From the IMG/VR virus record IMGVR_UViG_2563366865_000004, positions 1-38,371 of that record: a DNA stretch of 38,371 bases; one strand, given 5' to 3'. Positions within the stretch are counted from its first letter, which is position 1; each line of letters starts with the position of its first letter. The notes beneath the pieces were generated by a model. It was not told the DNA's origin. It saw nothing but the letters and a program-made list of their open reading frames with translations, and did no database searches. A program made the position numbers and the translations under genes. The DNA comes from a virus. Lineage: Duplodnaviria > Heunggongvirae > Uroviricota > Caudoviricetes. Of this stretch, positions 1-38,371 are shown piece by piece.

Positions 1-21536: not shown

Positions 21537-21583
21537 GCTTATGCGAATAGTGTTGCTCATTTGCTCAATGATGTCAACACGTT

Positions 21584-22072
21584 CTACGCTACATGTTTAA
21601 TTTTCTCTACACGTTTCCGGTTTTTAAACGCACTATCCAGAACCGGGTAAATCATAAACAACGAGGCATTGAGGATTTCGTCAACTTCCCGACGACAGGT
21701 TGCGAGCGATGGTTTTTGAATGCGCCCGCCGCCCCGGCATAACATCTTGCGAGGTCTTGCGACGCGATGATAGTAAGATGCAATGGCGTGCTTGGAAGAG
21801 CCGTGGGCGTAGTAGCTGAGGAGGATGCCAAAGGCTTTCTTGTCAATGTACATGACGGAATCGACGACCTGAGAAATCAACATTCCATCATCATCATTAC
21901 ACATTGGCCTTGTCATAACTCTTCCCGGCTCTACGCTCTCCATGAATTTCGCTATTACGCTGCTCATGCGCTTTTCCAGGCGGCCTGAATAAACCCATGC
22001 GCCCCACAGTTCAAGCCAGCCATTCAGCCAATCGTGCTGTTCTTTGGTGAGGTTTAGTTCTCTTATGCTCAT
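21584..22072 (-). CDS. Late gene antiterminator Q, 162 aa
   Basis: Position immediately upstream of the late leader and lysis genes; sequence resembles Q proteins of the non-lambda (82/21-like) type. Confidence 0.8.
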   Translation of the reverse strand: MSIRELNLTKEQHDWLNGWLELWGAWVYSGRLEKRMSSVIAKFMESVEPGRVMTRPMCNDDDGMLISQVVDSVMYIDKKAFGILLSYYAHGSSKHAIASYYHRVARPRKMLCRGGGRIQKPSLATCRREVDEILNASLFMIYPVLDSAFKNRKRVEKIKHVA

Positions 22073-22257
22073 CGCCTTCCCTTTTTTCCTGGCGTTACCA
22101 TCAGGACGCCGTTAACTATTACGTGACGCTCGCCTTTGCTGTCTCGGTTGTACTTGAGCACTGTTCCTCTTGCGCAGGAAAGCATCCTCGCCACTTCGGT
22201 CTGATTGCCTCGTGTCTGGATAAGAAGCTCTGGTATCGTTTGAATTGTGGCGTTCAT
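22069..22257 (-). CDS. ninH: NinH-like protein, 62 aa
   Basis: TIPELLIQTRGNQTEVARMLSCARGTVLKY resembles lambda NinH. Confidence 0.8.
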   Translation of the reverse strand: MNATIQTIPELLIQTRGNQTEVARMLSCARGTVLKYNRDSKGERHVIVNGVLMVTPGKKGRR

Positions 22258-22616
22258 ACGTTCTCCAGTTCAGTGATTTTTATACCAAGCCGTCCGCCTG
22301 GTACTTTCACACCACGAATTACGCGAATGTCATCGAATTGCTCGTCGTCTTCCGCAAATCCGGCGTGGATAAGGGAATCGAGTAAACCTTTCAGGATGTT
22401 ATCGAGGTCGCGGCGGCGGGAGTCTGGAACGTCTGCGATGACTTTGATGCGGAGTCGTGATTTGGTGAAAATGTCTAACTTGAGTTGGCGGATGATTTGC
22501 TGAACGTCTTTTCGGTATTTCTGGCCTTTATCGCTGATGTAGTATTGGCTTCCCCGTCTTCGCCAGTAGGTGTTCACCGACGGCGGGTATGGAAGCACAA
22601 ACTGATATTCGTTCAT
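22254..22616 (-). CDS. rusA: RusA-type Holliday junction resolvase, 120 aa
   Basis: PPSVNTYWRRRG ... DSRRRDLDNILKGLLDSL motifs typical of RusA. Confidence 0.9.
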   Translation of the reverse strand: MNEYQFVLPYPPSVNTYWRRRGSQYYISDKGQKYRKDVQQIIRQLKLDIFTKSRLRIKVIADVPDSRRRDLDNILKGLLDSLIHAGFAEDDEQFDDIRVIRGVKVPGGRLGIKITELENV

Positions 22617-22903
22617 GGCTTAATCTTCCCCTCCTTCAGCAGTATCGCCTGCGTCCTGATCACACCTTCGAGGTGGTAAAGTCTGGCGTCTTTGTTGTCG
22701 AGATTATGGGTGCGTCGGTCGATTTCATCGTGACACGCGCTACAAGCCCATGCGCCAATCAGGTCGTCAGGTTTCATTCCCGTTCCGCAAATTCCAGCCA
22801 TCCGGTAATGTGCCAGAACTGTAGTTTCAGGATTGCCATTGCATACGCCGTAAATACGTACCTGGCATTCTCTGCCGCGCGCTTCTTTGCGTAGGTTAGC
22901 CAT
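22613..22903 (-). CDS. YbcO-like (DUF1364) nin-region protein, 96 aa
   Basis: ARGRECQVRIYGVCNGNPETTVLAHYRMAGICGTG ... CSACHDEIDRRTH resembles E. coli prophage YbcO. Confidence 0.75.
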   Translation of the reverse strand: MANLRKEARGRECQVRIYGVCNGNPETTVLAHYRMAGICGTGMKPDDLIGAWACSACHDEIDRRTHNLDNKDARLYHLEGVIRTQAILLKEGKIKP

Positions 22904-23172
22904 TATGGTTCACTCCAGTAATTCTCAATTGCAGCAGCCATTCTCTGCATCCACTCAGCCAGCTTTAACGCGGCTTCTCTTTCAGAACCACATTTAGGGA
23001 AATCCTTCATTTCCATGCTGGCCTTATATGTTCTGAATGCCAGGTCTCCGGTAATAACCAACTCCTGATCAAGCACCGAGCGTTTATTTCGGTGTTGAAC
23101 GTAATAGACAGATTCAGTCCGCATTTCTTCTCTGTCTTTTTTGAAGGAAATAAGCTCAGAGAAATCACTCAT
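22903..23172 (-). CDS. Hypothetical nin-region protein, 89 aa
   Basis: ORF in operon context; start overlaps upstream stop. Confidence 0.55.
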   Translation of the reverse strand: MSDFSELISFKKDREEMRTESVYYVQHRNKRSVLDQELVITGDLAFRTYKASMEMKDFPKCGSEREAALKLAEWMQRMAAAIENYWSEP

Positions 23173-23359
23173 CGTCTTCTTCCTCGAACATTGAGCTATT
23201 CGGATCGCTCATCAGTTCTGCGCAGCAGTGCTCACACATGTGAACTTCCAGCACATGCAGCTTCTGACCGCAGTTAGCGCACGTTAAAGCTCGCTCGACG
23301 CTTTCTTGTTCGTAACTTCGATTTGGGTCAATCACCTTGTTTTCCTCATGCGGTTCCAT
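23165..23359 (-). CDS. ninF: NinF-like protein, 64 aa from internal Met (supplied ORF extends to 23626)
   Basis: C-terminal ALTCANCGQKLHVLEVHMCEHCCAELMSDPNSSMFEEEDDE resembles lambda/P22 NinF; true start uncertain. Confidence 0.6.
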   Translation of the reverse strand: MEPHEENKVIDPNRSYEQESVERALTCANCGQKLHVLEVHMCEHCCAELMSDPNSSMFEEEDDE

Positions 23360-23474
23360 TTGGCCTGTAACAGCCCGTAGACATAATCGAATGTCTTTAC
23401 CTGGCTTTCTGTGGGGATTGGTTTCTTGCGGGATTTGGTGCGTTTGGTAGGAGTAAAAATCAGGTTGTCTAACG

Positions 23475-23645
23475 CTATTTGAGTAATGCTTCGTCGCTGT
23501 CTCGCCACACGTCCTCCTTTTCCTGCGGTAGTGGTAACACCCCTGTTGGTGTTCTTTCACACCGGAGACACCATCGATTCCAGTAAGGTTGATTTGGTCG
23601 GAAGCGGTTATCTTCTTTGCATTCACCGCACCGATAACATCGCAT
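23475..23645 (-). CDS. Small CxxC zinc-finger-like nin-region protein, 56 aa
   Basis: [15 protein letters not shown] ... [11 protein letters not shown] overlaps ninB stop (TGATG). Confidence 0.5.
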
Positions 23646-24073
23646 CATACTGCCCGATCTCCCCATCTCGCTTTCCACTCCAGAGCCAGTCGCGCTTCGT
23701 CTGACCACTTAACGCCACGTTCTGTACCGAATGCCTGTATAAGCTCTAATAACTCCGCAAATTCGCTTACACGCATCCTGCTGGTTGACTGGCCTATTAC
23801 CACAAAGCCATTCCCGGCAAGGTTAGGAACAACATCCTGCTGCTTTAATGCTGCGGTAAACACGCACTTCCAGCTTTCTGCATCCAGCCAGCGACCATGC
23901 CATTCAACCTGACGCGAAACGTCACCAAGGCAAGCCCAAAGCTTCCGATTTTGGTCTAAGCTGCGGTTGCGTTGCTTAAACTCGACAATGATGTCTAAAT
24001 CGCATGTCCTAAGGTACTGAATGGCGTTATATCTTATAGATTCATTGGTAAGGTGATATTTGACACATTTCAT
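23645..24073 (-). CDS. ninB: NinB (Orf-family recombination mediator), 142 aa, with a non-lambda N-terminal 28 residues
   Basis: From [37 protein letters not shown] to the end it matches lambda NinB as remembered; ATG one nt after the HNH stop with GAGGT RBS. Confidence 0.75.
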
Positions 24074-24074
24074 T

Positions 24075-24662
24075 TTAATACCTCGCAAATTCGCCGAAAC
24101 ATTCATCCGCTTTATTTGCATATACTTTATGAGCTTCCTTTGGGTCATCGTAAAACCCAAGATTAACTTTCCTCTTGTTGATTACGATTTGCGCCCTCCA
24201 TTTTCTTGATTTCTTATCCCATGAAACGCCTTTATATCCTGATTTGTTATTTGCCTTTTTGTTTACGTTTTGGATGTTTTGAGATCGAGTTGCCAATCTA
24301 AGGTTTGCTATACGATTGTCATCCCTAACGAGATTTATGTGGTCGATATCACTTTTTGGTAGACTGCCATTCATATAGAGCCACGCCAGCCTGTGTGCCT
24401 TATAAAGTTTTCCATCGACTTTTATTACCCAGTAGCCTTCGCTACTCTTATGCCCTGCGATATCCCCTGCATTCATTCTCTGGCATTTCTTTACTTTCCA
24501 TGTGAATTTCCCTGTTAACTCATCGTAGAGAAGGACTTCTTTTAGTCTCTGCTGAGTTATTTGATTGATTGGTTTGGTTGGGTCTGGAAGAATTTGCTGT
24601 ACTGCGTGAATAGCGTTTTGCTGATGTGCTGGAGATCGAATTTCAAAGGTTAGTTTTTTCAT
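24075..24662 (-). CDS. HNH homing endonuclease (HNH_3 plus AP2-like domain), 195 aa, carrying the first 32 codons of lambda-type ninB as an in-frame N-terminal fusion
   Basis: MKKLTFEIRSPAHQQNAIHAVQQILPDPTKPI (lambda NinB N-terminus) followed by GYWVIKVDGKLYKAHRLAWLYMNGSLPKSDIDHINLVRDDNRIANLRL and SGYKGVSWDKKSRKWRAQI. Confidence 0.8.
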   Translation of the reverse strand: MKKLTFEIRSPAHQQNAIHAVQQILPDPTKPINQITQQRLKEVLLYDELTGKFTWKVKKCQRMNAGDIAGHKSSEGYWVIKVDGKLYKAHRLAWLYMNGSLPKSDIDHINLVRDDNRIANLRLATRSQNIQNVNKKANNKSGYKGVSWDKKSRKWRAQIVINKRKVNLGFYDDPKEAHKVYANKADECFGEFARY

Positions 24663-24680
24663 GACTTCCCTCTCCCCCAA

Positions 24681-24710
24681 ATAAAAAGGCCTGCGATTAC
24701 CAGCAGGCCT
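24681..24710 (-). terminator. tR2-like rho-independent terminator between helicase and nin region
   Basis: Minus strand AGGCCTGC-TGGTAATC-GCAGGCCT followed by TTTTTAT; matches lambda tR2 as remembered. Confidence 0.8.
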
Positions 24711-24735
24711 GTTATTAGCTCAGTGATGTAGATGG

Positions 24736-27129
24736 TCATACGTCCGCCCCTTGTGCATATCGTCTGCCACGTGCAGCGGGTGCATTTGATGTTGTGCAAA
24801 TCTGTCTGGCTTCATCCTGGTCACATGCAACAAAGTGTCCGTTGCAGAACCGCTGGTAAACCGTACCAAGTGAGCCAAAACGGTTTTTCGTCACGATGAT
24901 TTCAGCAAATGGCGCGGCGCTACTGTTCTCGTCATATACCGCTTCCCGATAGAGCATGATGATTGAGTCTGCGTCCTGCTCAATGCTTCCTGAATCACGC
25001 AAATCTGCGTTTGTCGGGCGTTTGTTTGGTCGCTTCTCAACATCGCGCGAAAGCTGACTCAGGGAGATAACAGGCGTTTTCAGGTCTTTCGCCATCGCCT
25101 TAAGGCTTCCTGAGATGTGAGCAATTGCGAGGTCGTTGCGGTCTGCTTTCGGCTTCTCAATCAGGCCAAGATAATCCGCCATGATGAGTGACAGGTTTGG
25201 ATTTTCCTGTTTGTGCCGTTCTGCGATTGAGCGTATTTCTTCGACCGATAACCGCGAGGCATCGACTACCCATACATCCAAATCTGCAAGCTGACTCATG
25301 CCGTTAGCAACACGCGCCCAGCCTTCGTCATCCATCGATGCAGGATTTCGCAGTACGCTAACCGACATCCTCCCGGCGTTGGCAATGCTTCGCTCTGCAA
25401 TCTGCAATGCGCTCATTTCCATTGAGAAAATCAATACCCCGCGCCGGACGTCAGAACCAGGAATAACGCGGCTTGCAACGCCTTCGGCAATCTTCAGCGC
25501 CAGTTCCGTATTGTGCGTAACGATGTAATCCGTTGTCACATAGAGATGGCTAGGATGGCTTACCATGATGCAGAGACACTCTTCTGGCTCAACAACTTCA
25601 ACCGATTTGATACCCACACCAAGGTCGCCAAGCCTGTTAATCCCGAGATTTTTGCGTAAACGTGGTGAGTGAATTTGCTCTATCAAAGATGATGGCAACT
25701 TCATGCTGACCATGTGTGCATCAAGTCCGTCATGCTTCTCTCCTTTGTACGTGTAAACTATTCCCGTCCTGCTGGATTCTTTGGCGGTTCCACCTAAAGA
25801 TCTAACAAGCCTTACTAATCCTTTAGCTAATTTCTGACTGGATGAACTAAAGCGGATGCATCCGGACTTCTCAACCCAGCCATCTGTCTCGAGAAGGCCA
25901 GTTAAAACACCGGTACGTATTTCTTTGCTAGCACTAAAAATTTCTGCTGGGATTTCCTTCTCGGACGCACCTTTCCCGATCATCCCAATGCCACGTAGTT
26001 TGTCCAATAGTGGGTTCTTCTGGCCTTTTTGGTTGCTTATCAAATAATCATTCTCTCCTACCTTAACCAGTCGCAGTGGTGCAATTGCATCACTCATGCG
26101 GCTCAGGACATATTCTTCCGAGTTGGTGAATTTGATGCCTTTTATCAACGAACCGTCACCAAGTAGAGCCCCAATAACCCAACCATCAAGGGGAATATTT
26201 TTACCAAAGTCTCCGGTCAAGGATGGCACTCTTATTCTTCCCTGATAACGTGTTTTTTGTAGCATCCCAGCCAGCGCATCAGTATCAACAACGCGCTTAC
26301 CAGTAAATCTTGATGATGAAATTTCCCATAAGTGGTTGTCGGCACATTTCACGCTACGTCCGTCTTCAAAGGTGACTAAATATGTGAATTTCTTCCCTTG
26401 CGGGAAGACGCCAATTACCTCCGAAGGAAGCCCGTCTATTGACGCGATGCGATCGCCAATTTTGACTTCTCCGTGAGTAGTCCAGGTGCCATCTGCAAGT
26501 AAAATCCCTTCGCTTAGCGCCATTGCTTTCCCCATACCAGGACGAGCAGCGATAATCACCAGGTCTTCCGCGTTCATCCCTCCGGTGATGGCGTCAAGTT
26601 CTTCGATTCCGGTCTTCAGGGTATCTGACTCTTCTCCGTTCCTCAGACGCCTGTCAAGCGTGTCAGTGTAGTCAGTTATGATTTCCCCTAACCGTACAGG
26701 TTTAACCTCGTCACGGGGCTTTCTGATGGCTGAAAGACGTTTTACCAGTTCATCCATCGCCTGACTCGATGCGTCGATGGTTCCGCTCTGAATTGGTTCA
26801 CGCATTTCATCCATGATTTCCAGCACCAGACGGCGGTGATAGTTATCCGCGACCATTCCGGCATATCCCTTCAGGTTTGCGGCGCTCGGGCAGTTTTTGC
26901 TGGTCATCAGGATTGACGTGAAATGCTCCTCTCCGCACGCCTCGGCAACCATCAACGCGTCGATTAGGTTTCTGTTTCGCGCCTGCTTCCGGATAACTTC
27001 GAAGGCTTTCCGGTAGAGCGGAATTGAAAACGCTTCCGGCTCAAGCGTTGCCAGAACGTCACTGGCGGTTGGAGTTAATCCACCAATCAGCAGGCCACCG
27101 ATAACGCTCGCTTCGATATCCTGTCTCAT
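24736..27129 (-). CDS. DnaB-type replicative helicase (P22 gp12-like) precursor, 797 aa, interrupted by a 339-aa intein in the Walker A motif
   Basis: N-extein 201 aa ending AARPGMGK and C-extein 257 aa starting [10 protein letters not shown] rejoin to a canonical P-loop; exteins total 458 aa. Confidence 0.9.
25510..26526 (-). mobile_element. Intein (339 aa) with LAGLIDADG homing endonuclease domain; class-3-like features
   Basis: Starts [10 protein letters not shown] (Ala1), ends YIVTHN with +1 Thr; Trp in block B (ADNHLWEI), Cys in block F region (EECLCIM), Thr three residues from the C-terminus; LAGLIDADG-like [14 protein letters not shown] and [13 protein letters not shown]. Confidence 0.8.
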
Positions 27130-28073
27130 GCAATCCCCCTGTCTGCAAACTTCCCTTCCCGAACTCCCGTTAACGAGTCTTCCCTCAGCAGGTAATCAAA
27201 ATCAGCCGTCCAGCCCGTGTCGTTGTCTCCGAAGTAAAACGGCTTGGCCTGATGCACAAACGCCCTGACATACGCTCTGAAACCGTCCACATTTGGCGTT
27301 TTCAGTTGCGGGATGATTTTCTTCAGGCGGCGTTTGCGTTTCTCGTTGACCGCAACAGCGTGTGGCAGTCTGTCACCGACTTCGGTGTTGTAGGCGTTCA
27401 GGAAGGATTCGTAGTCGATTCGTTCTGCCTTGCGACGTTCAGGTTTAACCTGCCCATCGCCTCCCCCATTGGGGGGTAGGGGGGTATTATTTATATTCTT
27501 GTTAATACCTTCTTGTTCATGATGTGCGGTTGTTTGTGCGGCTTCATGTGCGCTTTCATGTGTGGCATGTACGCTGAAAGCCGCGCCATTACTGGCTTCA
27601 TCATGTGCGGCATCATGTGCGGTTGTTTGTGCGGCTTCATGTGCGGGTGAATTGTCCATTTTTTGAGCGTATTCATGGTAATTTGTGATGGTGATCACAC
27701 GCCCTTTTTGCTTCTCTCCATCAATGGAAATCATCCCCTCTTTCACAAAAACCTGAAGCATCCGCTCAACCTGATCACGGCTTGCTGGCTTGCCATGCCT
27801 GTCGCATAACTGAAGACCTAAATCAGCTGCTGTCACAACCAGTTGACCGGGTTGCAGATGCCATTCATGACCTTTGAAATTCGCTTTGTATGGCTTTCTG
27901 GCGGCATTCAGGAGAAGGTTTTCCCACAGGGTGCGAAGATAAACATCTTTCGCCCATGACTGTTTCAGAATGCTCCGGTACAACGGAATGTAACCAGTTT
28001 TCTGGTTCTCCATCCTGTTGCTCCTGCGCTCGTGTGCGGCGCTGAAATCGTAGATTTTTGCTGTATTGCTCAT
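27126..28073 (-). CDS. Replication initiator (lambda O / P22 gp18-like), 315 aa
   Basis: N-terminus [10 protein letters not shown] resembles lambda O; internal His/Ala-rich repeats encoded by the ori iterons; directly upstream of helicase. Confidence 0.8.
27517..27650. repeat. Candidate origin of replication: iteron-like direct repeats inside the initiator gene, with adjacent AT-rich stretch (27481-27512)
   Basis: Perfect 30-nt direct repeat TGTGCGGTTGTTTGTGCGGCTTCATGTGCG at 27523-27552 and 27617-27646; about seven copies of TGTGCGG. Confidence 0.55.
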
Positions 28074-28075
28074 AA

Positions 28076-28348
28076 CTACCTGCCTTGACGAAAGACCTTA
28101 AGAACATCGTTAAACTGACTTACGGATATGTCTTCTTTGAGAAGCTTTTCCAGAAATGCGTTTGGAATGAACGTATATCCCTCCTCTTTTGGTAGAGACG
28201 GGAGCAACGCCCTCGCCTCAGCCTTCAGAAACTCAGTTCTGGCAACTTTCACAAAAGAGATTTGAGTTCTTTCATCAATGGAACGAAGGAAGCGCAAACG
28301 CTTAGCTTCTTTGTGTGTATCAGGTGGATTAAAGCCTTTGTTTCGCAT
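28076..28348 (-). CDS. Hypothetical protein, 90 aa, inserted between cII and the initiator gene
   Basis: Internal Met with GAGGT RBS chosen; the longer supplied ORF would overlap cII in another frame. Confidence 0.5.
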   Translation of the reverse strand: MRNKGFNPPDTHKEAKRLRFLRSIDERTQISFVKVARTEFLKAEARALLPSLPKEEGYTFIPNAFLEKLLKEDISVSQFNDVLKVFRQGR

Positions 28349-28370
28349 ATAATTACCTCGTTGGATGTTG

Positions 28371-28664
28371 TTAAAATTCCATTTGTATTTGATCAGAACG
28401 CTCGGTTGCCGCCGGGCGTTTTTTATTGGTGAGAATCGAAGCAACTTGTCGTGCCAATCGAGCCATGTCGTCGTCGACGACACCCCATTCAAGAACAGCA
28501 AGCAGCATTGAGAACTTTGGAATCCAGTCCCTCTTCCACCTGCTGATCTGCGACTTATCAACTCCCACAGCTTCCGCTGTCTTCTCAGTTCCAAGCATTG
28601 CGATTTTGTTAAGCAACGCACTCTCGATTCGTAGAGCCTCGTTGCGTTTGTTTGCACGAACCAT
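28371..28664 (-). CDS. cII: CII transcriptional activator, 97 aa, lambda-type
   Basis: MVRANKRNEALRIESALLNKIAMLGTEKTAEAVGVDKSQISRWKRDWIPKFSMLL matches lambda CII; upstream TTGTTAAGGAAATACTTACATATG identical to lambda as remembered. Confidence 0.9.
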   Translation of the reverse strand: MVRANKRNEALRIESALLNKIAMLGTEKTAEAVGVDKSQISRWKRDWIPKFSMLLAVLEWGVVDDDMARLARQVASILTNKKRPAATERSDQIQMEF

Positions 28665-28723
28665 ATGTAAGTATTTCCTTAACAAATAAGAAGTTATGCG
28701 CATCAACTTATGCGCGTTGTATT

Positions 28724-28766
28724 CCCGCATTTCGGCGGGAATGAGGACCATGACTGTTAAAGAGCA
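28724..28766 (-). promoter_or_regulatory. nutR (boxA plus boxB)
   Basis: Minus strand boxA TGCTCTTTAACA then boxB hairpin CCCGCCGAAATGCGGG between cro and cII. Confidence 0.6.
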
Positions 28767-28772
28767 ATTTGC

Positions 28773-28958
28773 TTATGCCGCTTTGCGGTAAGCGCTTTCT
28801 TGATACTTCAGGGCGCCAGCTGTAACGACTTCCAGTCGATAGGCGTCTTTCTCTGGGATGACTTCCTTCCACTGAGAGACTGCTGCGTCGCTAATGCCTA
28901 ACGCTTTAGCTACAGCACGCTGGGTTCCGAAGTGGTCGATAACATCTTTCTTGTACAT
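28773..28958 (-). CDS. cro: Cro repressor, 61 aa, P22-type
   Basis: MYKKDVIDHFGTQRAVAKALGISDAAVSQWKEVIPEKDAYRLE matches P22 Cro as remembered. Confidence 0.9.
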   Translation of the reverse strand: MYKKDVIDHFGTQRAVAKALGISDAAVSQWKEVIPEKDAYRLEVVTAGALKYQESAYRKAA

Positions 28959-29038
28959 AGACTCGCTCCGAAATTAAAGAACACTTAAATTGTCCACTAA
29001 AGGAATCTTAAGTCAAGTTTATTTAAGATGTCTTAACT
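28959..29038. promoter_or_regulatory. OR operator / PR-PRM region
   Basis: Divergent cro and c2 starts; partial dyads containing TTAAG half-sites, e.g. ATTTAAGATGTCTTAACT abutting the c2 ATG (leaderless PRM transcript implied). Confidence 0.6.
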
Positions 29039-29689
29039 ATGAAAACTCAATTGATGGGAGAGCGCATTCGCGCTCGGAGAAAAGAACTCAAGATCAGGCA
29101 GGCCGCACTTGGAAAGATGGTCGGCGTGTCTAATGTTGCCATATCTCAGTGGGAACGCTCTGAGACAGAGCCAAATGGAGAGAATCTTCTCGCCCTGGCT
29201 AATGCGTTGAAGTGTTCCCCTGACTATCTGATGAAAGGAGAGGAAAGTCTTTCAAACATTGCCTATCACAGTAGGCATGATCCAAGAGGGTCATACCCTC
29301 TGATTAGCTGGGTGAGCGCAGGATGCTGGATGGAAGCTGTAGAACCATATCATAAGCGTGCAATAGATAACTGGTACGATACAACCGTAGACTGTTCAGA
29401 CGATTCGTTTTGGTTGGACGTGAAGGGAGACTCAATGACGGCTCCGGCCGGTCTCAGTATCCCTGAAGGAATGATAATACTCGTCGATCCTGAAGTAGAG
29501 CCGCGTAACGGGAAACTGGTAGTTGCAAAGCTCGAAGGAGAAAACGAGGCAACTTTCAAGAAGTTAGTTATTGATGCAGGCAGGAAGTTTCTAAAACCAC
29601 TTAACCCACAATATCCGATGATCGAGATCAACGGGAACTGCAAAATCATCGGCGTAGTTGTCGATGCAAAACTAGCAAACCTTCCATAA
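29039..29689 (+). CDS. c2: C2 repressor (LexA-like autocleaving CI-family), 216 aa, P22-type
   Basis: MKTQLMGERIRARRKELKIRQAALGKMVGVSNVAISQWERSETEPNGENLLAL and C-terminal peptidase domain match P22 C2. Confidence 0.95.
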   Translation: MKTQLMGERIRARRKELKIRQAALGKMVGVSNVAISQWERSETEPNGENLLALANALKCSPDYLMKGEESLSNIAYHSRHDPRGSYPLISWVSAGCWMEAVEPYHKRAIDNWYDTTVDCSDDSFWLDVKGDSMTAPAGLSIPEGMIILVDPEVEPRNGKLVVAKLEGENEATFKKLVIDAGRKFLKPLNPQYPMIEINGNCKIIGVVVDAKLANLP

Positions 29690-29712
29690 GGGGGCATTCG
29701 CCCCTTTTTTTA
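29688..29712 (+). terminator. Rho-independent terminator after c2
   Basis: GGGGC-ATTC-GCCCC followed by TTTTTTTT. Confidence 0.85.
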
Positions 29713-29853
29713 TTTCCTTTAAAAATCAAAGCCAAACTTAAGTTACGAAAGAAAATTTAAGTTTTCTTCAAAAATACTCTTGACCATTAATTAAAGAGAT
29801 CTTAAATTTAAGCCATCAGCAGGACGCTGGTAGCCAAACGGAACAGATTGGCA

Positions 29854-29894
29854 GGCTCTTTAACATTGATGGAATTGTCCCGCCGAAATGCGGG
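29854..29894 (+). promoter_or_regulatory. nutL (boxA plus boxB), downstream of the presumed PL/OL region (about 29720-29800)
   Basis: GGCTCTTTAACA then the same boxB hairpin CCCGCCGAAATGCGGG as nutR. Confidence 0.6.
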
Positions 29895-30037
29895 AACCAA
29901 AGAGTAGTTGGCTTTGGGATTGGATGAATGCGCAGGCTGATGCGCGCAGGAGAGCTTCGGGAGAACAAGGTGCCTGTAAATAAGCCGGAGTTCAGCACCG
30001 GCCATCCAATCGCCAAAGTCAATCATCGGAGGTCAAC

Positions 30038-30343
30038 ATGGCAGTAGTCATTACATATCTGGCTGACGATAACGCCAGAAATCGCCGCAGAGCACGCAGA
30101 CAGGCTCAACGTGAACAGGCAATGCAAGAGCAGCGACTGGCGCGAAAAATTGCGCTAAAGCTCTCTGGTTGCGTCAGAGCAGATAAAGCAGCATCACTCG
30201 GAAGCCTTCGCTGCAAGAAGGCAGAAGAAGTCGAGCGTAAACAGAACCGTATTTACTACCGCAAGCCACGCAGTGAAATGGGTGTGACTTGCTCAGGCCG
30301 CCAGAAACAACGCGGAAAATCAATTCCAGCTTATTACGATTGA
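30038..30343 (+). CDS. N-like antiterminator (P22 gp24-like), 101 aa
   Basis: N-terminal arginine-rich motif NARNRRRARRQAQREQ; first gene after nutL. Confidence 0.75.
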   Translation: MAVVITYLADDNARNRRRARRQAQREQAMQEQRLARKIALKLSGCVRADKAASLGSLRCKKAEEVERKQNRIYYRKPRSEMGVTCSGRQKQRGKSIPAYYD

Positions 30344-30351
30344 GGTGAGCC

Positions 30352-30489
30352 ATGCTCAAGAAAGTCAAACGCCGACTTTACAAAGAAGGTAGATATTCAT
30401 GCCATTTGCCAAAATGCGACACAGCAAAATGGAGTGTCGATGATTGGTGTAACTGGATAGATAGATACGGAACTTGGTGGGATAAATAA
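30352..30489 (+). CDS. Small Cys/His/Trp-rich hypothetical protein, 45 aa (not in ORF track)
   Basis: ATG preceded by GAGGTGAG RBS; translation MLKKVKRRLYKEGRYSCHLPKCDTAKWSVDDWCNWIDRYGTWWDK. Confidence 0.4.
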   Translation: MLKKVKRRLYKEGRYSCHLPKCDTAKWSVDDWCNWIDRYGTWWDK

Positions 30490-30543
30490 CAGGTAACTTA
30501 AGCGGATTTATTTTCGCAGCAAACCACTTATTTGAGGTGAGAT

Positions 30544-30807
30544 ATGGACGAGAAAATTAAATCATTGAAGCCAGGAATTGTTATCAGAGACATAAGTGGT
30601 TATTACGATACAGAGACATATGATATTTTATATGTGCATGCAGATGGAAAATGTCAGTATTCGAACGACATTTTTAATAATAAAGGCGATGCCGAAATTG
30701 CTGCCACCACAGTTAATAAAGAGCTCGTAGCTAACGAGTCGTGGGATTATTTTATGCCATCATCCACTTCTATGAACTGGAAAGTGGTTTTGTACATTCC
30801 ATCATAA
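30544..30807 (+). CDS. AT-rich hypothetical moron protein, 87 aa
   Basis: Strong GAGGTGAG RBS, markedly lower GC than neighbours, followed by its own terminator. Confidence 0.55.
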   Translation: MDEKIKSLKPGIVIRDISGYYDTETYDILYVHADGKCQYSNDIFNNKGDAEIAATTVNKELVANESWDYFMPSSTSMNWKVVLYIPS

Positions 30808-30848
30808 TTGTAGCTGCCGTTCAAAAATGAAAGTAAATCTAACATCAC

Positions 30849-30872
30849 AGGCCGCATAGTCGGCCTTCTTTT
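30849..30872 (+). terminator. Rho-independent terminator after the 87-aa moron
   Basis: AGGCCG-CATAGT-CGGCCT followed by TCTTTT. Confidence 0.6.
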
Positions 30873-30991
30873 GGCATAAACAACAGAATAAACACTGCAC
30901 TGTGTATTCATTCCAACGAGTGAATACACTGAGCAATGTCGCTCGTAACTAAACAGGAGCCGACTTGTTCTGATTATTGGAAATCTTCTTT

Positions 30992-31018
30992 GCCCTCCAG
31001 TGTGAGGGCAATTTTTTT
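30992..31018 (+). terminator. Rho-independent terminator (tL-like) preceding the coiled-coil gene
   Basis: GCCCTC-CAGTGT-GAGGGC followed by AATTTTTTT. Confidence 0.65.
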
Positions 31019-31030
31019 GATGGAGGATAT

Positions 31031-31999
31031 ATGAGTGAAGTAACAGATTTAGTTGTTATTGAAAAAGCAAATGCAATGACTGTATTTCAGTCTGCCGACC
31101 AGATTGAAGAAATCCTTCAAAAGGTTGAACGTGAAGTTATGTCCTTTGTGCCTGATATCACAACGGCAAAGGGCAGAAAGGAGATCGCTTCTCTGGCGTA
31201 TAAAGTTGCGCAGACGAAAACATATCTCGATGGTCTTGGCAAAGACCTTGTTGCTGAACTGAAGGAAATTCCAAAGCTAATTGATGCTAACCGCAAGACA
31301 GTGCGTGATCGCCTTGATGAGCTGAAAGCCAAGGCACGCCAGCCTCTTACTGATTATGAGGAAGAACAGGCGCGGATTAAAGCCGAAGAAGAAGCTAAGG
31401 CAGCAGCTGAAGCTCTCGCAAAGCAAATTGAGTCTGACCATGAAATAGCTATTTTGATGGATCGCGAATTTGACCGCCAAAGAGAAGAGGCAAGACTCAA
31501 AGCGGAGCAGGAAAAGCGAGAGCATGAAGAACGCTTAAAAAGAGAAGCTGAAGAGAAAGCCAGAGCAGAAGCCGAAGCAAAGGCAAAAGCCGAAATTGAA
31601 GCAGCAGCAAGGCGAGAAGCAGAAGCTAAGGCCGCAGCGGAACGTGCAGAGCGTGAACGCATTGAAGCCGAGCAACGAGCACTGCGCGAAGCAAAAGAGG
31701 CAGCAGAACGAGCTGAAAGAGAAAAGCAGGCGGCAATTGAAGCAGAACGCAGAAAAGCACAGGAGGAGGCTGAACGAATCCGGCGCGAGGCTGAAGCAAA
31801 AGAGCAAGCCAGAATAGCAGAAGAAAAAAGAATCAAGGACGAAGAAGAGCGTAGAGCAAAGGATAAAGCTCACCGAAAAGAAGTAAATAACAAAATACTT
31901 GCTGACCTTATCAAGGTTGGCGCATCAGAAGATGTTGCTAAAAATATCATAACAGCCATCGTAAAAGGCGAAGTATTCGCAACAAAAATAACCTACTAA
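31031..31999 (+). CDS. Highly charged coiled-coil protein with Glu/Ala/Lys/Arg-rich central repeats, 322 aa
   Basis: GGAGG RBS before ATG at 31031; residues about 120-290 low-complexity EAEAKAKAE / REAEEK type. Confidence 0.6.
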   Translation: MSEVTDLVVIEKANAMTVFQSADQIEEILQKVEREVMSFVPDITTAKGRKEIASLAYKVAQTKTYLDGLGKDLVAELKEIPKLIDANRKTVRDRLDELKAKARQPLTDYEEEQARIKAEEEAKAAAEALAKQIESDHEIAILMDREFDRQREEARLKAEQEKREHEERLKREAEEKARAEAEAKAKAEIEAAARREAEAKAAAERAERERIEAEQRALREAKEAAERAEREKQAAIEAERRKAQEEAERIRREAEAKEQARIAEEKRIKDEEERRAKDKAHRKEVNNKILADLIKVGASEDVAKNIITAIVKGEVFATKITY

Positions 32000-32022
32000 T
32001 AAAACCAACATAAGGAACCACC

Positions 32023-32154
32023 CATGATTTACGCAATCGCGGGAGGCGCTCGCATGGGTGCCTTCCAATTAAATGAATCTTTACTTGAACGAATCACCCG
32101 TAAATTACGTGACGGATGGAAAAGAGTTGAGGTCTTATTATGCGCAATGAAATA
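32023..32154 (+). CDS. cIII: CIII-like protein, 43 aa (not in ORF track)
   Basis: MIYAIAGGARMGAFQLNESLLERITRKLRDGWKR matches the lambda CIII core (ESLLERITRKLRDGWKR). Confidence 0.7.
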
Positions 32155-32292
32155 GCCATTAATCACCAGATGCTTCGTGCGGCACAAAACAAAGCAGTAA
32201 TAGCCAGATTTATTGGTGATTCAAAAATGTGGCTTGAAGCAAATAAAGCGATGAAATCAGCTATCAACCTTCCGTGGTATCGCAGGAAATGA
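32140..32292 (+). CDS. Kil-like small protein, 50 aa (not in ORF track)
   Basis: ARFIGDSKMWLEANKAM resembles lambda Kil ATFIGDEKMFREA segment as remembered; GAGGT RBS; overlaps cIII-like end. Confidence 0.5.
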   Translation: MRNEIAINHQMLRAAQNKAVIARFIGDSKMWLEANKAMKSAINLPWYRRK

Positions 32293-32373
32293 GTTTTACA
32301 GATAACTGGTCAGACGAAGAATTCATTCGTCAGATGAACAAAATGCTCAATCAGCACAAAGAACAGGAGAAAG

Positions 32374-32685
32374 ATGATGATTCTGACTCTGAATGATAAG
32401 CGTGAAATATCGCAAATAATCGCAAGTTTTACTGATGAAGATTACGAACGAATCAACAGTGAAGTTGATCGTCTCTGCAAACGTTGCGACCCAATAAGCG
32501 AAATGCTTCGCTCATATAAACCAGATGAACACACTAAGGACGCTATCGACTGGCTGGAAGATGATGACTGTAACTATCAGGAAAAAGCCGCTGAATGGTT
32601 CTGGGATGCAATAACCGAAAGAGTTAAGGCTGAATATGCCTTCGCAATATTTAAACGCAGACACATTTTTGGAGAAGCAGCATGA
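32374..32685 (+). CDS. Hypothetical acidic protein, 103 aa
   Basis: AGGAG RBS; stop overlaps recT start. Confidence 0.55.
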   Translation: MMILTLNDKREISQIIASFTDEDYERINSEVDRLCKRCDPISEMLRSYKPDEHTKDAIDWLEDDDCNYQEKAAEWFWDAITERVKAEYAFAIFKRRHIFGEAA

Positions 32686-33593
32686 GCAATATCGTTGAAT
32701 TCGTTAAACAGCAAGAGCAGTTATTCTGCGGAGCATTGACTGAACAGACGGTGACATGGGCTAAGGAAAGCCAGTTTGCAATTCAGTATTTCCAGAAAAA
32801 CGATTACCTGGCTAAAACAGCACTGGCAAATCCAACCAGCGCACAGAACGCCATCATCAATGTTGCGGCGATCGGCATCACCTTAAACCCTGCAAGCAAA
32901 CTGGCTTATCTGGTTCCGCGCGATGGCATGGTTTGCCTTGATATCAGCTATATGGGATTGCTCCATATTGCAATGGAGTCTGGTGTTATCTCATGGGGTC
33001 AGGCAAAACTTGTTCATGCTAACGATACCTATGAGTCAAACGGGCTTGATAAAGCACCAACCCATAAATACAACGCCTTCGGTGATCGTGGTGATATCGT
33101 TGGCGTTTACTGCACAGTTAAGACGCCGGCAGGTGATTATCTAACGGAAGAGATGAGTCTGGCTGAAATTGAGGCTGTAAGGAAAACAAGCAAGGCAGCA
33201 TTCAGCGATAAAGGACCATGGGTAAATCACTGGAATGAGATGGCGCGAAAGACGGTCGTAAAGCGTGCAAGCAAGTATTGGCCTAAGGCATCACGTCTTG
33301 ATAGTGCTATTCACGTACTAAACGAAGAAGAAGGTGTATGGACTGAACCAGTTATGCCGCACAAATCAGAGGAAGATATCCGCGAAGATGAACGGAAACG
33401 CCAGCAGGAAATAACGGATAAAGCACAACTTCTTTGTGATGAAATGGCTCAGGCAGAAAACATGGATGATTTGAAGCGATATTTTGCAGAAGCATATCGC
33501 CTGACATCTGGAATGAAATTGCAGCAGAACATACAAGCCATTTACATAGAATGCAAAGCGAAACTGGAGGTTGCCAGTGAGCAAACTGTATGA
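32682..33593 (+). CDS. recT: RecT-family single-strand annealing recombinase, 303 aa
   Basis: Central region AIINVAAIGITLNPASKLAYLVPRDG typical of RecT. Confidence 0.85.
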   Translation: MSNIVEFVKQQEQLFCGALTEQTVTWAKESQFAIQYFQKNDYLAKTALANPTSAQNAIINVAAIGITLNPASKLAYLVPRDGMVCLDISYMGLLHIAMESGVISWGQAKLVHANDTYESNGLDKAPTHKYNAFGDRGDIVGVYCTVKTPAGDYLTEEMSLAEIEAVRKTSKAAFSDKGPWVNHWNEMARKTVVKRASKYWPKASRLDSAIHVLNEEEGVWTEPVMPHKSEEDIREDERKRQQEITDKAQLLCDEMAQAENMDDLKRYFAEAYRLTSGMKLQQNIQAIYIECKAKLEVASEQTV

Positions 33594-34059
33594 AATAGCT
33601 AATGAATACGCAAAATTGATGGATTCAGATTTAGAACCAGAGATGATTGCTGACACAATAGAAGGCATGGAAGGAGAATTTACCGATAAAATAGAGCAAC
33701 TTCTTTCCGTCATTAAAAATGAATCTGGTTATGCTGAACGCCTCAAGGAAGAGGCAAAGTCGCTGAATGAGCGAGCCGCAGTAATTCAAAATAAGATTGA
33801 CAGCATCAAATCATATATAGCGTCATCGCTTGAAATGGTTGGCAAGAAAAAGATTCGAGCAGGTATTCACCAGGTAACAATCCGCAAACCGTCAGAAACT
33901 GTAGAAATCATCGACTCAAGCGCCCTTCCTCCTGAATACGTTGAGTTCGAAACGACAATTAAAGCCGACAAGTTGGCAATCAAGCACCAACTAAAAGCAG
34001 GAATAAATATCCCCGGCGCTCAACTCAAGGTTGGGAAACCTTCACTTCTTATCAAATAA
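33577..34059 (+). CDS. Recombination-module accessory protein (Gp157-like), 160 aa, GTG start
   Basis: GGAGG RBS 6 nt before GTG; position right after recT; family assignment from memory only. Confidence 0.5.
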   Translation: MSKLYEIANEYAKLMDSDLEPEMIADTIEGMEGEFTDKIEQLLSVIKNESGYAERLKEEAKSLNERAAVIQNKIDSIKSYIASSLEMVGKKKIRAGIHQVTIRKPSETVEIIDSSALPPEYVEFETTIKADKLAIKHQLKAGINIPGAQLKVGKPSLLIK

Positions 34060-34070
34060 CGGTATCGACT

Positions 34071-34385
34071 ATGAAAAAGACTCCATGGGAGAAATGGGAA
34101 GTCGATTTCTTGCGCGAAGTAGCGGCGACAATGCCAGTTCAAGTTATCGCTGAAAAACTGGAAAGGACTGAAAAAGCAGTAATGGCAAAAGCAACAAGGA
34201 TTGGCGCTGACATTGTTAGCCGACTTCGTGGAAGACGCTGGACAAGAGCCGAAGTATCACTTTTCGGTAAGTTCTCCGCAGAAGAAATAGCAATTGCAAC
34301 CTGCCGCTCAATTTATTCAGTAAGAGCTATGCGATACAAGCTAAAAAAACTCGATGAAGAAAGAGCAGGCATACGAATAAATTAA
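34071..34385 (+). CDS. Hypothetical protein, 104 aa
   Basis: ORF in early-left operon. Confidence 0.5.
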   Translation: MKKTPWEKWEVDFLREVAATMPVQVIAEKLERTEKAVMAKATRIGADIVSRLRGRRWTRAEVSLFGKFSAEEIAIATCRSIYSVRAMRYKLKKLDEERAGIRIN

Positions 34386-34401
34386 CATGGAGTAATTAAC
34401 A

Positions 34402-34683
34402 ATGAAGCTAAACATCGACCTCGGAAAATACGTTATTACCGGAACCAAACACGACCTGATTCTTAGTGAAAGAGGAATTATCAAAGAAGGCGAGAATGCA
34501 GGGAAAGAAACACTAAGTCGTATCGGTTATTACAGCAAGTTTGAGCATCTGGTTAAAGAGTTATGCAACCGTGAAATCCTGTTATCTCAGGCGCAGACGC
34601 TACAGGATATTCAGCAGCATATCGAAACTTTAGGTATGTCACTTAGCATGGCTATTGACCAGTTAGTGGAGAGTAAATCATGA
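34402..34683 (+). CDS. Hypothetical protein, 93 aa
   Basis: ORF in early-left operon. Confidence 0.5.
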
Positions 34684-34844
34684 GAGGACTTGCATACAAT
34701 CCCGGCATTCTTCCGGCAGAAATGATTATTCGCCAACGAGTAAAGCCAATGCCATCGAGAGAGGAATTGCTTAAGAGAAATTCTTTTCCTTCAGTAAATC
34801 AAAACAAATATCTGAATGCGATGTGGCGGAGTGGGAAGAAATGA
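34680..34844 (+). CDS. Small hypothetical protein, 54 aa (not in ORF track)
   Basis: ATGA overlaps at both ends suggesting translational coupling. Confidence 0.35.
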
Positions 34845-35416
34845 AACAAATGTCACTAATTGAGATGGATGGATTTCTGAAAGGTAAATGCATCCCACGA
34901 GATTTAAAGGTTAACGAAACAAACGCTGAATATCTGGTGCGTAAGTTCGGTGAGCTTGAATCAAAACTGGAAACGGCGTTGCGGGAGTGTCGTTCTGCTG
35001 GAATCACGATTGATAACCTTGAGGCCAAGTGCGCGGCGCTGGCAGCGGAGAGTGCGGGGCTAAAGGCGATATGTGATGACCGTCGCAGGTTCATCATGAA
35101 TGGGGTGCAGATGGGTTATATCAAGGTGCCAGCAGCGGAAACAGATCCAGACCTTGAGACAATTCGCATTGCTATATCACCACAAAAGCCCATTCCAGCC
35201 ACTGATGCTTTCCTGTCTGAAGTGCGGGCGCAGGGGGTGGATGCTGCTATAGAAGCTGCAAAAAATCTGGTGGTCCAAGAATATGAGTATAAGGATTTCA
35301 AAGCGGCGCAGAGTGATTGCTGTATGCACCCTGGTTCAGACCTGGTAGGGAAGGTTGAAATGACTGAGTGGTTAGTTGACTTTGCTGCCCAGCTTCGCAA
35401 AGGAGGCAACCAGTGA
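34841..35416 (+). CDS. Hypothetical protein, 191 aa
   Basis: ATG start chosen over the upstream GTG of the supplied ORF. Confidence 0.5.
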
Positions 35417-36072
35417 GCGAAATTAATTACCAGGCACTACGTGAGGCGGCAGAACGTGCAACTCCAGCAATGGAACGCCTGTTAATGTTGCCAGTTGATG
35501 ATGATCTGATAAGCGAACAGGAACTTAAAGATAGCGGTGTTGATATTGATGCCCTCAACGCCTTCAAATTTCTGGCCGGACCAGAAACCGTGCTGGCGCT
35601 ACTGGATGAACGGGAAAGAAACCAGCAATACATAAAACGCCGCGATCAGGAGAACGAGGATATTGCGCTAACGGTAGGGAAACTGCTAATCGAAAACGGC
35701 CGGCTTGTTGCCGATACGCTACGCCACTTAGCTGATAACGAAATCGACTCTGATTATTTTGCTATCACCTCAACGAATGAGAACGGTACTGAAATTGATC
35801 ATGAGATGGCTATTACCGATTACGCACTGCAAGCTGCCGGAACTGTAGACGAATTGGTTGCGGCGCTGGAATCCGCAGAGAAGCGCATAGCAGAACTGGA
35901 AGCGCGGGAAATACTGCTCCCGGAACGTAGCAGTATGCTTCATCGAACAGATTTTCACGATGATTACCAAACGGTAATGGCATACAAAGTTTCTGAAGTC
36001 ATCGCTGCAATCCGCGCCGCTGGCATTCGCATCAAAGGAGACGCAGGAGAACAAAACGATGAAAAACCGTAA
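35413..36072 (+). CDS. Ead/Ea22-like early protein, 219 aa
   Basis: N-terminus [18 protein letters not shown] resembles Ea22-like prophage proteins as remembered. Confidence 0.6.
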   Translation: MSEINYQALREAAERATPAMERLLMLPVDDDLISEQELKDSGVDIDALNAFKFLAGPETVLALLDERERNQQYIKRRDQENEDIALTVGKLLIENGRLVADTLRHLADNEIDSDYFAITSTNENGTEIDHEMAITDYALQAAGTVDELVAALESAEKRIAELEAREILLPERSSMLHRTDFHDDYQTVMAYKVSEVIAAIRAAGIRIKGDAGEQNDEKP

Positions 36073-36235
36073 AGCAAAATTACTTCTTTTATCGCGTTCG
36101 ACGGGGTACGAGAAGCTACCAATCAGCAATCACAAACGGGCGGTGATCGGCATGTTTGGTAGGGTGGTATTCGCATTTAACTATAAACCCACCGCGTCGC
36201 GGAACAGACGAGAGAAGGGGTACGCAGTGCGATGA
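36059..36235 (+). CDS. Small basic ORF, 58 aa, starting MKNRKAK (first of a tandem pair)
   Basis: ATG embedded in a 21-nt motif repeated at 36231; may be a recombination scar rather than a gene. Confidence 0.3.
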   Translation: MKNRKAKLLLLSRSTGYEKLPISNHKRAVIGMFGRVVFAFNYKPTASRNRREKGYAVR

Positions 36236-36423
36236 AAAACCGTAAGGCAAAGATGCTGATAGCAAAGCCGGGGCAGCGTATCCGTATCTCAAATCGGCTT
36301 GTTATTTACTATAGATATCTGGGTTTTAGGGGGTGTTCCTCTATTCGTTTTTACGGTGTCTGGCGAAACAGAAGCGCAGCACAAAACCGCTGGAAAAACC
36401 ACTTTCGCACTAAAGGAGAGTGA
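36232..36423 (+). CDS. Small basic ORF, 63 aa, starting MKNRKAK (second of the pair)
   Basis: Same start motif; ATGA overlap with preceding ORF. Confidence 0.3.
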   Translation: MKNRKAKMLIAKPGQRIRISNRLVIYYRYLGFRGCSSIRFYGVWRNRSAAQNRWKNHFRTKGE

Positions 36424-36424
36424 T

Positions 36425-37312
36425 ATGACCACTATAACCGATAAGAAACAGTATCCAGGCGAGCAATATCTTAATGAGCTGATCACCAACATAGAGTTTG
36501 CTGCAAGGGCACCAGTTGAAGTCGTGAGAGCAATGGCAGCAGAGCTACAGAAGCGGCGCGAAGCTGATAGTGCCGAACCTGCAAGTAATCATGAAGAGTT
36601 GCCACTTGATTATCTCCAAGGTCAAAAAGATGGTCTTGAATGGGCTGCGCAGCTTGCAGAAGCAAATCACCCACAAACTGGCGACTGGCTTTACGATGAC
36701 CCGCTGGAGCTGGCTAAAGCTATCAGAAAAGGTCCTGACATGCCCGAATTCGATGGACCAACTCCGATAACGCCGGAGGCCATTGAAAACGCAATTGAAT
36801 ATATCCGCAGTATCGCTTTTCACATCGATGAAGACGATTACCACGGCAAGCATATTGCGTATTTCATGCGACAAGCACTGGTCTGGCTGGAAGGGCATTC
36901 ATGCAGCGACGACAGACAGGGTAAAGCCGAGAATCAACCAGTACGCGGCAACCAGGCTGCCGAATCCAATCGCGGTAATGAGTGGACCGGCAATCCTGAT
37001 ATTGATAACGCCATCATCATGCTCGATCGCATAGATACGCTGGAAAGTTGCGATGATGACCGTATTGAGGCGGTTAAGACTGTTTTGCGTAGACTGGCTG
37101 GCAACTATCCGGTAACTCCGGATGGTTGGATAAGCTGTAGTGAGCGAATGCCCCCTCAAGATGATTGGATTTTAATTTATTCAAAGCACGGCGAGTATAT
37201 GGCAGGACAGGTACAAGGGGAATACGTGGAGTTGAGCGACGGCACTTTATCGTGGTTAGGGAACGCCTTGTTCTGGATGCCGCTACCAGAACCGCCGCAG
37301 GAGGTGAAGTGA
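36425..37312 (+). CDS. Early protein with C-terminal DUF551-like domain, 295 aa
   Basis: AAGGAG RBS before ATG at 36425; C-terminal DGWISCSERMPPQDDWILIYSKHGEY ... WLGNALFWMPLPEPP resembles DUF551 proteins as remembered. Confidence 0.6.
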   Translation: MTTITDKKQYPGEQYLNELITNIEFAARAPVEVVRAMAAELQKRREADSAEPASNHEELPLDYLQGQKDGLEWAAQLAEANHPQTGDWLYDDPLELAKAIRKGPDMPEFDGPTPITPEAIENAIEYIRSIAFHIDEDDYHGKHIAYFMRQALVWLEGHSCSDDRQGKAENQPVRGNQAAESNRGNEWTGNPDIDNAIIMLDRIDTLESCDDDRIEAVKTVLRRLAGNYPVTPDGWISCSERMPPQDDWILIYSKHGEYMAGQVQGEYVELSDGTLSWLGNALFWMPLPEPPQEVK

Positions 37313-37596
37313 TGGACTCCTTCGCGAAATATACGATTATTGACTGGATAGCATTCATTCAGGTTTTGCTCATCTGGTTTTATATGGCTTACAGGAGTGG
37401 GCAGTGGATTGTCAGTGTAGCCTGTAGCAATGGATGGCGTTGGTGGAACCGAAAGAATAAAAAAGCGCTGGCCTTGGCTTCGTTTTACGAAGCATTCAAT
37501 CTTAACAGTCTTCAGCCTGGTTCTGTCGTTGTAGTCACCACTCAAAGCGGCATGACGATACAAATTCACAAGCCAAAGGAGGAAGGTCGTGGCTAA
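37312..37596 (+). CDS. Small membrane protein, 94 aa
   Basis: GGAGGTGAAG RBS; hydrophobic segment IIDWIAFIQVLLIWFYMAY; TGATG overlap with upstream gene. Confidence 0.55.
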   Translation: MDSFAKYTIIDWIAFIQVLLIWFYMAYRSGQWIVSVACSNGWRWWNRKNKKALALASFYEAFNLNSLQPGSVVVVTTQSGMTIQIHKPKEEGRG

Positions 37597-37873
37597 CCTG
37601 CAACTTGCCGTTAAAGGTGAATACTTCGATGCCATGATTCGCGGAGAGAAAACGGAAGAGTATCGCCTGTGTAATGACTACTGGAATAAGCGAATTATGT
37701 TCCGCGAGTATGACCGCCTGATTATCACAAAGGGATATCCGAAGCGCGACGATTCCAGCCGTAGAATTGATGTTCCGTATGACGGATATGAAATCAAGAC
37801 AATCACACATCCGCACTTCGGCGATAAACCGGTAAAGGTGTTCGCGATAAAGGTGAATATCAGCAATGAATAA
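37589..37873 (+). CDS. Hypothetical protein, 94 aa
   Basis: ORF overlapping the previous stop. Confidence 0.55.
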   Translation: MANLQLAVKGEYFDAMIRGEKTEEYRLCNDYWNKRIMFREYDRLIITKGYPKRDDSSRRIDVPYDGYEIKTITHPHFGDKPVKVFAIKVNISNE

Positions 37874-37945
37874 CAATCCTCGCATTCGCGGGGATTTCTT
37901 TTATCTGAACTCGCTACGGCGGGTTTTGTTTTATGGAGATGATAA

Positions 37946-38113
37946 ATGCACTTCCGAGTCACAGGTGAATGGAATGGAGAACCATTCAACAGAGTTATCG
38001 AAGCAGAGAACATCAATGACTGCTATGACCACTGGATGATATGGGCGCAGATAGCACATGCAGACGTAACCAATATTCGAATTGAAGAACTGAAAGAACA
38101 CCAAGCCGCCTGA
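37946..38113 (+). CDS. Small hypothetical protein, 55 aa (not in ORF track)
   Basis: GGAG RBS; followed directly by a terminator. Confidence 0.4.
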   Translation: MHFRVTGEWNGEPFNRVIEAENINDCYDHWMIWAQIAHADVTNIRIEELKEHQAA

Positions 38114-38128
38114 TGGCGGTTTTTTATT
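38105..38128 (+). terminator. Rho-independent terminator before xis
   Basis: GCCGCC-TGAT-GGCGG followed by TTTTTTATT. Confidence 0.7.
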
Positions 38129-38170
38129 GCCTGATTTGCAGGTTCGATTCCCTATTTGGAGATAGCACTC

Positions 38171-38371
38171 ATGCAACACGAACTACAGCCTGATTCACTG
38201 GTTGATTTGAAATTCATCATGGCTGATACTGGCTTTGGTAAAACCTTCATCTATGACCGGATTAAGTCCGGGGACCTGCCTAAAGCCAAAGTTATCCACG
38301 GGCGAGCAAGATGGTTATATCGTGACCATTGTGAATTCAAAAATAAGCTCTTAAGCCGCGCCAATGGGTAA
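38171..38371 (+). CDS. xis: Excisionase-like small helix-turn-helix protein, 66 aa; stop coincides with window end
   Basis: LVDLKFIMADTGFGKTFIYDRIKSGDLPKAKVIHGRARWLYRDHCEF typical of small phage excisionase / AlpA-type proteins. Confidence 0.65.
   Translation: MQHELQPDSLVDLKFIMADTGFGKTFIYDRIKSGDLPKAKVIHGRARWLYRDHCEFKNKLLSRANG

Follow-up and report, generated by a model that had tools for sequence, protein, structure and literature searches.

The window, that is, the whole 38,371-nt stretch of the IMG/VR record IMGVR_UViG_2563366865_000004 analysed here, carries on its minus strand two consecutive reading frames with NinB sequence (Table 1). The first frame encodes a fusion protein that opens, as the initial annotation had recognised, with the N-terminus of lambda NinB (residues 1-32, 100% identity to PDB 1PC6, E 5e-15) and continues in frame into an HNH endonuclease body. 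The NinB HMM picks up this prefix in every copy of the fusion at E about 1e-6. Position 24680 is merely an upstream in-frame TTG and not the start of the ORF. The left edge of the sequence shared with lambda is the hairpin stretch upstream of ninB, which is identical to lambda in the interval that separates ren from ninB (tR2 region).

Table 1 Features of the ninB locus, all on the minus strand.
Feature	Position	Strand	Size or content	Basis
Terminator-like hairpin and T-run upstream of ninB	24679..24710	(-)		Terminator scan; lambda alignment identical
Native ninB ribosome-binding region	24663..24678	(-)	GGGGGAGAGGGAAGTC	Same as lambda upstream of ninB ATG
Resident ninB codons 1-32, displaced native 5' end	24567..24662	(-)	MKKLTFEIRSPAHQQNAIHAVQQILPDPTKPI	1PC6 match
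Fusion ORF	ATG 24662 to stop TAA 24077-24075	(-)	195 aa
HNH-AP2 endonuclease body and stop TAA	24075..24566	(-)	Residues 33-195	Pfam, AF2, homologues
HNH_3 domain	24404-24276	(-)		Pfam
AP2 domain	24242-24120	(-)		Pfam
GAGG, predicted Shine-Dalgarno for NinB'	24081..24084	(-)	7 nt before ATG 24073	Read directly from sequence
NinB' ORF	23645..24073	(-)	142 aa	Pfam NinB, 1PC6, AF2
Putatively portable replacement ninB 5' end	23972..24073	(-)	34 codons	Haplotypes, identities, pN/pS
Resident ninB remainder	23645..23971	(-)	Codons 35-142 and stop; lambda-like	94% nucleotide identity to lambda
Whole cassette	23972..24566	(-)	595 nt replacing 18 nt of lambda (GTAGTAACCATTCAGGAA)	Junction alignment, diversity profile

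Pfam assigns residues 87-129 of the fusion to HNH_3 (PF13392) with 60.8 bits (cutoff 24.8). The AP2 match (29.4 bits) lies under its cutoff of 33.3 and is inconclusive when judged by sequence alone; an AP2 fold C-terminal to the HNH domain was confirmed on the AF2 model (pLDDT 90.2), the respective part of which matches the plant AP2 domains of TEM1 and ERF1 with a probability of 1.00 and an rmsd of 1.3-2.0. Both domains proposed initially are thus upheld, the second one at the level of a predicted structure. The model features a beta-beta-alpha-metal fold, and its best match in the PDB is the endonuclease I-HmuI (1U3E; Foldseek probability 1.00, E 4.5e-3, 96 columns, rmsd 3.6). The fusion retains D107, H108, N116, N120, R122 and N132, none of which varies among 56 homologues; by their likeness to I-HmuI they presumably represent the catalytic and metal-binding D-H...N...N set. 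The NinB tag appears in the model as a lone helix of low confidence that is not packed against the enzyme, and its sequence simply follows the local ninB allele.

Free-standing relatives of the HNH protein comprise ~160-168 amino acids and begin at the equivalent of fusion residue ~35. In the E. coli lineage of the fusion, codon 1 and Met63 have no in-frame ATG, GTG or TTG between them, and an internal start of the endonuclease in this lineage was rejected for that reason. The HNH frame lacks its own start codon and continues the ninB frame past codon 32, so that it would be translated from the ribosome-binding site and ATG of ninB; we infer from these sequence features that both the fusion and the downstream NinB' are translated. 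A promoter scan detected nothing promoter-like above shuffled expectation inside the cassette. The NCBI pipeline gives the HNH gene an ATA or ATC start and calls the prefix a pseudogene; these starts are artefacts of the pipeline.

A single base (24074) separates the stop codon of the fusion from the ATG (24073-24071) of the second frame. The GAGG in front of this ATG is embedded in the HNH codons GCG AGG (Ala-Arg). The product, NinB', matches the Pfam family NinB (PF05772) with 157 bits over profile positions 4-131 of 131 and the 1PC6 sequence with E 3e-73. Its AF2 model (pLDDT 85.9; E3-7, H11-23, E29-33) aligns to 1pc6 in Foldseek with E 6e-15 over 141 columns, though with a TM of just 0.53. 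The earlier description of a 142-aa NinB that starts one nucleotide past the stop with its own ribosome-binding site was therefore accurate. Its assertion that the first 28 residues are unrelated to lambda needs correction: the heterologous part comprises 34 codons, is 26% identical to the N-terminus of lambda and of the local native allele and is homologous to the NinB N-terminus, though divergent from it. It retains the invariant N16 and the NAI motif. The closest other N-termini, compared by eye, are found in distant NinB clades without the PTKP loop, e.g. P0346. Lambda-like sequence is back at CGC AAC CGC (R35), where, at the conserved RNRSLDQN motif, NinB' returns to the resident gene; the remainder is lambda-like as had been claimed, only that the likeness does not resume before R35.

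Comparison with lambda defines the boundaries of the insertion. It lies exactly after ninB codon 32, and the inserted cassette consists of the HNH body, its stop codon and the 34 replacement codons of ninB. The presumed target site is split on its left; on the right it reads ATCATTGTCGAGTTTAAGCAA in place of ATCGTAGTAACCATTCAGGAA, and the last seven codons of the replacement N-terminus represent a variant of this site.

The cassette is carried by 30 loci of a first lineage from E. coli, Salmonella and metagenomes, with at least five distinct contexts upstream and several downstream. All 25 loci inspected for their junctions have identical ones, and the five further loci share the gene layout. 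Nucleotide diversity (pi) among 20 aligned loci is lowest in the cassette (0.006-0.008), rises to 0.06 for the ninB 5' fragment and to 0.12 for the ninB remainder, and exceeds 0.5 beyond ninB, where the outer flanks of the cassette-bearing genes are unrelated between loci. Diversity of the 5' fragment drops towards the junction (0.085, 0.060, 0.016). The same 20 loci contain 14 haplotypes of the 5' fragment and 19 of the remainder, the latter including a Salmonella-type and a very divergent 134-aa type, and two of the replacement N-terminus. Reading frames are intact in 24 of 25 HNH copies and in all 23 complete copies of NinB'; one copy has a nonsense codon (L010). At two loci (L021, L096) a very divergent ninB begins ~12 nt past the cassette junction; these joins may stem from ordinary mosaic recombination at RNRS, a conserved motif, just as well as from homing. 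The population pattern as a whole, an invariant cassette in varied ninB alleles and backbones, fits a homing or co-conversion element better than an accident.

Targets are plentiful. The uninterrupted site was found in at least 152 phage records and, as ninB-like sequence, in ~2,100 E. coli genomes, and Stx, lambda and P22-type phages commonly carry an intact target. Of 5,426 complete E. coli genomes, some 2,100 of them with ninB-like sequence, 8 carry the cassette itself; it was present in none of 50,697 phage records, with no deposited phage genome, near or distant, among its carriers, and in none of 100,044 species-representative genomes (GTDB). The element is rare despite the abundance of intact targets. 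Its public copies (cluster P0121) number ~600.

A second lineage with identical layout occurs in Cronobacter prophages; its context was obtained with a chimeric NinB query, and a scan of IMG/VR for the exact pattern of the Cronobacter junction gave no matches. Between the two lineages the HNH parts are 67% and the replacement N-termini 68% identical, and the native fragment and the remainder of the Cronobacter copies match the local Cronobacter ninB. Synonymous sites are saturated between the lineages (pS 0.77 for HNH and 0.68 for the replacement N-terminus, with pN 0.21 and 0.17, respectively). The resulting pN/pS is about 0.25 for both parts (~0.27 for HNH), and HNH and replacement N-terminus are both under purifying selection. 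The segment AATTTGCGAGGT, which bears the Shine-Dalgarno motif, is unchanged in the Cronobacter lineage despite the synonymous saturation elsewhere. An in-frame GTG (V of ARVKEV) could serve as an internal HNH start in this lineage.

An ancestor was searched for by a 5.8-billion-protein search, a profile search of 1.84 billion representatives, IMG/VR, a metagenome pattern scan and the GTDB representatives. Neither an HNH gene with its own start upstream of a MKCVKYH-type ninB, the donor that the initial annotation had thought worth seeking, nor this N-terminus without HNH was found in any of them. All alleles of the replacement N-terminus with readable context have the fused HNH upstream, and the replacement N-terminus belongs to the mobile cassette. 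No uninterrupted NinB with an HNH segment was encountered, and the prefix derives from NinB. An identical design was detected in a tail-fibre gene at two loci (L031, L046), where the N-extension of the HNH protein matches the start of the downstream gene (E 5e-11 and 6e-7) and the HNH again has no own start codon. These two were the sole real cases in a screen of 71 loci of HNH relatives in which N-extension and downstream gene were compared; 16 other weak matches (E 1e-2 to 7e-6) were dismissed as low-complexity or wrong-frame noise. HNH relatives with their own ATG overlap the start of a terminase gene. The ninF gene of L010 is interrupted by another HNH, a plain disruption with no replacement end. 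Taken together, the comparisons indicate a design that is old, conserved and able to move, rather than an isolated event.

We propose, with a probability of about 0.72, that the locus harbours a free-standing HNH-AP2 homing endonuclease gene that resides in ninB (orf) of lambdoid prophages, forming there a 595-nt 'gene-end replacement' cassette. This cassette would consist of three parts: a startless endonuclease frame placed after ninB codon 32, whose product carries a 32-residue NinB tag; a stop codon with a spacer of 0 or 1 nt and a Shine-Dalgarno motif written into the final endonuclease codons; and a portable, divergent set of the first 34 ninB codons that restores full-length NinB. The old 5' end of ninB would be the source of the endonuclease start codon. 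Cleavage by this enzyme and homing are inferred. During lytic growth or induction the enzyme would nick or cut a cassette-free ninB around codons 32-38, and repair would copy the cassette from the cassette-bearing genome, with the 96-nt native 5' fragment as left and the ~330-nt ninB remainder as right homology arm. Because both arms lie within ninB, the element can presumably move between mosaic phages with differing neighbours. The cassette allele would be immune, its site being split on the left and variant on the right. As for the origin, we assume a homing endonuclease gene directly upstream of its target and overlapping the target's start, an arrangement still seen in the relatives at the terminase gene; invasion of a genome without upstream homology may then have led to a break that was resolved one-sidedly by illegitimate joining, the in-frame product being selected. 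The initial proposal of a homing-endonuclease insertion or co-conversion event gains support from the invariant cassette in many alleles, the second lineage and the purifying selection; that the old 5' end was left fused to the endonuclease holds as well, with a probable function in supplying the start codon, and what has to be given up is the notion of one event in favour of an old and conserved mobile design. Whether phage HNH-AP2 homing endonuclease genes follow a general, so far undescribed strategy for residing within genes without intron or intein, by start takeover through fusion and a co-evolving replacement N-terminus coupled to the stop, we consider an even bet. It would apply to at least two unrelated targets (ninB, tail fibre) and would probably be a repeatable outcome of one-sided-homology repair of genes parked upstream of their target.

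Several other explanations were considered. The cassette might be a dead scar, with HNH and a foreign ninB 5' end joined once and illegitimately, then distributed by ordinary mosaic shuffling and inactive on ninB. The rarity of the element, the nonsense allele of L010 and the position of the junctions in L021 and L096, at the kind of conserved motif where mosaic boundaries typically fall, would suit such a history. However, the cassette is 10-20 times less diverse than the adjoining ninB, synonymous sites included, nearly all HNH frames are intact (24/25), and Cronobacter keeps frame, fusion, Shine-Dalgarno and catalytic residues at a pN/pS of ~0.27 in the face of synonymous saturation. A dead gene would not stay conserved like this, and we therefore regard the scar as unlikely. 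Purifying selection on HNH and the wide distribution of intact targets could also be read as signs of a domesticated weapon for competition or exclusion, retained for the damage it does to co-infecting or resident lambdoid phages with unprotected ninB, the spread of the cassette being a by-product. The gene is located in the early pR operon among recombination genes, and intron-encoded endonucleases are reported to be able to mediate phage-phage interference (PMC11620839). Nothing separates a weapon from plain selfish homing, though, and the rarity of the element speaks against a strong benefit. In a variant of this explanation the 32-residue NinB tag may have gained a role, e.g. in association with NinB or recombination intermediates; the predicted unpacked, low-confidence helix and its tracking of the local ninB allele argue against that. 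A weapon appears improbable to us.

A self-splicing group I intron or an intein would restore a NinB of lambda length and leave the downstream 'new N-terminus' untranslated. Many intron ORFs continue the reading frame of their upstream exon, as does this one, and joining of codon 32 to replacement codon 29 gives a 146-aa NinB. An intein is excluded by the stop codon that closes the HNH frame. Against an intron, no Rfam family was detected in 23400-24900 even at E<=1, and the ~100 nt outside the HNH ORF code for a recognisable NinB N-terminus, under purifying selection, and feature a start codon and a conserved Shine-Dalgarno. We consider this explanation highly improbable.

To our knowledge, homing endonuclease genes are known to persist in essential or conserved genes only via introns or inteins, in intergenic sites or, rarely, by dividing a gene into two functional parts, and we have not found the present arrangement described for phages in the literature. 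The gene-end replacement proposed here would be another solution in phages, in which the element brings its own copy of the gene end and uses the old end as a start codon. It would explain how an element holds both homology arms in one conserved gene while the neighbours shuffle, and it accounts for the recurrent NCBI annotation of a 'pseudogene' next to an HNH gene with ATA or ATC start. It also provides a possible mechanism for hybrid genes and swaps of N-terminal modules in phage proteins, tail fibres included. The ninB (orf) gene of lambda is non-essential, easily scored and fully tractable.

Among phage systems, the T4 enzymes SegF, SegG, SegB and MobE, which perform intronless homing (PMC2790892, PMC2988022, PMC2330249), are likewise encoded by free-standing genes beside their targets and share immunity by target-site polymorphism, co-conversion of flanks and a presence that varies among related phages. 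Their genes lie between other genes and possess starts of their own, whereas the ninB cassette is located within the reading frame of its target, forms a fusion with it and comes with a spare gene end. Endonuclease genes within a coding region are known from Aeh1 nrdA/mobE, T4 gene 39/60 mobA and FelixO1-like nrdD (PMC2988022, PMC4837284), and host function is maintained there, too, without intron or intein. The host protein in these split-gene systems consists of two reassembling polypeptides; at ninB a duplicate N-terminal module would yield a single full-length protein. With I-HmuI (1U3E), the best structural match, and the HNH-AP2 endonucleases the ninB enzyme shares the HNH_3 core and a DNA-binding domain of the AP2 type; I-HmuI, however, is intron-encoded, and identity is just ~23% over 96 aligned positions. 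In the P22-like phage epsilon34 the N-terminus of eaE is likewise fused in frame to an HNH homing-type endonuclease (gene 31), which the annotators mentioned in passing; this HNH is of a different lineage, and no replacement N-terminus or restored gene was described (PMC2629481).

A close parallel is provided by mobile ORFs of fungal mitochondria that carry a foreign gene end, reported for atp6 of Allomyces macrogynus and for atp6, atp9, cox2 and nad3 of Glomus (PMC3630166, which gives Paquin et al. 1994 as an earlier source). There as here, a free-standing endonuclease ORF is located in a protein gene together with a divergent replacement gene end, the hybrid gene is intact and the native end displaced, and the fungal endonuclease ORF is sometimes in phase as well (PMC3630166). 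Endonuclease ORF, divergent replacement end and displaced native end are all found at ninB, at the 5' and not the 3' end. Besides this reversed polarity, the ninB element differs in its enzyme, HNH-AP2 instead of LAGLIDADG or GIY-YIG, and in residing in a phage and not an organelle. The displaced native end, a dead remnant in the fungal genes, would here provide the start codon of the endonuclease, whose stop is coupled to the replacement end.

The window is a lambdoid/P22-like prophage whose minus strand carries, in order, replication genes, the nin region and the late genes. The initial annotation recognised the lambda NinB N-terminus at the start of the HNH reading frame, and this holds: residues 1-32 of the fusion are 100% identical to lambda NinB (PDB entry 1PC6; E 5e-15), and the 30 nt 5' of its ATG, which take in the ribosome-binding region and a hairpin resembling a terminator, are also identical to lambda. 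From residue 33 the frame continues, as described, into an HNH_3 endonuclease (60.8 bits, cutoff 24.8), and its C-terminal domain resembles AP2 (29.4 bits, under cutoff). An AlphaFold2 model of the fusion (56 homologues as input, pLDDT 90) had I-HmuI, a homing endonuclease, as its best PDB match and AP2 domains of plants next; residues 1-36 were modelled as a lone helix at lower confidence. No in-frame ATG, GTG or TTG occurs from after codon 1 up to Met63, and free-standing HNH relatives (160-168 residues) begin at the position of fusion residue ~35; the simplest reading is that the endonuclease would be translated from the ninB start. The NCBI pipeline splits this single 195-codon frame, in locus L001 and equivalently in L002 and L006-L011, into a 39-codon 'HNH endonuclease pseudogene, missing C-terminus' and an HNH protein starting at ATA or ATC (WP_223202053.1 or WP_024193984.1), a systematic artefact of the fusion.

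One base past the fusion stop, an ATG with a GAGG 7 nt 5' opens a second NinB, here NinB', which agrees with the first description of the locus. NinB' covers nearly the whole Pfam NinB profile (157 bits) and matches 1PC6 with E 3e-73, the structural match of its model being only moderate (TM 0.53). Comparison with lambda, proposed for defining the boundaries, showed unbroken homology to ...CCAACCAAACCAATC (codon 32) and its return at CGCAACCGCAGC (Arg-Asn-Arg-Ser). The cassette in between runs from the HNH body through TAA and a single A into 34 replacement codons, rather than the 28 heterologous residues originally counted; its last seven codons (ATC ATT GTC GAG TTT AAG CAA; lambda homologue ATC GTA GTA ACC ATT CAG GAA) differ at about half of the positions. 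The new N-terminus, at first considered unrelated, is a divergent NinB N-terminus. Its alignment shows a loop shorter by 4 residues and the invariant Asn of the NAI motif in place, and in the model it has the strand-helix-strand arrangement of NinB. An intron was rejected, since Rfam gave no match over 23400-24900 even at E<=1, and so was an intein, since a stop ends the HNH frame and the next gene has its own GAGG-preceded ATG.

Coordinates of the ninB element, its neighbours and the compared loci
Feature	Position	Strand	Remark
Fusion ORF (window)	ATG 24662 to TAA 24077-24075	minus	195 residues
NinB' (window)	ATG 24073	minus	142 residues
Cassette (window)	24566-23972	minus	595 nt in place of lambda's 18 nt GTAGTAACCATTCAGGAA
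Terminator-like hairpin (window)	24710-24687	minus	part of the lambda-identical stretch 5' of ninB
DnaB-type helicase (window)	24736-27129	minus	797 aa, directly 5' of ninB
Fusion ORF split by NCBI	L001 3099-3686		
ISVsa5 locus	L008 1672-2880		E. coli TUM1880
HNH in ninF	L010 5681-6396		E. coli E200086 prophage
Tail-fibre-gene cases	L031 2935-4204; L046 ~749-2012		IMG/VR contigs
HNH-terminase loci	L029 2959-5078; L042 313-2843; L044 187-2309		

The arrangement was found at 30 loci from all sources, among them 8 of 5,426 complete E. coli genomes, Salmonella, ten IMG/VR contigs, five metagenome contigs and four further assemblies; the 90% cluster of the fusion protein has 592 members. None of the deposited phage genomes searched carries it. 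At least 152 phage records, those of lambda, P22-like and Stx phages among them, have the ninB site uninterrupted. Measured against its potential targets the element is rare. Across 20 aligned loci the HNH body (pi 0.006, 7 haplotypes) and the replacement codons (pi 0.008, 2 haplotypes) are near-invariant, whereas pi is 0.06 in the native 5' fragment (14 haplotypes; 0.085, 0.060 and 0.016 towards the junction), 0.12 in the ninB remainder (19 haplotypes) and >0.5 within 100 nt beyond ninB. The remainders joined to the cassette are of lambda type, Salmonella type and a very divergent 134-residue type, the last joined ~12 nt past the junction in two loci (L021, L096), where ordinary mosaic recombination could be the source. 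Frames were intact for HNH in 24 of the 25 loci checked (five later loci were left out) and for all 23 complete NinB'; L010 is the one copy with a nonsense codon, and two copies start with GTG. Homing elements are expected to leave just this population signature, a near-invariant block in many alleles of a host gene, and on this comparative evidence we take the arrangement to be a mobile unit.

Its neighbours vary, upstream (DnaB-type helicase, DnaC-like ATPase, Toprim primase, small ORFs, an IS) as well as downstream (ninC, Dam-type and MT-A70 methylases, ninE, another HNH). In E. coli TUM1880 an ISVsa5 (IS4-like) transposase lies between a Toprim replication gene and ninB::HNH, and the tR2-like sequence 5' of ninB is intact despite this insertion. 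The helicase of the window matches DnaB_C in two stretches, the best at 540-762, with LAGLIDADG_3/Hom_end at ~393-454 before it, and looks like the carrier of an intein that contains a homing endonuclease domain, in which case this prophage has two unlike selfish endonuclease elements next to each other.

A second lineage occurs in prophages of four Cronobacter species. Here the NinB N-terminus in a 192-residue fusion is of Cronobacter type (MRKQTFEIRTPLVQQNAI...), the HNH shares 67% identity with that of the window, and the TGA directly adjoins the ATG of a NinB of 142 residues, which starts MKTIRYHLIDESVRYNAIQFIRTCNLDLIVEVKQ and continues as Cronobacter-type NinB. The replacement N-termini are 68% identical between lineages and only 26% identical to their own local native N-termini, the native ones sharing 63%. 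This indicates that HNH and replacement N-terminus diverged jointly as one unit, while the left fragment and the right gene are those of the host phage. Between lineages pN/pS is 0.27 for the HNH (pN 0.21; pS 0.77, saturated) and 0.25 for the replacement N-terminus (pN 0.17, pS 0.68), so that both are coding and under purifying selection. The 12 nt bearing the Shine-Dalgarno sequence, AATTTGCGAGGT, are identical in both lineages and use AGG, an Arg codon rare in E. coli. The design, in short, is an old and conserved one.

We propose that, within the early rightward operon, the initiation signals of ninB drive translation of the fusion, and that a functional NinB' would follow, either coupled to it or through the Shine-Dalgarno sequence embedded in the HNH codons. 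The putative enzyme would nick or cut cassette-free ninB near codons 32-38, the 96-nt native fragment on one side and the ninB remainder on the other would be the homology arms for repair, and immunity would come from the site's copies being split on the left and variant on the right. Having both arms inside ninB suits mosaic genomes with non-conserved neighbours. Plausibly, the element came from a donor with the endonuclease gene just upstream of its target and invaded a genome that had no upstream homology to offer; illegitimate joining would have settled the left end, with selection of in-frame products. A fusion-free ancestral form at ninB was searched for and not found.

Such a one-sided invasion would also explain a recurrence at tail-fibre genes. 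When the HNH N-terminal extension was compared with the start of the downstream gene by tblastn at 71 loci of HNH relatives, two clear cases emerged (HNH 42-49% identical to the window's). The HNH begins MPKDKVSEWSATAANNTDVAEP (L031) or MAKTKISEFSSTPVNNTDNKKDEI (L046), each followed by LTQEYL..., with no start codon close to where the family starts; the tail-fibre gene that comes next, with an 8-nt overlap, opens with MAKNKVSEWSSTPANNTDIAG... or MAKNKISEYSSVAANNVDIAG..., respectively (extension against tail-fibre start, E 5e-11 and 6e-7). The first 22-24 native residues stand in frame with HNH-AP2 before a full-length gene with a slightly different N-terminus, and the cassette design, as read from these two contigs, recurs at a second gene. 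HNH relatives with their own ATG, whose stop overlaps the start of a terminase large-subunit gene by 7 nt (L029, L042, L044), are a plausible precursor arrangement. The terminase of L042 has 669 aa, not 533, and shifts to GGNRCLAGDQ at the Walker A region, which looks like an intein insertion.

In L010 a different HNH gene breaks ninF after HVCERC, leaving a downstream C-terminal fragment (...CAELMSDPNSSMYEEEDDE) annotated as a pseudogene; lacking a replacement end, this is a plain disruptive insertion, and locus L106 has the same layout. IMG/VR prophage contigs L067-L072 and L077-L079 carry HNH-AP2 relatives (~42% identical) ~150 nt 3' of a ninB, detected in L069, L070 and L072, which suggests a wider association of this subfamily with ninB flanks.

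The finding is real, and its initial interpretation as homing-endonuclease insertion or co-conversion is supported and extended. Searches of the open-access literature that paired ninB with homing endonucleases, or looked in phages for in-frame fusion or partial duplication, turned up no description of this design. Phage precedents comprise free-standing intergenic endonucleases with intronless homing (PMC2790892, PMC2988022, PMC2330249), genes split into two polypeptides (PMC2988022, PMC4837284) and one in-frame eaE::HNH fusion of epsilon34, mentioned in passing (PMC2629481). The closest precedent is provided by fungal mitochondrial mobile ORFs, which arrive in atp6, atp9, cox2 or nad3 with a foreign C-terminus that takes the place of the native one (PMC3630166). 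The ninB cassette is the mirror image at the 5' end, with two additions: the displaced end would provide the start codon, and the replacement end would be coupled to the endonuclease stop.

Follow-up and report, generated by a model that had tools for sequence, protein, structure and literature searches.

A predicted class 3 intein with a LAGLIDADG homing endonuclease in the Walker A motif of a DnaB-type helicase from Escherichia coli prophages

Introduction

Class 3 inteins are defined by the WCT triplet, i.e. Trp at position 12 of block B, Cys at position 4 of block F and Thr at position 5 of block G (PMC2807308, PMC3196547), and the class 3 inteins of phage DnaB P-loops are the archetype of the class (PMC2807308). 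The founding member is the MP-Be DnaB intein of mycobacteriophage Bethlehem, which according to its published description is hosted by a phage DnaB-type helicase (PMC2807308). The mycobacterial DnaB inteins, i.e. M. smegmatis DnaBi1 (6BS8), M. chimaera DnaB-1 (6RIX) and M. leprae DnaB, lie in chromosomal dnaB genes at the Walker A site, between Lys and Ser or Thr, and are mini-inteins without an endonuclease. Their mechanism has been established experimentally, and DnaBi1 acts as a redox sensor (PMC6195587).

Two other known systems bear on the locus described here. The primase-helicase 'P' intein of the Stx2 phages Min27 and phi24B and of Shigella SfV-type prophages also interrupts a P-loop at GK/T (GHGK/T; here and below the slash marks the insertion point), its host in Min27 and phi24B being a Toprim primase fused to a gp4-type helicase. 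The phi24B/Min27 intein has been noted in the literature (PMC3430580), and related primase inteins of Shigella prophages had entries in InBase, a curated registry of inteins (PMC2807308). For the endonuclease we compared PI-SceI, the yeast VMA1 intein, together with the LAGLIDADG intein endonucleases TliVMA and PI-PfuI. PI-SceI has 454 aa and an extra DNA-recognition region, and belongs to class 1 (Cys1, Asp at position 4 of block F).

Here we analyse a DnaB-type helicase gene in a window of 38,371 nucleotides, which is the whole stretch of viral DNA under study (Caudoviricetes; IMG/VR record IMGVR_UViG_2563366865_000004, positions 1 to 38,371). The original prediction, made from the letters alone, had placed a class 3-like intein with a LAGLIDADG endonuclease exactly in the P-loop of this helicase. 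On the combined evidence of sequence, structural modelling and analogy with characterised inteins, residues 202-540 of the precursor very probably constitute a full-length class 3 intein with a LAGLIDADG homing endonuclease, which lies between the Walker A Lys and Thr and is predicted both to splice and to home.

Results

Helicase gene and insertion site

Pfam searches with the precursor ORF gave matches to the DnaB N-terminal domain (9e-13) and to DnaB_C (3.6e-71), the latter in two stretches on either side of the insert, and the NCBIfam DnaB model scored 322 bits, below its cutoff of 385. When the gene was aligned at the DNA level with the intein-free P gene of phage HK97, the alignment was interrupted only once, at the insert and by exactly 1017 nt, which leaves the boundary unambiguous. 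The N-extein is identical to HK97 P at 585 of 603 nt, and intein-free alleles such as HK97 P share ∼97% DNA identity with this helicase gene. Without the insert the extein is as long as HK97 P and P22 gp12 (458 aa). Once rejoined it is identical to HK97 P at 455 of 458 residues. The GMGK/T Walker A motif is restored, and both this and the length of the extein are as had been proposed. The HK97 P sequence at the empty site reads ...CCTGGTATGGGGAAAACCGAACTGGCGCTG....

None of the intein-free homologues compared aligns continuously through residues 202-540: HK97, mEp213, phage 1717, HF4s and P22 gp12 all have an empty site there and skip exactly these residues. The DNA indel also bears out the claim that the insertion falls in the P-loop itself, i.e. 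between the Lys and Thr of GxxxxGKT, and the 202-540 interval of the 797-aa ORF maps exactly to the nucleotides previously assigned to it (Table 1). An in-frame insertion that is missing from otherwise collinear homologues, and whose exteins rejoin to GMGK-T, is what is expected of an intein. Other intein boundaries giving a Cys or Ser at position 1 were ruled out because the DNA indel boundary is unambiguous.

The neighbouring ninB gene is split. A group I intron or other structured RNA was considered as the origin of the insert or of the split in ninB and was rejected on the Rfam results: the whole window gave no match at the gathering threshold, and a search at E≤1 over positions 23500-24850 returned only a single chance-level match to a CRISPR repeat.

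Table 1. Coordinates of the helicase precursor, its exteins and the parts of the predicted intein
Feature	Position in window	Strand	Basis or remark
Helicase precursor ORF, 797 aa + stop	24736..27129	-	ORF list; DnaB-type like HK97 P and P22 gp12; intein-bearing
N-extein, residues 1-201, ending ...ARPGMGK (first part of Walker A)	26527..27129	-	HK97 P DNA comparison
Intein, 339 aa (precursor residues 202-540), HINT splicing domain split by predicted LAGLIDADG homing-endonuclease domain	25510..26526	-	Exact indel; AlphaFold model; Foldseek; PDB sequence matches
Block A, intein start AMALSEG..., residue 1 = Ala	26488..26526	-	Compare ALALDTP... of M. smegmatis DnaBi1 (PMC6195587)
Block B, containing NHLW; His65 = B10, Trp67 = B12	26320..26361	-	H65 and W67 invariant in family alignment
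LAGLIDADG motif 1, predicted catalytic Asp124	26149..26190	-	G123-D124-G125 invariant in family alignment; aligns to PI-SceI
Endonuclease block D, K190-E-I-P193	25948..25959	-	K190 and P193 invariant; matches KNIP segment of PI-SceI
LAGLIDADG motif 2, predicted catalytic Asp215	25861..25899	-	Pfam LAGLIDADG_3 7e-6; D215 and G216 invariant
Block F, containing EECLCIMV; Cys319 = F4, predicted initiating nucleophile; also Cys317, His327, Tyr329	25537..25581	-	C319 and I320 at least 90% conserved
Block G (DYIVTHN) and Thr+1; Thr337 = G5, His338, Asn339, then C-extein Thr	25507..25530	-	
C-extein, residues 541-797 + stop, starting with Thr+1 = Walker A Thr (codon ACG at 25507-25509)	24736..25509	-	

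Domains, fold and conservation of the insert

In Pfam the insert matched LAGLIDADG_3 (E = 7e-6), Hom_end and Hom_end_hint. A search of PDB sequences gave matches to the gp41-1 intein (5e-11), M. chimaera DnaB-1 (1e-7) and the M. smegmatis class 3 DnaB intein (3.5e-7), with the HxW motif, the block F Cys and THN aligned, and PI-SceI matched the endonuclease part at 5e-8. The entries 6bs8, 6rix and 6riy were among the matches.

We modelled the intein with AlphaFold (pLDDT 95, pTM 0.92) and used the model as a Foldseek query. The best whole-molecule match was PI-SceI (E = 2e-18, TMq 0.74), although the sequence identity between the two is only ∼15%; the class 3 DnaB mini-inteins 6bs8 and 6rix were matched at TMt 0.75-0.80, so that the mycobacterial DnaB inteins resemble the insert both in sequence (E ∼1e-7) and in structure, and Hedgehog HINT was matched as well. 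The predicted structure thus has a HINT fold. The splicing blocks A, B, F and G are all there, the intein ends in His-Asn, and a nucleophile follows at +1. Its endonuclease domain matches the folds of PI-SceI, I-DmoI and I-Tsp061I, with blocks C, D and E aligning to those of PI-SceI, including the Lys of block D and the two catalytic Asp. Each of the two LAGLIDADG helices of this pseudo-symmetric alpha/beta fold terminates in an acidic residue predicted to be catalytic, Asp124 in GDG and Asp215 in TDG. The two motifs had earlier been recognised as LAGLIDADG-like and of the homing-endonuclease type, and the presence of Asp124, Asp215 and the block D Lys, together with the Pfam match, upholds that reading.

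Across a family alignment of 24 members, H65, W67, GDG123-125, K190, P193 and D215-G216 are invariant, and C319, I320, T337, H338 and N339 are at least 90% conserved. Block-by-block inspection found HxW, xCI and THN followed by T or S in at least 20 relatives. One relative (P0030) is truly degenerate, with the block F Cys replaced by Ala and HN replaced by RG. The Pfam results (split DnaB_C, LAGLIDADG_3), the gp41-1 match and the Foldseek match to PI-SceI lie well outside what chance would produce. As judged from sequence and predicted structure, the insert is confirmed as an intein.

Class 3 assignment and predicted mechanism

Every terminal and motif residue on which the class 3 proposal had relied (the Ala start, the ...VTHN end, Thr at +1, NHLW, EECLC and the Thr three residues from the C-terminus) is present in the translation. 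The intein has no N-terminal nucleophile because its residue 1 is Ala, the WCT triplet is complete, and the Thr at +1 is Thr541 of the precursor, i.e. the Walker A Thr itself. Within the triplet, W67 lies two residues past the block B His65, and C319 is followed by T337 three residues from the end. By tblastn, gene 206 of mycobacteriophage Rizal matched the insert over its full length (28% identity, 1e-23). Rizal is a relative of phage Catera, whose gp206 intein is reported to have been validated as class 3. Both this match and the PDB sequence matches point to homology with experimentally validated class 3 inteins. Ala1 and Thr+1 are, like the triplet, invariant or at least 90% conserved in the family alignment. 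In the alignment with DnaBi1, a class 3 intein of known crystal structure (PMC6195587), Trp67, Cys319 and Thr337 stand opposite Trp67, Cys118 and Thr137. Cys319 also falls on the catalytic Cys in both 6bs8 and 6rix, and in 6riz on D107C, an engineered residue. At position 7 of block B the insert has Ala instead of Thr, Ser or Asp (it is Asp in DnaBi1), which is a departure from the usual pattern, but one at a residue that class 3 inteins do not require (PMC2807308).

The suggested alignment to DnaB P-loop inteins holds residue for residue with the characterised mycobacterial inteins: these share with the insert a DnaB host and the Walker A insertion point, as well as Ala1, identically numbered His65 and Trp67, a Cys in block F, and T-H-N with Ser or Thr at +1. 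The insert differs from them in retaining a full LAGLIDADG domain, in residing in an enterobacterial prophage helicase rather than in chromosomal dnaB, and in having Thr in place of Cys48, the redox partner in DnaBi1, with Cys61 and Cys317 instead. The MP-Be DnaB intein is close in size (341 aa; the insert has 339 aa) and shares with the insert a LAGLIDADG-type endonuclease, Trp67, a terminal Asn and Thr at +1, and its Cys320, His328 and Phe330 correspond to Cys319, His327 and Tyr329 (PMC2807308). It starts with Pro1, however, rather than Ala1, and its insertion context differs from GMGK/T because its N-extein ends ...SQDQ. The closest relative outside this helicase is the P intein of Min27, phi24B and the Shigella SfV-type prophages, with 51% identity over 338 aligned residues. 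The Min27 intein has the same Ala1 and ECLCIMV and ends YVATHN/T where the insert ends YIVTHN/T; the Min27 and phi24B inteins are likewise found in E. coli lambdoid Stx phages, but their host protein has no BLASTP-detectable similarity to the DnaB-type extein of the insert.

From what is known of two homologues, the DnaB intein of MP-Be and DnaBi1 of M. smegmatis (PMC2807308, PMC3196547, PMC6195587), we infer both the splicing chemistry and the endonuclease activity of the insert. The precursor would be ATPase-dead because its P-loop is split. The thiol of Cys319 in block F would attack the Lys201-Ala202 peptide bond, assisted by His65 and Trp67, to give a thioester branched intermediate, and the N-extein would then be transferred to the hydroxyl of Thr+1 to give the block G branched intermediate. 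Cyclisation of Asn339 would free the intein, and an O-to-N acyl shift would form the Lys-Thr peptide bond, yielding a 458-aa helicase with an intact GMGKT that is nearly identical to HK97 P. The predicted target of the endonuclease (Asp124, Asp215) is the helicase allele without an intein, which it would cleave around GGTATGGGGAAA/ACCGAACTGGCG; repair of the cut allele from an intein-bearing copy would then spread the element, i.e. homing.

Distribution in E. coli and evidence for mobility

The intein was found in 24 of 5426 E. coli genomes and the helicase in 707, with ∼3% of helicase copies occupied, and the same allele was present in 51 phage records, nearly all of them Stx2a-converting phages. 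The 797-aa ORF is intact in all six uninterrupted intein-bearing alleles, among which the intein carries 13 polymorphisms (10 synonymous, 3 conservative). Nucleotide diversity is 0.0054 in the intein and 0.018-0.026 in the exteins, i.e. 4-5 times lower in the intein, in a small sample (6 alleles with the intein and 4 without); part of this pattern could come from mosaic prophages recombining with one another, without active homing. The codon for Thr+1 is ACG in 7/7 intein-bearing alleles and ACC in 5/5 empty alleles, a synonymous difference that is perfectly linked to the intein across these 12 alleles and that, from the sequences, looks like a donor-linked co-conversion mark. The population pattern fits a mobile element, as does the presence of the related intein in the P-loop of the Min27 and phi24B primase-helicase. 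The copy in ET734 is truncated by an IS66 insertion, and in six genomes only a 52-nt remnant is left, in a degraded prophage.

A different reading of these data is that splicing is active but that the LAGLIDADG endonuclease no longer homes, the intein persisting by vertical descent and by mosaic recombination of lambdoid prophages and perhaps serving as a conditional-splicing switch. The low occupancy would suit this reading, as would the heavy recombination of lambdoid prophages and the differences among intein-bearing loci in their flanking O-like genes and downstream genes. We nevertheless consider it rather unlikely, since the endonuclease keeps its entire fold, its two catalytic Asp and the Lys of block D, most of the polymorphisms that fall in it are synonymous, and the linkage at Thr+1 has the look of co-conversion.

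The idea of a switch draws on the redox-sensing DnaBi1 (PMC6195587) and on the cysteines near the active site of the insert. Oxidants or zinc might reversibly block Cys319, together with Cys317 (a Cys317-x-Cys319 pair) and the block B residue Cys61, in the way demonstrated for the class 3 DnaB P-loop intein of mycobacteria, and the intein might thereby control prophage replication, although we regard this as unlikely. If it were so, helicase maturation would depend on the redox state of the host; phage replication would be redox-dependent in those Stx2a-converting phages of O121:H19, O157:H7 and O103:H25 that carry the allele, and toxin gene dosage, by extension, would be too. A literature search on the inducibility of O121:H19 Stx2a phages found nothing.

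Discussion

The insert is an ordinary intein of a well-described class and raises no new biological question. Its interest lies in providing a native example of a class 3 intein, apparently intact and with its endonuclease, from E. coli prophages, including, in O121, O157:H7 and O103:H25 strains, the replication module of phages that are Stx2a-converting. Our literature search, which combined inteins with Stx2 phages, lambdoid phages, prophage helicases and TL-2011, and to which the InBase listing was out of reach, found no description of an intein in this helicase, and the paper on Stx-phage replication regions that defined the 458-aa DnaB-type 'Eru2B' helicase leaves inteins unmentioned. The system is a tractable one: nearly identical alleles without the intein are available (HK97 P), an unrelated helicase of related phages (P of Min27 and phi24B) carries a homologous intein, and the host is easy to manipulate genetically. 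It is convenient for work on class 3 splicing, on homing between phages and possibly on conditional splicing.

An Ala at position 1 is also found in the KlbA inteins, and with the Thr nucleophile at +1 it raises the question of whether the intein splices by the class 2 (KlbA-like) route, in which Thr+1 itself, and not the Cys of block F, would be the nucleophile that attacks the N-terminal junction. This is very unlikely. The WCT triplet is complete and conserved across the family, and such triplets co-vary with loss of the N-terminal nucleophile in all inteins that lack it except those of KlbA (PMC2807308); moreover, the closest solved relatives are DnaB P-loop inteins shown experimentally to be class 3 (PMC6195587). 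The class 3 route, with Cys319 as the predicted initiating nucleophile, is the one that these features favour.

The annotation of the gene raises a further alternative, namely that the intein is decaying and no longer splices, so that the helicase would be dead and the prophage defective in replication. In NCBI PGAP and RefSeq annotation the gene appears in two pieces, an N-terminal pseudogene marked 'incomplete' and a C-terminal CDS of its own, and the ET734 copy and the 52-nt remnants are indeed decayed. However, the PGAP pseudogene flags are an annotation artefact, and an error that recurs and could wrongly suggest that such prophages are unable to replicate. The frame is intact in every uninterrupted allele, all of the catalytic residues are kept with mostly synonymous substitutions, one and the same allele recurs in phages that are nearly all Stx2a-converting, and the truly degenerate relative P0030 looks quite different; decay is accordingly highly improbable. 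As a separate matter, the prophage of the window itself might be defective.

The chance that the insert is a permanent domain kept in the mature helicase, and not an intein, is negligible, because it splits the GK/T of Walker A, which would abolish ATP binding, it combines the HINT fold with a complete set of splicing residues, and alleles that lack it share 97% DNA identity with the rest of the gene.

Insertion site and intein-free alleles

The insert in the DnaB-type helicase of this prophage appears from its sequence and modelled structure to be a class 3 intein of full length that carries a LAGLIDADG endonuclease, located in the P-loop and of a kind already known. Sequence, structure and population data all support the original prediction of a class-3-like LAGLIDADG intein at this site. 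Translation and indexing reproduced the length of the helicase ORF, the exact limits of the insert and the 458 aa that are left once it is deleted from the precursor, and every motif that had been quoted was found in the translated insert, whose C-terminal end reads ...TTDYIVTHN.

Features of the window and of compared loci
Feature	Position	Strand	Remarks
ninB, interrupted	23645..24680; insert about 23980..24566	-	insert ~587 nt, low GC (0.36-0.41)
Helicase ORF	24736..27129	-	797 aa
Intein	25510..26526	-	precursor residues 202-540
Thr+1 codon	25507-25509
Cys319	25570-25572		block F
Cys317	25576-25578		block F
Cys61	26344-26346		block B
DnaB N-terminal domain	helicase, outside insert	-	Pfam
DnaB_C	helicase, two stretches flanking insert	-	Pfam
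LAGLIDADG_3	inside insert	-	Pfam, 7e-6
Hom_end	inside insert	-	Pfam
Hom_end_hint	inside insert	-	Pfam, weak
O-like replication gene	27126..28073		overlaps helicase start by 4 nt
Min27 P (EU311208)	L003 (Min27 locus) 1858-4440; intein, P residues 372-713		class-3-type; Toprim primase-helicase; Walker A GHGK/T
Helicase in L004, L006-L009 (E. coli RefSeq chromosomes)	locus 1898-4291		split by PGAP
Intein 3' remnant, L005 (Res13-Lact-ER02-39)	3001-3052		52 nt

A megablast search of 50,697 phage records with the helicase gene returned two groups. The full 2394-nt gene was present at ~98.6% identity in 51 records, i.e. 49 'Stx2a-converting phage Stx2_*' records, TL-2011a and Stx2a 981509. In many other records the match was limited to 58% of the query and fell into two pieces totalling exactly 1377 nt; these records included HK97, mEp213, HK544, HF4s and Stx2 phage 1717 (~97% identity) as well as P22 and its relatives (~84%). 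When the HK97 P gene was aligned directly with the window gene there was a single gap of exactly 1017 nt, between ...GGT AAA / ACC GAA..., and its boundary is fixed, as the edge bases permit no shift. Over its 458 residues the deduced extein shows 3 differences from HK97 P, and the identical empty site occurs in mEp213, phage 1717, HF4s and P22 gp12. Alignment to intein-free homologues had been set beforehand as the refutation test, and it favours an intein, since the homologues skip the insert.

Domain architecture and class 3 assignment

Searching the PDB by sequence with the insert found the gp41-1 intein, PI-SceI (through the endonuclease blocks) and the DnaB mini-inteins 6rix, 6riy and 6bs8; the splicing domain without the endonuclease gave full-length matches to 6riz (5e-11), 6rix (1e-7) and 6bs8 (3.5e-7). 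We built an AlphaFold model of the intein from a 24-sequence family alignment (mean pLDDT 95, pTM 0.92). Foldseek comparison of the model with the PDB placed PI-SceI at the top (E = 2e-18, TMq 0.74); next came the inteins TliVMA and PhoVMA, and PI-PfuI. The HINT part of the model was matched by the class 3 DnaB mini-inteins 6bs8 and 6rix (TMt 0.75-0.80), and its endonuclease part by I-DmoI and I-Tsp061I. Together, the sequence and structure matches show the insert to be a two-domain intein, with HINT and LAGLIDADG domains.

Both of the predicted LAGLIDADG motifs were found with their catalytic Asp residues retained, each helix finishing in a catalytic acidic residue (G-D124-G and T-D215-G; residue numbers count from the intein's Ala1). 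Block D K190-x-I-P193 aligns with KNIP of PI-SceI, and D124, D215, K190, P193 and the neighbouring G/T-D-G motif residues are invariant across the 24-member alignment. The endonuclease domain looks functional.

By definition, a class 3 intein has no nucleophile at position 1 and carries a WCT triplet, in which Trp occupies position 12 of block B, Cys position 4 of block F and Thr position 5 of block G; the C-extein that follows usually starts with Thr or Ser (PMC2807308, PMC3196547). The Trp-Cys-Thr signature, Ala1 and Thr+1 that had been claimed for the insert were each located. The first intein residue is Ala; block B has His65 at B10 and Trp67 at B12 (...65-L-W67); block F reads E-C317-L-C319-I-M-V-S-H-P-S-H327-L-Y329; and block G reads Y-I-V-T337-H338-N339, followed by Thr+1. 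In the comparison with catalogued DnaB P-loop inteins, HMMER alignments paired Cys319 with the catalytic Cys of both M. smegmatis DnaBi1 (vrCVEVDNPeHLY) and M. chimaera DnaB-1. They also paired Cys319 with D107C, and Trp67 with F65W, of 6riz, a gp41-1 C1A/F65W/D107C variant whose Trp and Cys occupy the positions typical of class 3. Among the 24 family members, which are diverse relatives with 27-65% identity, H65 and W67 are invariant, and conservation reaches at least 90% at C319, I320, T337, H338 and N339.

Among inteins that have been studied by experiment, those of the mycobacterial DnaB P-loop and that of Bethlehem DnaB are the nearest analogues. The Bethlehem intein has Cys320, His328 and Phe330 (PMC2807308), the same spacing as in the window intein (Cys, +8 His, +10 aromatic). 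DnaBi1 likewise lies between the Lys and Ser/Thr of the DnaB P-loop, and its P-loop Ser also serves as the +1 nucleophile (PMC6195587). By its residues in blocks B, F and G, its Ala1, the alignments, the spacing and the insertion site, the insert has the full set of class 3 sequence features, and we infer that it uses block F thioester chemistry.

Cys61, Cys317 and Cys319 recur in many family members, in the patterns 'ECxCI' (block F, the Cys317-x-Cys319 pair) and 'CC.EHLW' (block B). Speculatively, a redox or metal site close to the active centre might be built from these residues; that redox- or metal-gated splicing controls replication of the intein-bearing prophages is improbable.

Annotation of the helicase gene

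No intein was annotated in any record of the helicase gene that we examined. GenBank submitters named the gene 'DNA helicase' or 'hypothetical protein', and in five E. coli chromosomes RefSeq PGAP breaks it up into an N-terminal pseudogene flagged 'incomplete' and one or two C-terminal pieces, CDS or pseudogene, whose starts lie within the intein. The 797-aa ORF is intact, and the split is a systematic annotation error. The NCBIfam DnaB model covers the full protein at 322 bits, against a cutoff of 385. No paper in the literature searched describes an intein in this helicase, and the one defining the 458-aa DnaB-type 'Eru2B' helicase of Stx phages is among those papers; the window intein may already be catalogued in InBase or in the supplementary lists that accompany Tori et al. 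Finding it would not surprise a specialist. Its value lies in its occurrence in E. coli and in Stx2a prophages, in the correction of a systematic annotation error, and in the convenient experimental system offered by nearly identical empty alleles.

Related inteins

The nearest relative outside the helicase gene is carried by the 'P' primase-helicase of the Stx2 phages Min27, phi24B and F403-type phages; this intein ends in ECLCIMVDHPRHLYVTRGYVATHN/TEV (slash, splice junction) and is 51% identical to the window intein over 338 residues. It too occupies a P-loop GK/T site, and BLASTP found no similarity between the Min27/phi24B P exteins and the window helicase. The phi24B P intein has already been noted (PMC3430580), and related Shigella prophage primase inteins were listed in InBase, the curated intein registry (PMC2807308).

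More distant relatives (27-44% identical) are spread over many host proteins. They occupy the P-loop GK/T of DnaB, PhoH, and IstB-like and RecA-like ATPases, and non-P-loop sites in PhoH (a second site, MRGR/T), a CHAP/NlpC hydrolase and a methyltransferase. The hit table also lists host proteins with Pfam domains of SNF2 and UvrD type. Almost all relatives inspected keep HxW, xCI and THN/T or S. By tblastn the family is present in 592 records of the phage collection, 296 of them mycobacteriophages. The annotations of its host genes there are helicase, terminase large subunit and, in phage Rizal, gene 206, and PHROG matches are consistent with this picture. These results fit what has been published on class 3 inteins, namely that they are associated with phages and prefer ATPase P-loops (PMC2807308).

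One family member, P0030 from Paraburkholderia (368 aa), stands alone and is annotated 'LAGLIDADG family homing endonuclease'. Its block F Cys is replaced by Ala and its terminal His-Asn by Arg-Gly; in contrast to the intact window copy, it looks like a degenerate, non-splicing derivative.

Distribution in E. coli prophages

The complete intein was found in 24 of 5,426 complete E. coli genomes, always on the chromosome and at no less than 99.4% identity. The helicase gene occurs in 707 of these genomes, at 760 places, so ~3% of its copies are occupied. The prophage backgrounds of intein-bearing loci vary, with O-like genes of 822, 888 or 948 nt and different immunity genes and nin regions. The 797-aa frame is preserved in all six intein-bearing alleles that are uninterrupted; one more, ET734, is broken by an IS66 element. 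Nucleotide diversity in the six was 0.0054 for the intein, 0.0255 for the N-extein and 0.018-0.019 for the C-extein, and 10 of the 13 variable intein sites were synonymous, the other three being conservative (M/V, I/V, V/L). Extein divergence between intein-bearing and intein-free alleles (0.024-0.027) was not above the diversity within the intein-free group (0.025). In this small sample, the pattern is as expected of a young mobile element under purifying selection that enters, or recombines among, pre-existing helicase alleles. Recombination among mosaic prophages without active homing could account for part of it.

The only fixed difference between the groups, across 12 alleles (the window, L001, L002, L004 and L006-L013), was the third base of the Thr+1 codon, which is ACG in 7/7 intein-bearing and ACC in 5/5 empty alleles. 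A short co-conversion tract from an intein donor would produce such linkage, and the difference could be either a co-conversion mark or an altered endonuclease target site.

Overall, the window is an E. coli prophage of mosaic make-up, P22-like or lambdoid; matching genomes have annotated portal, terminase and RecT genes, and no single place in the complete E. coli genomes of the collection covers more than 69% of its right-hand 25 kb. Its ninB gene is also interrupted, by an insert encoding a homing-type endonuclease with HNH_3 and AP2 domains (Pfam 1e-16 and 1e-6; phrog_99 5e-75), the ORF being joined in frame to NinB codons 1-32. Directly past the endonuclease stop (TAAAATG), a new ATG starts a divergent NinB N-terminus that leads into the rest of NinB, and the cassette therefore seems to carry its own replacement 5' end for the gene that it splits. 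An Rfam search found no group I intron in the ninB region. The same arrangement is present in only 8 of the 5426 E. coli genomes, while ~1240 match only the ninB sequence flanking the insert.

Six E. coli genomes from pigs retain nothing of the intein but its final 52 nt, at 100% identity. This fragment is a deletion remnant, because its neighbour in what is a degraded prophage is a 'DNA transfer protein' gene that is itself truncated.

Follow-up and report, generated by a model that had tools for sequence, protein, structure and literature searches.

Within the gene for the replication initiator of a tailed phage (Caudoviricetes; IMG/VR record IMGVR_UViG_2563366865_000004) lies an array of short direct repeats which is followed, in the direction of transcription, by a stretch of AT-rich DNA, and the question that this locus raises is whether the array is the site at which the phage begins to replicate its genome or whether it is only a repetitive piece of coding sequence. 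The window, by which is meant here the whole stretch of DNA that was analysed (38,371 nt), allows the question to be approached by comparison, and the answer reached is that the array is very probably an origin of replication, set within the frame of an O-like initiator gene and belonging to an E. coli phage that is CUS-3-like (P22-like, lambdoid). The layout of the site, its conservation, the constraint on the repeats at the level of DNA and their modular inheritance together with the N-terminal domain of the initiator can all be read directly from aligned sequences. In this regard, the original prediction of an iteron origin is supported by layout, DNA constraint and modularity but needs correction in its repeat unit, which is an iteron of 12 nt and not a repeat of 30 nt.

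The initiator is encoded by an open reading frame of 315 aa on the minus strand (27126–28073). Its product matches the Pfam family Phage_rep_O (PF04492) over aa 20–132 with 56.8 bits, the cut-off being 28.7, and PHROG 345 ('replication initiation O-like') with an E value of 3e-100. Nucleotide identity is 98.7% between this gene and gene O of CUS-3, a K1 phage, and 98% between it and its counterpart in some 50 Stx2a-converting phages. The genes follow one another as in CUS-3 (cI, cro, cII, O, helicase), cII and cro lying upstream on the same strand and cI being divergent. The earlier reading of the frame as an initiator gene is hence sound, and all computational tests agree with a lambdoid origin. 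Towards the N-terminus of the protein, aa 21–142 (27648–28013, minus strand) are modelled by AlphaFold2 as a winged helix, with helices at residues 44–59, 82–88 and 99–112 and wing strands at 115–129 (mean pLDDT 74, a moderate confidence), and this domain is the presumed reader of the iterons. A Foldseek search of the N-domain model against the PDB returned generic winged-helix regulators alone, at E values of about 1e-2, which are no guide to the binding mode, and a search of PDB sequences with the initiator returned no relative at E ≤ 1. The C-terminal half (27126–27459, minus strand) is presumed, from its homology to gp18, to be the domain that contacts the helicase.

Directly downstream, with an overlap of 4 nt, follows the gene for a DnaB-type replicative helicase of the P22 gene 12 type (24736–27129, minus strand; Pfam DnaB and DnaB_C), which is interrupted by an intein (LAGLIDADG, Hint) and which aligns to P of CUS-3 on either side of a 338-aa insert. 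The intein itself (~338 aa, LAGLIDADG; 25510–26523, minus strand) is inserted in the P-loop of the helicase, between GMGK and T; its first residue is Ala, and it ends with His-Asn, after which comes Thr. It is absent from CUS-3, the helicase of which has 458 aa, and 51 phage records (Stx2a phages, TL-2011a) carry it with 99.4% identity and label it just as helicase or hypothetical protein. On the other side of the initiator gene, between cII and O, an ORF of 90 aa, preceded by a good ribosome-binding site (28076–28348, minus strand), matches PHROG 2519 (unknown function) with an E value of 1e-56, and the 297-nt gap in the CUS-3 record which matches this ORF carries no annotation. Beyond it, on the plus strand, is a strong hairpin resembling an intrinsic terminator (28395–28422), which has 12 pairs and a run of T and is antisense to the 3'-terminal part of cII. 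The hairpin has no Rfam match; its location, which is that of the lambda oop terminator, suggests by analogy an oop-like antisense RNA.

At its very beginning (positions 1–84) the window carries 12 tandem copies of GTCTTGA, that is (AAGACTC)n on the minus strand, with an ATG at about 87–89 on that strand. These copies belong to the phase-variable poly(psi) heptanucleotide repeat by which the 5' end of neuO is marked in CUS-3-like phages (neuO encodes the K1 capsule O-acetyltransferase), and it is probably at this repeat that the sequence record was broken. Besides the heptamer array, the sole exact repeat of a 20-mer in the 38 kb is the direct repeat ATGTGCGGTTGTTTGTGCGGCTTCATGTGCG, which occurs at 27522–27552 and at 27615–27645 (plus strand); as a control, base shuffling produced a repeated 16-mer in only 3 of 50 cases. 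An exact duplication of 30 nt, with the copies 94 nt apart, had been described at this place, and what is found is indeed exact and duplicated, with the dimensions slightly different: the repeat has 31 nt and its copies are spaced by 93 nt from start to start. The further short repeats that had been pointed out, with the motif TGTGCGG (CCGCACA on the gene strand), are also present. The window has 10 of them where 4.7 would be expected; six fall within 27523–27646, all on the minus strand.

Degenerate copies of the motif, TGTGCGC and TGTGTGG, fill out a 4+4 array with steps of 12 nt, and TRF gives the array a period of 12. In other words, the conserved unit is a 12-nt iteron, CCGC(A/G)CAT followed by NNNN on the gene (minus) strand, which is present in 4+4 copies with a jump of 45 nt between the clusters, and the long repeat ATGTGCGGTTGTTTGTGCGGCTTCATGTGCG is built from units 1–3 and units 6–8 of the eight. 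Together these eight units span nt 428–556 of the gene, after the N-domain (aa 21–142) and before the C-terminal half. Read in the sense of the gene, the order begins just 5' of the array with a conserved A-tract, CAAAAAAT (27658–27665, minus strand), the per-column identity of which is 1.00 over most of its length in 29 loci. There follow cluster A with units 1–4 (CCGCACATGAAG, CCGCACAAACAA, CCGCACATGATG and CCGCACATGATG; 27599–27646, minus strand), then AAGCCAGTAATGGCGCGGCTTTCAGCGTACATG, then cluster B with units 5–8 (CCACACATGAAA, GCGCACATGAAG, CCGCACAAACAA and CCGCACATCATG; 27518–27565, minus strand), and finally AACAAGAAGGTATTAACAAGAATATAAATAATA and CCCCCCTACCCCCCAATGGGGGAGG. Between the clusters, a spacer of 33 nt (27566–27598, minus strand) sets the 45-nt jump. 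A plus-strand ORF of 45 aa that covers the array (27513–27650; Cys/Met/Phe-rich) was discarded as spurious, being an antisense reading of the repeats.

How much of this arrangement is maintained by selection can be judged from a set of 29 loci, which consists of the window, 26 diverse enterobacterial prophage loci (N-domains 67–83% identical) and two phages, one of Klebsiella and one of Yersinia; over the whole set, N-domain identity runs from 67 to 100%. In all 29 the steps from unit to unit are 12, 12, (12), 45, 12, 12, (12) nt, with the first unit at one shared offset, and both clusters keep their register. Every array is of either 3+3 or 4+4 form, never unequal, which makes 198 units, all of them in register. 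Their consensus, C C G C/A A/G C A T, carries 1.0–1.95 bits at positions 1–8, and positions 9–12 are nearly free (0.1–0.7 bits). A scan of viral contigs gave near-identical copies alone and thus no further diversity; of 80, 74 had the 4+4 form under a simple regular expression, five gave no match and one was split.

An array of this sort could conceivably be a mere low-complexity linker, made of His/Ala-rich tetrapeptides multiplied by replication slippage, with the AT-rich DNA behind it as an Asn/Lys-rich hinge. The repeats are indeed translated, as had been noted before, into a His/Ala-rich linker on the minus strand in the frame of the 315-aa ORF, and a period of 12 nt amounts to four codons. 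It is the choice of codons within that frame, in which the core reads xCC-GCR-CAT, that discriminates between a peptide and a DNA element. The codon preceding the core has C as its wobble base in 197 of the 198 units, even though the residue that it encodes is variable (P 82, A 54, S 28, T 20, G 13) and the matching codon families in the N-domain of these genes have C at the wobble position in 27%. Similarly, the Ala codons of the core are GCA (79) and GCG (79) and never GCC or GCT, where the N-domain uses the four in the numbers 63, 42, 62 and 44, respectively; the choice between GCA and GCG follows lineage. The His codons of the core are CAT in 158 cases and CAC in three. Units of one locus share 88% identity at positions 1–8 and only 43% at positions 9–12, and the core has therefore not simply been homogenised along with the rest of the unit.

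Nor would a slippage-prone linker be expected to keep a fixed jump of 45 nt and an n+n symmetry. A distant relative, the Salmonella phage S.Inf 5-2 (L005), has the same geometry (3+3, 12-nt steps, 45-nt jump) with a linker that is Pro/Asp-rich. The in-frame translation and the copying of one cluster onto the other that has taken place in some lineages speak for the linker explanation, which is all the same exceedingly improbable. Judged by their codons, the repeats are under selection at the level of DNA beyond what coding needs. Since the codon bias is fixed, the residues vary and the linker of L005 differs at equal geometry, the peptide follows the DNA; as the ribosome reads through the iterons, the linker is dictated by them, xCC-GCA-CAT giving Pro/Ala-Ala-His. 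On this comparison the His/Ala richness of the linker results from the iteron sequence and does not mark a conserved peptide, and the locus is a natural example of a DNA-binding array that dictates the sequence of the protein linker encoded by it.

The long repeat has to be seen in the same light. An exact repeat of at least 20 nt between the clusters is present in 7 of the 29 loci, and, as judged from this distribution, it is a lineage-specific outcome of occasional cluster-to-cluster copying and not the conserved feature. Such copying in some lineages means that part of the uniformity of the core within a locus may be due to homogenisation. Of two close relatives, L091 has a 3+3 array and L092 a 4+4 array, with both clusters longer by one unit in the latter. 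The equality of the half-arrays suggests, as far as sequences can tell, either copying from one cluster to the other or selection for halves of equal size.

Downstream of the repeats along the direction of transcription, where AT-rich DNA had been predicted, lies a real AT-rich stretch (27484–27523; GC 0.23), presumably the element at which the DNA unwinds. No 40-bp segment of the O gene or of the interval 24736–29000 is less stable, and in the 38 kb the stretch ranks among the lowest 0.18% of segments in stability at a length of 40 bp and among the lowest 0.07% at 30 bp. Across loci, identity at third codon positions is 0.74 in this stretch and 0.56 in the N-domain. There follows, where the C-terminal module starts, an imperfect G/C palindrome, ACCCCCCTACCCCCCAATGGGGGAGG (27460–27485), with a z-score of −2.46 for its single-strand fold. 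A homologous element stands after the AT-rich stretch in P22 and in ST104, and lambda has a different palindrome at the same position. As regards other signals, DnaA boxes (with at most one mismatch) are absent from the replication region and have a window-wide count equal to that of chance. An Rfam scan of 26800–29200 on both strands (E ≤ 0.1) gave no match, as a result of which a structured RNA at this place is without support. Scans for promoters and terminators around the array gave chance-level counts, with one weak terminator-like match inside the repeats that is an artefact of the repeat sequence.

These surroundings bear on a second explanation, in which the units would bind the initiator mainly for autoregulation or copy control (by titration, by handcuffing or as a roadblock to the transcription or translation of O), with unwinding and helicase loading taking place elsewhere. 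Iterons in plasmid replicons are known to have such roles. As it is, the array abuts both the least stable DNA and the palindrome, just as in ori-lambda and in the annotated origin of P22, and DnaA boxes or other origin-like features are not found nearby. The 38 kb contain no second iteron cluster, and the four copies of CCGCACA outside the array are what chance would provide. A lone copy does lie near the start of O (28033–28039, minus strand, codons 12–14), where an additional regulatory site could be envisaged; it is probably meaningless, given that the number of copies outside the array matches chance. A role confined mainly to control is, on balance, distinctly unlikely, and the reading of the array as the origin itself is preferred.

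If the array is an origin, the N-domain of the initiator would be expected to recognise the iteron core, and the comparison of loci offers some indication of how. The core is CCGCAC in 12 loci and CCGCGC or CCGAGC in 17, and three positions of the N-domain split exactly with the type of core, namely aa 82 (A vs S/T), aa 100 (D vs H) and aa 118. In the AlphaFold2 model these occupy DNA-contact positions of the predicted winged helix: aa 82 opens helix 2, aa 100 comes second in the recognition helix and aa 118 belongs to the wing. Within the limits of such a model the split fits a read-out of the core by the N-domain. In L005, the helix-turn-helix has diverged and the core has become CCCGATGAAC / TGCGATAAAC / TCCGATRA (CGATRA). 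The array of this phage (1911–2081) is thus a third iteron type and has an exact repeat of 34 nt, and the phage shares with the window the central spacer and a CCCCCC...GGGGG palindrome.

The covariation was at one point considered as proof of independent co-evolution of protein and site, a claim which was dropped on account of locus L101. This locus is a recombinant, which equals the Yersinia phage over its first 150 nt and then switches, and the breakpoint lies upstream of the helix-turn-helix, meaning that helix-turn-helix and iterons were acquired together. The covariation of N-domain and core could, in terms of sequence, reflect physical linkage, the coding region of the helix-turn-helix being just 100–250 nt from the array.

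A separate matter is the central spacer, the first 21 nt of which, AAGCCAGTAATGGCGCGGCTT (27578–27598, gene strand), are conserved across loci at the level of DNA. Over the 29 loci, the per-column identity is mostly 0.5–1.0 in these 21 nt and 0.3–0.8 in the remainder of the spacer, and the element is kept in L005 despite the different iteron core. It may be a further binding site, a relic of recombination or a conserved peptide, S-N-G-A-A. A conserved stem, AAGCC...GGCTT, was considered for the spacer and dropped, its variants being without compensation. The persistence of AAGCCAGTAATGGCGCGGCTT in DNA even where the core differs is not explained by the specificity of the initiator, and might be taken to indicate that a host factor or some other phage protein, in place of the initiator, is the chief reader of the repeats or of the spacer. 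For the repeats this is hard to reconcile with a core which changes together with the helix-turn-helix of the initiator, and the spacer, for its part, may be shared through the recombination of mosaic phages or kept for S-N-G-A-A. A host factor as the chief reader is accordingly highly unlikely, and such a reading fits the central spacer only; for the iterons themselves, the initiator remains the preferred partner.

That the N-domain and the array belong together is also apparent from the mosaic structure of the gene. Similarity to the Klebsiella and Yersinia phages extends over nt 9/48–584 of the gene, and similarity to gp18-type genes begins at nt 574, which is position 27500 of the window; these limits place a mosaic junction at 27490–27500, between the AT-rich stretch and the palindrome. 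In 26 of the 28 comparator loci, the module of N-domain, iterons and AT-rich stretch is joined to a C-terminal half of the lambda O type, which is followed by a lambda-P-like gene. The window and one comparator (L105) have instead a gp18-type C-terminal half followed by a DnaB-type helicase, and a further comparator (L110) has yet another C-terminal half. From the position of these junctions, N-domain, iterons and AT-rich stretch are inherited as one exchangeable module, and the C-terminal half is matched to the partner gene. In lambda O, the N-terminal 162 aa bind the origin (PMC2629481). By analogy, the split into modules would correspond to the division of labour established for lambda O, in which the N-terminal half serves the origin and the C-terminal half the partner protein.

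Taken together, these elements allow a course of initiation to be proposed on the model of lambda O and ori-lambda. Once the rightward early transcript has been translated, the winged-helix N-domain of the initiator would bind the eight 12-bp iterons (CCGCACAT and four variable bases each), which lie in two head-to-tail clusters of four, 45 bp apart. The nucleoprotein complex so formed would stress and melt the adjacent AT-rich stretch (27484–27523), whereupon the C-terminal half of the initiator, which is of the P22 gp18 / HK97 gp54 type, would bring in the phage's own DnaB-type helicase and not a loader of the lambda P type. As to stoichiometry, each 12 bp may be bound by a single domain, or each 24 bp by a dimer. 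A more specific and rather doubtful proposal is that the complex has an architecture other than that of the lambda O-some, with monomeric winged helices placed every 12 bp, two equal n+n half-arrays held in a fixed 45-bp phase and the 21-bp element binding a further, possibly host, factor, in addition to which residue 100 (Asp for A, His for G) would read position 5 of the iteron as a re-programmable specificity code. In this regard, Asp or His at aa 100, paired with A or G at iteron position 5, is a candidate for a switch of one residue and one base.

What the analysis provides in practical terms is a precise and testable origin map for a replication module which is often met with in the CUS-3-like prophages of E. 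coli K1. A large group of Stx2a-converting phages, in which the level of replication is linked to the production of toxin, has this module too, with 98% identity.

It remains to place the site among known replicons. With the iteron plasmids (Rep_3 / RepA / pi / TrfA) it shares head-to-tail repeats, a winged-helix initiator and an adjacent AT-rich unwinding element. Plasmid iterons, though, are about 17–22 bp long, lie outside the rep gene and act also in handcuffing, whereas in the window the array is inside the coding frame, and the initiator is assigned by Pfam to Phage_rep_O only and to no plasmid Rep family. The window is, in short, no plasmid iteron replicon of the kind that pairs a plasmid Rep family with iterons outside rep. 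Among phages, phage L has in its gene 18 six imprecise 11-bp repeats, TGTCCAACGGA, for which an origin has been proposed from sequence alone (10.1101/2020.10.05.325894). As far as can be compared by description, phage L has in common with the window short direct repeats of 11–12 bp inside a gp18/O-like gene, and differs in the sequence of the repeat and in an initiator which is only distantly related; a bipartite n+n layout is not part of its description. A description of the 12-nt CCGCRCAT bipartite type was not found in the literature searched, which is that outside the CUS-3, HK620 and Sf6 genome papers, and while the lambdoid kind of origin is well known, this type of site seems undescribed.

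The P22 gene 18 / gene 12 system, with its ST104 / HK97 gp54 variant, is nearer. Common to it and to the window are a downstream DnaB-type helicase and, behind the AT-rich stretch, the CCCCC...GGGGG palindrome, and the C-terminal half of the window's initiator is 52.8% identical in amino acid sequence to that of P22 gp18 over 144 aa and 94.7% identical to that of ST104 gp18. The N-terminal 160 aa of the initiator, in contrast, have no significant similarity to the P22 type, the repeats are different (of the CGGTAAAAC type in P22 and the TTAGCTAA type in ST104), and the AT-rich stretch, which is lambda-like in P22 and ST104, is of another sequence family in the window. In other words, the window agrees with the P22 18/12-type replicon in C-domain and helicase and departs from it in N-domain and repeats.

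With ori-lambda, and with the Stx phages 933W and P27, the site has in common an origin in the middle of a Phage_rep_O gene, where N-domain and iterons form one specificity module (PMC7466680), and a C-terminal half that is matched to the partner replication protein. The differences lie in the form of the iterons. Lambda has four of them (Stx phages six), each of about 18–19 bp with an internal dyad, in a single array, whereas the window has eight direct 12-bp units, within which no dyad is seen by eye, in a 4+4 arrangement with a fixed jump of 45 bp; the array is thus not of the lambda type by length, dyad, number or arrangement, and the stoichiometry and shape of the lambda complex are not simply transferable to it. 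The AT-rich sequence of lambda is unrelated to that of the window, its partner protein is the P loader where the window has a DnaB-type helicase, and the two N-domains are only about 32% identical over 65 aa.

For lambda, P22 and L, the accepted origins are iterons inside the O/18 genes, of a different type in each (10.1101/2020.10.05.325894; PMC7466680), and in the records themselves four iterons are annotated in the middle of lambda O (39034–39118) and a rep_origin in the middle of gene 18 of P22-pbi. The understanding of lambdoid origins is left unchanged by the window. The lambdoid arrangement that had been claimed for it is borne out, the order of repeats, AT-rich stretch and palindrome being found at one position of the gene in lambda, P22 and the window. 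When lambda O, P22 18, ST104 18 and the initiator gene of the window are set side by side, all four have type-specific direct repeats, followed by AT-rich DNA and then by a palindrome.

Follow-up and report, generated by a model that had tools for sequence, protein, structure and literature searches.

Positions 30352-31018 of the window, by which we mean the whole stretch of 38,371 nucleotides analysed here, are the N-proximal accessory segment of the early-left (PL) operon of a P22-like lambdoid prophage of E. coli. As read from alignments with related phages, the segment is made of three independent modules joined by conserved linkers: a gene for a 45-residue protein (ORF45), a gene for an 87-residue protein (ORF87), and a hairpin followed by the small RNA PreS. 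The same alignments show that ORF87 replaces the orf28-ral cassette of phage lambda base for base between identical flanks. Only ORF87 is a fresh candidate for countering host defences: the array that carries it and PreS are already known, and apart from this one gene the locus is ordinary lambdoid mosaicism.

An accessory segment between N and the recombination genes

The prophage is of the Lederbergvirus type, with CUS-3, HK620 and N7 among its relatives, and its region 30352-31018 recurs with 100% identity in the chromosomes of two strains from poultry, MS1657 and VTB96929v. Along the + strand, the order of elements is: cI-like gene, PL-like promoter, nutL-like site, N-like gene, ORF45, ORF87, three hairpins, a coiled-coil gene and then cIII, kil and RecT, the last three being placed downstream of the region by the annotation of the identical MS1657 prophage. 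The cI-like repressor gene (29039-29689) runs into a terminator at 29688-29707. Directly after it, between the cI-like and N-like genes, lies the PL-like promoter (TTGACC-17-TAAATT, 29780-29808), followed at 29855-29895 by a boxA-like GCTCTTTAAC and a boxB-like hairpin (CCCGC-CGAAAT-GCGGG) that we read from the sequence and regard as a putative nutL by likeness to the nut sites of lambda and P22.

The antiterminator gene itself (30038-30343, + strand, 101 amino acids) matches phrog_271, 'anti-termination protein N-like', with an E-value of 5e-36; it has a weak match to Pfam N_peptide and is labelled N in related phages. On the far side of the segment, the next gene of the PL operon (31031-31999, + strand) encodes a 322-residue coiled-coil protein (phrog_1376, E 5e-110).

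An earlier note on this DNA had described a cluster of morons at this place. Everything it listed is present where it had put it: the open reading frames with their ribosome-binding sites, the low GC content of the 87-aa gene, the inverted repeat and the terminators. Its comparison of the position with that of sieB/esc/ral-type genes is borne out as well and can be narrowed to the orf28-ral slot of lambda, with identical flanks. The moron label itself fails. In a scan that sees consensus-like sigma-70 sites only, the PL-like site is the sole + strand site in 29600-31200, and no other follows it up to 31200; the two genes have ribosome-binding sites only, and these lie in linkers common to other cassettes. 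Of the traits of a Hendrix-type moron, an additional gene that the prophage expresses with a promoter and terminator of its own, presence or absence among relatives (ORF45 is missing from E1 and lambda imm21, ORF87 alternates with orf28-ral) and an atypical GC content (36% against 47%) hold, but an own promoter does not. Nor are the genes bracketed by terminators, as there is none between N and ORF87. More broadly, the terminator scan, whose reach covers intrinsic sites and not Rho-dependent ones, detected no intrinsic terminator between PL and 30849.

This arrangement suggests a simple course of events. N, ORF45 and ORF87 would be co-transcribed from PL very early in infection or induction, and with the way to 30849 free of detected intrinsic terminators, all three could be made even before N acts. 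Antitermination by N would let transcription pass 30849-30866 and the terminator tL2a into the recombination genes, and terminated or processed PL transcripts would give rise to PreS, released at tL2a.

The boundaries of the modules emerge from a multiple alignment in which lambda imm21, phage N7 and two prophages of E. coli are set beside the window; lambda was aligned directly besides. Upstream of ORF87, linker B (30510-30543, + strand; GCAGCAAACCACTTATTTGAGGTGA) is a boundary sequence with a ribosome-binding site, common to the region upstream of lambda orf28. In the multiple alignment, all but one base of its core, from GCAGCAAACC to the start codon, are invariant, and the linker aligns to a near-identical version at lambda 34381-34353. 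The sequence GCAGCAAACCACTTATTTGAGGTGAgATATGGA upstream of ORF87 also precedes orf28 in lambda imm21 and N7. The linker sequence TTGAGGTGA occurs in four copies in the window, against 0.28 expected.

Downstream of ORF87, the terminator scan and the multiple alignment delimit linker C (30849-30899, + strand): a short GC hairpin with a weak U tract, terminator-like (30849-30866), and then GGCATAAACAACAGAATAAACACTGCACT. This linker is also found 3' of ral in lambda and lambda imm21, and 3' of ORF35 in phage N7. From GGCATAAACAACAGAATAAACACTGCACT through the next hairpin to the strong terminator, the window aligns with lambda 34074-33920, which is the ral-ea10 interval.

Some relatives carry a further gene on the stretch from ORF87 or ral to the PreS hairpin, placed exactly between a sequence ending in ACTGCACT and one beginning with GTGTATTC: in SCU-124 and E1 it is a gene of 156 aa, in N7 one of 121 aa. 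E1 and lambda imm21, which lack ORF45, otherwise have the flanks in common. The cargoes of the array are functionally mixed, comprising Ral, membrane proteins, a Nun-like factor and an Nmad5-family protein; a shared slot does not prove equal function. Altogether, we think it probable that this is a PL-operon accessory segment whose modules are shuffled by homologous recombination through the short conserved linkers.

PreS and the hairpins downstream of ORF87

The stretch 30800-31030 folds better than its shuffled versions (z = -4.9). Our terminator scan, with 7 sites where shuffled sequences gave 1.8 +/- 1.4, placed two terminator-like hairpins here: one at 30849-30866 and, at 30990-31011, a strong one that runs into seven T. 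Between them, RNA folding and the multiple alignment reveal an invariant 12-bp hairpin (30902-30929, + strand), directly 5' of PreS. It accompanies PreS in related loci, with the relatives' extra cassettes inserted just upstream of it, and might serve in processing or mark a boundary for recombination.

PreS (LPR1), an Hfq-dependent sRNA of lambdoid phages, occupies 30931-31018 on the + strand, with 86 of 87 positions identical to lambda 34011-33925 and one extra U. Its 5' end is set at window position 30931 by the published cloning primer GAGCAATGTCGCTCGTAACT. The seed region (~30966-30979) is intact, and the seed block CCGACTTGTTCTGATTATTGGAAATC, site of the published M1 mutation, is identical to that of lambda. 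The 3' end is the intrinsic terminator tL2a (30990-31018, + strand), with an 8-bp GC stem and U7, found by the scan and aligning to its lambda counterpart, which lies between ral and ea10. As in lambda, the predicted RNA has a terminator stem-loop with a U tail and lies 3' of the ral slot. Besides the extra U, the one difference from the lambda version is a G-to-A substitution in the terminator stem, by which a U-G pair becomes U-A. Beyond it, the coiled-coil gene takes the position that ea10 has in lambda.

In lambda, LPR1 was renamed PreS and described as an Hfq-dependent RNA of ~88 nt processed to ~68 nt, encoded between ral and ea10, with tL2a as its 3' end; produced during lytic growth but absent from lysogens, it raises dnaN translation and aids lytic replication of lambda (bioRxiv 10.1101/2024.10.31.621285). 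Of 5426 complete E. coli genomes, we found that 2233 (~41%) carry PreS, in up to 6 copies each, and that it is annotated in none of them. The RNA elements of 30902-31018 match no family in Rfam 15.

With these assignments, the inverted repeat and second strong terminator that the earlier note had drawn as moron boundaries turn out to be the conserved hairpin and PreS/LPR1 ending at tL2a. What follows ORF87 on its 3' side is the hairpin 30849-30866 with its weak U tract, in a linker that unrelated cassettes have as well; the strong terminator, at 30990-31018, is that of PreS.

They also bear on whether ORF45 and/or ORF87 are morons expressed from an own promoter in the lysogen, acting in superinfection exclusion or abortive infection like sieB/esc. 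At 36%, ORF87 is low in GC next to the 47% of the window, and a U-tract hairpin lies on its 3' side; both would fit such genes, and the array of relatives does contain exclusion genes: a 'superinfection exclusion protein' in SCZE5 and sieB in lambda. However, we consider this reading improbable. The consensus scan finds no sigma-70-like promoter upstream, the 3' hairpin lies within a linker common to unrelated cassettes, and the supposed second terminator is part of PreS, which in lambda comes from this region of the transcript and is produced during lytic growth but absent from lysogens (bioRxiv 10.1101/2024.10.31.621285). Both proteins are moreover hydrophilic and lack a membrane-type segment, with Kyte-Doolittle maxima over 19-residue windows of -0.59 for ORF45 and 0.28 for ORF87. 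Neither thus shows the hydrophobic segments of a SieB/Esc-type membrane exclusion protein, and AlphaFold2 (AF2) models ORF87 as one globular domain of alpha/beta type.

ORF45, a lambdoid member of the gp55.4 family

ORF45 (30352-30489, + strand) starts with an ATG 8 nt past the stop codon of N, which is overlapped by its Shine-Dalgarno sequence GAGGTGA. It encodes a small basic protein (pI 9.4) with 3 cysteines, 1 histidine and 5 tryptophans. The protein is no orphan: it belongs to Pfam DUF5484 (PF17583) and phrog_1871, the family of T4 gp55.4 and Sf6 gene 36. It scores 44.5 bits against PF17583, with a curated cut-off of 27 and residues 5-42 covered, and matches phrog_1871 with an E-value of 1e-21. 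T2 gp55.4 reaches 123 bits against the same Pfam profile, so that DUF5484 is essentially the gp55.4 family of T-even phages.

A tblastn search recovered the family in 1038 phage records. T4-like phages of Escherichia, Shigella and Klebsiella, with 40-51% identity, make up most of them; no more than 11 records exceed 80% identity to ORF45, and these represent lambdoid-type copies. ORF45 is itself ~93-96% identical to the lambdoid versions, a group that counts mEpX1_038 ('similar to Sf6 gene 36 protein') among its members. Between lambdoid and T-even members, the overall identity is ~50%, but the core K-x-D-T-x-K-W-S-V-x-D-W is invariant; in ORF45 numbering, the invariant residues are K21, D23, T24, K26, W27, S28, V29 and D31. 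The genomic settings differ, as ORF45 is part of the PL operon and gp55.4 lies in the nrd-55 region of T4.

The cysteine richness pointed out previously is real, with all three residues present, but it is limited to the lambdoid branch of the family: Cys17, Cys22 and Cys33 correspond to Leu, Gly and Ile in T-even gp55.4. We therefore consider a zinc site unlikely and dropped the zinc-binding reading of the Cys/His composition, since the cysteines are not conserved across DUF5484.

Could ORF45 be a chance open reading frame, or a spacer translated for ribosome coupling from N, that yields no functional protein? It has only 45 residues, the NCBI PGAP pipeline annotates none of the copies of the lambdoid form that we found in 145 of 5426 E. 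coli genomes, and its AF2 model is of moderate confidence (pLDDT 70). Against this stand a score above the curated Pfam cut-off, the core kept invariant between lambdoid and T-even phages despite ~50% overall identity, and the 1038 phage records of the family, which make the idea very hard to sustain. Comparison across the family marks ORF45 as a real gene.

We found no functional data on DUF5484 or gp55.4 in the literature. The family reaches from T-even and lambdoid to N4-like phages: in the Cbunavirus (N4-like) phages EK8 and phiA41, DNA polymerase I ends in a DUF5484-like segment of ~40 residues, which scores 25.4 bits, just below threshold. This polymerase tail is a weak hint of a replication-linked partner for the ORF45 family.

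ORF87 in the place of orf28-ral

ORF87 (30544-30807, + strand) is preceded by GAGGTGA and has a GC content of 36.0%, against 46.9% for the window. Its product is acidic (pI 4.6) and matches, over residues 1-87, positions 1-88 of the 88 of phrog_33140, a family without annotated function (E 1.2e-48).

The family is small. A word-indexed search of 5.8 billion proteins returned 4 clusters, and an exhaustive search of 1.84 billion representatives 15 matches, at least 2 of them low-complexity artefacts; P0015 (2986 aa, matched in 13 stretches) and P0020 were set aside as spurious, both being low-complexity repeat proteins. We found the family in 8 of 5426 complete E. coli genomes, in a single one of 185,579 species representatives (a Kosakonia) and on 25 IMG/VR contigs. 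Homologues are also present in the virulent Klebsiella myophages KB57 and KpS8; in KB57 the gene sits among small hypothetical genes. The carrier prophages come mostly from poultry and environmental E. coli.

All members are acidic (pI 4.2-5.2) and hydrophilic; the family measures 83-93 aa and has the conserved motifs RDIS, GxC[RQ]YS[NP][DE][VI]F and WD[YF]. Comparison of coding sequences points to purifying selection on the family: in its 91-aa subfamily, the median pN/pS over 35 pairs is 0.20. The AF2 model of ORF87 is confident (pLDDT 83.5, pTM 0.73) and depicts strands, two helices and a final strand (beta3-alpha2-beta). Given this pN/pS value, the confident model and the invariant motifs, ORF87 is a real gene.

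The genomic setting tends to be kept as well. Most relatives of 41-48% identity lie, where this can be detected, 3' of a cI-like and/or an N-like gene or 5' of a homologue of the coiled-coil gene, and a few loci have none of these neighbours; downstream of distant relatives, the coiled-coil (phrog_1376) homologues are at 42-48% identity. In E. coli SCZE5, a 93-aa paralogue of ORF87 directly follows N, with the other linker; next come an Nmad5-family gene, an exclusion gene and PreS.

Ral (Pfam PF11058) provides restriction alleviation, that is anti-restriction, in lambda, where orf28 is a 28-codon open reading frame overlapping the start of ral. The exact replacement of this cassette by ORF87 is shown by the identical flanks in both the multiple and the direct lambda alignment. 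Position in the PL operon, upstream linker, ribosome-binding site and ATGGA start context all match those of orf28, and the 3' linker, hairpin and PreS/tL2a follow as they do after ral. The cassettes are also of similar size, 264 bp here and 288 bp in lambda. The contents of the slot are different: a single gene takes the place of two overlapping ones, ORF87 has no sequence relation to Ral or orf28, its predicted fold differs from that of Ral, and it is acidic where Ral is near-neutral.

The statement that neither protein resembles the familiar sieB/esc/ral-type ones holds accordingly: both lack a hydrophobic membrane segment and neither is related to Ral, homology of ORF87 to it having been rejected with an hhalign probability of 0.5% and no Pfam match. 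A likeness of residues 24-58 to YegP / DUF1508 / UPF0339, noticed by eye, was rejected too (hhalign probability 0.2%). Remote homology and structure prediction, proposed earlier as the way forward, did place ORF45 in DUF5484 but gave ORF87 no functional relative. ORF87 has no match in Pfam (E <= 1), NCBIfam or PADLOC; single-sequence and profile searches of the PDB returned chance-level matches only, and Foldseek retrieved the KB57 homologue as the only similar fold in BFVD. In these five collections, no relative of known function was found by sequence or fold, and a literature search with the WP accessions and the PHROG identifier gave no functional data.

The function of ORF87 is therefore approached through its slot. 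Among the phage accessory regions of one study, the 'Ral' region ranks second, and orf184 of mEp213 triggers the gop-beta-cII abortive-infection system of P4, leading to cell death (Silas et al., bioRxiv 10.1101/2023.04.06.535777). We find that orf184 is a cargo of the same N-to-PreS array. Like ORF87, it is a small protein with many acidic residues that occupies the array as an alternative cargo; the two are without homology (hhalign probability 0.1%), and the demonstrated phenotype is that of orf184. Both ORF45 and ORF87 are outside the set of 200 accessory genes screened in that study (Silas et al., bioRxiv 10.1101/2023.04.06.535777).

By analogy, we tentatively propose that ORF87 could be an early cytoplasmic inhibitor that binds a DNA-targeting defence of the host, for example a restriction system, as a stand-in for Ral. 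The proposal draws on the slot, a documented counter-defence region that holds ral, on the array neighbour orf184 as a trigger of gop-beta-cII, on the presumed early expression, on small size and acidity, and on the rare and patchy distribution. It is possible, if somewhat doubtful, that phrog_33140 as a whole is a new anti-restriction or anti-defence family, swapped for Ral in lambdoid phages and carried also by virulent Klebsiella myophages, with a target other than or beyond type I restriction.

Small, acidic and early proteins may equally serve host takeover or regulation, and ORF87 could bind a host protein to act on replication, recombination, transcription or the lysis-lysogeny decision instead of on defence. 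The operon also encodes cIII, kil and recombination functions, ORF87 adjoins PreS, which manipulates the host dnaN, and the homologue in the virulent phage KB57 has small hypothetical genes for neighbours. We nevertheless regard this role as rather unlikely: ORF87 specifically substitutes an anti-restriction cassette, and a family found in so few genomes (8/5426 for E. coli, 1/185,579 for the species representatives) better fits the accessory genes of an arms race.

The segment is under-annotated, since RefSeq annotates neither PreS nor ORF45. Together, the linkers, the hairpin and PreS make an easily searchable "landing pad", whose cargo genes would furnish a list of candidates for counter-defence or for triggering defence. 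If ORF87 is indeed a substitute for Ral, a structurally new inhibitor would join the anti-restriction and anti-defence repertoire, and it would reveal the defence faced by the few prophages that carry it.

PreS sRNA and its 5' hairpin

The Hfq-dependent sRNA PreS (LPR1) occupies positions 30931-31018 and is near-identical to the lambda copy. It is carried by 2233 of the 5426 complete E. coli genomes, with up to six copies per genome; among the rows listed, no RefSeq E. coli genome annotates it, and Rfam holds no family for it. The mapped 5' terminus of PreS is directly preceded by an invariant 12-bp hairpin (30902-30929). Additional cassettes in the related loci enter between 30899 and 30902, right on the upstream side of the hairpin, which may signal processing or act as a boundary for recombination.

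The annotation of phage mEpX1 bears on the same region. Its gene mEpX1_036, a 'putative cIII protein' (L002 2696-2971), starts within the stretch aligned to PreS, and its CDS spans the annotated terminator at 2711-2734, the equivalent of tL2a. The cIII call may be a mis-call.

Cassettes of the PL accessory array

The linker TTGAGGTGA, which includes an RBS, is found at 30340-30348 and 30532-30540, with further copies at 10014-10022 and 35765-35773 (minus strand). The window thus has four copies where 0.28 would be expected. In the PL accessory array, the run of cassettes from N to PreS, this linker marks the cassette boundaries.

Relatives bear further cargo between the PreS hairpin and the cassette of ORF87 (an acidic 87-aa protein) or ral. 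The product is a 156-aa hypothetical protein in SCU-124 (L005 2582-3052) and E1 (L006 2406-2876) and a 121-aa hypothetical protein in N7 (L001 2364-2729); neither gene is in the window. The SCZE5 prophage of E. coli (L016 2408-3853) has a 93-aa paralogue of the ORF87 family immediately 3' of N, followed by an Nmad5-family gene for putative nucleotide modification, a 'superinfection exclusion protein' and then PreS.

ORF45 and the DUF5484 family

ORF45 (30352-30489), the 45-aa member of the DUF5484 / T4 gp55.4 family, scores above the Pfam threshold and is carried by 145 complete E. coli genomes; all eight RefSeq genome rows sampled from these carriers have no feature annotated under it. Separately, the last ~40 C-terminal residues of DNA polymerase I in Cbunavirus (Schitoviridae) resemble DUF5484, gp55.4 and ORF45. 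This tail, seen in phages EK8 (L014 2501-2638) and phiA41 (L044 301-402), scores slightly under the Pfam cut-off (25.4 bits, E 1e-5), and no stop codon separates it from the polymerase.

The coiled-coil gene downstream of PreS

Next after PreS, positions 31031-31999 encode a 322-aa coiled-coil protein rich in Glu, Lys and Ala (phrog_1376), a family annotated as TolA in some cases. Homologues with 42-48% identity are found downstream of distant ORF87 relatives, which identifies the coiled-coil gene as a conserved early-left gene.

Follow-up and report, generated by a model that had tools for sequence, protein, structure and literature searches.

On sequence grounds, the 322-codon gene described here belongs to the Sf6 gp33 / D3 Orf53 / PHROG 1376 family. 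Genes of this family head the recombination module of temperate phages of alpha-, beta- and gammaproteobacteria, whichever recombinase follows. Our best reading, to which we give a probability of about 0.45, is that the product is a spacer- or tether-type accessory protein of phage recombination. The gene was found in the early-left operon of the window (the whole stretch of 38,371 nucleotides of phage DNA that was analysed), and its features and neighbours are listed in Table 1. The gene itself is not new: GenBank has contained it from the time of the Sf6 genome.

Family identity and spread

The earlier note on this DNA could not assign the protein to a family. An assignment can be made, albeit to a family annotated in PHROGs as of unknown function: the window protein is identical to Sf6 gp33 at 321 of 322 residues, and it matches phrog_1376 over its full length (E = 4.8e-110; its residues 1-322 align with profile positions 1-362). 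The operon site, behind tL2A and before homologues of cIII and kil, is also common to Sf6 gene 33 and the window gene. Homologues in D3 and JBD44 have N-terminal domains about 52-55% identical to that of the window protein and share its three-part build. There is no substantive difference between the window protein and Sf6 gp33, D3 Orf53 or JBD44 gp65, which form a catalogued and uncharacterised family.

A search with a profile of the N-terminal domain matched 5,719 cluster representatives, and 1,584 of these reach E <= 1e-30. With few exceptions the matched proteins are 300-390 aa long, with an E/A/K/R/Q-rich centre and the same C-terminal motif. A gene of the family is present in about one in ten complete Escherichia coli genomes (530/5,426).

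Sequence searches of Pfam, NCBIfam and the PDB with the window protein and 64 relatives gave no usable match, and PDB sequence matches to Zuotin and apolipoprotein A-I were set aside as reflecting composition only. Foldseek comparison of two AF2 models with the PDB returned nothing at E < 1. The best match was between the C-terminal domain and domain III of RuvA (E = 2.1); hhalign against E. coli RuvA shows no relation, so this likeness is only a weak lead. A search of BFVD matched members of the gp33 family only. Across sequence, profile and structure searches no link of sequence or fold to characterised recombination proteins was found, and a literature search for experiments on any family member found no functional study. 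Ksap1, the trigger of Avs2, is a 74-aa protein unrelated to the family. Deletions arising in experimental evolution of Sf6 map to the nin region and not to gene 33. No informative domain fusions were found among relatives of odd length, in which fragments of SusD and PMSR seem to stem from chimeric contigs.

Three-part build and the central helix

Glutamate (62), alanine (60), lysine (36) and arginine (34) make up 192 of the 322 residues (60%) of the window protein. Stretches with at least 80% E/A/K/R/Q cover residues 108-285, in keeping with the earlier description of a charged centre of roughly 170 residues between ordinary flanking domains. This build, in which a helical domain at the N-terminus is followed by an E/A/K/R-rich centre and by a C-terminal domain of about 42 aa ending in ..I.Y, is common to nearly all representatives of the family. 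The N-terminal domain takes in a pair of short helices, a loop with the sequence VPDxTTxKGR and the beginning of the long helix, and family alignments identify R49, S54, K63, K71, P105 and E110 as invariant. With a pI of 6.3 and a net charge of 0 this domain is not basic, so its charge gives no hint of direct DNA binding; the pI of the centre is 5.2 and that of the whole protein 5.5. A hydropathy scan found no membrane segment in the window protein.

The centre (61% charged, 7% hydrophobic, 27% alanine) had been described as a coiled coil, a description that its periodicity does not support. Hydrophobic periodicity at 3.5 residues has z = 0.0 over residues 150-280, against z = 31 in a tropomyosin control, whereas the fraction of opposite charges at i/i+4 in the centre is 0.41, against 0.19 +/- 0.03 in shuffled sequences (z = 7.4). 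The family as a whole behaves alike: over 56 members the median heptad z is -0.6 and the median z for i/i+4 charge pairs is 4.3, and only 4% exceed a heptad z of 2. AF2 predicts long helices with two end domains. In the model of the window protein (pLDDT 86.6) there are two long helices with a break at residues 173-175, and in that of a natural 210-aa member, P0271 (pLDDT 91.5), a single unbroken helix spans residues 47-183. The antiparallel coiled-coil hairpin suggested by the first model was rejected, given that its break has pLDDT below 50, that P0271 has one helix and that there is no heptad signal. By its composition and i/i+4 charges the centre is of the ER/K single alpha-helix type, and it may form a stable monomeric helix in solution.

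The length of the centre varies, as had been anticipated from the repetitive coding DNA. Comparison of relatives in E. coli showed that copies which agree at 98% or more of their aligned residues have lengths of 245, 275, 290, 296, 300, 304, 306, 309, 322 and 333 aa, and they differ solely by in-frame insertions and deletions, all of which lie in the centre, between imperfect repeats. The internal repetition of the gene is real, though weak and imperfect: TRF returned low-scoring arrays only, and a repeat search gave a 33-nt unit in six copies of 67-76% identity and a 37-nt unit in three copies of 70%. In an alignment with P0087, the 22 aa missing from 300-aa variants such as that of HK633 fall between two copies of the 37-nt repeat.

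Genetic context and proposed role

The reading frame as given by the ORF listing (30977..31999, plus strand) has a TTG start and encodes 340 aa, and the ATG at 31031 gives 322 aa. The TTG-extended start falls within a terminator-like hairpin (30990-31011, followed by T7), the Sf6 counterpart of which is the annotated terminator tL2A, with the boundary sequence bsq4 annotated at the same place. The 322-aa frame described earlier holds, with its ribosome-binding site, in the early-left operon and behind a terminator. With this terminator just 5' of it, the gene comes under N antitermination, as do cIII, kil and the rec genes. No RNA families were found by Rfam over positions 28000-36000.

Table 1. 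Position and nature of the gene, its parts, the signals before it and its downstream neighbours in the window.
Feature	Position	Strand	Details
Intrinsic-terminator-like hairpin	30990..31018	+	TTGCCCTC-CAGTGT-GAGGGCAA then T7; stem of 8 pairs, 5 of them GC
Shine-Dalgarno sequence GGAGG	31022..31026	+	4 nt 5' of ATG 31031; read from the sequence
Whole gene, homologue of Sf6 gene 33 / D3 Orf53 / JBD44 gp65, PHROG 1376	31031..31999	+	322 codons and stop
Conserved N-terminal helical domain, residues 1 to about 125	31031..31405	+	alignments, AF2 models, dN/dS, profile search
E/A/K/R-rich central helix, residues 108-285; ER/K single-alpha-helix-like spacer of variable length	31352..31885	+	composition, charge pattern, AF2
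Two copies of a 37-nt imperfect direct repeat, 66 nt apart	31622..31724	+	encoding EAKAAAERAERE and EAKEAAERAERE
Conserved C-terminal domain, residues 281-322	31871..31996	+	HRKEVNNKILADLIKVGASEDVAKNIITAIVKGEVFATKITY; helix, turn, helix, terminal strand; ends ..I.Y
cIII	32024-32155	+	phrog_550
kil	32140-32292	+	phrog_2055
RecT	32682-33593	+	PF03837, E = 2.9e-32
Gp157 / Mu Gam-like protein	33571-34059	+	PF05565, E = 2.5e-38

The position upstream of cIII, kil and RecT was confirmed by PHROG and Pfam matches to these neighbours, cIII and kil (32024..32292) being the small genes between the family member and the recombination genes. The recombination-associated role proposed in the earlier note now rests on gene order conserved in 73 diverse prophage loci as well as on position in the window. 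In these loci the first downstream ORF of at least 100 aa was typed by Pfam, and in at least 39 of the 73 it encodes a recombinase of the strand-annealing kind, namely Erf, RecT, Rad52 or Sak4 (ERF 17, RecT 15, Rad52 4, and the Sak4-like AAA_24 3), while in a further seven it encodes a recombination exonuclease (YqaJ 4, DUF3799 3). At the second downstream position (n = 59) YqaJ was found 20 times, SSB eight times (plus two SSB_1) and DUF3799 three times. Upstream ORFs, taken as a control, included recombination genes in only about 6 of 67 cases (RecT 4, YqaJ 1, DUF3799 1). The PHROG labels of the neighbours agree with the Pfam counts. In about 30% of the diverse loci the next large ORF is not a recognised recombination gene.

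The usual order is therefore the gp33-family gene, a strand-annealing protein, and an exonuclease or SSB. Among annotated phages, D3 and JBD44 have the family gene followed by Erf and an exonuclease, and Vibrio phage phiV039C has Erf and SSB followed by the family gene. Partners were also recorded within ±5 kb in 80 close loci, in which the N-terminal domain is 61-100% identical to that of the window protein, and comprise Erf with Abc2 (and in some cases SSB), RecT with Gp157, or RecT with lambda Gam. The near-identical protein of Sf6 is paired with Erf, and that of the window with RecT. As a test for direct binding, similarity of the C-terminal domain was compared with recombinase type, and no clear tracking was seen (p = 0.06). 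A survey published in 2025, which covered 325 Rec modules of lambdoid phages, did not count the family gene as a module member (PMC12315714). In lambdoid phages it forms a separate mosaic unit with a 'boundary sequence', and cIII and kil lie between it and the rec genes. Gene order alone fits a recombination function and mere co-expression with recombination genes alike.

In the reading we prefer, the product is a cytoplasmic, delayed-early, dumbbell-shaped protein, in which a conserved helical head of about 110-125 aa at the N-terminus and a small one of about 42 aa at the C-terminus are kept apart by a stiff, charged ER/K single alpha-helix, the length of which drifts by in-frame gain and loss of imperfect repeats. 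It would act as an accessory adaptor or tether when phage DNA is repaired, or replicated in a recombination-dependent manner. The two heads would have different partners, for instance a DNA intermediate or a host factor of DNA metabolism that is general rather than specific to one recombinase, and the helix would set the distance between them. More broadly, and with clearly less confidence, the gp33/Orf53 family may represent an unrecognised core accessory class of proteobacterial phage single-strand-annealing systems, a two-headed molecular ruler that is interchangeable among Erf, RecT, Rad52 and Sak4 modules. Such a ruler might, for instance, link a DNA intermediate at one head to a factor of the host replisome or repair machinery at the other.

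A different reading, raised by the suggestion of host takeover in the earlier note, is that of a takeover or counter-defence accessory gene riding in the early operon, so that its link to the rec genes reflects shared timing and transcription rather than function. The lambdoid phages lend it some weight, since there the gene lies between N/ral and cIII as a mosaic unit of its own, in a region rich in accessory genes (ral, sieB, ea10), and the same or a near-identical protein accompanies unrelated recombination modules. The C-terminal domains are also swapped between close relatives (the N-terminal domains being 87% identical and the C-terminal domains about 30%), a pattern typical of arms-race proteins. 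We nevertheless consider this reading unlikely: the oriented adjacency of the family gene, an annealing protein and an exonuclease or SSB holds across alpha-, beta- and gammaproteobacteria in loci without cIII, kil or lambdoid architecture, and the N-terminal domain is under strong purifying, not diversifying, selection (dN/dS about 0.05).

The protein could instead do the work of lambda Gam or Mu Gam, protecting linear phage DNA ends or inhibiting the host nucleases RecBCD or SbcCD and so clearing the way for the annealing protein and exonuclease. Lambda Gam, the Mu Gam-like proteins and Gp157 are also helical and also come first in an operon of recombinase and exonuclease. The family gene holds the slot of gam in lambda (gam-bet-exo), including at loci with a Bet-like recombinase, and in phages of Firmicutes the same slot is held by Gam, Gp157, DUF2483 or DUF1351 (PMC8093625). 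Homologues of lambda Gam and Abc2 were each found in only one of 80 diverse prophage loci (searched within about 4 kb), and Gp157 in none. The 80 close loci tell against the analogy, for there the family gene co-occurs with the anti-RecBCD protein Abc2 in 45 cases, lambda Gam in three and Gp157 in three (the window included). The family protein is much longer than Gam and Gp157 and carries a charged spacer, and it has no sequence relation to them; hhalign against the Gp157 of the window gave a probability of 0.6%. Neither is it a strongly acidic DNA mimic, as the pI values given above indicate, nor did Foldseek against the PDB detect a Ku- or Gam-like fold. On balance an anti-nuclease of this type seems improbable.

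RefSeq and many phage records name the family 'cell envelope biogenesis protein TolA' or 'coiled-coil domain-containing protein', and its A/E/K-rich helix does resemble domain II of TolA in composition. The likeness ends there, and a TolA-like envelope protein or a classical coiled-coil structural protein is very hard to sustain. The window protein scores 9.0 bits with NCBIfam tolA_full (TIGR02794) against a cut-off of 59.45; it has no N-terminal hydrophobic anchor, its highest 19-residue Kyte-Doolittle mean being 1.03 (at residue 293); Pfam finds no domain, and hence no TolA domain III, in it or in 64 relatives; and it lies in a phage early-left operon rather than in tolQRAB-pal, with no heptad periodicity in its helix. 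'TolA' is thus a misnomer for the gp33 family. At least one paper has described a phage gene with the same annotation, possibly a member of the family, as an auxiliary metabolic gene (PMC10520572).

That the ORF is decaying or an untranslated low-complexity frame is next to impossible: although the reading frame is broken by a premature stop or a frameshift in about 10 of the 80 close loci, CUS-3 annotates two ORFs across the gene and PHROGs keeps separate families for its N- and C-terminal parts, the check for degenerate pseudogenes in relatives found a real gene, intact in most of the close loci and under purifying selection, with thousands of intact homologues that have conserved end domains, length variants that are all in frame and a good ribosome-binding site.

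Returning to the spacer or tether, a conserved leading gene of strand-annealing modules is a concrete, testable lead towards a component of phage recombination that still lacks an explanation. The family has more than 5,700 cluster representatives, yet it is without a Pfam model or a solved structure and is systematically mislabelled as 'TolA'. There may also be a practical use in recombineering: if the ruler reading is true, adding the protein could raise efficiency in non-model bacteria.

Comparison with known systems

DUF1351 (PF07083) of Firmicutes phages occupies the same slot as the gp33 family, directly 5' of the strand-annealing gene, as in Oenococcus phage phi9805, where the order is DUF1351, Sak4 and SSB. 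The gp33 family would, if the broader and doubtful proposal above is right, be the Gram-negative counterpart of this slot. The DUF1351 protein is similar in size to the window protein (308 aa) and in its helical N-terminal part, and there is an echo at the level of a motif, AHRKEVNN in the window protein recalling AHQKIVND, which is invariant in DUF1351. Neither the long E/A/K/R helix of the gp33 family nor its ..I.Y C-terminus is present in DUF1351. Pfam gave no DUF1351 match for the window protein at E <= 0.1 and none that recurred in 64 members at E <= 10, and hhalign of a 100-sequence family alignment against a shallow alignment of six DUF1351 proteins gave a probability of 0.4% (E = 0.17, 17 columns), a negative that at this depth holds for all but very distant homology.

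For the central helix, the closest known systems are the ER/K single alpha-helix (SAH) spacers, which occur in myosin VI and X, in caldesmon and in engineered ER/K linkers. To our knowledge, phage recombination modules have not so far been reported to include an SAH. The centre of the window protein shares with these spacers its composition, its enrichment in opposite charges at i/i+4, its lack of heptads and its predicted long continuous helix, and it is richer in alanine (27%) than the classical ER/K helices. The family therefore provides a natural case of an ER/K-type helical spacer that varies in length between near-identical alleles.

The window gene and its local setting

The earlier note described a 322-aa protein encoded just upstream of cIII, kil and recT. 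The ATG at 31031 yields that protein, and the neighbours were found in those places by Pfam and PHROG (see table). As the TTG extension of the longest frame would start within a terminator-like hairpin, the ATG is the credible start. The hairpin with its T7 run, the counterpart of the annotated terminator tL2A of Shigella phage Sf6, was called strong, and 12 nt separate this element from the ribosome-binding site of the gene. Because the terminator lies directly before the window gene, N antitermination should be needed to express both this gene and cIII, kil and the rec genes further downstream. The reverse complement of a GAA/GCN/AAR codon run is free of stop codons, and the two long antisense ORFs therefore look like compositional by-products, low-complexity mirror images of that run. 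An Rfam scan of 28000-36000 found no RNA family.

Features of the window around the 322-aa gene
Feature	Coordinates	Strand	Detail
cI	29039-29689		Pfam/PHROG neighbour scan
N-like antiterminator	30038-30343		Pfam/PHROG neighbour scan
Conserved phage ORF	30544-30807	+	87 aa, phrog_33140 (unknown function); between N and terminator
Longest frame of ORF	30977-31999	+	340 aa from TTG; six-frame ORF list
Terminator-like hairpin and T7 run	30990-31018	+	Hairpin 30990-31011
GGAGG	31022-31026	+	Precedes ATG 31031
Window gene	31031-31999	+	322 aa from ATG
Antisense ORF	31354-31836	-	160 aa, S/A/F/L/C-rich; opposite charged-helix coding region
Antisense ORF	31535-31873	-	112 aa, S/A/F/L/C-rich; opposite charged-helix coding region
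cIII	32024-32155		Pfam/PHROG neighbour scan
kil	32140-32292		Pfam/PHROG neighbour scan
Conserved phage ORF	32374-32685	+	103 aa, phrog_3486 (unknown function); ends where RecT begins
RecT	32682-33593		Pfam/PHROG neighbour scan
Gp157 / Mu Gam-like protein	33571-34059	+	'Mu Gam-like end protection'; Pfam/PHROG neighbour scan

The Gp157 gene overlaps the 3' end of RecT by 23 nt, and the window holds both the charged-helix protein and this Gam-like candidate. A trio recT-gam-abc1 has been described in the related LF82 prophage Gally (PMC9928086).

The earlier note had assigned no family. The protein matches PHROG 1376 (function unknown) over its full length (E = 4.8e-110) and is identical at 321 of 322 residues to the product of Sf6 gene 33, for which the Sf6 record gives no description beyond 'similar to phage D3 gene Orf53'. 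The family is uncharacterised, and a literature search for it found no paper reporting a function. Sf6 gene 33 lies after tL2A and a mosaic 'boundary sequence', directly ahead of cIII and kil homologues. Near-identical copies occur in phages mEp043, mEp234, mEp213, HK633, HK544, IME10, Sf101, CUS-3, several Stx1a phages and others. The gene is present in 530 of 5,426 complete E. coli genomes, where the product is named 'cell envelope biogenesis protein TolA', 'coiled-coil domain-containing protein' or 'hypothetical protein'. Neither the window protein nor any of 64 diverse relatives had a Pfam match, even at E <= 10, and a PDB sequence search found nothing related. As the gene is already catalogued, it is not in itself a discovery.

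Conserved ends and a variable charged centre

When 1.84 billion representatives were searched with a profile built on the first ~130 residues (131 positions), 5,719 proteins matched at E <= 0.001 (1,584 at E <= 1e-30), with hosts among the alpha-, beta- and gammaproteobacteria and a few metagenome bins labelled otherwise. The best 150 of these are nearly all 300-390 aa long with the domain N-terminal, and share an E/A/K/R/Q-rich centre and a motif that ends the protein (D..H+..iN......L...G..e.Ak.vv.aIa.G.ip.v.I.Y). Invariant or near-invariant residues (R49, S54, K63, K71, P105, E110 and about 20 more) are concentrated in the loop VPDxTTxKGR and the early part of the long helix. Database matches to the N domain only (P0001-P0082) are mostly 'partial' proteins ending in or just past it, at contig ends; short-read assemblies seem often to break inside homologues of the gene, presumably at low-complexity repeats or sequence common to several prophages.

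The window protein contains 62 E, 60 A, 36 K and 34 R, together 60% of residues, and 15-residue windows with at least 80% E/A/K/R/Q cover residues 108-285, confirming a charged central segment between ends of ordinary composition. The N domain, with a pI of 6.3, is neutral; the C domain is weakly basic and the centre weakly acidic. No membrane-spanning hydrophobic segment was found in the window protein. The AlphaFold2 model (64-sequence alignment, mean pLDDT 86.6) begins with helices at 12-20 and 22-37 and, after a loop (38-45), continues as a pair of very long helices (46-172 and 176-295) with a low-confidence break between them; a further helix (300-311) leads to the C-terminal tail. In P0271, a natural 210-aa member (pLDDT 91.5), a single continuous helix (47-183) lies between the same two end pieces. 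The models show the predicted build of the family protein to be a dumbbell, its ends joined by a helical spacer.

The centre had been read as a coiled coil. Within residues 150-280 (27% alanine, 61% charged, 7% hydrophobic), the 3.5-residue period carries no more power than in shuffled sequence (z = 0.0; tropomyosin control z = 31), which with the low hydrophobic content rules out a classical heptad coiled coil, and opposite charges at i/i+4 reach 0.41 against 0.19 +/- 0.03 when shuffled (z = 7.4). Medians over 56 family members are z = -0.6 and z = 4.3, respectively. 'Charged single alpha-helix' is therefore the better description, the sequence of the centre bearing the marks of an ER/K single alpha-helix, a type that acts as a stiff spacer.

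The gene is prone to length variation, as had been proposed. Proteins at least 98% identical to the window protein over aligned residues are 245, 275, 290, 296, 300, 304, 306, 309, 322 or 333 aa long, and every difference among the aligned variants is an in-frame indel inside the centre; a 321-aa variant (P0084), 99% identical, lies outside the aligned set. In the 300-aa forms 22 aa are deleted between two 37-nt repeat copies spaced 66 nt, and one 333-aa form carries an 11-aa duplication. The coding DNA is internally repetitive, as claimed, but only weakly, with arrays of low TRF score only and, from the repeat finder, a 33-nt unit in six copies at 67-76% identity and a 37-nt unit in three at 70%. 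Total length ranges from 176 to 445 aa across the family representatives kept, and the spacer from 85 to 242 residues (median 178, 56 members measured); reading by eye puts the spacers of two natural short members at ~25 and ~55 residues.

Selection is not the same in the two end domains, with dN/dS of ~0.05 in the N domain and 0.04-0.12 in the C domain where alignable, and the window gene is shown to be a real, selected, delayed-early gene. Nonsense or frameshift changes in about 10 of 80 close loci (a stop at codon 20 in L048-L051, 1-nt deletions in L006 and L018) are ordinary prophage decay. The 967-nt match in CUS-3 (CP000711 35058-36024) is annotated as two ORFs, and disruption of this type probably explains the existence in PHROGs of two families, 17211 (N part) and 21365 (C part). 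In two IMG/VR relatives (L058 and L060, gene at about 5001 onward) the N domain is 87% identical and the C domain 29-33%, indicating that the C domain is swapped as a module, independently of the N domain.

Position in recombination modules and proposed role

ORFs were called in 80 prophage loci from species-representative genomes, and neighbours scanned with Pfam. The first downstream same-strand ORF of at least 100 aa (n=73) was ERF in 17 loci, RecT in 15, Rad52_Rad22 in 4, AAA_24 (Sak4-like) in 3, YqaJ in 4 and DUF3799 in 3; the second (n=59) was YqaJ in 20, SSB in 8 (plus 2 SSB_1), DUF3799 in 3 and RecT in 1. The first upstream ORF, used as a control (n=67), was RecT in 4, YqaJ and DUF3799 in 1 each, and otherwise miscellaneous. 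PHROG labels and clustering were consistent with these counts and brought the annealing proteins to ~45 of the 73 first downstream ORFs. The gene precedes Erf and an exonuclease in D3 and JBD44; the order in Vibrio phage phiV039C is Erf, SSB and then the family gene. These counts and annotated orders make it the usual leading gene of strand-annealing modules, any of four recombinase families following, and this position is conserved. A survey published in 2025, covering 325 Rec modules of lambdoid phages, does not name the gene among the module members (PMC12315714).

Modules were also sought within ±5 kb of 80 close relatives (N domain 61-100% identical). Erf with Abc2, with or without SSB, was found at 43 loci, RecT with Gp157 at 3, as in the window, and RecT with lambda Gam at 2. 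With N-domain similarity controlled, C-domain similarity did not clearly track recombinase type (p = 0.06).

In suggesting a recombination-associated role, the earlier note had the neighbourhood of function right, given the conserved leading position; the role itself we infer. Tentatively, with a probability of roughly 0.45, the protein would serve recombination or recombination-dependent replication of the phage as an accessory adaptor or tether, and its partners would be general instead of recombinase-specific. A co-transcribed takeover or counter-defence gene would fit the mosaic independence of the gene and its swapped C domains, but is unlikely, since synteny is kept far outside the lambdoid phages. 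That the protein is a Gam-like antagonist of a nuclease is also improbable, as Abc2, Gam or Gp157 often co-occur with it and it lacks any similarity to such a protein. The family heading these modules is very large, unmodelled and mislabelled, and at this level it offers a lead of moderate interest that can be tested directly.

Comparison with known systems

Foldseek of the models against the PDB found no fold at E < 1; the best match, at E = 2.1, paired the C domain with RuvA domain III, lacked sequence support and is a weak lead at most. In Firmicutes phages the place ahead of the annealing gene is taken by Gam, Gp157, DUF2483 or DUF1351 (PMC8093625). By hhalign comparison, Gp157 is unrelated to the window protein. 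The bona fide DUF1351 protein of Oenococcus phage phi9805 (L169:3413-4339) has 308 aa in the order DUF1351, Sak4, SSB, matching the family gene in slot and similar in length. Profile–profile comparison of DUF1351 with the family of the window protein was not significant (probability 0.4%), and the sole aligned stretch, AHRKEVNN where the C domain begins against the DUF1351-invariant AHQKIVND, is a curiosity, not evidence.

For TolA every defining test failed: the window protein reaches 9 bits on the NCBIfam model, whose cut-off is 59, and has no membrane-spanning segment. Phage genes annotated 'TolA' have been discussed as envelope or auxiliary metabolic genes (PMC10520572, PMC11125564), one phage paper treating such a gene as an auxiliary metabolic gene (PMC10520572). 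If these genes are family members, their interpretation rests on a low-complexity mislabel.

Follow-up and report, generated by a model that had tools for sequence, protein, structure and literature searches.

The window, by which we mean the whole stretch of 38,371 nt that was analysed, is a P22-like/lambdoid E. coli prophage. Its + strand carries, in this order, a cI-type repressor gene (HTH and S24 domains), RecT, Gp157, DUF5405, an Ead/Ea22-like gene, two small ORFs (here ORF1 and ORF2) and a gene with a DUF551 domain. Downstream of the latter, on the same strand, are genes for DUF4752 and ASCH proteins (labels from the RefSeq record of the identical genome), and further along an excisionase-like (xis-like) ORF, which we read as such from its sequence and which had no Pfam match. 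The features in and around the two small ORFs are the following:

35413–36072, + strand: Ead/Ea22-like gene (Pfam PF13935, Ead_Ea22, E = 9.4e-27; RefSeq "ead/Ea22-like family protein")
36045–36049, + strand: AGGAG, the SD sequence for ORF1, 9 nt before its ATG and within the conserved block GGAGARCAAARCGATGAAAAACCGT
36057–36078, + strand: first copy of a repeat, CGATGAAAAACCGTAAAGCAAA, holding the start codon and codons 2–7 (KNRKAK) of ORF1
36059–36235, + strand: ORF1, 58 aa, beginning MKNRKAKLLLL, with a body of subtype A and an "internal" tail ending NRREKGYAVR
36230–36251, + strand: second copy of the repeat, CGATGAAAAACCGTAAGGCAAA, holding the ATGA stop/start overlap of ORF1 and ORF2 (36232–36235)
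36232–36423, + strand: ORF2, 63 aa, beginning MKNRKAKMLIA, with a body of subtype C and a "terminal" tail ending SAAQNRWKNHFRTKGE
36373–36425, + strand: conserved 3' block, made up of the C-terminal codons AQNRWKNHFRTKGE, the stop, a linker and the first base of the next ATG
36425–37312, + strand: DUF551 domain gene (Pfam PF04448, E = 3.5e-10; also RefSeq), its ATG separated by 1 nt from the stop of ORF2 (TGATATG)

Two basic ORFs of 58 and 63 amino acids that both open with MKNRKAK had been described at this place in an earlier note on the same DNA, and the sequence and the ORF list bear out that description. The ORF1 protein has a mass of 6.7 kDa, a pI of 11.6 and a net charge of about +13, and the ORF2 protein a mass of 7.7 kDa, a pI of 11.8 and a net charge of about +16. 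The two sequences had also been said to diverge after their common start. This holds for BLASTP, which aligned the first 10 residues of ORF1 and ORF2 and nothing beyond, but not for profile comparison: both proteins fit the same profile (phrog_1380, 62 positions) from end to end, ORF1 with an E-value of 5.8e-23 (residues 1–58 on profile positions 1–60) and ORF2 with 5.5e-13 (residues 1–63 on positions 1–62), and they share invariant positions further along. The motifs common to the family, both window ORFs included, are the N-terminal MKNRKAK, L9, a central (I/V)SN(R/H), a Gly and a C-terminal A..NR, and the corresponding columns are invariant or near-invariant in alignments of 7, 44 and 58 members. 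Judged from their sequences, ORF1 and ORF2 are translationally coupled, protein-coding paralogues under purifying selection, and the pair is a new instance of phrog_1380, a catalogued but uncharacterised phage family.

Other members of this family are p50 and p51 of phiV10, p08/ECs_1168 of VT2-Sakai, L0068 of 933W and gp057 of RCS47, which are like the window ORFs in profile, size, charge and motifs. The Ea22/DUF551 neighbourhood and the tandem arrangement are also common to these relatives and the window, and the phiV10 annotation already records p50 and p51 as similar to one another. The window differs from its relatives in the A+C combination of subtypes and in lacking phrog_13831, a gene located ahead of the array in many of them; otherwise it differs in nothing essential. 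Carriers of the family include Stx-converting phages of EHEC (ECs_1168 is in Sakai Sp5, L0068 in 933W) and P1-like phage-plasmids. A word-indexed search returned 174 family clusters at 90% identity, every one labelled "hypothetical"; where sources are named, they are all Enterobacteriaceae, from the genera Escherichia, Salmonella, Citrobacter and Enterobacter. When 1.84 billion representatives were searched exhaustively with an HMM, 55 family clusters at 50% identity came up and no more.

Pfam, NCBIfam and PADLOC have no model for the phrog_1380 family, and the window ORFs themselves gave no matches to Pfam, NCBIfam, PADLOC or PDB profiles. Literature searches for phrog_1380, ECs1168 and VT2-Sap08 found no papers, those for L0068 matched unrelated topics, and the literature searched held no function for the family, no modular arrays with position-dependent tails and no relationship to Sra, a ribosome-associated protein to which we return below. 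Longer homologues were checked for clues from domain fusions; the extensions of P0142, P0152, P0144 and P0148 are without any Pfam domain. Three further candidates were rejected, P0139 as a spurious repeat protein, and P0141 and P0140 as read-through fusions with the adjoining gene. NCBI already lists identical copies of the ORF1 and ORF2 proteins, labelled hypothetical, each of them on about 95 contigs. In the E. coli MS1657 chromosome, which matches the window at 100% identity, NCBI PGAP nevertheless left both ORFs unannotated, and the RefSeq record of the identical genome is empty from 36073 to 36424. What the present analysis provides is a correct annotation of this overlooked pair of small genes.

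The start regions of the two genes form a repeat. The 21-nt motif GATGAAAAACCGTAARGCAAA has exactly two occurrences in the 38,371-nt window, at 36058–36078 and 36231–36251, both on the + strand, and none of 100 dinucleotide-preserving shuffles had two matches to it. Together with the preceding C it makes a 22-nt direct repeat (written CGATGAAAAACCGTAARGCAAA in its 22-base form) with one mismatch and a spacing of 173 nt, at 36057–36078 and 36230–36251. The earlier note had placed the motif at 36057 and 36231; the two copies are there, but the first coordinate is off by one, the 21-nt copy starting at 36058. In each copy, moreover, the embedded ATG had been taken to overlap the preceding stop, which is true of the second copy only (ATGA, 36232–36235). 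In the first, the ATG (36059) lies 8 nt 5' of the TAA (36070–36072) that ends the upstream Ea22-like gene, so placed that the two ORFs overlap by 14 nt and that this stop sits within the repeat copy itself (CCG TAA AGC).

Codons 2–4 (AAA AAC CGT) are nucleotide-invariant in 63–64 of the 64 unique family genes. Since these codons are near-invariant as nucleotides, unlike internal codons, the repeat is under an extra constraint at the nucleotide level, the source of which could be translation initiation, homogenisation by recombination, or both. The 22-nt repeat thus proves to be the family-wide conserved translation-start region (CG, the ATG and the KNRKAK codons) of two adjacent paralogues. 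Rather than a scar, it is a functional 5' gene end shared by a family, and it doubles as a recombination site.

The comparison of coding properties covered 127 family genes (64 unique) from 88 loci, comprising the window, RefSeq/phage records and 80 IMG/VR contigs. Pooled pN/pS was 0.40 in the annotated frame, whereas the two remaining sense frames gave 0.93 and 0.83, and the three antisense ones 0.93, 0.61 and 1.73. Columns that vary in the alignment were distributed 72/61/124 over the three codon positions, and the alternative frames contained 97–246 stops across the 64 genes (97–205 in the antisense frames). The codons of conserved residues vary: the invariant Ser is written with AGC/AGT as well as TCA/TCG/TCT, the invariant Arg with CGC, AGG and AGA, and the invariant Gly with all four codons. 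Within subtypes, dN/dS was 0.05–0.44 where nonsynonymous changes occur (the smallest cluster, of 3 genes, had none), with 0.37 in the subtype of ORF1 and 0.33 in that of ORF2; values of 0.3–0.45 indicate moderate constraint and no more. The 127 gene copies of the 88 loci have retained their length and frame. As far as comparative sequence analysis goes, ORF1 and ORF2 are real genes, not recombination debris. Literature searches for Ribo-seq or mass spectrometry translation data on the family found none.

The same evidence bears on two readings in which the ORFs would have no meaning of their own. The earlier note had considered a scar of illegitimate recombination, that is, non-coding debris in which the ORFs are accidental open frames. 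The lack of PGAP annotation in the identical genome, the highly mosaic character of the region and the gain or loss of a cassette bounded by a repeat would fit such a scar, but we regard it as scarcely credible, given that both ORFs follow a 62-position protein profile over its full extent, that the low pN/pS is frame-specific with an excess of third-position variation, that conserved residues persist through switches between synonymous codon families, and that length and frame are maintained over all those copies, single ones included. In a comparison that the earlier note had itself proposed, the copies proved to be conserved in related phages, with one to three copies at the 88 loci; relatives with a single copy are common, and the ORF there is conserved, intact and of the same length, which speaks against debris. 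Just as hard to credit is a structured RNA or an antisense gene as the real feature, with the sense ORFs incidental: there are antisense ORFs of 58 and 67 aa in the window and a weak terminator-like hairpin at 36327–36343, within ORF2, but an Rfam search of the interval gave no match at E ≤ 1, its RNA folding was unremarkable (z just −1.3), and over the 64 relatives the antisense frames hold 97–205 stops with pN/pS of 0.61–1.73.

The family genes are found as arrays of one, two or three at the 88 loci, and their internal junctions are always the 4-nt ATGA overlap. We distinguished five body subtypes (A–E, 25–40% identity), which occur in the combinations A+C (the window), A+D, B+D, B+E, E+D and B+E+D; subtypes C, D and E are also found as single copies. 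The tail of a gene tracks its position in the array. A copy that stands before another copy ends in NRR(K/E)KGYAVR, and the last copy ends in SAAQNRWKNH(L/F)RTKGE, where an AAAGGAG serves as the SD sequence for the next gene (in the window at 36412–36418, inside the last ORF2 codons, for the DUF551 gene). Subtype E occurs with both tails, and the homologue P0040 is a hybrid of an A body and the terminal tail, from which it would follow that crossovers fall in the conserved SAAQNR block. Overall, the crossovers appear to fall in the conserved 5' motif and in this block.

The number of cassettes per phage is zero, one, two or three, and the surrounding region is highly mosaic. In a variant without any cassette (L003), Ea22 and DUF551 are joined directly by ATCAAAGGAGAGTGATATG. 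In a one-cassette variant (L019) Ea22 is followed by C, in the window by A and C, and in a third arrangement (L002) by phrog_13831, A and C. The one-cassette variant has the window's junction 5' of ORF1 and then goes straight into the C-type gene; its difference from the window amounts to one 173-nt cassette (ORF1) bounded by the 22-nt repeat. The C-terminus of the window's Ea22-like protein, which ends in KGDAGEQNDEKP, is unusual and stems from a joint of its AAAGGAG linker with AAAGAGACGCAGGAG, the normal end of the phrog_13831 gene.

The outer ends of the arrays are conserved as well. According to the junction table for the 88 loci, the block GGAGARCAAARCGATGAAAAACCGT lies 5' of the first family copy in most loci; it follows at least four different upstream contexts, and the junction AAAGGAG(N)2-3TGATATG precedes at least eight different downstream genes. 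The 53-nt 3' block alone matches hundreds of E. coli genomes and Stx phages at 90–94% identity. Mosaic gene boundaries with short conserved linkers are a feature of lambdoid phages (mosaicism of the HK97/HK022/HK620 type). The gene ends of the family in the window (AAAGGAG..TGATATG; GGAGARCAAARCGATG) are like these linkers in that they flank different genes and coincide with novel joints. Unlike lambdoid linkers, however, the conserved ends here are also found within the coding sequence of one gene family, and therefore recombination shuffles paralogous cassettes and swaps C-terminal tails, beyond joining unrelated genes. The suggestion of a mosaic junction in the earlier note was thus sound as to mechanism, the conserved 5' motif, the SAAQNR block and the AAAGGAG linkers being sites of cassette gain, loss and exchange, but it fails where it speaks of a scar. 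The locus shows clearly how lambdoid/P22-like phages can add, drop and recombine small accessory cassettes by means of short conserved gene ends.

With overlaps and SD sequences at every junction, and with codons 2–4 and the C-terminal AAAGGAG conserved as nucleotides, the ORFs could also be imagined as coupling or spacer elements, leaders whose translation hands ribosomes on from the Ea22-like gene to DUF551 while their peptides are functionless. We consider this quite improbable. Internal residues far from the junctions (S-N, G, N-R) are kept through synonymous changes, a consistent fold is predicted for both paralogues, and no spacer is needed, since cassette-free phages join Ea22 directly to DUF551 by the same AAAGGAGAGTGATATG linker. 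Of the tandem small regulatory peptides suggested in the earlier note, the tandem protein-coding pair is upheld by the profile matches and by purifying selection, but the word "regulatory" is not.

The two genes lie in an early-left accessory region, in a repressor-controlled (pL-type) operon, equivalent to the "exo-xis" region. A search for promoters of their own gave no promoter-like site for ORF1 and ORF2, where 3.5 were expected. Given this operon position, the ORFs would be expected to be silent in the lysogen and to be made early after induction or infection. In the kind of region and in expression class they are like the exo-xis proteins of lambda and Stx phages (Ea8.5, Orf60a, Orf61, Orf63, Orf73), which are likewise small, early and accessory and which modulate host physiology or the balance between lysis and lysogeny (PMC4195576, PMC10789677). 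However, we found no sequence relationship between the proteins of the exo-xis region and ORF1 or ORF2, and the family goes unmentioned in the exo-xis papers.

AF2 models predict an alpha-beta3-alpha fold for the ORF1 protein (pLDDT 73.4) and the same topology for ORF2 (pLDDT 64.7); the predicted fold had no significant structural match. A net charge of +13 to +16 on some 60 residues, together with this predicted small fold, makes it most likely that the two proteins act by binding nucleic acid. One form that this could take is that of sequence-specific DNA-binding regulators acting on phage or host DNA, with the three-stranded sheet and helix of the AP2/integrase arm-binding fold, which we think improbable. 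Neither the fold test nor the profile test bore out the AP2/integrase arm-binding fold (Int N-terminal domain), each showing no significant similarity.

A more specific lead came from scanning 58 aligned family members against all of Pfam, which brought up SRA_like (PF08136) as the one family below threshold that was suggestive in its biology. Sra/RpsV is a 45-aa basic protein that is tightly bound to the 30S subunit (PMC10502375). Distant family members match the Pfam model with 19 bits, under the gathering threshold of 25 bits; ORF1 and ORF2 had no match to it at E ≤ 1, and with an Sra HMM they scored 2.4 and 2.5 bits, far under the Pfam threshold. The best family member, P0155, reached 19–20.9 bits with Sra models, again under Pfam's 25. 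It is encoded in a lambdoid-type phage contig (with helicase, primase, RusA, Q antiterminator and holin) and carries a precomputed PF08136 hit. When the family was compared by hhalign with E. coli Sra alone, the probability was 28.6%; with an alignment of 17 Sra sequences it was 74.7% (P = 2.6e-5, over 28 N-terminal columns), for a pair that had been picked after the Pfam-wide scan.

Shuffled sequences served as controls for this resemblance, and the reciprocal HMM scores lay above nearly all of some 3,400–3,700 shuffled decoys. In hhalign, the family scored 26.3 with the real Sra alignment, a value that no alignment attained in 300 shufflings of the Sra columns (mean 9.1, sd 2.1, maximum 19.1). 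The Sra HMM gave 20.9 bits for P0155 and 17.0 bits for P0151, compared with a maximum of 10.9 over 3,680 shuffled family sequences, and an HMM of the distant subgroup gave 16.5–20.9 bits on Sra, compared with a maximum of 14.8 over 3,400 shuffles. Database-wide the match is marginal, because it emerged from a scan of 58 sequences against the whole of Pfam, and it extends over no more than about 26–28 N-terminal positions. Like the phrog_1380 proteins, Sra is tiny, very basic and found in Enterobacteriaceae, and about 25 N-terminal residues of the two align (MKSNRQARHILG...KISNQRK in Sra, MKNRKAK.LL...RISNRR in the phage family). Homology between phrog_1380 and Sra is plausible, at roughly even odds. 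Literature and structure searches for an Sra binding site or a solved Sra structure found none.

Taking these observations together, the best explanation, to which we give a probability of about 0.8, is that of a paralogous pair of phrog_1380 cassettes in an early operon, the proteins of which would bind nucleic acid, with the host ribosome as the preferred target. The pair has no promoter of its own and lies in the repressor-controlled early-left (pL-type) operon, and both proteins would be made early after infection or induction. Translation would pass along a chain, from the Ea22-like gene through the SD sequence and the 14-nt overlap, between the ORFs through the ATGA, and on to DUF551 through the AAAGGAG in ORF2. 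The ribosome (16S rRNA/30S subunit) would be the preferred target on account of the likeness between Sra, which is 30S-bound, and the N-terminal half of the family; taken as a claim of its own, ribosome binding by phrog_1380 proteins is tentative and less likely than not. Diversified subtypes and a varying copy number suggest that the role is an accessory, conflict-type or host-takeover one, and not part of the phage core. The pair is an ordinary accessory gene pair with one testable lead, Sra.

The alternative that survives best is that the ORFs encode generic conflict proteins (for anti-defence, superinfection exclusion or toxic host takeover) whose target would be an acidic host protein, or a nucleic acid that has nothing to do with the ribosome, their likeness to Sra being a convergent basic N-terminal motif. 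The location in a variable accessory region fits this well, as do a copy number of 0–3, the five divergent subtypes (25–40% identity) with conserved ends and combinatorial shuffling, and the narrow range of the family (55 clusters in 1.84 billion representatives, all named sources in Enterobacteriaceae). On the other hand, no known anti-defence family was identified, and no PADLOC defence-system model matched the window ORFs at E ≤ 1, a negative that tests this alternative weakly since PADLOC holds no anti-defence models. The positions that are invariant in phrog_1380 and in Sra also coincide (N-R-x-A-K/R-x-x-L ... I-S-N, starting at Met1), which argues for common descent over composition. We regard the convergent alternative as possible, if on the unlikely side.

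Returning to an early pair directed at the ribosome, its most far-reaching form would make phrog_1380 a phage-borne, diversified relative of Sra, in which temperate enterobacterial phages make one to three Sra-like basic mini-proteins that dock on the 30S subunit at the very start of the lytic cycle and remodel, protect or silence ribosomes, their genes forming a recombining cassette array. We put this forward as speculation, and consider it rather unlikely as a whole. If it is true, chromosomal sra and the phage family share an origin, and the conserved 5' and 3' gene ends generate variant combinations as crossover sites. Should the link to Sra hold, the family would be a widespread and directly testable case of phage early proteins that target the ribosome, and it would open an approach to Sra itself, a protein that has lacked an assigned function since 2001.

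The two families also differ in several respects. The phage proteins are 13–20 residues longer than Sra, with a variable insert of 8–14 residues between the two motifs, and they have a conserved C-terminal SAAQNRWKNH helix, which Sra lacks. Sra is encoded by a single chromosomal gene (bdm-sra) under RpoS/ppGpp control, whereas the phrog_1380 genes are phage early genes. At their start, the phage genes and K-12 sra share ATGAAA..AACCGT..GCA; we give this no weight, because these are common E. coli codons.

The tandem genes ORF1 and ORF2, which belong to the basic protein family phrog_1380, were found on elements of more than one type. The window is a P22-like prophage, and over the 701 nt sampled from it (35900-36600) the avian E. 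coli strains MS1657 and VTB96929v match it on their chromosomes at 100% identity. The ORF1-ORF2 pair also occurs, again at 100% identity, on plasmid NZ_CP122828.1 (90 kb) from porcine ETEC, with similar arrays on RCS47 and other P1-like phage-plasmids; thus, the cassette passes between phage types. Two distant members of the family, P0155 and P0151, are located in other phage regions, where Ea22 is not adjacent:

L089 4001-4180 and L090 4001-4198 (comparison loci), distant phrog_1380 members

Their neighbours are helicase/primase replication genes, or a nin-like region ahead of RusA and Q. The family is therefore not bound to one neighbourhood.

In many relatives, the array is adjoined on its upstream side by an unrelated, ATGA-coupled ORF of 58 aa, phrog_13831, which is very basic (pI 12; MRVACIGLLPYPTRFW...AAKRRRRTKR):

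L002 1144-1320, phrog_13831 ORF
L004 1028-1204, phrog_13831 ORF
L006 896-1072, phrog_13831 ORF
L007 1028-1204, phrog_13831 ORF

This ORF is absent from the window, apparently because the AAAGGAG linker of Ea22 was joined to AAAGAGACGCAGGAG at the 3' end of phrog_13831, a joint that leaves the window Ea22-like protein with a changed C-terminus (..KGDAGEQNDEKP). The Ea22-like proteins are themselves mosaic: the window version (219 aa, 35413-36072) and that of BEN5202 (250 aa, L002 392-1144) have their N- and C-terminal parts in common, but differ in their central segments. A further ORF lies upstream of the Ea22-like gene:

34823-35416, + strand, 197-aa ORF

Pfam gave no match for this ORF. In a 100% identical RefSeq genome its only trace is a pseudogene call of 126 nt, labelled “incomplete” (window 34841-34966), and its remainder carries no annotation; perhaps it is an Ea22-type gene that was disrupted or wrongly annotated.

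Directly 3' of the array, the commonest gene in other phages is phrog_926, a conserved Cys-rich ORF of 69 aa (MAIAASYTMHLYCDC.QCT...), in place of which the window has the DUF551 gene:

L006 1441-1650, phrog_926 ORF
L007 1567-1776, phrog_926 ORF
L004 1564-1773, phrog_926 ORF

Two Rfam matches in the window, both below threshold, probably arose by chance: STnc130 (38094-38221, - strand; 27 bits against a gathering score of 55) and RsmY (37766-37897, + strand; 19 bits against 57). ORF2 also contains a weak hairpin that resembles a terminator, with a T-run after it (36327-36352, + strand); terminator-like sites in the region numbered 6, against 2.3 expected.
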